64,000 nucleotides of DNA from an uncultured Acidobacteriota bacterium (lineage in GTDB: Bacteria > Acidobacteriota > Thermoanaerobaculia > Multivoradales > UBA5704): positions 81,663-145,662 of the forward strand of contig CAVXIG010000070.1 of assembly GCA_963761645.1 (NCBI GenBank), read 5' to 3'. The notes under the pieces are model-generated. The model saw nothing but the letters and a program-made list of their open reading frames with translations. It was not told the origin of the DNA and did no database searches. The position numbers were made by a program, and so were the translations under genes. Positions 1 to 64,000 of the stretch are shown piece by piece; positions within the stretch are counted from its first letter, which is position 1; every line of letters begins with the position of its first letter.

Positions 1-1
1 G

Positions 2-478
2 ATCGGCCGGGCCCTCCAGGCGATGAAGGTGACGCGGGCGGACCTGGTCGCCGGCTACCGGCTGGACCGCACGGCCGAGGGGTTCCGCCGCACGGTCTAC
101 TCCTATTGCTACAACACCCTGATCGGGCTCCTGTTCGGCTGGCCGCACCGGGACATCAACTTCTCCTTCAAGCTGATCCGCCGCGAGGTGCTGGAGGCGA
201 TCGAGCTCAAGTCCGAGGGGTCGCTGATCGACGCCGAGCTGATCGTCAAGGCGAAAAACCTGGGGTTCGTGATCCAGCAGCTCGGCCTCGACTACTTCCC
301 GCGCACCCGCGGCAGCTCGACGCTCTCCTCCCCCACCGTCATCCTCAAGATCTTCCGGGAGCTCATCACCCTCTATCCGGAGATGCGCCACCCCCGCCGC
401 CGGGGCCAGCTCGCGCCCTCGGGAGAGTCCGCCACGCCCGAGCCGGTCGAGGCCCACGCTCCCACCCTGAACCGTTGA
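2..478 (+). CDS. Glycosyltransferase family 2 (DPM1-like), 5' partial
   Basis: Frame open from the window start; DLVAGYR...RDINFSFKLIRREVL...ELIVKAKNLGF...R..GSS is a typical DPM/DPG synthase-like C-terminal half. Confidence 0.85.
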   Translation: MGRALQAMKVTRADLVAGYRLDRTAEGFRRTVYSYCYNTLIGLLFGWPHRDINFSFKLIRREVLEAIELKSEGSLIDAELIVKAKNLGFVIQQLGLDYFPRTRGSSTLSSPTVILKIFRELITLYPEMRHPRRRGQLAPSGESATPEPVEAHAPTLNR

Positions 479-1310
479 GAACGCTCGTCGTCACCGCCGA
501 CGACGTCGGCCTCCACCCCGGCATGACCCTGGGGGCCTTGAAGGCCCACGACGAGGGGATCGTCACCGCCTGCAGCGTGGTGGCGACCGGCCCGGCCCTG
601 GACGACGCGGTCGAGCGGCTGCGCGAGCGGCCGGGGCTCGACGTCGGGGTCCACCTCACCTTCGTGGGCGAGCGTCCGCTCTCGCCGCCCGAGCGGGTGC
701 GGTCCCTCCTCGGCCCGGACGGCGCCTTCCTGCCGGGATTCCGCGCCTTCGCCGCCCGCTACGCCCTGGGCCGGATCGACGACGCCGACCTCGAAGCCGA
801 GCTGCGGCGGCAGATCGAGCGCCTCCTCGCCGCCGGCCTCCGGCTCGTCCACGCCAACAGCCACCAGCACCTGCACGTCCTGCCGCGGGTCTTCGAGATC
901 GTCCTGAAGCTCGCCGAGGAATACCGCATCCCCTGGGTGCGGGTTCCCCGCGACCCGGCGACGACCCTCTCCCTGCGCGCGCTCGAGATCGGAATCCTCA
1001 ACGGGATCGGCCGAGCGGCCCGCCGCCAGACGCGAGGGAGGAACGTCAGGATTCCCGACCGCACCGTCGGCATCCTCGACGCGGGACGGCTGACCCCGGA
1101 ACGGCTCGTCTCCATCCTGAAGGACGTGGAGAACGTGACCGAGCTGGTCTGCCATCCGGGGATCGGAGACTGGGAGCCTGGAGAACCGCCTATGACTGGG
1201 GCTATGAATGGGAAGGGGAGACGGCGGCGCTGTGCGATCCGGGGGTGAGGACGGCGATTCGGGATGGGGGGATCGAGGTCAGCGGGTTTTCGGGGCTCAC
1301 TTCAGCTTAG
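475..1310 (+). CDS. YdjC/ChbG/HpnK-family carbohydrate deacetylase (one frame break near 1175)
   Basis: TTG start overlaps the upstream TGA; motifs LVVTADDVG, GVHLTF, HANSHQHLH, ELVCHPG; the C-terminus YDWGYEWEGETAALCDP continues in another frame to TAG at 1310. Confidence 0.85.
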
Positions 1311-3105
1311 CCTCCAGCTCCGCCCACCGCGCATACAGCTTCTCCACCGCCTGCCGGGCCTTCTCCAGCTCATTGCACCGCTCCTGGAGCGCGGCGGGAT
1401 CGGTGGCCACGGCCGGGTCCTCGACCCCGGCCTGGGCCGCGGCGAGACGGTTCTCGGCTTCCAGGATCGCCCCCTCCATCTTCTCCCACTCCTGCTTCTC
1501 CTTGTAGGAGAGACGCTTGGCCTCCTTGGCGGGCTTCGGCGCGGCCTTGGCGGCGGTGGCCTTCGACGGCGGCGGGGCGGACTGGCGGGCGGACTCCCAT
1601 TGGGCGTAGTCGGCGAAGTACTCCGAATTGCCCTGGCCGTCGAGAGCGAGGATCAGGGTGGAGACGCTCTCCAGCAGGAAACGGTCGTGGGTGACCAGCA
1701 CCAGCGCGCCCGGGAACTCCAGCAGGCTGTCCTCCAGCACCTCCAGCGTCGGGATGTCGAGGTCGTTCGTCGGCTCGTCGAGGATCAGCAGGTCCGCCGG
1801 CCGCAGCATCAGGCGGGCGATCAGGATGCGGGCCTGCTCGCCGCCGGAGAGCCGCGAGACGGGGGTGTCGAGCTGCTCGGTGCGGAAGAGGAACCGCTTG
1901 GCCCAGGCCGCGACGTGGATCGAGCGGTCCTGATACAGCACCGAATCCCCCTCCGGCGCCAGCGCCCGGCGCAGGCTCACCGTCTTGTCGAGCGTCTCGC
2001 GGCTCTGCTCGAAGCGGACGACGCGCAGCCACTCCGCCCGCTGGATCGTGCCGGCGTCCGGCTCGAGCGTGCCGTCGAGCATCGAGAGCAGGGTGGTCTT
2101 GCCGCTGCCGTTCGGCCCGAGCAGACCGAGGCGCATGCCGGGGGTGAGCTTGAGGTCGAGGTTCCTGACGATCCGCCGGCTGTCGAAGGACTTGGTCAGC
2201 CCCTCGGTGACCAGCAGCTTCTTGGTCTTGCGGTCGGAGGCGTTGAAGTCGATCCCGGCCCGGGCGTTGGCGGCGGCGCCGGTGCGCGCCTTCATCTCCT
2301 CCAGCTCGGCGATCATCCGGTTCGCCTCCTGGATGCGCCCCTTGGCCTTGGTCGTCCGCGCCTTGGCGCCGCGCTTCAGCCACTCCACCTCATTGCGGAC
2401 CTTGTTGGCGAGCGAGGCCTGGTACTCGGCCTGATTGCGGAGCACCTCGTCGCGCTTCTGCAGGAAATCGCTGTAGCTCCCCTGGGCCTGGAAGATCCCC
2501 TCCGGGTAGCGGCGGTCGAGCTCCAGCACGCGCGAGGTGACGTTCTCCAGGAAGTAGCGGTCGTGGCTGACCACGAGATAGGCCAGCGGCTCGCTCTGCA
2601 GCAGGTCCTCCAGCCAGAGGATGCCCTCGACGTCCAGATGGTTCGTGGGCTCGTCCATCAGCAGGATGTCGGGCTGCTGGACCAGGGCGCGGGCGATCGC
2701 CAGGCGCTTGCGCCACCCTCCCGAGAGGATGTCCACCGCCTGCTGCGGATCGTTGAACCCGGCCCGCCCGAGGGCGATGGCGACCCGCAGGTCCTTCTCG
2801 TAGTCCTCGGCATGATCGTCCGCCAGGGCCTCGACGAGGGTCTCCTCGACCGTCTTCCCCGTCGGGAACTCGGGGTCCTGGGGGACATACCCCATCCGGG
2901 TCCCCCGCCGGAGCGAGCGGGTCCCGGAATCCGGCTCCTCGATGCCGGCGAGGATCTTGAGCAGGGTGGACTTCCCCGAGCCGTTGGGACCGATGAGGCC
3001 GACGCGGTCCCCCTCCGAGATCCCGAAGGAGAGATCCTCGAACAGGGGGCGGGCGCCGAAGCCCTTGCCGATGGAGTCGCAACTCAGGAGGAGAGTGGGG
3101 GGCAT
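1297..3105 (-). CDS. ABC-F family ATP-binding protein (Uup-like)
   Basis: Two ABC domains (GPNGSGKS/LSGG/DEPTNHLD and GPNGSGKT/LSGGE/DEPTNDLD), no TM segments, Uup-type C-terminal coiled coil LSYKEKQEW...LYARWAELE. Confidence 0.9.
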   Translation of the reverse strand: MPPTLLLSCDSIGKGFGARPLFEDLSFGISEGDRVGLIGPNGSGKSTLLKILAGIEEPDSGTRSLRRGTRMGYVPQDPEFPTGKTVEETLVEALADDHAEDYEKDLRVAIALGRAGFNDPQQAVDILSGGWRKRLAIARALVQQPDILLMDEPTNHLDVEGILWLEDLLQSEPLAYLVVSHDRYFLENVTSRVLELDRRYPEGIFQAQGSYSDFLQKRDEVLRNQAEYQASLANKVRNEVEWLKRGAKARTTKAKGRIQEANRMIAELEEMKARTGAAANARAGIDFNASDRKTKKLLVTEGLTKSFDSRRIVRNLDLKLTPGMRLGLLGPNGSGKTTLLSMLDGTLEPDAGTIQRAEWLRVVRFEQSRETLDKTVSLRRALAPEGDSVLYQDRSIHVAAWAKRFLFRTEQLDTPVSRLSGGEQARILIARLMLRPADLLILDEPTNDLDIPTLEVLEDSLLEFPGALVLVTHDRFLLESVSTLILALDGQGNSEYFADYAQWESARQSAPPPSKATAAKAAPKPAKEAKRLSYKEKQEWEKMEGAILEAENRLAAAQAGVEDPAVATDPAALQERCNELEKARQAVEKLYARWAELEAKLK

Positions 3106-3353
3106 GAATCCTGGACTTCCTTCAAAAGCATTTCCTTTTCTGTCTTCCGCATCTTCTTGATCCGGCGCTCCTCGCGAAGGGCGAGACCCCAAGAGAGCAC
3201 CTCGCGCCACCAGACGAGCGTCACCGGCAGATGGGACCGCGTATACCGCGACGCCCGGCCCGCCCGGTGCTGCGCGAGCCGCCGTTCGACGTCCTTGGCG
3301 ATCCCGGTGTAGAGCGAGCCGTCGCCGCAGCGGAGGATGTAGATATAGGGCAC
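3084..3353 (-). CDS. Small GIY-YIG nuclease (YhbQ/UPF0213-like)
   Basis: YIYILRCGDGSLYTGIAKDVERRLAQHRAG..SRYT...A.REE..IKK; GTG start inferred. Confidence 0.85.
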   Translation of the reverse strand: MPYIYILRCGDGSLYTGIAKDVERRLAQHRAGRASRYTRSHLPVTLVWWREVLSWGLALREERRIKKMRKTEKEMLLKEVQDSCPPLSS

Positions 3354-3360
3354 GGGGGGA

Positions 3361-4515
3361 TTATAGAGTGGAACCCTCGAACGCCAGCGACCGTACCAGT
3401 TGCCGCTTCGCCATGGAGGCCGGTGTCCAGGCGATGAGGCGGTCGCGGAGCGCACGGGCGAGGCCGTTCTCCCACTGGGCCAGACGTCCCAGGCGGAGCG
3501 AGCCGAGGACGAACCCGTTGGCCCTTTGGATGCGCCGGGCCTCGTAGCGGCGCAGGGCGGCGGGGAAGTCCGGCTCGCCGCGAAGGCATTCCGCGAGCAC
3601 CACGGCGTCCTCGATGGCCTGGCCGGCTCCCTGGCCGAGATTCGGCGTCATCGGATGGGCGGCATCGCCGAGCAGGGCGATCCTCCCCTCTCCCCATTTC
3701 CGGACCGGCATCCGGTGGAGGATGTCGTTGCGCAGGATCGCCTCTTCGGGCGTCGCCTCCAGGAGGGCCTGGATCGGCGGGTGCCACCCCTTGAACAGTC
3801 GCAGGAGGGTGGCGCGGGATTGCCCGGGCTCGTCCCGGCCTCCCGGCGGGGTGTTGAGAGTGGTGAACCAGTAGATCCGCCCCTTCTCGATCGGCACGAT
3901 GCCGAAGCGCCGGCCAGGACCCCAGCTCTCCGAAACCTCCTGAGGCGCCGGATGAAAATTCTCCGGAGTGACCCCACGCCAGCTCACGTAACCCGCGTAG
4001 AGGGGATCGCCGTCGTCCAGGAGCCGCGCCCGGACGGCGGAGTGAATGCCGTCCGCTCCGATCAGGGCCGCGCCGGCGATCCGGCGGCCGTCCCCGAGCC
4101 GGACCTCGACGCCGTCCGCTCCCGTCTCATAGCCGACGACCTCGCTGCCGGTGTGCAGAACGCCGGGGCCGAGCGCCTCTAGCAGGATCTTCTGCAGCGT
4201 CGCGCGATGGATCGCGACCGAAGGAGCCCCCAGCAGGGTCTCGATCTCGCGGAAGTCGGTGCCGCCGAGAAGAGCGCCGTCCCATCGCCGGATGCTGGCG
4301 ATCTCGATCGGCCGGCCCGCCGCCATCACCGCCCGGTCGAGGCCGATGCGGCGCAACGCAAGAATGGCGTTCGCCTGGATCGTGATGCCGGCGCCGACCT
4401 CCCGGATTTCGGGAGCGCGCTCGTGAACCTGGACTGGGAATCCGGCCCGGTGCAGCGCGATCGCGGCGGCCAGCCCGCCGATGCCTCCGCCGGCGATAAG
4501 GATGCCCTCGTTCAT
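3361..4515 (-). CDS. FAD-dependent monooxygenase (class A flavoprotein hydroxylase)
   Basis: IAGGGIGGL, IGADGIHS, LLGDAAHPMTPNLGQGAGQAIED motifs. Confidence 0.92.
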   Translation of the reverse strand: MNEGILIAGGGIGGLAAAIALHRAGFPVQVHERAPEIREVGAGITIQANAILALRRIGLDRAVMAAGRPIEIASIRRWDGALLGGTDFREIETLLGAPSVAIHRATLQKILLEALGPGVLHTGSEVVGYETGADGVEVRLGDGRRIAGAALIGADGIHSAVRARLLDDGDPLYAGYVSWRGVTPENFHPAPQEVSESWGPGRRFGIVPIEKGRIYWFTTLNTPPGGRDEPGQSRATLLRLFKGWHPPIQALLEATPEEAILRNDILHRMPVRKWGEGRIALLGDAAHPMTPNLGQGAGQAIEDAVVLAECLRGEPDFPAALRRYEARRIQRANGFVLGSLRLGRLAQWENGLARALRDRLIAWTPASMAKRQLVRSLAFEGSTL

Positions 4516-4520
4516 CTGCC

Positions 4521-4976
4521 TCAGAGATCCGCCAGCACTTCGGCCGCGCTACCCTCGACTAGGGGAAGCAGACGGGAGTCCTCCAGCGCGGCAGTGCGAT
4601 GGCCGATGCCCGCCATGTACTCCGGATTGGAGGCAAACTCCATGAACGCCCCAACGCTGCTCTGCCGGACGAGCATAGCCGCATCCCACCGCTCGTCGCT
4701 CGGTCCGATCAGGAAGGCGCCGCCCTTGCCGAGGAAGAGCAACTCGCCGCCTGACTCCTTGAGGTGCGGCAGGGTGTGCTCGATATAGAGCCGGTAAGCC
4801 GCCTCACCGCTGATCGGGGCGGCGGGCGCGAGGTGCGGCGTGGCTGAGTAGTCGGCGACGGCCCGAAAACGCAAGAGATTGAGCATGACGATCTCGCCGG
4901 AGATGTTGCGAGTGAAGAACTCTCGCCCGGCCTCTTGGGTTGGCTCGAGATACGTCGGGCGCGTGCTGTCGGACAT
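4521..4976 (-). CDS. DUF1330-like protein
   Basis: IVMLNLLRFRAVADY...SGEAAYRLY...LIGPSDERWDA.MLV...Y.AG.GHR.AALEDSRL pattern; RBS GAAGGAG. Confidence 0.75.
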   Translation of the reverse strand: MSDSTRPTYLEPTQEAGREFFTRNISGEIVMLNLLRFRAVADYSATPHLAPAAPISGEAAYRLYIEHTLPHLKESGGELLFLGKGGAFLIGPSDERWDAAMLVRQSSVGAFMEFASNPEYMAGIGHRTAALEDSRLLPLVEGSAAEVLADL

Positions 4977-5019
4977 GGGTCTCTCCTTCGACTTGTCGCT
5001 GGCAAGCGACTTCCCCTGA

Positions 5020-5135
5020 GTAAGCCTTGATCGCTTCGATCACCTTCGCCCCCATGCCATGAAGATCCAGGATTTGGCTTTCCGTGAGGCGAGTGGCCTG
5101 GTCTAAGCGAGAGATTCCCGCGGAGGCGAGCTTTT
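5020..5135 (-). pseudogene. Fragment of an RNA polymerase alpha-CTD-like/HhH small protein
   Basis: LASAGISRLDQATRLTESQILDLHGMGAKVIEAIK resembles the alpha-CTD-like HhH motif; no clean gene boundaries. Confidence 0.4.
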
Positions 5136-5317
5136 TCTGGCGGCGCATCACCCTTGTCACTCTTCAAAGTCCTGAGGCGGCAATAAGATTTTTCGCCACT
5201 GTAGCGGACCGACCTCTCCAGCAAGCCACTTTGTCTCGCAGTCAAGTAGAATCATGTTCCCTGGCAGATTCTCAACCGCCTCCGAGAGAAGGATTCGAGC
5301 TCGCTCGCTATCGCCAA

Positions 5318-5724
5318 TCAGTCGATATGCTTCGGCAGGAAGATCTGATCGATCATATGGGATGGATGGGTGCTTACACCGATCGGTGGACGATTCGACT
5401 GGCTCAGCCGTGACACCAATGCAGGGTCGAGCGTACAAGTGACTCGTAGGCAGAACGCAAGCAAGGCAGCGAAATCTTGAGCAAGCGCTTCTGGGTGGAC
5501 CGCAATGAGGACCTCTCTTGAGCCATCTGGTCGAATGGCCTCTAGCTGCTGCTCGACCAGGTACACAGCGCTGGTCAAGTCAGACGATGAGGCCGCCGGA
5601 GCGTACGATCCACCAGCGTATCGATAGAATTGTGCCCTCGGTAGTTCGAGTAGAGCACGGTCCGCTGTTGGGTTCGGTACAGCTCGTCGGTCTTAAAGAA
5701 GCGACCAGTGATAATTTGGAGCAT
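5318..5724 (-). pseudogene. Truncated, frameshifted hypothetical cassette gene; possibly joined to an unrelated C-terminal fragment (5157-5345)
   Basis: ATG at 5724 gives MLQIITGRFFKTDELYRTQQRTVLYSNY..., continuing after a frame break as DLTSAVYLVEQQLEAIRPDG...; lower GC; starts about 55 bp after the attC. Confidence 0.45.
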
Positions 5725-5774
5725 CGGTGTTCAGTCATTGCATCAGGAAATCTCTGTCGTTCACGTAGGATGCG

Positions 5775-5845
5775 CGCTAACGACTCACGGCTCAACCGCC
5801 CGCCGCCGCTTTTGGCGAAGGGCCGGCTGCAGCTTGGCGTTAGCT
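5775..5845 (-). mobile_element. Integron attC recombination site (no integrase in window)
   Basis: Minus strand: AGCTAAC-GCCAA-GCTGCAGC-CGGCCC...GGGCG-GTTGAGC-CGTGAGTC-GTTAGCG; complementary R''/R' boxes and an L''/L' pair with an extrahelical G; lies at the 3' end of a low-GC ORF. Confidence 0.7.
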
Positions 5846-6387
5846 AGTTCCCTCGGCTCACGTGGAAAGAGCGCACCCTGACCCGCCGGACTGCCACCGA
5901 CGTGTGACTGTCGTGAAACCCCTGGTGAGGGCGACACTAGCCCAGCCAACTCGGCTTCGCGCCGAATTGTGTGGAACGTATGGTCGGCGGCAAGATAAAC
6001 CACCACTGGCTTCCCTGCCACGAGAAGGCGCCGGATGTTGAAAAGAGTGCCCTTGCTCTTCCCGTCCCAAAGCATGAAGCCGCATTCGGCGTCACCAGCC
6101 ATCGCGGCATCCTTAAGAGCGTAGTAATCGAAGCCACGCTGATTGGTAGCCGCAACCGACCGAACAGGCCACTGGCCAACGTTGTTCCGACAGTCAGCGT
6201 TTGTGCAGTAGACGGTTACGGAACGATAACCTTGCTCTGCGAGGTATGCCTGAACCGCACGATCACCGCCGTTGGCGTCACCGATGAGCACAGCATGATT
6301 GCGCCCGATAATTTTGTCCAACCGTCTACGGATCACAGCATTTAGCCGGGACAAACGTCGAGATCCTCCAATGAATACTACACTCAT
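5785..6387 (-). CDS. SLOG-superfamily (DprA/YspA/YAcAr-like) nucleotide-binding protein
   Basis: VFIGGSR...LIGDANGGDRAVQ...KD.AMA..AE.GFMLWDGKSKGTLFNI....GKPVVV matches the SLOG Rossmannoid pattern; ATG overlaps the upstream TGA. Confidence 0.75.
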   Translation of the reverse strand: MSVVFIGGSRRLSRLNAVIRRRLDKIIGRNHAVLIGDANGGDRAVQAYLAEQGYRSVTVYCTNADCRNNVGQWPVRSVAATNQRGFDYYALKDAAMAGDAECGFMLWDGKSKGTLFNIRRLLVAGKPVVVYLAADHTFHTIRREAELAGLVSPSPGVSRQSHVGGSPAGQGALFPREPRELANAKLQPALRQKRRRAVEP

Positions 6388-6979
6388 GACGAGCTCCGTG
6401 TTCGGGTCGGGCAGAAGGCGTAGACCTCGCGCACCGCCCCCTGGCTGGTGAGTGACGCGGTGACAGCATTCAGTGTTGCGCCAGACCTGTAGAGATCATC
6501 GATCAGGAGCACCGCTTTGCCTTGAAGATCGGTGGACGTGAGCTGTATGCGTCGGCGAGGAGCTTGAGTCGCTCGTGATAGTCGAACACGTCTTTGAGCT
6601 CTTTGGCAGTCGGCGCCTTCCGCACAGCGTCATAAACGGGAATCCCGAGATGTGTGCCAATCCCTTGCGCGATGCCCATTACAGGCTGCGACGAGCGGGA
6701 CCGACTTGGCGGTACTGGAACAATCGCTTGGACGGGCGGTCCCCATCCACGAATGAATTCGGTCGCGGCCAAGACGAGATCAGCAAGCGCATCCCCTTGC
6801 CTTTTGTATTTCAAAAGGTAGAGGAGATCCCCGACAGGAGTTCTTACGGTGTTGAACAGGGGATGCCCGTACTCATCGTAGCCGACGAAGTCGCTGCTCT
6901 TGGTGTGATAGTCGAGAACGTACCCATCCTTCCAAGAGCCAGGTATCTTCATGGGGTTCGTCTGAACTGGAACTGGCAT
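6384..6979 (-). CDS. ComF-like phosphoribosyltransferase (frame break near 6535)
   Basis: LLYLLKYK, IVPVPPS; after frame correction the PRPP-binding loop VLLIDDLYRSGATL; TGA coupled to the SLOG ATG. Confidence 0.8.
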
Positions 6980-7093
6980 TCGCTGCTCCTCTTCCACTCA
7001 ACTCATGGCATAGGAAGTATACCAATTTGCCGAGGGCGGCCGGGGAACGCAGGCCCGGGGACTATCCCCCGGATAGAGCCCTCCACCGGGAGG

Positions 7094-10000
7094 TCATCCT
7101 GGGCTCAGAATTTTTCCCGCCCGGAGGAACCAGAGCTCGAACCGCGGCGCCTCCTCCATCTCCAGGGCCTCCCGCATGGCCCTTCCGTAGACCGCCCCTT
7201 GCGGCGCGTAGACGGCCGCGCGGGTGCGGATCTCCTCGGCCGTCTCCACCTCGTCGGTCTTGTAGTCGGCGATCACGATCCGGCCGTCCTCCGGATCGCG
7301 GTAGAGGAGGTCGATCGCGCCGCTGACGATGCCGACGGGCGAATGCTCCCCCTCCCCCGGCGGCAGGAGGACGGGCAGCTCGCGGGCGAGGACGTGATCC
7401 TTCAGCTTCCGCATGCGCTTGAGCAGGGGGCCGGCGGCGAAGGTCTCCAGGAGGGTGGCGGCCAGCGGGAGCGCGCGGTCGAGCTCGTCCCCTTCGACGA
7501 GGGCGGCGAGGTAGGCGGGGAGCAGGGCGCGCTGGCGCTCCAGCTCCTTGGCCGGCGCGGCGCCGAGGTCCCACTCCTCCAGGGCGCGGTGGATGGCCCC
7601 GCCGGCGGCCATGGCGGCGGCGCGGTCCTTGGCGCGATGGGCGGAGCGGCGGCCTTTCCGCTCGACGATCTCGGTCTGTTTTTCGGCCTGCTGCTCGCGC
7701 AGGAGGGCGTGGGCCTCCTCGGAGGCGGCGCCGCCGAAGGAGCGCTCCATGCGCAGGGCGGCGCGCTCGCGCTCGGCGCGCAGGGTGGCGGAGACAAAGG
7801 CGATCTCCTCCGGCCCGGGCAGCGAGGGGCGCTCGGGCTCGGCGGCGAGGCCGAGGTCGGCCGGCGGGCGCAGGCCGGGGAACTTCCAGAGCGCGCCGGT
7901 CGGGTCCGGGAAGGACCAGGAAGGCGCCGCTGCTCGCCGAGCCGAGGGCCTCTTCCCAGAGATCGGGAAGGCTCGGCGGCAGGTCGCCGCGCGAGAGCAG
8001 GAGATCCAGCGGATTGTGGGCCTGCTCCCAGGTCAGCGGCTTCGTCGCCTCGGGCCAGCGGCCGGCGAGCACGAGGCGGTCCTTGGCGCGGGTCATCGCC
8101 ACGTAGAGCAGGCGCACCCGCTCGGCGGCCTCGACCACGCGGCGGTCGGCCTCGATGCGATCGAAGCCGGGAGTCGGCGCGCCGAACAGGCGGTATTCGA
8201 AGCCGTCGCCCCAGCGGCCGGCCTCGGTGCGGGCGCCGCGGTCCCCCGGCGGCGGCTTGTGGAGCTGGAGCAGGTAGACGTGCTCGAAGTCGAGCCCCTT
8301 GGCGCCATGGATGGTGAGCACCTGGACCGCGTCCTCGGAGCTGTCCTTGGGGCGCCCCTCCTCGGCCTCGCGGGCCTCGGACACGCTGCGCCGCAGGGCG
8401 CGCAGGATGGCGGTGGCGTCGCCGCCGCTCTCCTCGACGGCGGCGAGCACCTGGCGGAAGAAGCGCTCCAGGTTGGCCAGCCGGTAGGGGCCGAGGTAGC
8501 GGGCCGCCTCGGTGGCCTCGATCAGGGTGAGCCGGCGCAGGCGCTCGACGAAGACGTCCGCCGGCTCGGTCTCGAAGGAGCGGCGGAGGACGGCCAGATG
8601 CTCGACGGCGGCCAGCAGGTTGCGGTCCCAGCCGCGCACGCGCTCGATCCCCGGCACGTCTTTCGGCACCACGCGGACCGCCCCCTCGATCGCCCGCCGC
8701 AGGGCCGCGAGGGCGTCGGGAGCGGGCGAGCGCAGCTCGGTCATCAGCCGCGGGAACTGCCGGTTCCAGAGCGGGATCAGGGCGGCGTCGGGCACCCCCA
8801 CGGTCGAGGAGCGGAGCACGGTGAGCAGCGCCAGGTGGTCGCCCGGATCGAGCACCGAGCGCACCAGGGCGGCGGCCTCGATGACCTCGCGGCGGCGGTA
8901 GTACTGCTTGTCGCGGCCGACGGCGAAGGGGACGCGGGCGCGGCGGAAGGCCTCCAGATAGAGGTCGAGGTCGCCGATGCCGCGCAGCAGGACGGCGATC
9001 TCGCTCCAGGCGACCCCGTGCTCGGCGTGGAGGGCGCGGATGTCTTCGGCGAGGGCGGCGGCCTCGATCTCGGTGGCCTCGGCGAGCGCGGTCTTCCAGG
9101 GCTCGCGGCTGCCGCTTCCAGGAGACCCAGTGCTCGACGGGGGCCCAGCCGGCCGACGGCCACTCGCGGCGGAAGCCGGGGTCCTCCAGCCGCCGGTCGC
9201 AGGCGAAGAGGGGCTCGAAGGGGGGCTGGACCCCGTCCCGCGAGCGTCATCACCGGCTCGATCACCCGGGCGACTTCCTCCAGGATCACCGGCACGGAAC
9301 GGAAGTTGAGGGCGAGCGACATCACCTCCCCCCCGGCCTCCCGCACCAGGTTCGACGAAGCCGTCGTAGGCCCGCAGGTCGGCGTTGCGCCAGCCGTAGA
9401 TCGACTGCTTGGGGTCGCCGACCAGGAAGAGGCCGGGGCGCTCCTCCGACCGGGCCGTCGAGGGCGATCCAGCGCAGGAGGTCGCACTGGATGCGGTCGG
9501 TGTCCTGGAACTCGTCGACCAGGAGCTGATCGATCCGCCGCCGCACCTGCCGCCGCACCTCGGGCTGCTCGGCGAGGAGCGACTCGGCGCCGGCGAGCAG
9601 GAAGTCGAAGGTGGCGATGCCGCGGGAGCGCAGCTCGCGCTCGACCCGGCCGAGCAGGGGGATCAGCGCGCGGCGGCCGTGCTCCATCAGCTCGGGATCG
9701 AAGCGGGTGAGCTGCTCGAGGAGCTGGACGAGGCCGGCGGCGGCGGCGGCCAGCTCGACCGCCACCTCGCCGAAGAGGGCGGCTTCGGTCGCCTCCAGCT
9801 TCCGCGCGCCAGTTCTTCAGATGATCGACGAGGTTCTCGGGGAGCAGGTCCGTCGCGCCATTCCTTCAGGAGTCGGCGACCGCGCGCCGTCTTCCTCCAG
9901 CCGGCCGAGCAGAGCGCGCGAGGGCGTCGGCGATCTTCGTGGCGTTGGGCACCCGCACCCCCTTGCGGAGGCGGGGCGCGATCAGCCGTGGACCGCTCCG

Positions 10001-10759
10001 CAGGCGGCGGCGAGGCGGCGGCGGAACTCCGCCAGCGCCTCGGGGCGGAACGGGTCCTCGTTGAGGACGGCGGCGGGGAGCCCCGCCTGGAGGAGGGCGG
10101 TCAGCGCCTCGACGATCTCCGGCGGGCCGAAGCCGCGGATGGCGAGGGCCAGCAGGTGGGGATCGCCGGGATCGCCGTAGCCGTCGCGCAGGGCGTCCTC
10201 GACGGTCTCGCGGACGACCTCCTCGACGAGGTGGCCGTCGGCGTCGATCACGAGATCGGGGTGGATGCGCGCCTCCAGCGGATGATCGGCGAGCAGCCCG
10301 CGGCAGAAGGCGTGGATGGTGCGCACGGCCAGATGGTCGAGCGTGCCGAGGAGCGCCCGCGCCCGCCGGGAGCGCTCGGGGTCGGGCGGCAGGAGCGAGG
10401 CCTCGAGCCAGTCCGGCGCCGGGGTGGCCGGCGGCGAGCGAGGCCAGCTCGCGGGCGGCGCGGCCGGCCATCTCGGCCGCCGCCGCCTCGGTGAAGGTGA
10501 TGGCCACCACCCGGCCCAGCACCTCGGCGGCGACGCGGTCGGGCCCGTCGTCGCGCGGCGGTCGCGCGGACTTCCGCTCGGCGAGGCGCAGGGCGGCGCG
10601 CTCCCAACCCTCCCCCAGGGTCCAGGCGAGCAGCCGGCCGATGAGGGTCGTGGTCTTGCCCGTCCCCGCTCCGGCCTGGAGCACCAGGGGGACGTCGAAG
10701 CGGGTCTGCGCGGCCCGGCGGGCCTCGCGGTCGGCGGCGCGGAGGAGGGTTTCGGTCAT
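7094..10759 (-). CDS. addA: AddA/RecB-like UvrD helicase-nuclease (several frame breaks)
   Basis: LQAGAGTGKT, AITFTEAAAAEM, TIHAFC, LVDEFQDTD, VGDPKQSIY, NFRS, TIHGAKGLDF, LLYVAMTRA and C-terminal nuclease GAIDLLY...IADYKTD, spread over several frames. Confidence 0.85.
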
Positions 10760-10763
10760 CCGC

Positions 10764-13700
10764 CTACTTCTCTTCCTGGCGTTCCATCGGCTTCGCCCCC
10801 AGCCGCCAGACCCGCAGCAGCGCCGCCTCCTCGGGGGGCAGCGCGGCGAGGGCCGCCTCGGTCCAGGCGAAGAGGCGCTGGCGGGAGCCGGAGTCGTGGC
10901 GCAGGCAGGCCTCGGCCACCGAGCAGTAGCCGCAGCGGCCCGGCTCCTTGCGGCCGTCGAGCTCGACCAGGCGGGGGAAGAAGCTGCCCGCCTCCCAGGC
11001 GGCGAGCACCGCCTCGGAGGCCGCCGCGAACGCCTCGATGAAGTCCTGGTCGGCGGTGGTGACCGCGAGCTCGCGTTCGCCGTCGTCGATGCCGGGCCGC
11101 AGGAAGAGGTAGCGCCCCTTGGACTCGCCGTCCGAGCCGAGCAGGTAGGCCACCGCCTGCAGGTGCGTCCCCTTCCTCACCCGGTCGAGGAAGTGGCGGC
11201 GGCGCATCGTCCGCCTTGCGCGCCGTGGAGATCGGCCGGCCGGTCTTGTAGTCGGTCCAGATGACGAGGCCGCCGGCGGCCTTGTCGACGCGGTCCGCCT
11301 TGAAGAGGACGTGGCGCAGGGAGCCGGGGACCTCCCCGACGTCGAGCTCCCCCTCGAACTCCGTCGCCATCACCGGCACGGCCCCCTTGGACCAGTCCAT
11401 GTCGCGCGCGGTGTCGAGCAGCGGGCGGGCGCGGTCGGCCAGGGCGCGCGCGAGGCCGGGGAGGAAGATCCCCTCCTCCTCGAGCAGCCGCAGAGACTCC
11501 TTGTAGAGCATCTCCTCGACCTCGCGCCCCTCGGGCCAGACGGCGGCGACCGGATCGAGATCCCTGACGTTGCCGCGAACGTTCTCACGGCCGGGCGGAC
11601 GGGCGATCTTGTCCAGCACGCCGTGGACGACGTTGCCGAGGAGCACCGGATCGATGCCAGGGAGCGCGGCGAGCGGATCGGGCGTCGGCTCGATCCGCAG
11701 CAGGCGGACGAGGAAGAGCTGCCAGGGGCAGGCGGCCAGGTTCTCGAGCTGGGTGACGTAGAGGTCGCGCAGGCGGGGCTCCCCCTCGCCGCCGCCCGGG
11801 ATCTTGCCGATGAAGCCGAAATAGGGCCCCAGCCGGAAGCGCGCCGCCCGCCCCTCGTCGGTGCGGAGGTCCGGGTCCATCTCCTCCAGCACGGCGAGGC
11901 GGGCGGTGGCCAGCCGTTCCGGCGAGAGATCGAAGGCGGATTCCGCCGGCCAGCTCGGCGCGCGACTCCTTGATCGCCATCTTCAGCACCCGCCCCCACC
12001 AGCGCCGGGGGGCGTAGAGGCCGGCCATGACGGCGTGCTCGGCGGCGGTGCGGGGTCCCGGCAGCGGCCCGGCCTTGGGCAGGCTCCAGAGCGGCGGAGC
12101 CTTGGCGATCTCCAGCCGCTCGCGCAGGCGCTCGACCAGGGGGGAGGCGGGCAGCGGCTTGCCGTCGTCGTCCGTCGTCTGCCAGGAGAGGGTGACGGCC
12201 GGGGCCGCCGAGAGGAGCTGGGCGAAGAGGTAGCGCTCCTCGTCGAAGCCCGAGCGCTTGATCGGCACGTCGGGGAGCACCCGCTGGAGAATGCGGCGCA
12301 GGTCGTCCGGCAGCAGCGGGTCCTCGCGGATGCCGCGCGGGAAGACGTCGCGGTTCAGGCCGATCAGGAAGAGGTGATCGAAGGTGCGCGCGCGGGCCTC
12401 GGTGACCGAGAGCACCTGGACGCCGCCCCCCTGGCCGCCGATCGCCGGAGGCGCCGGCCGCCGCCAGGAGGTTCTCGATCAGCAGCCGCATCTCGTCGCG
12501 CTCCAGCCGGAAGCGCGCCGGCACCTCCCGCTCCAGCTCCTCCAGGGCGGCGCGCACCGGGGCGGCCTCCTCGCCGGCGAGATCCCAGCCGAGGTCGGCG
12601 GTGAGCAGCGACCGCAGGCGGGCGAGATGCTCGGCGGCGGGCGCCTCGTCGGGCCAGGCGGCGAGCCGCTCGCGGGTGCGCTTGGCGGCGCGCACGGCGG
12701 CGCGGATCAGCGAGCCCGGAATCCGGCGCCGCCGGGCGTGCGCCTCGTTGCTCCGCACCCCCTCCTCGCCGTCCTCCGGGGCGTCGTCCTCCTGGCCGAC
12801 GGTCTGCAAACCCTGGCGGATCGGCAGGGCGTAGGAGCCCTTGCGCAGCACCTCCTCGAGGCGCAGCTCGGTGGCGTCGCGCAGCCGCCCGGCGCCGAGC
12901 GCGGCGAAGGCGAGGCGGAGATCGACCCAGCCGCCTCCCCGCGCCTGCGGGGCAGGGCCGGCGTGTGGGCCGCCTCGGGCAGGGTCGACCACCGCGTCGA
13001 GCCAGCGGTCGGACGGCACCGCCTCCCCCTCGCGCAGCAGCTCGAGCAGGGCGCGGGCGCGGCGGCCGGCCGGCGTGAGGCCGCCGCGCTCCCCCACTCC
13101 CGAGAAGGGGATGCCCAGGCGGTCGAAGTGGCGGCGCAGGGCGAAGCGGTAGGGGTCGAGATCGCGCGCCACCACGCCGATCCCCTCCGGCCGCGCGCCG
13201 CCGTCGAGCAGCGCGCGGATCTGGGCGGCGACCTCCCGCGACTCGGCCTCGGCCCCCACGGCCTCGCGGGCCGTCGAGGCGCGGGGCGGCTCCCGCCGCG
13301 GCGGCGGCGCCGTCTCGACTCCGGAGGAATGCCCGAGGCGCTCGGCGAAGCGGGCGGTGAACTCCGTTTCGGCGCCCTCTCCCTCGGGCTTGGGCGGATG
13401 GTCCAGGATCATCCAGGCGCCGCGGCGGCGCAGGAGGGCCTCGATCAGGTCGGTGGCGACCCCGGTGGCGTCGGCGAAGCCATGGACGAGGATCGGCCCG
13501 CGCCGGCAGGGCCTCGTCGTCGCGCGGTCTCCACCAGCTCGGCGGCGCGCCGGAGGAGGGTGGAGGCGCGGCCCAGGCCCAGGGTCCGCATCGCCGCCTC
13601 GGCGCGGGCGGCGGAGCGCACCAGGGCGCGGGCGCGCTCCACCTCGGCCCTGCTGGCCAGCGAGCGGGCCGTCGCTCGCCAGGGCCTCCTCGACGGCCTC

Positions 13701-14171
13701 GGCGTGGACCGGCTCGAATCCGGCGTCGAGCAGGTCGCGCACGGTGCCGGTGACCGCCGCGAAGCCGTCGGCCAGATCCTCCAGCCCCCGCCGGAGCGAC
13801 GGCTCGGCGCGGGCGGCCCGCTGGGCGAAGACGTCGAGCAGGCTGCCGCCGCGGGGCGCGGCCTCCCCCGAGCGCTCCAGGATCTCCGAGGCCAGGCCGA
13901 ACAGGGTCTGCACCGAGACGCCGGCCACCGACCGCCCCCGCCGCCGCACGATCGCCGCCGCCACGTGGAGGCGCAGGCTGCGCGAGGGGACGACGATCCG
14001 CACCGGCACCTTGAGCAGCGCGGGGTCCCGCCGCACCTCGGCGAGAAGCGCGTCGAGGCGCTCCATCAGCGCCGCCTCGGCGGCGCGGGCGCCGGCCGCG
14101 ATCAGGATGCGGCCGGAGGGGCGGAGGGGGGCCTGGAGGACGTCGAAGAGGCTGAGCTGCTGCGGTGACAC
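10764..14171 (-). CDS. addB: AddB-like subunit with PD-(D/E)XK nuclease and 4-Cys iron-staple motif (several frame breaks)
   Basis: IGVVARDL.PY, VLSVTEARARTFDHLFLIGLN, EERYLF, LAACPWQLFL...GNVVH..L, KADRVD..TDYKTG, LQAVAY, CGYCSVAEAC; directly upstream of addA. Confidence 0.75.
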
Positions 14172-14188
14172 GGAGAAAGGATACCTCC

Positions 14189-15548
14189 TTACCCCGCCTC
14201 CTCGATCCGCGAAGGGATCCGCGCCCGCCGCAGAAGGTCCCCGAAATGGCTGGTCACCCCCACCGGCCCCTTCAGCACGATCCCTTCCCCGGTCCCCTCG
14301 ACCTTGCCGATCAGCTCGCGGAGGGCGTCGATCCCCTGGCCGGTCTCCAGGGTGTGGAAGCGCTCGGCGTCCCCCGGGAAGACGATCCTGTCCGGTGGCG
14401 GGGCTGGATCCCCGGTGGAGCTGGACGATCCAGGGGCGGGCGCCGTCGTGGGCCCATTCGAAGCGGACGGCGCCCAGCCGGCCGGTGGCGCGGCGGTAGA
14501 GGTCGCGCAGCGAGCTCGCGATCTCCGGCGGCAGCTCCTCGGGCGCCCGGCGGCCGAGCATGAACTGGTCGCCGAAGCCGGCCACCCCCTCGATCAGCGG
14601 CTCGCCGTCCGCGCCGGTGACCAGGGCGCCGGAGAAGCGGGCGTCCACCCCCTCCTGGGCGAGGACGGAGGCGATCAGGTCCCCGCCGGGGTCCTCGTCC
14701 TGGAGCAGGCGGAAGGGGTCGGTCCAGCCGTGGCGGGTGGTGAAGCGGCCCGGGACCTGCTCGCGGGGGCAGGTGCGCAGCCAGGTCTCGGCGCTGCCGG
14801 TGGGGGTGCCGAAGGAGAACGCGGCGAGGCCGCGCGGGATCACCCGGGTGTGGGGGACCGGCAGGCCGAGGGCGTCCGCCATCAGCAGGCCGAAGGTCTT
14901 GTCCCCCAGGTGGCGGCTGAAGCGGTTGGGCCAGGAGATCCGCGGCGTGCCCGGCGGCGGCCCCGGCTCCTCGATCTCCCAGAGGATGGTGTGCTCCCGC
15001 CGGTACCCCCGCCGCACCGGATGGAGGCTGAACTCGACCCGCGTCTCCGTCTTGGCGGGCAGGGCGGGGCGGAACCCGTAGACCGTCTCCAGCACGCGCA
15101 GCCCGAGATCCCGGGGGAGGCCGGCCGCGTCCGGCTTCTCGACGCAGCGGGGGGTGTCCCCCGGGGCGAACTCCAGGGCGTCGCCGAAGGCCACGCCGGA
15201 GACGCCGCCGTCCTGGACGTCCACGGTCTCGTTGAGGATGGTGTAGAGCCCCTCGGAGGCGAGCCGGAACAGGCTGCCCAGGATCTCCGCGGGGTTGGTG
15301 CCGCCGTAGAGAAAGGAACGGCTCTTCGGGTTCTCCGGCTCCCAACTGCGGATGTTGACCGAGCCCTCCGGCGAGGCGGCGAGGAGCGCCTCGACCGCCT
15401 CTCCCGGGGTCTCGAAGCGATGCCCGGGCGGCAGCCCGCGGATCCAGGCGTGGCGCTGGACGAAGTCCGGCCCGAAGCTGACGAACTGGGCGACGTTCGC
15501 GCGGCGGGCGAGATGGTCGAGGACGTCGTCTTTGAAGTGGCCGGGCAG
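14189..15548 (-). CDS. Divergent PPDK/PEP-synthase-type ATP-grasp protein with C-terminal phospho-His swivel-like domain (frame break near 14390; start uncertain)
   Basis: GDKTFGL...LGLPVP, VLAQEGVDARFSG, IEGVAGFGDQFMLG, FEWAHDG..WIVQ, then VGVTSHFGDLLRRARIP in the next frame. Confidence 0.6.
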
Positions 15549-15583
15549 CGGCGGAAGGATATCGCGGGAGGGGAGCGAAGCTC

Positions 15584-17491
15584 CTACGCCCCGGCCGCCA
15601 GCGTCCGCTCGACGCCGCCGCCGAGCTCCTGATCCTTGTACTGGAGCAGGTAGAGGCGGTAGTAGATGCCGCGCATGGCGAGCAGCTCCTGGTGGGTGCC
15701 GTACTCGCGGACCTCCCCCTTGTGCAGGACCAGGATGTGGCTCGCCTTCTGGATCGTCGACAGCCGGTGGGCGATGACGATGCTGGTGCGGCCGACCAGC
15801 AGGCGGTCGAGGGCCTTCTGGATGAGCTGCTCGGTCTCGGTGTCGATCGACGAGGTGGCCTCGTCGAGGATCAGGATGCTGGGATCGAAGGCGAGGGCGC
15901 GGGCGAAGGCGATGAGCTGCTTCTGCCCCACCGAGAGGCCGGCGCCGCGCTCCTTGACCACCGCGTCGAAGCCGCCGGGCAGGCGCTCGATGAACTGCAG
16001 GGCGTGGACCTCGCCGGCCGCCCAGCGGATCCGCTCGTCGTCGATCGCCTCGTTGCCCAGCCGGATGTTGGCGCCGACCGAGCCGGAGAAGAGGAAGACG
16101 TCCTGGAGCACCATGGCGACGCTGCGCCGCAGGCGGGCGAGGTCCCACTCGCGGACGTCGACGCCGTCGACCCGCACCACGCCGGAGTCGATGTCGTAGA
16201 AGCGCAGCAGGAGGTTGGCGAGCGTGCTCTTGCCGGCGCCGGTGTGGCCGACCACGGCGAGCGTCTCGCCCGGCCGCACCCGGAAGGAGATCCCCTTGAG
16301 CACCGGCTCCCCTTCCTTATAGGAGAACCGGACGTCCTCGAACTCGAGGTCCCCCTGCACCACCTCGGGGGAGTAGGCCTGCTCGGGCGAGGCGATGGTG
16401 ACCGGCGTGTCGATCAGCTTGAACACCCGCTCGGAGCTCGCCATCGCCGACTGCAGGATGTTGTACTTCTCCGACAGGTCCGAGAGCGGCTGGTAGAACC
16501 GCTGGGCGTACTGGAGGAAGGCGATCAGGGCGCCGACCGAGATGGCGCCGGAGATCGTCCGGCCGCCGCCGACCCAGATCAGCAGGCCGACGCCGATCGC
16601 CGAGACCAGCTCGACGCCGGGGAAGAAGACGGCGTAGTAGAAGATCGACCGCACGTTGACGTCGCGGTGGTCGGCGTTGATCCGGTCGAACTCCTGGAAG
16701 GCCCGCTCCTCGCCGTTGAACAGTTGCACCACCGGCATGCCGGTGACGTGCTCCTGGAGGAAGGAGTTGATGCGGGCGATCTTGACCCGCACCTCGCGGA
16801 AGCTCTGCCGCACCCGGATGCGGAACCAGGAGGTCAGCGTGAAGAGCAGCGGGATGATCGAGAAGGCGACCAGCGCCAGCCGCCAGTCGAGCCAGAAGAG
16901 CACCACCACGATGCCCGCCAGGAGCACCAGGTCGCCGAAGATCGAGACCAGGCCGGCGGTGAACATCTCGTTGAGAGAGTCGACGTCGGTGGTCACCCGG
17001 GTGACCAGGCGGCCGATCGGATTCTTGTCGTAGAAGTTCAGCGGCAGCCGCTGCAGGTGGCCGAAGATCTGCCCGCGCAGATCCTTCATGATGTACTGCC
17101 CCATCAGTTGCAGCACATACCCCTGGGCGTAGAGCGCCAGGAAGGTGAGGATCAGCACCGCGAGGTAGAGGACCGACACCGCGGTCAGGCCGGCCACGGC
17201 GATGTCGGCCGGGAAGATCCCCCGCGCCAGCAGGAAGTTGCGCACCACGGCGCCCGGCGCCGAGACCTGGCTCGGAGCCGTCCCCGGCGAGCGGATGAAG
17301 AGGTCGAGGGCCACCGCCGTCGCCAGCGGGCCGATGAGCTGCAGCAGGGAGGAGAGGATGATCAGCCCGAGCGATCCCAGCGCCATGTCGCCGTACGGGC
17401 GCACGTAGCTCACCAGCCGGCGCATGAGGCGGGAGTCGTAGACCTTCCCCAGGACCTCCTCTTCGTGATGACCGCCGACCGGCTCGCTCAT
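15584..17491 (-). CDS. ABC exporter, fused TMD + NBD (MsbA/TM288-like)
   Basis: Six-TM domain; VGHTGAGKS, LSVGQKQ, ILDEATSSID, IAHRLST. Confidence 0.93.
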   Translation of the reverse strand: MSEPVGGHHEEEVLGKVYDSRLMRRLVSYVRPYGDMALGSLGLIILSSLLQLIGPLATAVALDLFIRSPGTAPSQVSAPGAVVRNFLLARGIFPADIAVAGLTAVSVLYLAVLILTFLALYAQGYVLQLMGQYIMKDLRGQIFGHLQRLPLNFYDKNPIGRLVTRVTTDVDSLNEMFTAGLVSIFGDLVLLAGIVVVLFWLDWRLALVAFSIIPLLFTLTSWFRIRVRQSFREVRVKIARINSFLQEHVTGMPVVQLFNGEERAFQEFDRINADHRDVNVRSIFYYAVFFPGVELVSAIGVGLLIWVGGGRTISGAISVGALIAFLQYAQRFYQPLSDLSEKYNILQSAMASSERVFKLIDTPVTIASPEQAYSPEVVQGDLEFEDVRFSYKEGEPVLKGISFRVRPGETLAVVGHTGAGKSTLANLLLRFYDIDSGVVRVDGVDVREWDLARLRRSVAMVLQDVFLFSGSVGANIRLGNEAIDDERIRWAAGEVHALQFIERLPGGFDAVVKERGAGLSVGQKQLIAFARALAFDPSILILDEATSSIDTETEQLIQKALDRLLVGRTSIVIAHRLSTIQKASHILVLHKGEVREYGTHQELLAMRGIYYRLYLLQYKDQELGGGVERTLAAGA

Positions 17492-17671
17492 GATCCCTCG
17501 CTCATGACCCTAAGATACCCCAACTCCGCGCCAACTCGTACCCACGCCGGACTTGCTTATGCCCTTTCATCTATTCCCTCAATGGTGTAGACTGCTGCCA
17601 GTTTTTGTCTGTCAATTCGTTCGCGTACAAACTCGTTTGCCGGTCCGAAGCGATCGCTGGAGTCTGCCGTC

Positions 17672-18769
17672 ATGCCGCCGACGTTGAACCAGTTGTTGAA
17701 GTCGATGGTGGAACAGGGGGGTTCCGACCTCCACATCACCACCAACTCACCTCCTCAGGTGCGCGTCGACGGCCATTTGCGGCCGCTGAACCTGCCGCCG
17801 ATGACGCCGTCGGAGACCAAGCAGCTCGCCTACTCGATCCTGACCGACAACCAGAAGCACCGGTTGGAGGAGAATCTGGAGATCGACCTCTCCTTCGGGA
17901 TCAAGGGGCTGGCCCGTTTCCGCGCCAACATCTTCCACCAGCGGGGCGCGATCGCCGCCGTCCTGCGGCAGATCCCCTACGAGATCAAGGGCTTCCGCGA
18001 GCTCGGGCTGCCGACCATCATCGAGCGGCTGTGCGAGAAGCCGCGCGGCCTGATCCTGGTGACCGGACCGACCGGCTCCGGCAAGTCGACGACGCTGGCC
18101 GCGATGATCGACAAGATCAACCGCGAGCGCGCCGAGCACATCGTCACCATCGAGGACCCGGTCGAGTACCTGCACAGCCACAAGAAGTGCATCGTCAACC
18201 AGCGCGAGATCAACGCCGACACCCACAGCTTCACCGCCTCCCTGCGCTCGGCGCTGCGGCAGGACCCCGACGTGGTGCTGATCGGCGAGATGCGCGACCT
18301 GGAGACGGTGGAGTCGGCGCTGCGCATCGCGGAGACCGGCCACTTGACCTTCGCCACCCTGCACACCAACTCGGCGGCGCAGACGATCAACCGCATCATC
18401 GACGTCTTCCCGGCCCACCAGCAGGCGCAGATCCGCGCCCAGCTCTCGCTGGTCCTGGAGGGGATCGTCTGCCAGACGCTGCTCCCCAAGACCGGCGGCA
18501 AGGGGCGCGCGATGGCGATGGAGATCCTGATCCCGAGCCCCGCGATCCGCAACCTGATCCGCGAGGACAAGGTGCACCAGATCTACGGCATGATGCAGGC
18601 CGGCCAGGCCAAGCACGGAATGCAGACGTTCAACCAGTCGCTGGCGGCCCTGTTCTTCAAGCGCCTGATCACGCTGGAGGTGGCGCTCGCCCGCTCGTCC
18701 TATCCGGACGAGCTGCAGGAGATCATCAACCGCGGTCCCGCCAGCCTGAACCCCGCGCTGACCGCGTAG
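17672..18769 (+). CDS. pilT: Type IV pilus retraction ATPase PilT
   Basis: GSDLH, GPTGSGKSTT, TIEDPVE, ALRQDPDVVLIGEMRD, GHL.FATLHT, AIRNLIRE. Confidence 0.96.
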   Translation: MPPTLNQLLKSMVEQGGSDLHITTNSPPQVRVDGHLRPLNLPPMTPSETKQLAYSILTDNQKHRLEENLEIDLSFGIKGLARFRANIFHQRGAIAAVLRQIPYEIKGFRELGLPTIIERLCEKPRGLILVTGPTGSGKSTTLAAMIDKINRERAEHIVTIEDPVEYLHSHKKCIVNQREINADTHSFTASLRSALRQDPDVVLIGEMRDLETVESALRIAETGHLTFATLHTNSAAQTINRIIDVFPAHQQAQIRAQLSLVLEGIVCQTLLPKTGGKGRAMAMEILIPSPAIRNLIREDKVHQIYGMMQAGQAKHGMQTFNQSLAALFFKRLITLEVALARSSYPDELQEIINRGPASLNPALTA

Positions 18770-18785
18770 GCGGAGGAGTAGGAAG

Positions 18786-19991
18786 ATGCCCAGCTTCGTG
18801 TGGAAAGGTAAGACCCGCGCCGGCCAGGTCCAGGAAGGGCAGCTCCTGGCCGACTCGCGCGACGCCGCGGCGGCGGTGCTGCGGCGCCAGCAGATCCAGA
18901 TCACCAGCATCCGCGAGAAGGGGCGGGAGGTCAAGCTGATCCCCCGCATCCCGCGCGGCGTCGGCGCCAAGCGCATCGCCATCTTCACCCGGCAGTTCTC
19001 GGTGATGCTCGACGCCGGCCTGCCGCTCGTCCAGTGCCTGGAGATCCTCGGCAGCCAGGAGGAGAACCGCACCTTCCAGGCGATCATCAACACGGTGAGG
19101 ACCGACGTCGAGTCCGGCTCCTCGCTCGCCGACGCCATGCGCAAGCACCCCAAGGCGTTCGACAACCTGTTCACCAACATGGTGGCGGCCGGCGAGTCGG
19201 GCGGTATCCTCGACATCATCCTGCAGCGCCTCTCGGTCTACATCGAGAAGGCCGTCAAGCTGAACAGCCAGGTCAAGGCGGCGCTGATCTACCCGGTGTC
19301 GATCATCGTCATCGCCGCCCTGGTGGTGTTCATCATCCTCTGGAAGGTGATCCCGGTGTTCGCCCAGCTCTTCGCCGGCCTGGGCAGCGAGATGCCGTTC
19401 CTGACCCGCATGGTGATCGGCGCCAGCAACTTCGTGGCCGACTACATCTTCTTCATGGTCCTGGTGGGGATCTTCGCCGGCGTCGCGATCAGCCGCTGGT
19501 ACAAGACGCCGCACGGCCGGCGGTTCATCGACACCGCGATGCTCAAGATCCCGGTCGTCGGCATGCTGCTGCGCAAGATCGCCGTCGCCCGCTTCTGCCG
19601 CACGCTCGGCACCCTGACCGCCTCGGGCGTGCCGATCCTCGACGGCCTCGAGATCACCGCCAAGACCGCCGGCAACGCCGTCATCGAGGACGCCGTGATG
19701 TCGGTGCGCAAGAGCGTCGAGGAAGGCAAGACGATCAGCGAGCCGCTCGCCCAGACCAAGGTGTTCCCCAGCATGGTCGTGCAGATGATCAACGTCGGCG
19801 AGCAGACCGGCGCCCTCGATCAGATGCTGTCGAAGATCGCCGACTTCTACGAGGACGAGGTCGACACCGCGGTCGCCGGCCTGATGAAGCTGATCGAGCC
19901 GGTGATGATCACCGTGCTCGGCGCGGTCATCGGCACGATCGTGGCGGCGATGTACCTGCCGCTCTACTCGATCCTGAGCAAGATCGGTTAG
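18786..19991 (+). CDS. pilC: Type IV pilus platform protein PilC (GspF family)
   Basis: FTRQFSVML.AGLPL, AGESGG.LD, ALIYP, VGEQTGALD.ML.KIADFY, IEP, AMYLP. Confidence 0.95.
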   Translation: MPSFVWKGKTRAGQVQEGQLLADSRDAAAAVLRRQQIQITSIREKGREVKLIPRIPRGVGAKRIAIFTRQFSVMLDAGLPLVQCLEILGSQEENRTFQAIINTVRTDVESGSSLADAMRKHPKAFDNLFTNMVAAGESGGILDIILQRLSVYIEKAVKLNSQVKAALIYPVSIIVIAALVVFIILWKVIPVFAQLFAGLGSEMPFLTRMVIGASNFVADYIFFMVLVGIFAGVAISRWYKTPHGRRFIDTAMLKIPVVGMLLRKIAVARFCRTLGTLTASGVPILDGLEITAKTAGNAVIEDAVMSVRKSVEEGKTISEPLAQTKVFPSMVVQMINVGEQTGALDQMLSKIADFYEDEVDTAVAGLMKLIEPVMITVLGAVIGTIVAAMYLPLYSILSKIG

Positions 19992-20060
19992 AAAGACCCC
20001 GAGGCGGCGGCTCCGCGCCGCCGCCTCGATCACCTGCCTTATACCCGCTTCAATCAGCCG

Positions 20061-21814
20061 ATGACTCCGCTGGCCCGTCAGCTCCGCTGGTACACCGCCA
20101 TCCGCGTGGTGGCGATCGTCAGCGTGCTGCTGCCGTTCAGCCTGTTCCAGCTCTGGATGCTGCCGCAGCCGGCCGAGCCGGGCCTCGCCGGGCCGCCGGC
20201 ACCGGGCGCTCCGCCCCCCAGGGTGGTGGCGGAGCCGGCGCCCGAGCTGCTGCCGCTCCGGGTGGTCTGGCTGCTCGGCGGCGCCACCTTCGGCGCCACC
20301 CTCCTCTACATCGCCCTGATGCGGCTGCTGCGGCGCCGCACCACCGCCCAGGCCTACATCCAGTTCTTCGGCGACCTGATCCTGATCACCTGCCTGGTCT
20401 ACTTCCTGGGCGGCGCCACCAGTCCGTTCTCGCTGCTCTACCTGATCGTCATCGCCGTCGCCTCGACGATGCTGCGCCGCCGCGCCGGCGTCATCGTGGC
20501 GAGCGTCGCCTTCCTGCTCTACGGCGGCATGATCGTCGCCCTCTTCTTCCATGCCATCCCGCCGGCGAGCGCGGGCCAGGAGGCGATCTCGGGGTGGCGG
20601 CTGGGCTACAACCTCGCCGTCCACGGCTTCGGCTTCTACGTGGTGGCGCTGCTCACCTACTACCTGGCGCACAACGTCACCCGCGCCGAGCGGGCGCTGG
20701 AGGAGAAGAGCGAGCACCTCGCCGACCTCCAGGTGGTGCACCGCGACGTCATCCAGTCGATCACCAGCGGCCTGCTGACCACCGATCTCGAGGGCACCGT
20801 CACCAGCGCCAACCTCGCCGGGCTGGAGATCCTCGGCCGCGCGGAGGCCGAGCTCGTGGGGCTGCCGATCCACCAGTCGGGCCTGTTCACCGCCCAGCAC
20901 TGGCGCGAGGCGACCGCCGCCAGCGAGCAGACCGGGCGCATGCGCTCCGAGGTCGAGACCACCCGCGGCGACGGCGCCACCCGCTACGTCGGCTTCACCA
21001 TCTCGCGCCTCACCGACGCCTTCGGCGGCAAGCACCGGGGGTACATCGTCATCTTCCAGGACCTCACCCACTGGCGGCGCATCCAGGAAGAGCTGCGGAT
21101 GAAGGACCGCATGGTCGCCGTCGGCGAGCTGGCGGCCGGGCTGGCCCACGAGATCGGCAATCCGCTGGCGGCGATCTCCGGCTCCGTCCAGATGCTCGCC
21201 GGCCGCGTCGACGGCGACCCCGCGCAGCGCAAGCTGATCGAGATCCTGCTCAAGGAGAGCCACCGGCTCGACCGCACGATCAAGGGGTTCCTGCGCTTCG
21301 CCCGCCCCCGCGAGCGGTCGAGCGTCTCCTTCGACATCGCGCGGCTGCTCACCGAGAACTTCGAGCTGCTCCGCAACAGCGAGGAGGTCTCCGAGCGCCA
21401 CGTCCTGCGCCTGGAGCTCAATCCCTCGTCGGCCCGCCTGTTCGCCGACCCCGACCAGGTGAGCCAGATCTTCTGGAACCTGGCGCGCAACTCCCTGCGG
21501 GCGATGCCGGACGGCGGCTCCCTGCGCGTGGTCGGCCAGTTTTCCGGGGGTCAAGCTGCGGGCGAGTGGTACCGCCTGCAGGTGATCGACACCGGCCGCG
21601 GCATGACCGAGGAGCAGCGCACCAACCTGTTCCATCCGTTCCAGTCCTTCTTCGACGGCGGCACCGGCATCGGCATGGCGATCGTCTACCGGATCGTCCA
21701 GGATCACGGCGGACGCCTGCGCGTCGACAGCCGCCCGGGCGCCGGCACCACCATCACCGTCGAGCTGCCGACCGTCGCCGCCAGCGTCACCCTGGTCTCC
21801 GCGGAGGCAACCGC

Positions 21815-21818
<4 letters not shown>
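20061..21818 (+). CDS. pilS: Sensor histidine kinase PilS
   Basis: Multi-TM N-terminus with GG..SPF, PAS domain, AGLAHEIGNPL, GTGIGM; lies between pilC and pilR. Confidence 0.85.
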
Positions 21819-23203
<1,385 letters not shown>

Positions 23204-23207
23204 GGCC

Positions 23208-23591
23208 CTACCCCATCTTCCGCAGGATCTCCTCCGGGCTCGCGAACACCTCCTCGGTTGCGAGGGCCCGGAGCGCCTCAGGGTTCGTGTAGCCCCAGGT
23301 CACCGCCCCGAACGCGATCCCTTCCGCGCGGGCGGCCTCGAGCAGCCCGCCAATCCACGCCCAGAACGGGAGCACGGACATCGAAGCGCCCTTCTTCATC
23401 GCGAGATATCCCAGTCCCCAGGCCCCGCCGCCCGCCCCGAGCGCGGCGAACGTGGGGAAGAACAGCATCCAGGGAGCAAGGAAGCGGAGCCGCTGAACGC
23501 AGAACAGCACCACGCCGCCGATCACGCCCGCGACCGCGACGACGCCGAGAATCACCGTCAGCGCACCCGCGAGAACGAAGAGCGGCAACAT
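23208..23591 (-). pseudogene. Chimeric ORF: small membrane protein N-part joined to a HAD-phosphatase C-terminal fragment
   Basis: Hydrophobic N-terminal 85 aa, then EAARAEGIAFGAVTWGYTNPEAL...VFASPEEI, typical of Gph-like HAD C-termini but without the catalytic motifs. Confidence 0.5.
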
Positions 23592-23597
23592 GTCGGA

Positions 23598-24089
23598 TCA
23601 GCCTTTCTGGCCGGCATGATCCACTCCCGGCGGGCCGCTGCGTTTCAGGTGGACCCGGAAGCGTTCGGAGAGGGTGTCCTGAGCCTCCTGGGAGGGGGTG
23701 GCCACGAAGATGATGGAGTCGCCCGGCAGGACGCCGGCCACCTCGGGCCATTCTTCGTTGTCGATGGCGTCGGCCACCATCCGGGCGGCGTTCGGGCTGG
23801 TGGTGATCACCGTCAGGTAGGGACCGGAGCCGTGGACGCCCTGGATGAAGCCGAGCACCCCTTCGAAGTTCCCCGCTCCCACCTCCTTCCAGGGCTTCAG
23901 CACGTAGCGCCCCTTCACCCGCCGGATCCCCAGCTCCTGCAGGTCCCGGCTGATGCTCGACTGCGTCGCCTTGATCCCGAGCCCCGCCAGCAGCTCCACC
24001 AACTCCGCCTGGGACCCAATCGACGGGTACTCGGTGATGAGGTCTCCGATCGCCTCCAGGCGCCGCTTCTTCTGCTTGGTCATCGGCAT
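23598..24089 (-). CDS. ArgR-family transcriptional regulator (divergent paralog)
   Basis: I.SQAELVELL..LGIKATQSSISRDLQELG winged-HTH; C-terminal ArgR domain has GVLPGDSIIF where GTIAGDDTIF is canonical. Confidence 0.8.
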   Translation of the reverse strand: MPMTKQKKRRLEAIGDLITEYPSIGSQAELVELLAGLGIKATQSSISRDLQELGIRRVKGRYVLKPWKEVGAGNFEGVLGFIQGVHGSGPYLTVITTSPNAARMVADAIDNEEWPEVAGVLPGDSIIFVATPSQEAQDTLSERFRVHLKRSGPPGVDHAGQKG

Positions 24090-24358
24090 GAGCTTACTCC
24101 TTGAATATACGAACCATATTCCATTTCCAGGGTCCAAAGCAAGTCGGGGGTATTGACATCCGAATTCAATCTATGCATCATTATCCCAGCAGTAAGCAAT
24201 ACCACGGCGCATCATCCCATATCGGGTCGAACAGCTTCTCAAGGTATGCGAGGAGATATGGGGAACGATGGCTGGACGGGATTTCCAGCGAGATTGGATT
24301 TCCGGCGTCATGAAGGCGCCGGATTGGGGCCCTACAAAGGGGGCCAAGGAGAAAGACC

Positions 24359-24757
24359 ATGACGAAGCAGGACAAGACGTACTCGGGAAAGATGGGCGAC
24401 CTGACGCGGTTGACCGCCTCTCTGGCCGCCAACGCCACCGATCTCACCCACCTGGACGGCATCCGCGTCCGGCTGGAGAAGATCCTGGCCGACGCGCAGG
24501 AAGCGGCCAAGCAGCAGGCCGCGCTCACCGCCAGCAAGCAGGAGACGACGAAGCGGCTCAAGGGGCTGATCACCGAGGGCACACGGATCGCCACCGGGGT
24601 CGACAAGCTCCTCAAGGAGCACTACGGCCTGCGGGCGGAGAAGCTCGCGGAGTTCGGCCTCAAGCCGTTCCGTGGCCGGAAAGTGAAGTCGACCGAGGGC
24701 ACGGAAACGCCGACCCTCCCGCCGCCGGCCGTCCACCCCACCAACTCCAATCTGTAG
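24359..24757 (+). CDS. Hypothetical 132-aa helical/coiled-coil protein
   Basis: RBS AAGGAG, high-GC3 codon usage, heptad-like helix, C-terminal YGLRAEKLAEFGLKPFRGRK, followed by an intrinsic terminator. Confidence 0.8.
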   Translation: MTKQDKTYSGKMGDLTRLTASLAANATDLTHLDGIRVRLEKILADAQEAAKQQAALTASKQETTKRLKGLITEGTRIATGVDKLLKEHYGLRAEKLAEFGLKPFRGRKVKSTEGTETPTLPPPAVHPTNSNL

Positions 24758-24766
24758 GTCTTCCCC

Positions 24767-24799
24767 GGGAGCGCGCCGATCGGCGCGCTCCCCTTTTTT
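24767..24799 (+). terminator. Rho-independent terminator
   Basis: Palindrome GGGAGCGCGCCGATCGGCGCGCTCCC followed by C and T6. Confidence 0.85.
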
Positions 24800-24820
24800 G
24801 TCTCCACCTTCAGCAAAGTC

Positions 24821-25280
24821 GCTCGACAATGCCACGAAGTCAGCAGCGGCGGGACGCCGCAAGCTTCTCCACGACAAAGTAAGCCGCTCCAGGGCAGCGC
24901 CGGCTTATCCACGGTGAAGTCAGTTTCTCCAGGGCAAAGTCTCCAGCGGCGGGACGGAGCCGGCTTCTCCAGCATGGAGTCGGCTTCTCCAGGACGAAGC
25001 CGGCTTCTACAAAGCGGAGTCAGCTTCTACAAGGCGGAGTCAGTTCATCCAGGGCAAAGTCAGCTTCTCCGGCATGGAGTCGCCTTCTCCAGAGCGCCGC
25101 GGGCTCCTCCAAGGCGAAGTCAGCTTCTCCAGAGCAAAGTCGGCGTCTTTACGGCGCCGTCGATCGCGGCGGGACGGAGTCAGCTTCTCCAGGACAGAGT
25201 CCGCTTCTCCAGCGCGGAATCAGCGTCTTCAGAACGCAGCCGGCTTCTCCAAGGCAACGTAAGCTTCTCCACGATGCAGC
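24821..25280. repeat. Degenerate tandem array, 20-bp period, about 21-23 units, consensus approx. CAGCTTCTCCAGGGCGGAGT
   Basis: Units align three per 60-nt line, e.g. cggcttctccagcatggagt / cggcttctccaggacgaagc / cagcttctccagagcaaagt. Confidence 0.9.
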
Positions 25281-25320
25281 GACGAGCTCGACAGAGATCT
25301 TGTAGGGGCGGCCCTCAGTC

Positions 25321-25420
25321 CAGGAAGTGTTGGGTTCCGCCCCTTCAGGGCGGGTAGGGTTTGGGGACCGCCTACCTGGGGTTGAAACCCCAGGCTATTC
25401 AAATTTCGCCCTTTCAGGGC
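25321..25420. repeat. REP-like palindromic element
   Basis: GCCCCTTCAGGGC ... CCTGGGGTTGAAACCCCAGG ... GCCCTTTCAGGGC; related copies at 41216-41308 and 43441-43651. Confidence 0.8.
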
Positions 25421-25434
25421 GGGGCGACGTGCTG

Positions 25435-27295
25435 CTACCGCCCCGCCTCCTGACCCTCCACCACCGGCGCCTCGGGCTCCAGGTCCCGGGCCAGCACGCC
25501 GTAGCCGGAGGTGCCGATCAGGAGCTGGTCGCCGAGGACCCTGGCGGCGGAGATGTCGCGGGCGGGGACGGGGACGTCCACGGCCTGGAACTTGCGGGTC
25601 TGGCGGTCGAAGAGGCGGACGGTGTCGCCGCTCACCATCAGGGCGGGACGGCGGTCGTCGCCGGTGGGGATCAGGCGGGTGGACTCGCCCGTCAACTGCT
25701 TCCACTCGGCGTCCGGGCTGGTCAGGGTGTAGGTGCCGCCGGTGCCCCAGAGCAGGAGCTGGTCCTGCAGGCGCAGCAGCCTGCCCCCCTCGAACGGGGT
25801 CGGCGATGGTGTGGTTGGCGTCCGCCGTCAGCCGGTAGAGCCCCTGGGCGTCGGTCACCCAGAGGGCGTTGCCGTAGAAGGCGGCGGAGCGCGGCGCGCC
25901 GTGCTTGTAGGGGCGCGGCGAGAACAGCTTCCCCTTCAGCTCGAAGAGGCCGGCCGGCGTGCGGGCGAGCAGCCGCGGGCCGTCCGCCACGAACTGCTCG
26001 ACGGTGCCGTCGCCGAGGTCGCGCACCCAGTGCCACCCCTCGCCGCGGCGCTCGAAGAGACCCTTCTCGGTGGCGGCGAAGATCCGCCCCTGGTGGACGG
26101 CGATGTCGAGGACGAACGGCAGCGGGACGAAGCCGCCGAAGGTCTTGCCGCCGTCGCGCGACGAGTAGATGCCGGAGAACGGCCCGGCGTGGTTGACGGC
26201 GACCATCAGCTCCTTGCCGGCCACCGCGAAGGTGGAGACGCGGGTGTTGATCATCCCGGCGGTCGACGGCCGCAGCGTGGTGCCGCCGTCCTCGGAGATC
26301 CAGACCCCGGACCCCTCGGTGCCGAAGATCACCCGCTCCGGCCGCGACGGGTGGAAGGCGATCGACTGCACGGAGATCGCCGGATCGCCGACGCGGCGGA
26401 AGGTCTTGCCGCCGTCGTCGGAGACGTGGAGGCCGGCGACGGTGCCGGCGAGCAGGCGGCCGCTCGGCAGCGCGGCGAAGCTGGGGGTGCGGCGCTCCTC
26501 GAAGCCCTCTTTGGTGCGCTCCCACTTGTCGCCGCCGTTCAGGCTGTGGTAGACCCAGCCGCAGGTGGTCGCCCAGATCTCGCCGGGCTTGCCGGCCACC
26601 GGGGTCAGGCTGAACACCTCGGAGTCGAGGACCATGCCGTCGAACACGCCGGCCCAGGTCTTGCCGGCGTCGTTGCTCTTGTAGGCGCGCCGCCAGGTGC
26701 CGGCGATCACGCTGTCCGGGTGGTCGGGATCGACCATCAGGCTGGTGACCTTCTGCATGTCCGGCTGCTCGGCGGTCAGCCGCCGCCAGGTGGCGCCGCC
26801 ATCCTCGGTGCCGTAGACCCCGGAGAGGGTGCCGGCGTAGACCCGCCCCTCGCGGCCGGGGGTGAGCGCCAGGGTGTAGACCGGCTCCTCCGCCGGCAGG
26901 CCCTCGCGGACGCGGGAGATCCAGGTCTTGCCGAGGTCGTCGGAGGAGGCGACGTGGCCGCCCCCCCAGACCCCGCGCAGCGCCGCCCAGACACGGGCGG
27001 GATTGTTGGGATCGAAGCGGAGGTTGTTGACCACCCAGCCGGGGAACGGCAGGTGGGGACCGGCGTTGGCCCAGGTGCGGCCGCCGTTGCGCGACAGGTA
27101 GACCTGGCCGGACGCGGTGCCGGCGAGCACCAGGTCGGGGTTCTCGGGCTGCACGGCGACCGTCCGCACGTCGCCCCCCCAGATCGGCAGGTAGCGCCAG
27201 TCCGCGACGTCGGCCCGCGCCGGGGCCGCCGAGACCGACGCCACGCAGAGCAAAAACGCCACGCAGAGCAAGAGAGTCAGGATCCGATCAACCAT
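25435..27295 (-). CDS. Secreted BNR/Asp-box beta-propeller protein (YCF48/VPS10-like; frame break near 25800)
   Basis: Signal peptide; repeated SRNGGRTW, SDDLGKTW, TEDGGATW, SNDAGKTW, SDDGGKTF Asp-boxes. Confidence 0.8.
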
Positions 27296-28127
27296 CAGCC
27301 TTCTCATACCGTGTACCAATGACCTCCGCCAGAATCGATATGGCGATCTCGCCCGGGCTGTCGCCGCCGATCGGCAGTCCGATCGGCGCGCGCAGCCGGA
27401 TGTTTGAAAGATCGAAACCCCGCGCCGCGAGCTCTTCGCGGACCCGGGCCACCTTGCGCCGGCTCCCCATCAGCCCGAGGTAGCGCAGCCCCTCGGGAAT
27501 GTCGCGGAGCACGGCCGCGAGCGCCGCCGTGTCCGTCTCCCAGCAGCGGGAGACCACGGCGACGTAGATCTCGCGGCGGCGCACCGGGGCGAGGACATCC
27601 TCGCCGGTACTCTCGAAGTAATCCGGGTCCGCCGCGGCGATCCGCGCGCCCACGGGGAACAGACCCGGATCGCGAAACTCCGCGCGGTCGTCCACCACCA
27701 GGATCTCGAAACCGGCCAGCGCCGCCGCCTTCGCCAGCGCCTGCCCCACCGGACCGCCGCCGCAGACGACGAGCACGGGAGCGGCGACCATCACCTCGAG
27801 GAAGACCTCGGCCATGCCGCCGCAGACCATGCCGGTGGGCTCCCCCTTGGTCGCCTCCTCGGTCAGGTAGTAGCGCTTGATCTCGGAGGCGTCGACGCCG
27901 GCGCCCGCTTTCAATTTGGCCAGGGCGTCGGTCTTGACCAGCGCCTCGAACGCGCCGCCGCCCAGGTTGCCGACGAACGTGCCGTCCGGCCGCGCGAGCA
28001 GCTTCCAGCCCATCTTGCCGGGCGTCGAGCCCTCGGCGCGCACGATCTGGCAGAGCACCACGCGCCCATGCATCTGCAAAGAGCGTTCCGTCTCGGCGAG
28101 AACCTCGGGCGGAGCGGCGGCGACCAT
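27288..28127 (-). CDS. XdhC/CoxI-family molybdoenzyme maturation factor
   Basis: GSTPGKMG, GNLGGGAFE, GMVCGG, VVDDR, YLGLMGSRRK, APIGLPIGGDSPGEIAISILAE. Confidence 0.88.
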   Translation of the reverse strand: MVAAAPPEVLAETERSLQMHGRVVLCQIVRAEGSTPGKMGWKLLARPDGTFVGNLGGGAFEALVKTDALAKLKAGAGVDASEIKRYYLTEEATKGEPTGMVCGGMAEVFLEVMVAAPVLVVCGGGPVGQALAKAAALAGFEILVVDDRAEFRDPGLFPVGARIAAADPDYFESTGEDVLAPVRRREIYVAVVSRCWETDTAALAAVLRDIPEGLRYLGLMGSRRKVARVREELAARGFDLSNIRLRAPIGLPIGGDSPGEIAISILAEVIGTRYEKADG

Positions 28128-28250
28128 GGGAAGAGGATAACACCCCCCCTCCGGCGGCGAGTTTGGATCCCCGGTGATCCGATCCCGCCGGCATCGCGTA
28201 AGGTGACCGCTGCTCCTACAAAACGCCAGATTGAACGAGAGAGAGACCGT

Positions 28251-30412
28251 ATGAGACTTTGGATCCCCTGGGCGGTCCTGCTGCTGCTGAGCGCGCCGCC
28301 CATGACTGCCAGGGCCGCCGAGCCCCCCGCCACTCCGCCCTCGGACGAGAAACCGGCGGCGGCCGAGCCGAAGACGGATGAAGCGAAGGACAAGGACGAG
28401 AAGGACGAACGACTCCAGGTCTACGAGGAGATCCAGGTCATCGACCGCGCCTCGGACATGGTGGGCGTCGCCGACTCCGCCTCGGAGGGGGTGACGGGCC
28501 GCAAACAGCTCGAGCAGCGCCCCGTGCTGCGGCCGGGCGAGCTGCTGGAGACCGTTCCGGGGCGTGATCGTCACCCAGCACAGCGGCGAGCGGCAAGGCG
28601 AACCAGTACTTCCTGCGCGGCTTCAACCTCGACCACGGGACCGACTTCGCGGATCACCGTCGACGGCATCCCGGTCAACATGCCGCACCCACGCGCCACG
28701 GCCAGGGCTACAGCGACCTCAATTTCCTGATCCCCGAGCTGATCGACCGGCGTGCGCTACAAGAAGGGCGCCTACTACGCCGACGAGGGGGACTTCTCGG
28801 CCGCCGGCGCCGCGCGAGATGACCTATGTGACCAGCCGTGCCCAAGCGGCGATCGCCACCCTCGACGCTCGGGCACCGAGGGCTACCGCGCGGCCTGCTC
28901 GCCGCGGATTCGAGGACGATATGGCGGCGGCGACTTCCTGGGCGCTTTCGAGTACGGCAACAACGACGGCCCGTGGGTCCATCCGGACGACTACCGCAAG
29001 CTCAACGGCCTCCTGCGCTGGAACCGCGGGCGACGCCGGCAACGGCCTCACCGTGACCGCCATGGGCTACGACGGCCGCTGGAACTCGACCGACCAGATC
29101 CCGCGAGCGCGCCGTCGCCGAGGGGCTGATCGGCCGCTTCGGGACCATCGATCCCACCGACGGCGGCAGCACCTACCGCTACAGTCTCGCCGCCGACTGG
29201 CGGCGCGGCACCGACACCACGCTGACCCGCGCCAGCGTCTACGCCATGCGCTACGACGCTCGACCTGTTCTCGAACTTCACCTACTTCCTCGACGACCCG
29301 GTGAACGGCGACCAGTTCGAGCAGATCGACAACCGTACCGTCACCGGCTTCCAGCTCGAGCACCAGTGGCGGCCTTTCCCTGGGCAGCCGGACGGTCGAA
29401 GGCCTCCGCACCGGCGGCCTCCAGGTGCGCAACGACGACATCACGCAATGGGCCTCTTCCGCACCCGGGCGCAGGAGCGCCTCGGGGTCACCCGGCAAGA
29501 CGCGCAGCGAGACCAGTTGGCGGCGTCTACATCCAGGGGCGGGTCCGCTGGACTCCCTGGCTGCGCACAGTCGCCGGCCTGCGGGCCGACGGCTACTACG
29601 CTCAAGGTCGACAGCAACCTCGCGGAGAACTCCGGCACCCGCCGCGACGCGCTCCTGAGCCCCAAGCTCGCCGTCACCCTCGGCCCCTGGAGCGGGACCG
29701 AGCTCTACCTGAACTACGGCTACGGCTTCCACAGCAACGACGCCCGCGGCGCCACCCTCCGCGTCGATCCCCGGACGGGCGAGCCGGCCGAGCGGGTCAA
29801 CCCCTGGTGCGGGCGAAGGGCGCGGACGTCGGGGTCCGCACCACGGCGATCAAGGATCTCCAGACCTCGGTGACCGTCTTCCGGCTGGACCTCGACTCCG
29901 AGCTGATCTTCGTGGGAGACGCCGGGGTCACCGAGGCGAGCCGGCCCAGCCGGCGGCAGGGGATCGAGATGCAGAATTTCTACAGCCCGCGCCCCTGGCT
30001 CTCGATCGACTTCGACTACGCCTGGTCGCGCTCCCGCTTCAGCGACTTCGACCCGGCGGGGGACCGCATCCCCGGCTCCATCGAGAGCGCCCTCTCGGCG
30101 GGAGTTTCGGTCGAGGGGCGCGGCCCCTGGTTCGGCAGCCTGCGACTCCGCTACTTCGGTCCGCGGCCGCTGATCGAGGACGGCAGCATCCGCTCCGAGG
30201 CCTCGAACCTCCTCAACTTCCGTCTCGGCCGCCGCTTCCCCAACGGCCTCTCCCTGGCCGCCGAGGTCTTCAACCTGCTGAACGAACGGGTGAGCGACAT
30301 CGACTACTTTTACGAGTCCCGGCTGCCGGGAGAGCCCGGGCCGGTGAACGACCTGCATTCCCACCCGGCGGAGAAGAGATCGGTGCGCCTGGCGCTGGAA
30401 TGGCGCTATTGA
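28251..30412 (+). CDS. TonB-dependent receptor (many frame breaks)
   Basis: Signal peptide; plug SASEG..RP..RPGELLETVPG..TQHSG..KANQYFLRGFNLDHGTDF; barrel ending HP.EKRSVRLALEWRY. Confidence 0.85.
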
Positions 30413-30422
30413 GTAGCGCCGC

Positions 30423-31565
30423 CTAGAAGAGAAACGCGCTGCAGGCCACCAGCCCGCCGGCGAGCCGGAGCAGCGCCGGCCGTTCGAGCCGTTCCAGGGC
30501 GACCGCCAGCAGCAGGCCCACGCCATGGAGCGCCGCGGTGGTGACCGCGAGGCCGGCGATGAACCCCAGGCCGGAGCTCCCGGCCGCCATCTGGGCGGCA
30601 TGGGCGTGGCCGTGGAAGACCGCGAAAACGCCCACCAGGGTGGCGCTCGCCAGGGGGCGCCAGTGGACCGCGGCGGCGACCAGCAGGCCGAGCACGAAGA
30701 GCGAGGCGGTGATCCCGCTCTCGACGAAGGGGAGCGGGACGCCGGCGAGCCCCAGGCCGCCGCCGGCGAGCATGAGGGCCACGAAGGCGCAGGGCACCTT
30801 CCAGCGGGCCTTCCCCCCCATCTGCCCCGCCCAGAGACCGACGGCGATCATGGCGACCAGATGGTCCAGCCCGTTCAGCGGGTGCCTGACCCCGGCGAGG
30901 AGATCGCCGCCGCCGAAGAGCGGGCGCGCGACCGCCGCCGAAGCGAGCCAGAGGGAGACCAGGGAGAGGAAGAACGCGAGCGCCGGAGCCTTATCGATCA
31001 GGCCGCCGAGCTTCTTCATGCCCAGGCGGACCCTCGACTTCACCGATCCGAGCGGCACCGCGAGCCGCCGGGCGATCTCGCGATGGGAGAGGTCCTCCTC
31101 GAAAGCGAGGGCGAGACAGGTCCGCTGCTCCGGGGACAGGCGGACCAGGGCTTCGCGGACCCTGCCGATCCGTTCGAGATGCTCCAGTCGCGCGATGCCG
31201 ACCGGCTCGAGCGACGGCTCCCGCTCGCTGAACGCCGCTTCCCGGCGGCTGCGGGTGGCGTCGCGCCGCAGCGAGTCCAGCGCCCGCGACCGCGCCATGA
31301 CCAGCAGCCAGACGCAGGGGGTGCCCGCCTCCGGCCGGTAGCGGCCGGCCTGAACCCAGGCGCGCAGGAACGTCTCCTGGAGGATCTCCTCCGACCGGCC
31401 CGGGTCGCGCAGGATCGGGATCGGATAAGCCAGGACGACCGGGGCCAGGCGGTTGAACAGCTCGGCGAAGGCTTCGTGATCCCCCTCGGCGACCCGGGAG
31501 AGCAGAAGCCGGTCCTGCCCGGCAGACACCTCGATCCTGCTCGCGGTGGACGCGTTCTCACTCAC
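30423..31565 (-). CDS. ECF sigma factor (SigK-like) fused in frame to a HupE/UreJ-family Ni/Co permease
   Basis: Sigma2/sigma4 (EEILQETFLRAW..A..Y, SH.EIA.RL.VPLGSVKSRVRLG) followed without a stop by HPLNGLDHLVAMIAVGLWA...VESGI..S...FAVFHGHAH. Confidence 0.8.
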   Translation of the reverse strand: MSENASTASRIEVSAGQDRLLLSRVAEGDHEAFAELFNRLAPVVLAYPIPILRDPGRSEEILQETFLRAWVQAGRYRPEAGTPCVWLLVMARSRALDSLRRDATRSRREAAFSEREPSLEPVGIARLEHLERIGRVREALVRLSPEQRTCLALAFEEDLSHREIARRLAVPLGSVKSRVRLGMKKLGGLIDKAPALAFFLSLVSLWLASAAVARPLFGGGDLLAGVRHPLNGLDHLVAMIAVGLWAGQMGGKARWKVPCAFVALMLAGGGLGLAGVPLPFVESGITASLFVLGLLVAAAVHWRPLASATLVGVFAVFHGHAHAAQMAAGSSGLGFIAGLAVTTAALHGVGLLLAVALERLERPALLRLAGGLVACSAFLF

Positions 31566-31619
31566 TGTGGATTTCCTCCGTTGGCGGCATTATACGCGCC
31601 TCCCCGGAGGAGCGCAGCC

Positions 31620-34352
31620 CTAGCCGGCCGGCGGCGGCTCCTGGGGGGCCTCGTCGTCGTCTTCCGCCGGTGCCGCCGGCGCCTCCGCCGGGGCGGCCGG
31701 CTCCGGGTTCCTGCCGATCGCCTGGCTGCCGGCGGGGATCACGCCGGACCCCTGCACCATCCCCACCGGTCCTTCCGGCACCAGCGAGGGGGGCGCTTTC
31801 GCGGGCTCCTGCCGGGTGGGCCGGGCGGTCGGGCGGATCAGGATCATGCCGTCGTCGTCCTCCGGTGCCCCGGCCGATCAGCCGCCGATCCCCCGGACGC
31901 CGGCACGGCCACCGGGTGCGGCGGGAAGGTGCGCGCGGGGGAGATCACGATCGGCCCGTCGCCGCCGGGATCGGTGATCTGCAGCCCGTCGTCGGTGATC
32001 GCGTAGCGCGGCTCCTCGGTGTCGGCGGGATCGATCGGCAGGCCGGTCTCGGGATCGATCAGCGGCTGGCCGAGCGTCAGGTCGGCGGTCTGGTCGTAGC
32101 CGCCCGGCGAGTGGCGCCGGCAGACCTCGTTCGGCACCGCCCAGTCGGGGAAGATCTCGGTGACGCGGTACGGGCAGTACTCGGTCGCCAACTGGCCGGT
32201 GGTCGGATCGACCGTCACCTGGGTGACGCCGGCCGGGCGCGGGAAGTCGCGGTAGCCGCCGGCCGGACGGACGGCGGCGGTGAAGCGGCTCCAGATCGGC
32301 AGCGCCGCCCGGGCGCCGGAGAGATTCGTCGGGGAGTTGTCGTCGTAGCCCACCCAGACGATCGTGACGCGGTCCGGCGAGTAGCCGGCGAACCAGTTGT
32401 CGCGGCGGTCGTTGGTGGTGCCGGTCTTGCCGGCGAGCGGCCCGTCCACCCCCTGGCCGCGGGCGGCGGCGGCGGTGCCGTGGGCGACCACCCCCTGGAG
32501 CATCGAGGTCACCAGATAGGCCGACGGCGCCGGCAGCGCCCGGCGCCGGGACGGCAGGTCGTCGCCCGAGCATCGGCTCCCCCTTGCGGTCGAGCACGGC
32601 GGCGAGGCCGTGGATCGACGGCCGCAGGCCGCCGGCGGCGAGCGTCGAGTAGACCTCGGCCAGCTCGAACGGGCTCGCCTCGAAGGCGCCGAGCGCCAGC
32701 GACGGCCGCGGCTCGAGCGTCTCGCCCTCGAGCCCCATCGCCTTGGCCAGCTCGATCACCCGCGGCATCCCCACCTGCAGGGCCACCCGCACGGTGGGGA
32801 TGTTGAGGCTCTGCTCCAGCGCCGTGCGCGCCGTCACCCAGCCGCGGAAGCCGCGGTCGTAGTTCTGCGGCCGCCAGCTCGCGGTGCCGATGCGGACGTC
32901 GATCGGCGAATCCTTGAGCAGCGACGCCGGGGTGACCACCCCCTCGGTGAGCGCCGCCGCGTAGATCACCGGCTTGAAGGCGCTGCCGACCTGGCGCTTG
33001 GCCTGCACCACGCGGTTGAACTGGCTCTTCTCATAGTCGCGGCCGCCCACCCAGGCGAGCACCGAGCCGTCGCGCGGATCGACCGAGACCAGCGCCGACT
33101 GCAGCTTGCGCTTGCCCTTCCCCTTCTTGCCGCTGTCGCCGAGGCTGGCCAGCCCCTGCTCCACCGCCGCCTCGGCCCGCCGCTGATCGCTCCAGCGCAG
33201 GGTCGAGAAGAGCAGGTACCCCTTGCCTCCCAGCTCGTCGACGCTGAAGCGTTCCCGGCCTCGTTCTCGGCGGCGCTGGCGAAGTAGGGGGCGATCGGCC
33301 GCGGCTCGACGGTGTGCGGCGCGGTCGCCCAGGGGCTGGCCTTGAGCCTGCCGCATCCGCTCGGGGGTGATCCATTTGAGCTCGCCCATGCGCTGGAGCA
33401 CCCGGTTGCGCCGCTCGAGCGCGCGGTCGGGGTGCTCCAGCGGCGAGTTGCCGGCCGGCGACTGGATCATCCCCGCCAGCGTCGCGGCCTGCTCCAGCGA
33501 CAGCTCGGCGGCGTCGCGGCCGAAGAAGGCGCGGGCGGCGGCCCCGAAGCCGATCACGTTGGCCGGGCCGCTGCGGCCCAGGTAGATCTCGTTCAGGTAG
33601 GCCTCGAGGATCGCCCGCTTGCCATGGCGCAGCTCCAGCATCATGGCGATCATCGCCTCCTCGGCCTTGCGGCTGAGCGTGCGGTGGCTGTTCAGATAGA
33701 CGTTCTTGACCAGTTGCTGGGTGATCGTGCTCCCCCCCTGCTGCACCTCGCCCCCCCGCAGGTTGACCCAGAGGGCGCGGACGATGCCGCTCGGCGACAC
33801 GCCGGGATGGGTGAAGAACCCCGAATCCTCGGCCGCCAGCACGGTCTTCACCACCTCGTCCGGCAGCTCGTCGAGGGTGACCGGACGGCGCTCCTCCACC
33901 TCGTCGTCGTAGTACGAGGCGAGCAGCGCCGGCTCCAGCGCGGCGTCGTGGGCCGGCTTGCCCGACACCGAAACCGCCGCCACGCGATCGCCGCGGAAGG
34001 CGGCGATCACCAGCCCGCCGCCGGCCGTGCCGTCCGGAGTGGGATAACGGCGCACCCCCACCCCCACGCGGTCGCCGATGCGGCGGAAGGTCCCCCGGGT
34101 GACCGCCGTTCCCGGCGGCGCCTCGCGGTAGCCGGTGTCCGCGAGCTCCGCCACCAGCTCCGCGGGGGAGAGCGGCAGGCCCGGCGTCAGCACGGTGGCG
34201 GCGGCGTAGAGCCGGGAGGGCTGCTTGAAGGGCGCCTCCGGAAACTTGCGCGACAGGTTCCAGAGATAGCCCGCGAGAAGGAAGCCACAGAGGAACAGAG
34301 CCGCCGAGACGGACAGTCCGGCGATGACGAGCTTCCGGCGGCCGGGACTCAT
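31620..34352 (-). CDS. Class A penicillin-binding protein (PBP1B-like; frame breaks)
   Basis: TM anchor, UB2H-like insert, transglycosylase AAEDSGF...QGGSTITQQLVKN...RK.EE, transpeptidase SAFK, SLN, KTGTT; Pro-rich tail. Confidence 0.88.
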
Positions 34353-34550
34353 CTCGGGGAATTCCCGGCGGGGTCGTCGAAAGGCGTAACCTGCCTGCAT
34401 CATCATCTGCTCCCGCGGGGCGTTATTGGTTCAACTCAGGATTGCCGCCGCTATATCCCGGGACTAGGGCAAGCTACGTGCCAGCCCTTCTGGGCACAGG
34501 GGTTGCAGCTCTGGTCCTGAGCGGGAAGGTTCGGGGATGAGGAGAAACGA

Positions 34551-34861
34551 ATGAACGAACTGCTGGAGAAGACCTGCAAGCCCTCGGAAGGGGGCGCCGT
34601 GAAGGGGGACGAGCTGCGCAAGCTCTTCGGCCAGCTTCAGTATGGCTGGACGATGCCCAACGAGCATCACCTGGAGAAGGAGTACCGCTTCAAGGATTTC
34701 CGGGAGGCCCTCGATTTCGTCAACCGACTGGGCGAGATCGCCGAGCGGGAGGGGCACCACCCCGACATCTATCTGACCTGGGGGAAGGTGAAGGTGACCC
34801 TCTGGACCCACTCCGTGGGCGGGCTCACCGAGAACGACTTCATCCTGGCGGCGAAGGCGGA

Positions 34862-34874
<13 letters not shown>
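34551..34874 (+). CDS. phhB: Pterin-4a-carbinolamine dehydratase
   Basis: F.DFREAL.FVN....AE.EGHHPDI...WG.V...WTH..GGLTENDFILAAK.D. Confidence 0.92.
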
Positions 34875-36910
<2,036 letters not shown>

Positions 36911-36982
36911 AACTCGGCCTTCAGGCGGAATAGGGCCTGCTGAACTGCTGGATGGGATAATGATAGCTGACTCAGGAGCGAG

Positions 36983-37727
36983 TCACTGAATCAGGAAGCC
37001 GTACCTCGTGAAAGATCGCCAGGGCGGCCGGGGACTCCAGGTAGGCCAGGAAGCGGCGGGCCGCTTCCCGCCGCTTCGATCCGGCGATCACCGCGAACGG
37101 GTAGGAGATCCGCGGCCCCTCGGCGCGCGGCACCTCGAAAGCGACCCGGACCTTCCTCGAGATCCCCGCGTCCGTCCTGTAGACGATCCCGGCGTCGGCG
37201 TTGCCGGTCTCGACCGCCGCCAGCGCTCCCCGCACGTTCTCGGTCGGCACCACCCGGTCGATCACCTGGTCCCACAGCTTCAGCCCGCGCAGATACTCCT
37301 TGGCATAGATCCCCGCGGGAACGGATTGCGGCTCGGCGAGCGCCAGATGGCGGATTCCGGGGTTCACGAGGTCGGCCGGCGAGGCGATCCGGAGCGTGCT
37401 GTCCGCCGGCACGACCACGACCAGCGTGTTGGACAGGACGCTCCGGCGGGTCCCCGCGAGCACCCGTCCACGCTTCTCCAGCGCGTCCATCTTGGCCTCG
37501 TCCGCCGACAGGAAGAGGTCTACCGGAGCCCCCTCCTCGATCTGGCGGGCGAGAGCGCTCGACGCCCCGAGGTTGAGCACGATCGTGTCCCCGCCCGAGC
37601 TCTCGTAGGCGGTCTTGATCTCCTGAAGAGCGTCGGTGAGGCTCGCCGCCGCCGCGACGTTCAGCTCGGCGGCGCCGAGCCGGCCGGCGAGGGTGGCCAG
37701 GACCAGGACGAGAAAAAATCTCTTCAT
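36983..37727 (-). CDS. modA: Molybdate ABC transporter periplasmic protein
   Basis: AAASL.DA, GASS.LA.QI..GAP.D.F.SA, P.SVPAG.YA, NVR..L..VE.G.ADAGIVY.TD; likely end F.RYGF after a 1-base break. Confidence 0.88.
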
Positions 37728-37744
37728 CTTCAATCCCCTTCTTC

Positions 37745-37937
37745 CTAGAAAATGATCTGCAACCGGGCCAGCACCTTGTCCTGGGATTCGAGCGTTCCGG
37801 CCTTGACGCGCAGGTAGTCGAGCATCAGCTTCAGGTCGTGCCCCTTGAGATACCAGTTGACCCCCAGGGTGCTGGTGTCGGTCTCGTCCTTCTCCACGTC
37901 GTCCCGGGGATCGAAGGGGCGCAAGAAACTTCTTCAT
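37745..37937 (-). pseudogene. Internally deleted OprO/OprP-like anion porin
   Basis: RBS + MKKFLA start joined out of frame to the porin C-terminus FDP....D....TLGVNWYLKGHDLKLMLDY...RLQIIF*. Confidence 0.65.
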
Positions 37938-38244
37938 GACCTGACCTCCTTGTCGTCATCGTGTCCAGGATTGAGCCGTCGATCCCAGGATAGGAAAGAC
38001 ATGCCTGTCAACGAGCCAATCGGTCAGGCCGGTTTGGGAACATGGAGGACGCCGCGCGGTTCCGGCGGCGGTCCGCCCTCTTCATCGACGAGAGGGGCGA
38101 GGAGAGCCTCCGCCAGGGTGATCCTCGGCAAGGGCGCGGCGGGAGGGGTCGAGACGGAGTGAAAGCAGCAGAGCGAGAAGCCGGTCGCCGGAATCCCGCA
38201 GGGATTCGAGCGGAGCGGCGACCCGTCATCCTTTCTTTATACCA

Positions 38245-38276
38245 CCTTGCGATGAAAGGCGTTGGCGCTGCCCTCC
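38245..38276. repeat. 32-bp direct repeat, copy 1
   Basis: CCTTGCGATGAAAGGCGTTGGCGCTGCCCTCC; one mismatch to the copy at 38939-38970. Confidence 0.9.
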
Positions 38277-38378
38277 CTGAGAAGCTCTGTCAAAGCCTCT
38301 TTCGTAGGGAGGGGCTTGTGGGCTTGTCCCCCCGACCCGATCGGCCACCCCTCCCCCGGTTGCGGCCACCGATAGCAC

Positions 38379-38609
38379 GGCTGCGCCCACTGATCGCGCG
38401 GTAGCGCCCAAGAGAGGGAAGGCACCGCCCCCTGGAGGAACGAAAGCGCCCTCTCTTTTCCCCTTCGCGCCCTCTCTCACCCCGACAGCGCCCAGGCGAG
38501 GGATGCCCGCGCCCTCTCTTACCCCGGCAGCGCCCTCTGGAGGGACGGCTCCGCCCAAGTGAGGGACGACAGCGGGAAGCAGAGGGCGCACACCGCCCTC
38601 TCTTGGGAT
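38379..38609. repeat. Degenerate 21-bp tandem array with GCGCCC core, about 11 units
   Basis: ggtagcgcccaagagagggaa / gaaagcgccctctcttttccc / ggcagcgccctctggagggac etc. in strict 21-nt register. Confidence 0.8.
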
Positions 38610-38709
38610 CGAGCACGGTATGAGAGGGCGCGGCCGGAAAACCGTTCGGCGCCATCACGGAAGCGAGGGGCAGAGACAGCGGCCGGGTGGGCGCACCCGC
38701 GGATGGAAG

Positions 38710-38898
38710 GGGCGCAGACGGAGAGCCCGCAAGCGCGGACGGAGAGCCAATGGGCGCAGACAGAGAGCCCGCAAGCGCAGACGGAGAGCCAATGGGCGCA
38801 GACAGAGAGCCCGCAAGCGCAGACAGAGAGCCCGTGGGCGAAGACGGAGAGCCTGTGGGCGAAGACGGAGAGCCCGTGGGCGAAGACGGAGAGCCCGT
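38710..38898. repeat. 21-bp tandem array, 9 well-conserved units (GGGCGCAGACGGAGAGCCCGT-like)
   Basis: Directly visible; part has a 42-bp alternating superperiod; more degenerate units extend leftwards. Confidence 0.92.
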
Positions 38899-38907
38899 GG
38901 GGCGCGG

Positions 38908-38940
38908 AAAAAAGGCGGAGCCGGGCTCGCGCCCGGCTCC
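38908..38940 (-). terminator. Rho-independent terminator of the small gene ending at 38970
   Basis: Minus strand GGAGCCGGGC-GCGA-GCCCGGCTCC-GCC-TTTTTT. Confidence 0.8.
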
Positions 38941-38970
38941 TTGCGATGGAAGGCGTTGGCGCTGCCCTCC
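38939..38970. repeat. 32-bp direct repeat, copy 2
   Basis: CCTTGCGATGGAAGGCGTTGGCGCTGCCCTCC. Confidence 0.9.
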
Positions 38971-39485
38971 TAAACGTCCGGCGAACGCTTGGTCCCATAC
39001 CGGATCACGGCCTGAAGATCCCGGATCGCCGGCCCCAGGCTGTCGGTGAGGACGCATTCGATGACCGAGCGGATCTCCGTCGAGATGTCGTTCTCATCCT
39101 CATCGGCCTCGCTCCCGGCCGCCGCCCCGGTCAGCGCACCCTCCGGCGGGTCCAGGCTTTTGTGGATCTCCCTCATTTCCTTCTCGACGGCTTTCAGCTT
39201 CTCCATCATTTCCTTCAACTGCGCCTGGGCGGCGGCTTCCGTCTCGCTGGCCGCTCTGTTCTGTCGGGTCATTCGAAGCTCTCCTTGTGGGCTGATCGCG
39301 ATCCCCCTCGGGTCGTTCCCCAGACTCCAGAGCCGGCGGGTCACCTGGAGACAGCCCGGGCAGCCCGTCAGCAGGTGGCGGACGACCTCCCGCGCCTCGT
39401 CCCTTGGCAGCTCGCCGCGAAAGAGGCCGGCCAGTTGTTCCGCGGAGGGCTCGGGCCGGGGGTGTCCTCCGTTCCGAATCGCCAT
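38970..39485 (-). CDS. zf-HC2/ZAS-like mini-domain followed in frame by a ~100-aa helical hypothetical protein with its own RBS/ATG at 39272
   Basis: PSAEQL..LFRGEL...EAREVVRHLLTGCPGC; AAGGAG-N8-ATG at 39272 starts MTRQNRAASE...STEIRSVIECVLTDSLGPAIRDL. Confidence 0.7.
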   Translation of the reverse strand: MAIRNGGHPRPEPSAEQLAGLFRGELPRDEAREVVRHLLTGCPGCLQVTRRLWSLGNDPRGIAISPQGELRMTRQNRAASETEAAAQAQLKEMMEKLKAVEKEMREIHKSLDPPEGALTGAAAGSEADEDENDISTEIRSVIECVLTDSLGPAIRDLQAVIRYGTKRSPDV

Positions 39486-39656
39486 GCCGGAGACGGTAAA
39501 GAGAGCCGAGCCGCTCACCAACGCGGAGTGGACGCTTTCGCGGCGCAGTGCTGGAGATTCGTTTCCCGCGGGGAGCATGATTTTCTGTCATTCGGTGTCA
39601 CGAAAGAGCGGCCTCCGGCAACCTTGCTTATTGAGAAGGACGCCCAAGGAGACCGC

Positions 39657-41135
39657 ATGCCACGAGAAGCCCTGCCGGACCTGAGCATCGCCCTGACCTT
39701 CCTCCGTTCCGGCCAGGGGTGGAGCCAGGCGGATCTGGGGAAAGCCGCGGGGATCTCTCTGAAGATCCTCAACGACTACGAGCGGGGGCGGAAGACGCTC
39801 ACCCGCGAGCGGCTGGAGTACCTCGCCGCCTTCCTGGGAGTGCCGCCCGAGAGGATCGACGCCACCCTCGCCCTCCTGGCCGCCAACCGGGCGTCCAGCT
39901 TGGCGCGGGATTCGGAGACGCACCGCCGGATCGAGACCGTCGCCGCCCGGATCGGAAACCTGATGGCCGCCTCCGCCCGCTCGTCCCTCTCGCTGCTGAC
40001 CCTGGAGGGGGAGGCGCTCCAGGCCCGGCAGAAGGCCGGGCTCCTCTGGGACCGCCTGCGGCGGCGCGCGCCCGCGGAACGGCGGAGCCTGGTGAGCCGC
40101 GGGCTCAGGTTCCGGACCTGGGCGCTCTGCGAGCGGGTGGCCGCCGAGAGCATCCGGAAAGCGCCGAACCACCCCCGGGAAGCGTTGGAGCTGGCCGAGC
40201 TGGCCCTCCTGATCGCCGAGCAACTCCCCGGAGAACGGACTTGGAGCCTGCGGCTCCAGGGCTATGCCTGGGCCCATGTGAGCAATGCCCGGCGCGTTTG
40301 CAACGACCTGAACGGGGCCGAGGACGCCATGGTCCGGGCTCGAAAGCTCTGGGAGGCCGGGGAGGGCGGAGACCCGGGATTCCTGAATGAGGCGTGGTTG
40401 CCGGGGCTTGAGGCGGCCCTTCGCAGAAGCCAGCGGCGGTTCCCAGAGGCTCTGAAGCGGATTGACGAGGCCCTTGCGCTTGACCCGGGAGAGCTGAGAG
40501 GGGAGATCCTCCTCAACAAGGCACGGATCCACGAAACTCTGGGCGATCCGGAATCCTCGACGGCGGCTCTTCTGGAAGCCGCCTCTTTGATTGATCCCCT
40601 CAAAGAGCCTCGGAGCGCATTGGTTCTGCGATTCAACCTAATCGTGGATCTGTGTCATTTGGACCGAGCTGCGGAAGCACAGTTGAGACTTCCCGAAGTG
40701 CGGGCACTGGCCGAGCGGCTGGGTGAGGAACTGGACCTGACGCGCGTCGTCTGGCTGGAGGGCAAGGTTACCGCCGGGCTCGGACAGCTCGCGGAGGCCC
40801 GAAGGGCCTTCGAGCAAGTGCGGCGGGTGTTCGGACGCCGCGAGCTGACCTTCGACTATGCGCTGGTGAGCCTGGAGCTGGCCGTGCTCCTCCTGGAACA
40901 GGGGCATACCACCGAGGTGGGGGCGCTGGCGGAGGAGATGCTGCGGATTTTCCGGACCCAGAAGATCGAGCGGGAGGCCCTGGTGGCGCTCCACCTCTTC
41001 TGCGACGCCGCCCACCGGGAGACCGCCACGGTGGGCCTGGCCCGGCAGCTCGTCCGCTTCCTCCACCGGGCCCAGTACGATCCCGGGCTGCGGTTCGCGG
41101 GAACGGTGAAGGACCTTATGGCAGCAGAAACGTAG
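39657..41135 (+). CDS. XRE-family HTH + TPR-repeat regulator (492 aa)
   Basis: RBS AAGGAG; LRSGQGWSQADLGKAAGIS...YERG (HTH_3), then TPR-like helices (AWAHVSNARRV..DL.GAE, RRFPEAL..ID.AL, WLEGKV.AGLG...EA..AF). Confidence 0.85.
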   Translation: MPREALPDLSIALTFLRSGQGWSQADLGKAAGISLKILNDYERGRKTLTRERLEYLAAFLGVPPERIDATLALLAANRASSLARDSETHRRIETVAARIGNLMAASARSSLSLLTLEGEALQARQKAGLLWDRLRRRAPAERRSLVSRGLRFRTWALCERVAAESIRKAPNHPREALELAELALLIAEQLPGERTWSLRLQGYAWAHVSNARRVCNDLNGAEDAMVRARKLWEAGEGGDPGFLNEAWLPGLEAALRRSQRRFPEALKRIDEALALDPGELRGEILLNKARIHETLGDPESSTAALLEAASLIDPLKEPRSALVLRFNLIVDLCHLDRAAEAQLRLPEVRALAERLGEELDLTRVVWLEGKVTAGLGQLAEARRAFEQVRRVFGRRELTFDYALVSLELAVLLLEQGHTTEVGALAEEMLRIFRTQKIEREALVALHLFCDAAHRETATVGLARQLVRFLHRAQYDPGLRFAGTVKDLMAAET

Positions 41136-41179
41136 AAGCGGGGCTTGTCCCAATACAGTTCATTGAAGGCGATTTCTTA

Positions 41180-41449
41180 CGTAGGGGAGGGGCTTGTCCC
41201 CTCCCTCGCCCCGGAGGGGCGGAATTTGATTAGCCTGGCGCTTTAGCGCCAGGTAGGCCGCCCGAAAATCCCAACCCGCCCTGAAGGGGCGGAACCCAAC
41301 GTTCCTGGTACTAATGGACCGTTGATGAAAGGCACCGCCCCCTCGGGGCGGATATGGGGGGGTGGGGAATGCTCACCTGGCGCTAAAGCGCCAGGCTAAT
41401 CAAATTCCGCCCCTCTGGGGCGAGGGAGGGGACAAGCCCCTCCCCTACG
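41180..41449. repeat. Nested REP doublet (REPIN-like) with 75-bp inverted arms
   Basis: 41180-41254 is the near-perfect reverse complement of 41375-41449; outer GTAGGGGAGGGGCTTGTCCCCTCCC GTAG-type REP plus inner CCTGGCGCTTTAGCGCCAGG hairpin. Confidence 0.88.
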
Positions 41450-41493
41450 AATACGAAAAAGTTCCGCGGGCCGGGGGTGAGGCTTCGGAGGAT

Positions 41494-41836
41494 CTAATGG
41501 CTCGCCGAGCACCGGCCCCAAGGCTCGAGCCCGCAACCCGCCTCGGCGTCCTGGGTCGGAGCGCTCGCCCCACACCGTCCCAACGGATCGATCCCGCAGC
41601 CCTCCTTGGTCGGCATGGGTCGGAGCGCTCGCCCCACACTGGCCCCAGGGGTTGATCGTGCAGCCGGCCTTGGCCAAACCGTCCACGGCGAGACGCCACA
41701 GGGGGGCGAACACGCCGGCGGCGCTCCCGGCGGCGGGACGGGACGCCGCCTCCGGACGGGCTTTCGCGGCGAACGCGGAGGTTCCGAGGCTGAGCGCGAG
41801 GAGGATCAGGACGGCTGCTGTGCGGAGGATTCGCAT
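41494..41836 (-). CDS. Secreted peptide precursor with three Cys-bracketed repeats (about 113 aa after removing one extra base near 41615)
   Basis: RBS AAGGAG; signal peptide MRILRTAAVLILLALSLGTSAFA; cores KAGCTINPWGQC, KEGCGIDPLGRC, EAGCGLEPWGRC; TAG at 41494. Confidence 0.75.
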
Positions 41837-41974
41837 GACCGGCTCCTTTCGGGAGGCGGCTCGCCCGCGGTCTTCATTGGCCGCGAAGCCGGCCTCTCCA
41901 GATGAATCGTGCGCGAAACAGGGTGGACGGACCCGCCGTCCGAGCGATGTGGCGGCACTGAACAGGAGGATACG

Positions 41975-42754
41975 TTGGAAAACGCCGACAAGAACGATCC
42001 CGACGCGCGGCTGGCCCTGGTCTTGTTCCGCAACTCCCTGCTTCTGGATCAGGCCCGGTTCGCCGCCGCCGCCCGCATCGCGCCGAGCCAGCTCTCGGTC
42101 TACGAGCGGGGGGAACGGGGTACGCCGAGGGAGGTCCTGGAAAAAGCCGCCGCGGCGGCGGGTTTCCCCGTCCACCTGCTCGACTCCCTGCTCTGGGGGT
42201 TCCGCTCCTACCGGGCCGCGGCGCGGGGGAGGTCCCGCGCCAATCGCGCCTTGGCGGACGGCGTCGCCGTCGAGCTGATCGCGCTGGTGCGGTCGGCGAT
42301 CGACATCGCCCTCGAACCCCTCGCGGCGGCGCCCGGGGAGGGAACCGCCCCGCCGGACGCCGGGGACCGCGAGGCGGCGGCGGCGCTCTGGGCTTCCATG
42401 GCGGAGTGCACCCCGGCGGAACGCCGGATGCTGGTCGAGGAGCTGGACGAATACCAGAGTTGGGCCCTCTGCGAGCAGGTGGCCGCCGAGAGCGCCCGCA
42501 AGGCGCCGGACCATCCCGGAGAGGCGCTGGAGCTGGCCGCGCTGGCCCTGCTCATCGCGGAGCGGATGGCCGGGGAATCCGAGTGGAGCCTGCGGGTCCA
42601 GGGGTACGCCTGGGCCCACGTCGGCAACGCCCGCCGAGCCTGCGACGACCCGGCGGGCGCCGGGGAGGCGTTCCGCCGCGCCCGGCAGCTCTGGGAGGCC
42701 GGCGCCGCCGCGGATCCGGGGCTCCTGAGCGAGGCATGGCGCGCCTGGGCCTGA
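41975..42754 (+). CDS. XRE-HTH + partial TPR regulator, short paralog of 39657-41135
   Basis: AGGAGG + TTG start; LDQARFAAAARIAPSQLSVYERG; WALCEQVAAES.RKAP.HP.EALELA.LALLIAE...GYAWAHV.NARR nearly identical to the long paralog. Confidence 0.8.
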   Translation: MENADKNDPDARLALVLFRNSLLLDQARFAAAARIAPSQLSVYERGERGTPREVLEKAAAAAGFPVHLLDSLLWGFRSYRAAARGRSRANRALADGVAVELIALVRSAIDIALEPLAAAPGEGTAPPDAGDREAAAALWASMAECTPAERRMLVEELDEYQSWALCEQVAAESARKAPDHPGEALELAALALLIAERMAGESEWSLRVQGYAWAHVGNARRACDDPAGAGEAFRRARQLWEAGAAADPGLLSEAWRAWA

Positions 42755-42830
42755 GGGCAGGGCCTGTTTATGCAGAAACCTTGATGGTTCAACCTTTGCA
42801 GAAAAAAATCCGGACTGGAGGTAAGTAATC

Positions 42831-43423
42831 TTGGACGCAAGCTGTACAGCACCGGGTTCCAATGCATCGATCGACCAGGAAGAGCTTCTGATGACGCGGG
42901 TAGCCAAAGGGGATCGCGAGGCATTCACAGAGCTTTTCGACCGTCTGGCCCCCTGCATCCTGGGGGTCCTGGTCCGCCTCTTGCGCCAGCGCGGCCTGGC
43001 CGAGGAGGCTCTCCAGGAGACTTTTTTACAAGCTGGTTGCAAGCTGGCAACTACCGGCCCGAGGCGGGGTCCCCCCGCGCGTGGCTCCTGAACATCGCGC
43101 GGTCGCGCGGGCTTGACGCCCTGCGGCGGGAGGGTTCGCGGCGGCGGCGGGAGGACGCGGTCTTTGTCCAGGAGCCGAAAGCCCAGGAAGCCGTGGGCGT
43201 CTCCCGTCTGGAGGCGCTCGAGCGGCAGGCCCGGGTCCGTGAGGAGCTCGGCCATCTGGCGCCGGCGCAGCAGGAATGCCTGACCCTCGCCTTCGTCGAG
43301 GAGCTCCCCCACACCGCCATCGCCCGGAGGCTGTCGATGCCGCTGGGATCGGTGAAGTCGCGGGTGCGGCTGGGGATGCGGAAGCTGGGGCGGATGCTGG
43401 AGGCGGCGCCGGCGCGGGCCTGA
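42831..43423 (+). CDS. ECF sigma factor, SigK-like (frame break near 43035)
   Basis: GGAGG + TTG; RVA.GDREAF.ELFDR, AEEALQETFLQ.., WLL.IARSR.LD.LR, PLGSVKSRVRLGMRKL. Confidence 0.85.
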
Positions 43424-43440
43424 GAGGGTGTCTCGCGAGT

Positions 43441-43651
43441 GAGCCCCGCAGGGGCGCGGGCGTAAAGCCTGGGGTTTCAACCCCAGGTATGAGACACCAC
43501 CTCCCTCCAGGAGCCCCGAAGGGGCGCAGGCAGCCAACTGGTCAGTCCCCGCTGCCGGTTGCCTGCGCCCCTTCGGGGCTCGATGGGGTTGGGGTGACTC
43601 GCTTCCTGGGGTTGAAACCCCAGGCTTTATGCCAACGCCCCTGCGGGGCTC
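43441..43651. repeat. Inverted REP pair between convergent genes
   Basis: GAGCCCCGCAGGGGC..AGCCTGGGGTTTCAACCCCAGG ... CCTGGGGTTGAAACCCCAGGCT..GCCCCTGCGGGGCTC. Confidence 0.85.
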
Positions 43652-43660
43652 ACTCCCCTC

Positions 43661-45797
43661 CTACATCCGAGGCATCCGGCACGTATCCCCGCCCGCCGCG
43701 GGCAGGTAGCACTCCCTGACGTAGTCCATCACCATGCGGTCGGCGTTGTAGCGCCAGGCGAGGGTGCGCATGGCGCGCTTGACGCGGGCCATCCAGCCGC
43801 TCGGCACGCCCAGGTCGTTGCGCTCGTAGTAGAGCGGGCACGACCTCTTTTTCCAGCACCTCGAAGAGGAAGCGGGCGTCCTGCTCGTCCTGGATCTCGG
43901 GGTTGGCGTGGATCTCGCCGTTGCCGATCGCGAAGCCGTTGCCGCCGTCGTACCCCTCGGCCCACCAGCCGTCGAGGATCGAGCAGTTGAGCACGCCGTT
44001 CAGGATGCACTTCTCGCCGCTGGTGCCGCAGGCCTCCAGCGGGCGCCGGGGGGTGTTGAGCCAGACGTCCACCCCCTGCACGAGCTGCCGGCCGACGTGC
44101 ATGGTGTAGTTCTCGATGAACACGACCTTGCGCGCGAAGCGGGGGTCCTTCGCCAGGTTCGCCACCCGCTGGGCCAGCGCCTTGCCGCCGGTGTCGCGCG
44201 GATGCGCCTTGCCGGCGTAGACGATCTGCACCGGCCGCTCGGGGTTGTTGAGCAGGCGGTCGAGGCGGTCGAGGTCCTGGAACAGCAGGTCGGCCCGCTT
44301 GTAGGTGGCGAAGCGGCGGGCGAAGCCGAGGGTGAGCGCCTCGGGGTCGAGCGGCTCGTGCTCCGGCGCGGCCATCCCCAGCCGCTCGCGGCGGTCGGCG
44401 AGGCGGCGGCGGGCGAAGGCGATCAGCCGCGCCTTGAGCACCTGATGGACCTCCCAGAGCTCGGCGTCGCGCACCTTGTCGATCTTCGTCCAGAGGTCGG
44501 CGTGGGAGATGCGGTCGAGCCAGCGCGGCCCCAGGTGCTCGAGCAGGAGCGAGTACATGTCGGTCGCCATCCAGGTGCGGGCGTGGATGCCGTTGGTGAT
44601 GTGGCCGATCGGCACCTCCTCCTCGGTCTTGCCGGGGTAGAGCTCTTGCCACATCTCGCGCGACACCCGGCCGTGGAGGGCCGAGACGCCGTTGGAGCGG
44701 CGGGTGAGCTTGAGCGCCAGCACGGTCGGGCAGAACGGCGCGTTGGCGTCCCCGGGGTGCTCGGAGCCGAGGGCCATCACCTCGTGGAGCGGCATCCTGA
44801 GCCCGCGGGCGAGCGCTTCCAGGTGGGAGCTGGCAAGATCGGCCCGGAAGCGGTCGTGCCCGGCCTCGACCGGGGTATGGGTGGTGAAGCAGCTCGTCGC
44901 CGCCACCTCGCGCAGGGCCTCGGCGGGCTCGATCCCCTCGCTCTCGACGAGACCGCGGGCGCGCTCGAGCAGGGCGAAGGCGGAGTGCCCCTCGTTGAGG
45001 TGCAGCACCGAGGGCTTGACGCCCACCACCCCCAGCGCCCGGTAGCCGCCGACGCCGAGCAGGATCTCCTGCTGGATCCGCATCTCCTGGTCGCCGCCGT
45101 AGAGGCGGGCGGTCAGCGCCTGGTCCTCCGGCGTGTTGGCGTCGTCGCGGGCGTCGAGCAGCAGGAGCTTGCTGCGCCCGACGTTCACCCGCCAGATGCG
45201 CAGGAAGACGTCACGCCCGGGGAGCTCGACGCTGAAGCGCACCGGCTGGCCGCCGGCCCCGAGCACCGGCTCGGCGGGCAGCTCGGCGCCGGAGATCGGC
45301 TCGTAGAGGTCCTGCTGCCAGCCGTTCTCGTCGATCAACTGGTGGACGTAGCCCTCGTGGTAGAGCAGGCCGACGCCGACGACCGGCGCCCCCAGGTCGC
45401 TCATGCTCTTCAGGTGGTCCCCCGCCAGCACGCCGAGGCCGCCCGAGTAGATGGGCAGCGACTGGTGGATGCCGAACTCGGCCGAGAAGTAGGCGACCGG
45501 CCGGGCGAGGATCGGGCCGGCGTGGACCACCCCCCAGCTCTCGCCGCCGTGGAGATAGCTCTGCAGCCGGCGGTGGGCCTGGTTGATGCGGGTCTGCATC
45601 TCCAGGTCGTGCACCCGGCGGGCGATGTCCTCGGGGGGGACCCGCTGCAGGAGGGCGACGGGATTGTGGTAGACGAGGCTCCAGGTCTCCGGATCGAGCT
45701 CGCGGAAGATGGCGCGGATATCGGGCTGCCAGGACCACCAGAGGTTCTGGGCCAATTCATTGAGTTTCTGAAAAGTTCCGTCGATCGGTTCGTTCAT
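43661..45797 (-). CDS. glgP: Alpha-glucan (glycogen/maltodextrin) phosphorylase (frame break near 43840)
   Basis: NLWWSW, YFSAEFG, YSGGLG.LAGD, HLNEGH, FARRFATYKR, GKAHP, EACGTSG.K. Confidence 0.92.
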
Positions 45798-46064
45798 TCG
45801 TCAGCTCCGTCGCAAGGGAAGGGGGAATATACCCCAAGGGGCGCAACGGGTGTCTCGACGGTTGCGGCGTCCTGCGCTCCTGCGACGCAGTCTCCACCCT
45901 TCTTTGTACCCAAACAGCGAAACAGGCTCATAATGGGCAGGGGCAAAAGCTTGAATTAGTTCCCGCGCTTAAGTAGGCTTTCGGGTTCGCGGGGACGCAG
46001 GCCCCCCCCCCCCGTTGAAATGACGTTGAAAGTACAACAGGGTTGTTGGTGGGGTGCCGTGTCC

Positions 46065-46712
46065 ATGAACCGAGGGCAGGAGGACAAGCTGTCGAGTCTT
46101 CAGCCAGTAGGTAGCGCTCTCCTCGGAGCGGCCGGACGGCCCCGGCACGTCGTCGCCCTCGCCGCGTCCGCGGGGGGGCTGGCGGCGCTGAGCCAGATCC
46201 TCTCCACTCTTCAAGGCCGGTTTTCCGGCTCCCATCCTCGTCGTCCAGCACCAGGATCCGCACCACCGCAGTTGGCTGCCGGAGATCCTCACCCGGCGCA
46301 CGGGGTTGCGGGTGCTCCAGGTCCGGAGGCGGCGAGCGGATCGCCGCCGGGACGGTGTTCCTCGCCCCGCCGGGGCACCACCTGCTGGTGGCGGCGGACG
46401 GCACGCTGTCGCTGTCGGACACCGCTCCGCGTCCGTTCTCGCGCGCCCGTCGGCCGACGTCCTCTTCTCCTCGCTCGCGGAGAGCTGGGACGGCGGCGCC
46501 ATCGCGGTGGTGCTCACGGGGACGGGCAGGGACGGCGCCGACGGCGTGCGCGCCATCAAGAGCCGTGGCGGGACGGTGATCGTGCAGGACGAGGCGAGCT
46601 CCGAGTTCTTTGGCATGCCGAATGCAGCGGCTCAGACTGGAATCGCCGACCAGATCTTGCCGCTCGAGGCCATCGCGGCGGCGTTGATGGAGTTGACGGC
46701 TGGAGGGATCGC

Positions 46713-46716
<4 letters not shown>
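46065..46716 (+). CDS. cheB: Stand-alone CheB-type methylesterase (frame breaks)
   Basis: AASAGG, VVQH, RPSADVLF.S, VVLTGTG.DGA.G, VIVQDE.SSEFFGMP. Confidence 0.82.
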
Positions 46717-48640
<1,924 letters not shown>

Positions 48641-48669
48641 AGGACTGAAGGAAGAGGGAGTTTCGTTTC

Positions 48670-50443
48670 ATGCCGAAGAGATCGTCCATCCTCAAGCTCT
48701 CCTCGGCGCAACGCCAGCTGCGGACGCTGGAGAGCGAGGCCGCCCAGCTCGCCGATCCGGAGCCCTTCACCCATGCGATCGAGGGCCTGCGGCAGCAGCT
48801 CGGCGAGCTCGAGGTGGCCTACGAGGAGCTCGAGCAGCAGAACGAGGAGCTGAGCACCACCCGCGAGGAGCTGGAGCGCCAGCGCCACCGCTACCGCCAT
48901 CTCTTCGAGGAGGCGCCGTTCGGCTACCTGGTCACCGACGTCCACGGCGTCGTGGAGGAGGCCAACCGCGCGGCCGCCGAGATGTTCGGCGTCCACCAGG
49001 ACCTGCTGCCCGGCAAGCCGCTCCCCGTCTACCTCGAGATGGCGGACCGCCAGGCCTTCCGCGACCTGCTCCCCCGCCTCTGCGCCGGCGAGCCCGCCGG
49101 CGAGCTGGAGGTCAGGATCAAGCCGCGGGGCCGCGAGCCGTTCGCGGCGGTGCTGACCGCCGTCCGCGACCTCGACGCCCAGAACCGGACGAGCGCGGCT
49201 GCGCTGGACGATGCGCGACGTCTCCTCCACCAAGGCGGCCGAGGAGGCGCTGCGGGCGAGCGAGGAGCGGCTGCGCCACTCCCAGCGCCTGGAGGCGGTG
49301 GGCCGGCTGGCCGGCGGCATCGCCCACTCGTTCAACAACCTGCTGGCGGCCATCGCCTTCCAGTGCGAGCTGCTCTGCGACGGCATGCCGCCGGAGGACG
49401 AGCGGCGCGCCCACGTCGAGGAGATCCAGCACGCCGGCGAGCGCGCGGCCTCGCTGGCCCGCCAGCTCCTCGCCTACGGCCGCAAGCAGGTGCTGCAGCC
49501 GCGGGTGATGTCGCTCAACGGGGTGATCCGCGAGATGGCGCCGATGCTCCGCCGGCTGATCGGCGAGCACATCCGCCTCGAGATCGAGCTCGATCCGAAG
49601 GACTGCGCCATCCACGTCGACCTCGGGCAGCTCGAGCAGGTGCTGCTCAACCTGGCGGTCAACGCCCGCGACGCCATGCTCGCCGGCGGCAGCCTGCGGC
49701 TCGCCACCCGGTGCGTCGAGCTCGCCGCCGGGCGAGTCCGCCGAGCTGCCCGCCGGCTCCTACGTCCAGCTCACCGTGGGCGACACCGGCCCCGGCATGC
49801 CGCCCGAGGTGCTGGAGCACCTCTTCGAGCCGTTCTTCACCACCAAGGAGCGCGGCAAGGGGACCGGCCTGGGGCTGGCGACCGTGCACGGCATCGTCCA
49901 CCAGAGCGGCGGCCAGATCCGCGTCGAGAGCGAGCCGGGGCAGGGCGCCCGCTTCGTCATCCTCTTCCCCCAGGCCGCCGAGGGTACCGAGGCAGCCGCC
50001 GCGCCCCACTCCTCCCCAGCCGCCGCTCGCGCCGGGGCTCCGAGGTCGTGCTGCTGGTGGAGGACGAGGACAACATCCGCGAGCCGGCGGTCGAGATCCT
50101 GGAGAGCAGGGGGTACAAGGTGCTCTCCGCTCCGGACGCCGTCCAGGCGCTCGCCGTGGCCGAGGATCATCACGGTCCCATCCACATCCTGGTCACCGAC
50201 GTGGTGATGCCGGGCCTCAGCGGCAGCCAGCTCGCCCAGCGGCTCCTGCGCCGGCGGCCGGAGATCCAGGTGCTCTACATCTCGGGCTACCCCGAGGACT
50301 CGATCTCCCACCACGGGGTGCTCAACGCCGGCCAGCACTTCCTGCAGAAGCCCTTCCCGCCGGGGCAGTTCCTGGAGAAGGTCCGCGAGGTGCTCGACAC
50401 CCGTGCGGCGGCAGGGGCGGAGCGAGGCACACACCCTGCATAA
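48670..50443 (+). CDS. Coiled coil-PAS hybrid histidine kinase/response regulator (frame breaks)
   Basis: [46 protein letters not shown]...TDVVMP. Confidence 0.85.
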
Positions 50444-50452
50444 ATTTTCGTC

Positions 50453-51479
50453 ATGAAGCCGACATCAGACGTTGTCGGACGGGACATCATCGTGATCGGC
50501 GCCTCCGCGGGTGGCGTCGGCGCCCTCTGCGGAGTCATCGAGTACCTCCCGCCCGACTTTCCAGCCGCCGTTTTCGTCGTCCTCCACCTGGCTCCGCACG
50601 GCGGTAGCGCGCTGCCGTCCATCCTCGGCCGGTCGGGGTGCCTGCCGGCGTCCCATCCCTCGCCAGGGGAGGCCATCGAGCCGGGGCGGATCTACGTCGC
50701 CCCCCCCGACCACCATCTGGCGATCGACGGCGACCGGATCATCCTGTCGCGCAACGCCAGCGAGAACGGGCATCGCCCGGCGATCGACGTGCTCTTCCGC
50801 ACGGCGGCCCGCGCCTTCGGCTCCCGCGTCGTGGGCGTGGTGCTGACCGGCAACCTCGACGACGGCACCGCCGGCCTGGCGGCCATCAAGCGCTGCGGCG
50901 GCGCCGCCGTGGTGCAGGACCCCAGCGAGGCCGACTATCCGAGCATGCCCGAGAGCGCCATCGCCAACGTCAACGTCGATCACGTCCTGCCGCTCGGCGA
51001 CATCGGCCCCCTGCTCGACCGCCTCGCGCGCGAGCCCCGGCCGGCGGTCCCGGCGGATTGCGGGACCGTAGAGGAGGAGCCCTACGATATGGGTGCGAAC
51101 GACAAAGATACCGGCGGCCCCGGTCCACCGGCGAGCCCTCGGGCTTGACCTGCCCGGACTGCGGCGGCTCCCTGTACGAGCGGCCCGGCGAGCAGCCCTT
51201 GCACTTCCGCTGCCGCACCGGGCACGCCTTCTCCCCCGAGAGCCTGCTCGCCAAGCAGTCCGACACGCTCGACGCGGCCCTCTGGGCGGCCCTGCGCTCC
51301 CTGGAGGAGAACGCCGCCATGGCGCGCCGCATGGAGAAAAGGGCGCGCGAGCACGACAACAGATGTCCCGCCGGCGCTACGAGCGGCGGGCCCAGGAGGC
51401 CGAGCCGCACGCCAGGCTGCTCCGCTCGATGCTCGAGGCGGGCGGGGTGGCGGATGAGCTGGTGTCGGGGACGGGGTAG
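50453..51479 (+). CDS. cheB: CheB-type methylesterase with C-terminal CPxCGG/CRTGH zinc-ribbon extension (frame breaks)
   Basis: IGASAGG, VVLH, RPAIDVLF, LTGNLDDG; then TCPDCGGSL...FRCRTGHAF...LWAALRSLEE. Confidence 0.82.
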
Positions 51480-51499
51480 GGCTGAAGGGGGAGGAAAGG

Positions 51500-53106
51500 G
51501 ACTTCCCCCTCTCCCCTTCTCCACCCTCTGCCGCGCCCCCACCGGCGCCAGCAGATCCTGCAGCTCCTTGAGATCGACCGGCTTGACCAGGTGGCGGTCG
51601 ATCCCGGCTTCCGCCGACCGGCGCCGGTCCTCCTCCTGGCCGTAGCCGGAGGCGGCGATCAGCGTCACGCCCTCCATGGCGGGGTCCGCGCGCAGGCGCT
51701 CGGCGACCTGGTAGCCGTCGAGCCCTGGCAGACCGATGTCCAGGAGGACCACGTCGGGCTGGAAGGTGGCCGCGGCTTCGAGCGCCGCCGGCCCGGAGTG
51801 GGCGATCTGGACGGCGTGACCGGCCATCTCGAGCAGCGTCCCCATGGTGTCGGCGGTGTCCTCGCTGTCGTCCACCACCAGGATGCGCAGGGCGTGGGAG
51901 GCCGAGCCGGCGACCCGCGCCGGCTCCGCGTCCGGCGGCGCGGTCTCGAGCAGGACGGGGAGCCGGACCACGAACTCGCTCCCCGTGCCCGCCCCCTCGC
52001 TGTGCGCCTCGATCGTGCCGCCGTGCAGCTCGACCAGCTTCTGGGAGAGCGTCAGGCCGATCCCCAGGCCGTCGCGGGAGCGGTCCAGGGTGCGGTCCCC
52101 CTGGATGAAGAGGTCGAAGATGCGGGGGAGGAGGTCGGGGGCGATGCCGACCCCGGTGTCCTTCACCCGCACGACGATCTCGCGCCCCTCCCGCTCGGCG
52201 GCGATCGAGATCGACTCCCTTGTCCTCGGTGAACTTGACGGCGTTGCTCAACAGGTTCGACAGCACCTGCTCCAGGCGGGTGGGGTCCGCCTTCAGCCAG
52301 ACCGGCTCCGGGGGGAGCGCGACCGTCAGCTCGATCCCGCGGTCCTCGCAGAGGGGGCGGACGATCTCGACCGCGTGGCCGACGGCGCCGCTCAGCTCGA
52401 CCCGCTCCTTGCGGAGCTCGACCTTGCCGGTGCGGATGCGGCTGATGTCCAGCAGGTCGTCGATCAGGCGCGCCAGCCGGCGCATCTGGCGGTCCACGAT
52501 GCGCCGGAGGTACCAGCGCTGGGGGTCCTCCAGGGGCTTCTCGTCGAGCAGGCGCAGGGCGTAGAAGACGGGCGCCAGCGGGTTGCGCAGCTCGTGCGCC
52601 AGCACCGCCAGGAACTCGTCCTTCTCCCGGTCCGCCCGCGCCAGCGCCTCGGCCCGGTTGTGCAGCTCCTCCTCCAGCCGCTTGCGGTCGGTCCGGTCGC
52701 GCATGATCTTGATGAACCCCTGGAGGGCTCCCTGGGCGTCGCGCAGGGCGGTGGTGATGCCGCTGGCGAAGAAGTAGGTGCCGTCCTTGCGGACGTGCCA
52801 GCGGTCGTCGGAGGCCCGGCCCTTCTCGGCCGCCGTCTTGAGCTCCTGCTGCGGGACCCCGCGCTCCCGGTCCTCCGGCGTGAAGAAAATCGCGCCGTCG
52901 CGCCCGAAGATCTCCTCCTGGCCGTAGCCGAGGAGGTGCTCCGCCCCCGGATTCCAGCTCGCCACCTTCCCCTCGGGGTCGAGCGCGAAAATGGCGTAGT
53001 CGTGGATCGATTCGACAGCCATGCGGTACCCCGCGCCGCTCTCGAGCAGCGCGCGCAGGTCCGCGGTTCCCGCCAATATTTCCACCTCGTCGGTCTGTTT
53101 TGTCAT
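51500..53106 (-). CDS. PAS hybrid histidine kinase/response regulator (frame breaks; 3' end approximate)
   Basis: DYAIFALD.EG.VASWN.GA, W.VRKDG, FLAVLAHELRNPL, NAVKFT, GLGIGL, ILVVDD..LDIGLP. Confidence 0.85.
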
Positions 53107-53244
53107 TGGATACCTCTCCCCGGGGCGGGGAGAATAGCAAGGGGCGTGCCGGACAACGCCGGCCCGAGGCAATCCCCATGGCCCACCCCTCTGCTACGAT
53201 TTTTCCTGGCCCGAGATGTACCCCTTCCAGGAGGACTCCTACCC

Positions 53245-54416
53245 ATGAGCCGCTCTTCCGTCCTTTTCGTCGCCCTGCTGACCGCCGTCGGAGGCTACTG
53301 GGCAGGCGCTCATCGATCCGGCCGCCGGCCCCAGGTCCGCGGCCAGCCCGGCCGCCCAGACCGCGGCGGCCCCCGCCCCGGCCCAGAACGGCAACCGCGG
53401 GGCGATCCCGCCGCAGCCGCAGCCCCAGCTCCAGGATCAGGAGAAGGCGACCATCGCCCTCTTCGAGCACGCCTCCCCGGCGGTGGTGTTCATCACCTCG
53501 CTGGCGCGTGCAGCAGGACGTCTTCAGCCTCAACGAGACGCAGATCCCGCGCGGCTCCGGCTCCGGCTTCATCTGGGACCGCGAGGGGCACGTCGTCACC
53601 AATTTCCACGTCCTCGCCGGCGGCGACGCGTTCAAGGTGACGCTCGCCGACCAGTCCACCTGGGACGCCGCGGCCGATCGGCGTCGCCCCCGAGAAGGAT
53701 CTGGCGGTGCTGAAGATCGACGCCCCGGCGGGCAAGCTGCCGCCGCTGCCGCTCGGCAGCTCCGAGACGCTGAAGGTGGGCCAGAGCGTCTTCGCCATCG
53801 GCAACCCCTTCGGCCTCGACCAGAGCCTGACGACCGGCGTGGTGAGCGCGCTCGGGCGGGAGATCCAGTCGGTCGGCGGGGCGCCGATCCGCGACGTCAT
53901 CCAGACCGACGCGGCGATCAACCCGGGCAACTCGGGCGGGCCGCTGCTCGACAGCGCGGGCCGGCTGATCGGCGTTGAACACGGCGATCTACAGCCCCTC
54001 GGGAGCGAGCTCGGGGATCGGCTTCGCCATCCCCGGAGCACGACGTGGCCTGGGTGGTGCCGGACCTGATCCGCTACGGCCGGGTGCAGCGGCCGACGCT
54101 GGGCGTGGAGCTGGCGCCGGAGAACTGGGGGCAGCGGCTGGGGATCGAGGGGGCGGTGATCTACCGGGTCGACCGCGGCACCGGCGCCGAGAAGGCGGGC
54201 CTGCAGGGGATCCGCCGCGCCGCCTTCGGCCGCGTCGAGCTGGGGGACGTCATCCTCACCGTCGACGGCCAGCCCGTGACCTCCAGCGGCGGCCTCCTGG
54301 TCGCCCTCGAAGGGAAGAAAGCCGGCCAGACCGTGCGGGTGGGAGTCCTCCGCGGCAACCGCAAGGTGGAGGTGCCGGTAGCAGCTCGGGGGCCCCTCGG
54401 GCGGGCGGGCGGATGA
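53245..54416 (+). CDS. HtrA/DegP-family serine protease with PDZ domain (frame breaks)
   Basis: [59 protein letters not shown]. Confidence 0.88.
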
Positions 54417-54424
54417 GAGGGGCC

Positions 54425-54608
54425 TCATAACCTTACGGCGGCCTGTTGTAAGCTTATGACGCCTCGCACAGCCTTGAAACGCTCCGCAGAACCTTACGGC
54501 GGCACGGCCCGTATAACCTTATGACGCGGCGTTTTAAGCTTACGACGGCCCACGAATTACGGCGAGACCTTTTAAGCTCGGCGGCTCGTCATGTTATGAC
54601 GAGCCGCC
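54425..54608. repeat. Degenerate ~21-bp repeats (TAA[C/G]CTTA[C/T]G[A/G]CG core) ending in a 13-bp inverted repeat
   Basis: ataaccttacggcgg / gtaagcttatgacg / gaaccttacggcgg / ataaccttatgacg / ttaagcttacgacg; GGCGGCTCGTCAT-GTT-ATGACGAGCCGCC at 54580-54608. Confidence 0.7.
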
Positions 54609-54643
54609 CCCCTCCGGCACGCCCCCTGCATTTCCCCCGGTCC

Positions 54644-56664
54644 GTGGCAACTACGAAGAAGACGGCGCCCGCCAAGTCCCCCGCGAAGAAGAAGACCGCC
54701 TCCAAGCCCCGCCCCCGCAAGGCTTCCGCTCCCGTCGCCCGCCGACTCCCCATCGGCGCCGAGCATGGCACGCCGGAGGCGTGCAGCTTCCGGGTCTGGG
54801 CGCCCGGACCCGGAAGCAGGTCGAGGTGGTCTTCGAAGAGGCCTCCGAGACTGGCCCGTCGGAAAGGGTGAGGTGGAGGCCCGAAGAGTGGCCGGTCGAG
54901 TTCGAGCTGACCTCCGAGAAGGACGGCTACTTCTCGGGCTCGTCCCGGGGCCGGCGCGGGCGCGCTCTACAAGCTGCGGCTCGACGGCGGCGACGCCTTC
55001 CCCGATCCGGCCTCGCGCTTCCAGCCCGAGGGGCCGCACGGCCCCTCGCAGGTGGTCGATCCCTCGGCCTTCCCCTGGACCGACGGCGACTGGCCCGGCA
55101 TCGGCCGCGACGGCCAGGTGGTCTACGAGATGCACGTCGGCACGTTCACCCCGGAGGGGACCTGGGAGGCCGCCTCGCGGGAGCTGCCCGAGCTGGCGGA
55201 TCTCGGGATCACCGTGATCGAGATGATGCCGGTCGCCGAGTTCCCCGGCCGCTTCGGCTGGGGGTACGACGGCGTCGACCTCTTCGCCCCCTATCACCTC
55301 TACGGCGAGCCGGACGACCTCCGCCGCTTCGTCGACCGCGCCCACGCGGCGGGGATCGGGGTGATCCTCGACGTGGTCTACAACCACCTCGGGCCGGACG
55401 GCAACTATCTCAAGCAGTTCTCCCCCGAGCTACTTCACCGACAAGTACAAGAACGACTGGGGGCAGGCGATCAACTTCGACGGCGAGGGCGCCGGGCCGG
55501 TGCGCGAGTTCTTCCTCGCCAACGCCGGCTACTGGATCGACGAGTTCCACCTCGACGGCCTGCGGCTCGACGCCACCCAGGACGTCAAGGACGCCTCGGA
55601 CGGACCACATCCTCGCCGCCGTGGTCCGCCGGGCGCGCGAGGCCGCGGGCGGGCGCTCGATCTACACTGGTGGCCGAGAACGAGCCGCAGGCATACGCGA
55701 TCTGGTCCGCCCGCCCGCGGAGGGGGGCTATGGCATCGACGCGCTGTGGAACGACGACTTCCACCACTCGGCGCAGGTGGCCCTGACCGGCCGCAACGAG
55801 GCCTACTACAAGGACTACAAGGGCTCGCCCGCAGGAGATGATCTCGCTCGTCAAGTACGGCTACCTCTACCAGGGGCAGCGCTACTCGTGGCAGGAGCAG
55901 CGCCGGGGGACCTCGGGGCTGGGGCTGCCGGCGGCGGCGTTCGTCAACTTCCTCCAGAACCACGATCAGGTGGCCAACTCCGCCCGCGGCGAGCGCTGCC
56001 ACAAGCTCGCCAGCCCCGGCCGCTTCCGGGCGCTGACCGCCCTGCTGCTGCTCGCGCCGGGGACGCCGATGCTCTTCCAGGGGCAGGAGTTCTGCGCCTC
56101 CAGCCCGTTCCTCTACTTCGCGGACCACAACCCGGAGCTGGCGGCGGCGGTGCGCGACGGCCGGCTGGAGTTCCTGTCGCAGTTCCCCAGCCTGGCGCTG
56201 CCCGAGACGCAGGCGGGGGTGCCGCGATCCCGAGTCCCCCGAGAGCTTCGAGCGCTGCAAGCTCGACCTCGCGGAGCGGGAGCGGCACGCCACGTGCTAC
56301 GCCCTGCACAAGGACCTGCTGCGGCTGCGCCGGGAGGACCCGGTGTTCCGCGGTCAGGGAGCAGGGGTGGCTCGACGGCGCGGTGCTCGGGCCGGAGGCG
56401 TTCGTCCTCCGCTTCTTCGGCGAGGAACGCCGAGGACCGCCTGCTGCTGGTCAACCTCGGGATCGATCTGGAGCTCGAGCCGGTGCCGGAGCCGCTGCTG
56501 GCGCCGCTGACCGGCCAGCGGTGGGAGGTGCTCTGGTCGAGCGAGGACCCGCGCTACGGCGGCAGCGGCGCGCCGCCGCCGGAGGATGAGGAAGGGTGCT
56601 GGCGCCTGCCCGGGCAGGCGGCGGTGGTGATGAGACTGGTCGCGAGGAGAAGGAGAACCGATGA
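54644..56664 (+). CDS. treZ: Malto-oligosyltrehalose trehalohydrolase (GH13; many frame breaks)
   Basis: [70 protein letters not shown]. Confidence 0.85.
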
Positions 56665-58810
56665 ATGGACTGGCCCGATCCATGCCGTGGCCCGAGCGCG
56701 ACGCTCGACCCGAGCAGGAGAAGACATACCCCTGGAAACCTTGCCGGAATCGCTGCTGACGCGCGAGTGGCTGGTCACCAACGGCCTCGGGGGGTATGCC
56801 TCGGGGACGCTGGCCGGAGTGCCCACCCGGCGTTATCACGGCCTGCTGGTGGCGGCGATGCCCGCGCCGGTGGGGCGCGCGTTCATGCTCGGCCAGATCG
56901 AGGAGGTGCTCCGCCTGCCGGACGGCACCATCGTCAGCCTCGGGGGCGAGCAGAAGGTGGGGCAGCCCCCCTACGTGCCGGGCGCCGGGCACCTGCGGGA
57001 GTTCCGCCTGGAGTGGGGGCTGCCCGTCTGGACCTACGAGGTCGGGGGGTTCCGCCTCGAGAAGCGGGTCTTCCTCGGGCATCTGCAGAACACCGTCCAC
57101 GTGATGTACCGGCTGGCGATGGGCGACGGGCGCGTGCGCCTGGAGCTCCACCCGACGGTCCACTTCCGCCCGCACGACGCGCCGGTCTCGACGCCGCTGG
57201 GCGGACCCTACACGCTGACCGTCGTCGAGCACCGCTACGAGCTCTGCTCCCCGTGGCCGAACATGCCCCCGCTGCGCCTGTCGCTGCGGGGGACGAACCC
57301 GTCCTTCACCGTGGCGCCGCGCGAGATCGAGGAGGTCTACTACAACGTCGAGGCCCGCCGCGGCTACGAGTCGGCGGGCGACCTCTGGTGCCCCGGCTTC
57401 TTCGGCATGGATCTCGAGTCCGGGGACGAGGCATCGCTGGTCGCCTCGACCGAGACCTGGGAGGTGGTGAAGGCCCTGCGGTCCCGCGAGGCCTTCTCGG
57501 CCGAGATGGAGCGGCGCCGGCGGCTGATCTACAACGCCGACCCGCGCGCCCACCAGGGGACCGCCGCCGAGATGGTGCTGGCCGCCGACAGCTTCGTGGT
57601 CACCCCCGGCCGCTCCGAGGACGCCGCCCGCGCCCACGCCTCCGGCGACGAGGCGCGCAGCGTCATCGCCGGCTACCACTGGTTCACCGACTGGGGACGG
57701 GACACCATGATCAGCCTGGAAGGGCTGACGCTCTCCACCGGCCGGCAGCTCGAGGCCGGCTACATCCTGCGCACCTTCGCCCGCTACGTGAAGGACGGGC
57801 TGATCCCCAACCTCTTCCCCGAGGGGGACCGCGAAGGGCTCTACCACACGGCGGACGCCACGCTCTGGTTCTTCCACGCCCTCCACCGCTACCTGCAGGC
57901 GACGGACGACCGCGAGACGCTGCGGCTCCTGCTGCCGAAGCTGCTCGACATCGTGGACCACCACCTGCACGGCACGCACTTCGGCATCGGCGTCGATCCC
58001 CAGGACGGGCTGCTGCGCCAGGGGGCGGAGGGGTACCAGCTCACCTGGATGGACGCCAAGGTGGACGACTGGGTGGTGACGCCGCGGCGGGGCAAGGCGG
58101 TGGAGATCAACGCCCTCTGGTACAACGCCCTGCGCCTGCTGGAGGGGTGGGTGCGCCAGGAGGCGGATGGCTCGAAACGGGAGGAGACCGCCAGCCATCT
58201 CGCCGGGCACGCGGAGCGCTGCCGGGAGTCGTTCAACCAGCGCTTCTGGTACGCCGAGGGGGGCTACCTCTACGACGTGGTGGACGGGGCGGTGGACGGC
58301 GAGCCGGGGGACGACCCCGCCTGCCGGCCGAACCAGGTGTTCGCGATCTCCCTGGACCATCCGGTGCTCGACCCGGCGCGCTGGGAGCCGGTGATGAAGG
58401 TGGTCACCGAGCGCCTGCTCACCCCCGTGGGCCTGCGCTCGCTGGCGCCGGGCCATCCGGACTACAAGCCGACCTACGACGGCGACCTGAGATCCCGCGA
58501 CGCCGCCTACCATCAGGGCACGGTCTGGGGCTGGCTGATCGGCCCCTACGTGGACGCCTGGCTGCGGCTCCACCCGGGAGAGGCGAAAAACGCCAGGAGA
58601 TTCCTCGAGGGCTTCGTGCCCCACCTGGGGGAATCCTGCCTGGGCTCGATCAGCGAGGTCTTCGACGCCGAGCCCCCCTACACCCCCCGCGGCTGCGTCG
58701 CCCAGGCCTGGAGCGTCGCCGAGGTGCTCCGCTGCTGGGTCAAGACGGCGGGGCCGGAGGAGGTGGAGGAGGATCTGATGGTGCGGGAGGAGGCGGTGGT
58801 GACGGGGTAG
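56661..58810 (+). CDS. Amylo-alpha-1,6-glucosidase (GH133-type glycogen debranching enzyme)
   Basis: EWLVTNGLGGYASG, TRRYHGLL, IAGYHWFTDWGRDTMISL, LTWMDAK, CRPNQ, AYHQGTVW, QAWSVAE. Confidence 0.9.
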
Positions 58811-58812
58811 GG

Positions 58813-60158
58813 CTACCCCATCTCCATGATCTCCGCCAGCGTCGCCCGCCGGATCGGCAGATCCTTCGGCAGCCACGCCTCGAACCCCGGGCTCGCGAAC
58901 AGCGCCTGATCCCCCGGGTAGGTGGGGACCAGGTAGGCCGGGAAACGCTCGAAGATCTCCAGGTCGCTCCGCTTCCTGCGCTTCTGGACGGCGGCGCGGG
59001 CGGCGGCGGCGGCGTCCAGGTGCCCGGTGATCCAGTTCAGGGCGCGGAACTGGGCGATCGTGCGCTCGTCGGTGAGGCGGGGCGCCTCGGGGGTGGCGGC
59101 GGGAGGCGGCGGCGGGCGAGATCCCCAGCTTGCCCAGGCCGCGCCGGAGGAACTCGCGGGGGCCGTAGCCCTGCCAGCGCACCTTGAAGCCCTCCCAGGT
59201 GTTCGCCGGCGGCAGCTCGACGGCGGACGGACGGAGCCTGCGCCGGTCCCCTGGGGGCCGTATTGGCGATGTGGCCGGCGTAGGGGTCGATCCGCAGGGT
59301 CTCCATCCCCGGATTGGCGAGGAGGAGCGCCTCGGTGCGCGAGAGGAGGGTCAGCATCACCGCCGGCAGGATCTTCTCCCAGAGGCCATCCTCGTAATTC
59401 TTGTAGGCCGTCAGATACGCGTTCCGCTCGAACAGGAAGCCGCGGTTGTAGAGCCCCAGCAGGTCGCTGGTGGCGCTGGAGCGGTGGTGGACGACCGCCC
59501 CCGGGGCGAAGACGATCCGCTCGCCGCCGGACCAGAGGCGCCAGCCGAGGTCCACGTCCTCCAGATAGGCGAAGTAGCTCTCGTCGAAGCCGCCGGCCGC
59601 CAGGAACGAGGCGCGGCGGATCAGCAGGTTGCCGCCGCAGGCGAAGGCGAGCTCCTCCCCCGCCGCCGGCACCCGCGCCGTCTTCAGCGGCCGGCGGAAA
59701 TCGAGCTGGAAGGCGTGGCCGTCGAAGGTCATCAGGCCGCGGCCGAAATCGAGCCGCTCGCCGTTCCAGTCGACGATCTTGCCCGAGACGGCGGCCACGT
59801 CGGCGGGGGCCGAGGCCAGGGTCTCCACCAGCGAGCCGAGCCAGCCCGGCTCGGGGCGGGTGTCGTTGTTGAGCAGGGCGATGGCGTCGCCGTCCGCCTC
59901 GGCGGCCAGACGGTTGTTGCCGCCGCAGAAGCCGAGGTTGACCGCGCTCTCGACGAGGCGGACGCGGCGATCGCCCCCCCACCGCTCGCGCATCCAGGCG
60001 GCGGTGCCGTCCGTGGAGCCGTTGTCGAGGACGAGGATCTCCCAATCGACGCCCGGGTCCTGCTGGGCGGCCAGCGCGGTGAGGCAGGTCTCCAGGTGCT
60101 GGCGGCCGTTCCAGGAGAGGATGGCGACCGTGACTTTCCGGATCGGGGAGGAGATCAA
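58813..60158 (-). CDS. Glycosyltransferase family 2 (WbbL/RfbF-like; frame break near 59200)
   Basis: ILSWNG, LDNGSTDG, NLGFCGGNN, LLNND, GGFDE.YFAY.EDVDLGWR. Confidence 0.85.
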
Positions 60159-61412
60159 GCCATCCTCCCCCGCCAGCCCCGCAGCTTGCGGCGCAGGCGG
60201 AAGGCGAGGCGGTCCGGCGGCGCCACGGTCGCGGGGCGCTGGCCGAAGCGCTCCTTGGTGGCGTCCAGCCACGGATCGCGGCAGAAGCGGACGAGCGGCG
60301 CCAGCACGCGGTCCCAGCGGAAGGCGGCGACGAGCTCGCGGGCGCCCGCCTGGCGGGAGCCGGGATCGTCGAGCGCCTCGGCGAGGGTCCGCGCCAGGGC
60401 GGGGGCGTCGCCGGCCGGCGCGATCCAGCCGGCGCGGTGCTCGGCGAGGAGGCGGCTCATCGCGCCCCCCTCGCTGGTCACCACCGGGCAGCCGGCGGCC
60501 AGGGCGTCGAGGAAACGGGTGCGCAACGAGAGGCGCGTCTCCAGGCTCGGCCGGTGGGGGGCGACGAGGAGGTCGACGTCGCGCAGCAGGTCGTAGCGCC
60601 GCTCGGCCGGCACCCAGTCGTGGACCTGGACGCGGCTCCCCCACCAGCCGAGCGAGCGGCAGCGCGCCTCGACGGCGGCGAACAGGCGCTGCGGCGTGCT
60701 CTCCGGGTTGGGGTTGCGGATGAGCAGCAGGGTCCACGGGCGGTCGAGGAGCGCCAGGGCGTCGAGCAGCGTCCAGGGGTCGTACCAGTCGTAGAGGCCG
60801 CCGAAGAGGAGCCGCCGCTCGCCGGCCGCGCGCGGCGGGCAGCACCGGACGGTGAGCGGGCAGCGCGTCCGGCACGCCGAAGGGGACGGGCGCGAGGAGC
60901 GTCGCGAGGTCCGGGTCCCCCTGAATCCGCTCGGGGTTCACCCGGCCGAGGGCGGCGAGGAACCCCAGGTAGAAGGTCCGCTGCTCCTCCGACGAGCAGA
61001 GGAAGAAGTCGCCGCGCGACATCTGGAGCGCCCAGGTGGCGTGGTCGTTGCGGTAGGGGTCGAGCCCCAGCGTCTCGAAGTAGGCGAAGTTCTCGATCAG
61101 CCAGGGATCGTAGAGGTCGATCGCCACCGGCAGGCCGGGCATTTCGAGGACGAGGTCGTTCGCGAGCTGCCCCTGGGCCACGGCGGCGTCGCAATCCCCG
61201 AGGATCGCCGCCAGCCGCCCCCGCTCGAAGCGGCGGACCTCGACCCCGCCGAGACCGCCGAGCGCCGCCGTCTCCGCCGGCTCCGCGGGCGAGACCAGGA
61301 CCACCTCCACCCCCGCGGCCGGCAGCCGCCGCGCGAACTCCAGATAGCGGATGCCGATCCCCGCCATCAGGGGGCGGATCGGCTCGCTGGAGAGGAGGGC
61401 GACGCGGGTCAC
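60155..61412 (-). CDS. Glycosyltransferase family 4 (frame breaks)
   Basis: MAGIGIR..E.AR.L, IDLYDP, FFLCSSEEQR, VPFG, GG.YDWYDP, ETRLS.RTR.LD.LAAG.PVV, F.W..V..PL. Confidence 0.8.
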
Positions 61413-63362
61413 GAAGAACGCCGTCCCAGCCACTGATGAACCCGCCAGGCGCGGGTCGCCTCCATCTCCCGGAGGATTCCGTTCAGGCGCTCGATCTCGG
61501 CGTAGGTGCGGCCGAGGTGGGCGGTCTGGTCGTCCACGGCGGCGCGGAGCTTCCCTTCGTCGTCGTAGAGGCGCTGGATGTCGCCGGAGAGCCGCTCGAT
61601 CTCGGCGTTGAGCCGCAGGATCTCGGCGCGCAGGGTCTCGCGCTCCTCGCGCAGGGCCGCCAGCTCGCCGTTGGCGGCGTGATACCGCTCCTCCCAGAGG
61701 AACCGCTCGCGGGCCAGCTCCTGGTGGTTGCGGCCGAGGGTGGCGAGGTCCTCCCGCGCGCCGGCGAGATCGTTGCGCAGGTTGGCGAGATCGAGGCGGG
61801 CGCCGGCCCACCCCTCGCGCTCGGCGACCAGATCGGCGCGCAGCGTATCCACCGCCCGCGCCAGCGTCTCGGGGCGGAGGCGGTCGGCGTGCTTGGCGAG
61901 CACCCGCGCCTTGACCTCCAGGAAGTCGGCGCGCTCGCGGGGTCGCTCGCCGAAGATGTGATGGCCGCCGCCGCGGAAATGCCGGTACTCGCAGGTGACC
62001 CGGGCGAAGTGGTGGAACCGGGTGAGCCCCGAGAGGCGGATCAGGAAGTCCCAGTCCTCGAAGAACGGCAGCGACGGATCGAACGGACCGGCCGCGGCGA
62101 ACAGCGAGCGCTCGATCAGCAGGGTGTTGAACGGGATGTAGTTGTCGACCAGCAGGACTTCCGGTTCGAAGTCGCGGCTGTAGGGGAGGCGGCGCTCGCG
62201 GCAGACCCACCCCTCCTCGGGATCGAGCTCGTAGGCGGCCACCGCCGCGTCGGTGTAGGCGACGCGCACCCCGGCCGCCGAGACCAGGCCGGCCAGGGTC
62301 GACAGGTGGTCGGGAGCGGCGAGGTCGTCGTCGTCCAGGAAGGTCACGAAGTCGCCCGTCGAGGCGGCGATCCCCGCTTCGGCGGCGGCGGCCCGCCCCC
62401 GGTTCTCGGCGAGATCGACCCGCACGACCGGCAGCGGGAAGCCGGCGGGGACGGCCGGCGGCTCGCCGCCGTCGTTGACCAGCACCACCTCGGCGCGGCG
62501 GTATTCGCCCGTGGCGAGGCTGTCGAGGGCCTCGGCGAGCAGGCGCGGGCGGTCGCGGGTGCGGACGATCACCGAGACGCGCGGCCCCTCGCGGACCTCG
62601 TGGATCTCCGGCGAGCCGCCGAGATGGCGGATGAGCTGGGCCGGGCTACGGGTCGTGAAGTCCTCGACGCGGAGGCGGCGGTACCCCTCGGCCAGCTCGA
62701 CGCCGGGCGGCAGGCTCAGGGTGCGGAACCGGCGCAGCCCCAGCGCCGCGTTCCAGTAGGGGTGCCGCTCCTCCTGGCTGGCGTAGGCCGCCATCGCCCT
62801 CTCCAGCCGCTCGCGCTCGGGGCCGACGTCCACCAGCAGATCGGGGTAGCCGGGGTGGTTGACCTCGTAGAGGAGGATCCGCAGCCCGCGGAACGGCTCC
62901 TGGTCCGGATAGCCGTCGCGCACGGGGGCGAGCAGCCGGTGGAGGGCGGCGAAGGCGGCGCGGTGGTCGCGCGAGATCTCGAGCGGCGAGGGGGCGAGAA
63001 CCAGCTCGGGGCGCTGGGTCAGGATCGCCCGGCGGATCCCCTCCGCGGCCTCGTCGAGGTGGTGCTCCAGGGCGCCGTCGGGGAGGTCCAGGTGATCGCA
63101 GCCGGCGAAGCCCAGGATCTCGCAGACCCGGCCGGCCTCCTCCCGCCGCCGCTGGCGGTAGGCGTCGCGGTCGCTCCACCGCCTCCGCGCCGCCGCCGCC
63201 GTCGGTGAGGAAGAGGACGCGCACCGCCCCCCCCGCGGCGGCGAGCTGGGCGGCGAGCCCGCCGCAGCCGAGCACCTCGTCGTCTTGATGGGGGGCGAGC
63301 ACGAGGGCGCTCGCCGCGCGCACGCGCTCGGTCCAGCCGGGAGGTTGGAACGTTCCGTTCAT
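61409..63362 (-). CDS. PIG-L deacetylase + GT2 + C-terminal coiled coil fusion (frame break near 63180)
   Basis: VLAPHQDDEVLGCGG, DH, YASQ; VSVIVRTRDRP..L.EAL.S, VNDGG, FLDDDD, EDWDF; heptad-rich tail. Confidence 0.8.
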
Positions 63363-64000
63363 TGGATGTACCCCAGGGCGCGCAGCCGCCTCTCGGTCTC
63401 GGGATTCAGGGCCTTGCCGGCCGGCGCGCGCCGCCCGCCGGGAAGCCAGAGCAACAGCGCCGCGCCTTTGGCGGCGGGGAGATCCTCCGCCGTGAGGGCC
63501 GCGGGATTCAACCCGCCGCCCGGATACGGCGTGCCGCGCCCCACCAGCATCTGGCCGGCGGGGAGCGGCCGGCCGTCGACGCGGGCCTCGACGGCCTGGA
63601 CGCCGCCGAGATCCCCCTCCAGGCGGAAGCCCTTCTCCACAGTCTCTCCCCCCAGATCGAAGCTCACCCGGTTGCCGGCCAGCTCGACGCGGTCCCCTGC
63701 CGCCAGGAAGTAGGAGTCCCAGCCGGAAGGGGGGCGGTCGAGCGCGATCGATCCTTGCACCCGGGAGCCGGCCGGGAAACCCGAGGCGAAGACGCGCAGG
63801 CCCGGCAGTTCGCGGTTGAGCTGGCGATGGATGATCGGCTGCAGCCGCGCGATCTCCCCCGGCGAGGAGGGCGCGAGATTGCTCCGCTCTCTGGCGTCAC
63901 GGGTGAGATCGTACAGCTCGACACGCTGCAGGCGCTGGAGATCCTGCGTCCAGAGATACGCCTCGAGCTCGTTGGCGGGCGCGTAGGGGGTGCGCGGATT
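63359..64000 (-). CDS. Sulfatase-family protein, C-terminal part (5' end outside window)
   Basis: ELYDLTRDARERSNLA near 63880-63925 and terminal ETERRLRALGYIQ. Confidence 0.7.
   Translation of the reverse strand, partial: NPRTPYAPANELEAYLWTQDLQRLQRVELYDLTRDARERSNLAPSSPGEIARLQPIIHRQLNRELPGLRVFASGFPAGSRVQGSIALDRPPSGWDSYFLAAGDRVELAGNRVSFDLGGETVEKGFRLEGDLGGVQAVEARVDGRPLPAGQMLVGRGTPYPGGGLNPAALTAEDLPAAKGAALLLWLPGGRRAPAGKALNPETERRLRALGYIQ

Follow-up and report, generated by a model that had tools for sequence, protein, structure and literature searches.

A DPxG-repeat secreted peptide family beside TPR regulators in Thermoanaerobaculia, and its possible likeness to RRNPP cassettes

Introduction

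The closest known systems to the locus described here are NprR-NprX and PlcR-PapR, members of the RRNPP group of Firmicutes, in which a receptor with an HTH and a TPR domain is encoded adjacent to a propeptide that is exported by Sec. A convergent gene pair is unusual for RRNPP cassettes. Propeptides that carry several copies of a pheromone are known in Rap, AimR, PlcR and NprR systems (PMC11343458; PMC9765709). Surveys of RRNPP systems frame cytoplasmic, TPR-sensed signalling by ribosomal peptides as a speciality of the Firmicutes (PMC10075063; PMC9765709; 10.1101/2021.08.18.456871). A search of openly available full texts found no paper on RRNPP systems in Acidobacteria or Acidobacteriota. 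The literature searched also contained nothing relevant on peptide quorum sensing in Thermoanaerobaculia, nothing describing a system of a soluble anti-sigma factor with TPR and ECF partners and a peptide signal, and nothing describing peptide-based quorum sensing in diderms with TPR and XRE proteins.

Presented here is a small peptide gene in the window, i.e., the whole stretch of 64,000 nt that was analysed, from an uncultured member of the Thermoanaerobaculia. The gene belongs to an undescribed family of DPxG-repeat secreted peptides of this class.

Results

A gene for a secreted precursor with three cores

The peptide gene is on the minus strand and is interrupted by a one-base break. Its parts are as follows.

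41494..41836, minus strand: precursor gene, 113 codons when read through the break; intact orthologues are P0005, P0020 and P0025
41768-41836, minus strand: signal peptide, with predicted cleavage after AFA
41672-41767, minus strand: pro-region with the amphipathic segment FAPLWRLAVDGL
41636-41671, minus strand: core 1, KAGCTINPWGQC
41614..41617, minus strand: site of one surplus base, CATG here against a single CTG or CCG codon in relatives; an indel error of the assembly is the most likely cause
41572-41607, minus strand: core 2, KEGCGIDPLGRC
41509-41544, minus strand: core 3, EAGCGLEPWGRC
41494-41496, minus strand: stop codon TAG

Frame A, from the ATG at 41836, reads MRILRTAAVLILLALSLGTSAFA followed by AKARPEAASRPAAGSAAGVFAPLWRLAVDGLAKAGCTINPWGQCGASAPT (AKARPE...VFAPLWRLAVDGLAKAGCTINPWGQCGASAPT) and then runs out of register, and frame B (41637-41494, minus strand) ends in ...PTKEGCGIDPLGRCGASAPTQDAEAGCGLEPWGRCSASH and the stop codon. 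The source of the three cores is a 63-nt tandem repeat, for which TRF gives a period of 64 and 2.6 copies. The start-to-start spacings of the cores are 63 and 64 nt, thus exactly one surplus base is present between cores 1 and 2. The read-through product P0003, in which the CATG at 41617-41614 is taken as a single step (H), has 113 residues. Each core follows the 12-residue pattern [K/E]-x-G-C-x-[IL]-[DNE]-P-[WL]-G-x-C, and the cores are joined by GASAPT linkers.

The secreted multi-core precursor proposed in the initial annotation is borne out by this reading, with a signal peptide, a Trp-containing spacer and three G-C-x-[IL]-[DNE]-P-x-G-x-C cores between 41836 and 41494. The duplicated DNA linker that it had pointed to is also present; the 24-nt sequence GTGTGGGGCGAGCGCTCCGACCCA has exactly two copies (41552-41575 and 41616-41639), and 100 shuffles gave 0 matches. 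There is very little doubt about the gene, its signal-peptide features and its repeats. An AAGGAG Shine-Dalgarno box precedes the ATG at 41836 and is kept in an upstream alignment of four orthologous loci, and a GCGGCCATGGAGRCC-like element approximately 30-45 nt upstream of the peptide start codon is common to four orthologous loci. Judged from its reading frames, the gene is most likely functional and the frame broken in the assembly only. A reading of K-A-G-C as a lipobox was rejected, since the signal peptide does not end with this motif and a Lys occupies position -3.

Distribution of the peptide family and conservation of its cores

A six-frame translation of the whole 6.14-Mb assembly was scanned with the strict core motif. 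All 7 occurrences are at three paralogous loci, thus the motif is not a product of chance. These loci are the window gene, a paralogue on C34 with four cores, and one on C38 with two cores and a third unit that has no Cys; both paralogues are intact. With a profile made from the database homologues, ten family loci are detected in the genome, and the two frames of the window gene match it with E values of 4e-16 and 3e-11. Seven of the ten loci are Cys-less and display the units EGNTIDPHG, GSSIDPSG, GPGLDPAG and GAGIDPNG, i.e., the pattern G-x-x-[IL]-D-P-x-G.

Homologues with conserved cores are also found outside this genome: there are the intact orthologues, and family matches are present in all 24 of the other genomes of the genus that were searched, at 5-30 per genome. 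Of 1856 candidates in the protein database, 212 are relatives at E<=1e-3. None of them bears a name other than ‘hypothetical’; where a source is named, it is a Thermoanaerobaculia MAG. Across 301 sampled Acidobacteriota genomes, where 14 candidates were scored per genome so that weak members could be missed, matches at E<=1e-6 are found only here and in one other genome of the same taxonomic family.

The 120 homologues listed of the 212 show a common plan: a signal-peptide-like N-terminus is present in 117, and in 116 a Trp precedes the first core by no more than 18 residues. These 120 proteins contain 324 cores with an invariant G-C...P.G.C, mostly 2-4 per protein, with the consensus [KDE]-[NEA]-G-C-[SGQT]-[ILVAM]-D-P-[DNSFWL]-G-[R..]-C; their C-termini lie 2-4 residues past the last Cys or are exactly ...DPNG. 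The mature part of family members is 70-100 residues long and has 2-5 possible disulfide loops. The window gene has the features by which the family is defined, namely a signal peptide, a Trp-containing amphipathic segment and 2-5 C-terminal [KDE]-x-G-x-x-x-D-P-x-G units, and the existence of the family is as secure as that of the gene.

In the initial annotation the cores were described as C-x7-C loops. The loop is not the defining feature of the family, as the closing Cys is absent from several cores in the G005 and G006 orthologues and seven paralogues have no Cys. Because the closing Cys is dispensable and Cys-less paralogues exist, the conserved unit is G-C/x-x-x-D-P-x-G. On the sequences compared, the C-x7-C loop is thus a subfamily feature, and x-x-D-P-x-G is what the family as a whole conserves. 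The number of cores in orthologues of the window gene is two, three or four, a variation that unequal exchange in the 63-nt repeat would predict, and the cores themselves arose by a 63-nt tandem duplication.

No Pfam or NCBIfam model matched the peptides above threshold. A DUF6799 match (18.3 bits, with a cut-off of 26.8) and sub-threshold matches to INTAP and rubredoxin-like models are attributed to chance, and the single match in a PDB profile search with the family, an S-layer protein at E 0.55, was dismissed. A search of the ESM Atlas with the peptide family returned unnamed Acidobacteriota clusters only, with scores of 0.88-0.91. A heuristic scan of the genome showed a 96-aa ORF with a signal peptide, ending ...AVDPNG...TMDPNG, next to a regulator paralogue on C29 (43230-44303, minus strand). 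This ORF is missed by the family profile, thus the peptide family is wider than the profile detects.

Regulator genes at the window locus

The features that surround the peptide gene are listed below.

39657..41135, plus strand: full-length regulator of 492 aa, the candidate receptor, convergent with the peptide gene and matching Pfam HTH_3 and TPR models
41180..41254, unstranded: left arm of an inverted repeat, 75 nt, with a terminator-like hairpin at 41206-41222 (plus strand) behind the receptor gene
41375..41449, unstranded: right arm of the inverted repeat, 75 nt, with a terminator-like hairpin at 41423-41407 (minus strand) behind the peptide gene
41909..42754, plus strand: short HTH paralogue, divergent from the peptide gene, with the HTH and the first helical half and without the C-terminal TPR

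The HTH_3 domain of the full-length regulator is at residues 20-65 (E 9e-10, above the Pfam cut-off). An AF2 model (pLDDT 89.9, pTM 0.73) displays an XRE-type HTH at 8-60, linker helices up to residue 135 and a TPR superhelix at approximately 139-472, and neither the architecture nor the fold is seriously in question. The top structural matches of the model include Rap and NprR; a match to the TPR fold is generic. Orthologues of the regulator are 62-89% identical and are annotated as ‘XRE-family HTH / TPR’.

The short paralogue aligns with receptor positions 7-248 (phmmer E 5e-51) and matches Pfam HTH_3/HTH_31. It may start at GTG 41909 or at TTG 41975; the TTG is preceded by AGGAGG, and from the sequence it is the more likely start. 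Upstream DNA of approximately 140 bp is shared by the peptide gene and the short paralogue and holds the conserved GCGGCCATGGAGRCC-like box. The 281-aa short HTH gene was considered as a truncated pseudogene, but intact short paralogues of 260 and 269 aa are found at the same place in G005 and G003, and this was rejected. The three-gene layout recurs at two other Cys-loop loci of the genome and in G005 and G003.

The other window neighbours are an ECF sigma factor, a glucan phosphorylase, a histidine kinase, PBP1A and CheR. Whether the ECF sigma gene at 42891-43423 belongs to the module was also considered. The filtered ORFs next to the short HTH gene in G005 and G003 include no recognisable sigma gene, and the one in the window is probably outside the module.

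The peptide gene is located 358 bp from the receptor stop codon. The gap between the two convergent genes is filled by the two 75-nt arms, which are 99% complementary, and in the orthologous loci of other genomes it measures only about 40-190 bp. The 75-nt repeat is dispersed, with 29 blastn matches in the genome, 7 of them near full length. In soil metagenome runs it has a very high summed contig depth, and most of the contigs from these runs that match the window cover dispersed 75-nt repeats only. A different type of repeat is found approximately 750 bp upstream of the receptor gene, at 38357-38901, where there are non-coding tandem arrays with periods of 21/42 nt. One array spans 38710-38901 (9.1 copies, 80-90% matches). 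In translation the arrays give a false ‘QTESP’ repeat within a long ORF that is itself spurious.

Pairing of peptide and regulator genes

All ten family loci of the genome are found within 3 kb, and mostly within 150 bp, of a member of the regulator family. In five other genomes of the genus, 92 peptide loci were counted (102 listed rows minus 10 that are second stretches of genes already counted) and were compared with the 150 regulator matches listed out of 301. With this list, the nearest regulator is at most 500 bp away for 65 of the 92 loci and at most 1 kb away for 74; the other 18 have none listed at that distance. Of the DNA in the five genomes, only 1.2% is so close to a listed match, and the adjacency itself can be taken as established. 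The option of a pheromone precursor, raised in the initial annotation, gains support from this near-obligate adjacency to TPR regulators. Seen from the regulator side the pairing is not universal: only about a third of the 33 regulator-family loci in the genome have a recognisable peptide gene (10 by HMM). An independent heuristic places a peptide gene at 7 of the 33, one of which is outside the 10 HMM loci, compared with 10 of 600 random places.

Important is the orientation of the paired genes. The nearest regulator was classed as HTH-type when its match starts at model position 30 or lower. Convergent pairs comprise 26 HTH-type and 3 non-HTH regulators. Where both genes are on the same strand with the peptide gene first, there are 0 HTH-type and 38 non-HTH regulators, and with the receptor gene first, 0 and 2. 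Divergent pairs comprise 4 HTH-type and 1 non-HTH. Orientation thus separates the HTH-type from the non-HTH cassettes.

Many of the non-HTH regulator paralogues begin with an H-x3-C-x2-C motif, and Pfam zf-HC2 was confirmed on one of them. On C5, TPR genes with this motif follow ECF sigma genes, with the stop and start codons overlapping. With zf-HC2 heads in some paralogues and HTH heads in others, one TPR scaffold carries either output, both beside a DPxG peptide gene. To this picture the window adds a Cys-loop subfamily that is paired with an HTH-headed receptor, the convergent three-gene layout and the orientation rule.

Two other loci of this genome (G000) may be described. Locus L014 (C5:28500-40500, positions 2464-8820) has three ECF sigma genes intermixed with three TPR paralogues, two of which have the H-x3-C-x2-C head and come directly after a sigma gene, with overlap; the third follows another TPR gene. 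A single-unit DPxG peptide gene is at approximately 5199-5432, and the locus represents the anti-sigma version of the cassette. At L012 (C49:43500-53500, positions 7238-9928), genes for a CHAT/caspase-like protease and a DUF7379 protein are located approximately 1.4 kb from a peptide/HTH-TPR cassette.

Discussion

Possible roles of the peptide

By analogy with the RRNPP systems, the gene may encode the propeptide of a peptide/receptor cassette, with cores that re-enter the cell and bind the adjacent TPR domain; this is the preferred reading, though a tentative one, at somewhat below an even chance. The propeptide would be exported by Sec and its signal peptide cut after AFA, and in the periplasm the Cys pairs may close 9-residue loops. 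Processing would then yield core peptides built around x-x-D-P-x-G, which would accumulate outside the cell and be taken up again. Inside, they would bind the concave face of the TPR domain and alter DNA binding by the HTH, and the TPR-less paralogue could serve as a ligand-blind partner or as a competitor at the shared promoter. In sister cassettes the same TPR scaffold has a zf-HC2 head and stands behind an ECF sigma gene, thus in these cassettes a sigma factor would be controlled by a peptide of the same type.

Several points weigh against such a cycle. The regulator shows no sequence relationship to RRNPP receptors, its fold match is generic, and the gene pair is convergent. Many regulator-family loci are without a recognisable peptide gene, and 18 of the 92 peptide loci are without a listed regulator nearby. 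The host is a diderm, therefore the peptide would have to cross the outer membrane twice. Neither a protease nor an importer gene was seen linked to the cassette at the window locus or at the other loci scanned. In favour of uptake, the genome has one gene for an Opp/Dpp-type binding protein (PF00496). A complex prediction with the TPR part of the receptor (136-492) and the mature peptide (41-113), run without controls, gave no answer (score 0.00) and weighs neither way. It should also be noted that the whole mature product of 90 residues could act outside the cell, which is a point against signalling.

An extracellular function is the main rival to signalling, and one that we consider unlikely but far from negligible. 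In this case the product would act outside the cell, whole or as loops, as an antimicrobial, adhesive, metal- or calcium-binding or matrix component, and the HTH-TPR neighbours would only regulate transcription in response to another ligand. The length of the mature part, 70-100 residues with 2-5 possible disulfide loops, is consistent with this, as is a Sec signal peptide without a linked importer or protease. The generic nature of the TPR fold match and the two thirds of regulator-family loci that are without a recognisable peptide gene point the same way. However, no immunity, transporter or toxin-type gene is linked to the peptide genes at the loci scanned, and x-x-D-P-x-G is retained in the many paralogues and some orthologues that do without the Cys residues. 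In addition, there are tens of diverged cassettes per genome, each with its own regulator paralogue, and one sensor scaffold is wired to two different output domains; this resembles ligand-receptor pairs more than a structural product. Nothing specific was found in favour of the metal-binder or toxin roles named in the initial annotation.

The one-base frame break

The frameshift could be real, the gene being a recent pseudogene in this strain that yields only core 1 and an out-of-frame tail; this is improbable. In its favour, the extra base is outside any long homopolymer, and no sequencing run containing the strain was found, the best run sharing 0.27 of the sampled words and none of the matching runs listed being of RNA. 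On the other hand, past the break the second frame retains cores 2 and 3 perfectly, down to the stop codon, and frame changes are frequent elsewhere in the assembly. The essential genes secA (C5:19417-21779), carB (C7:3460-6599) and two uvrA genes (C20:11605-14357 and C30:109070-111812) of G000 are in 3, 5, and 2 and 2 frame pieces, respectively, or approximately 8 frame changes per 11 kb. These genes were used because rpoB was not found in the genome, whose assembly is incomplete (78.8%). The assembly has approximately one indel error per 1-1.5 kb of coding sequence, and in light of the breaks in secA, carB and uvrA, the break in the peptide gene is, from the sequence, very probably assembly noise.

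The ECF sigma gene at 42891-43423, 1.2 kb away, is itself split near 43037-43091, probably by another assembly indel: one frame has positions 1-38 of Sigma70_r2, and a second frame has positions 39-69 together with region 4. In a PAS-HisKA histidine kinase gene at 35429-36676 (minus strand), the HATPase_c match breaks off once 25 of its 111 profile positions are covered, a sign of a probable further break in frame.

Intact relatives agree with an artefact, as the initial annotation had supposed, and also show what the site should read. The closest database protein, P0005 (113 aa, 96% identical), has T-L-P-T across the break site, P0020 has T-P-P-T and P0025 has I-P-P-T. A contig from run X4 (2027 nt, approximately 93% identical) covers 41426-42150 with 52 differences. 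The contig is one base shorter at 41615 and also differs by T>G at 41616, and therefore reads T-P-P-T. Judging by P0005 and the X4 contig, relatives have L or P at the break and not the Met (TMPT) that was originally read. The extra C that had been placed near 41615 can be kept in part: the surplus base is within the CATG at 41617-41614, but it is not necessarily a C. Small genes such as this one vanish from the gene calls of indel-rich long-read assemblies, and in this assembly the indels will depress both the gene calls and the estimate of completeness (78.8%).

Modified cores

In cyanobactin precursors of the PatE type, repeated cores are separated by conserved linkers, and a leader is recognised by cytoplasmic enzymes of the same cluster. 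The window gene shares with them the repeated cores and conserved linkers; it differs in having a Sec signal peptide and no nearby enzyme instead of a leader and enzymes of the same cluster. A multi-core RiPP precursor, in which enzymes encoded elsewhere modify the cores beyond disulfides before release, is very improbable: the slightly varied repeats with conserved linkers, and a first Cys that is invariant in each core and better kept than the second, are what such a precursor would show, but Cys-less paralogues exist, and the N-terminus is a classical Sec signal peptide, therefore the peptide would leave the cytoplasm unmodified. The initial annotation, which had likened the gene to RiPP precursors, had itself seen no modifying enzyme adjacent, and this is correct for the window neighbours. 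No radical-SAM, YcaO, LanM-type or cyclase gene is found beside the window locus, nor among 50 candidate ORFs at nine other loci of this genome (seven family and two receptor loci). At the Cys-loop loci on C34 and C38, the scan covered the peptide and adjacent regulator genes only. Together with the signal peptide, these results make a RiPP unlikely.

Comparison with known systems

Beyond the single locus, signalling may be a property of the Thermoanaerobaculia as a diderm soil lineage, having RRNPP logic and having arisen independently of the Firmicutes, with tens of cassettes per genome, each composed of a secreted DPxG-core propeptide and its own cytoplasmic TPR sensor. The sensor would have an HTH, as in the window with its Cys-looped cores, or a zinc anti-sigma head that binds an ECF sigma factor. 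This broader proposal is put forward still more tentatively than the reading of the window gene as a propeptide. If the cassettes do signal, communication of the RRNPP type would extend to an abundant, mostly uncultured soil phylum that has an outer membrane, and one type of sensor would be seen to control a repressor-type HTH in some cassettes and a sigma/anti-sigma switch in others. The cassettes would also provide dozens of peptide/regulator pairs from nature, which may be orthogonal.

Descent from RRNPP proteins was assessed by sequence. None of the RRNPP-specific Pfam models matched the regulator, which matched only HTH_3/HTH_31 and generic TPR models, and its profile found only XRE HTH proteins in the PDB, with no Rap, NprR, PlcR, Rgg, PrgX or AimR at E<=1. 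RRNPP membership by descent thus fails the sequence test, and the resemblance is one of logic. The window regulator has an N-terminal HTH effector, as do NprR, PlcR, Rgg, PrgX and AimR, and an adjacent small gene for an exported propeptide, as in RRNPP(A) systems, is present at the window locus. Differences from the RRNPP group are found in the host, a diderm Acidobacterium rather than a member of the Firmicutes, and in the layout, a convergent pair with a third, TPR-less HTH paralogue. The peptides differ as well; the predicted cores in the window are 12-residue, Cys-bracketed DPxG units, whereas RRNPP peptides are linear and have 5-10 residues.

The Rap-Phr systems of phages phi3T and phi105 offer a second comparison. 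They are reported to carry several similar pheromone copies produced by tandem duplication (PMC11343458), and the cores of the window gene are likewise tandem copies. A non-HTH output is found in Rap and likewise in the sister cassettes described here, which have an anti-sigma head. Rap is a phosphatase or anti-activator, and the alternative head here is a zf-HC2 anti-sigma domain. The Rap-Phr systems and the window cassette thus share repeated peptides, and differ in peptide chemistry and in phylum.
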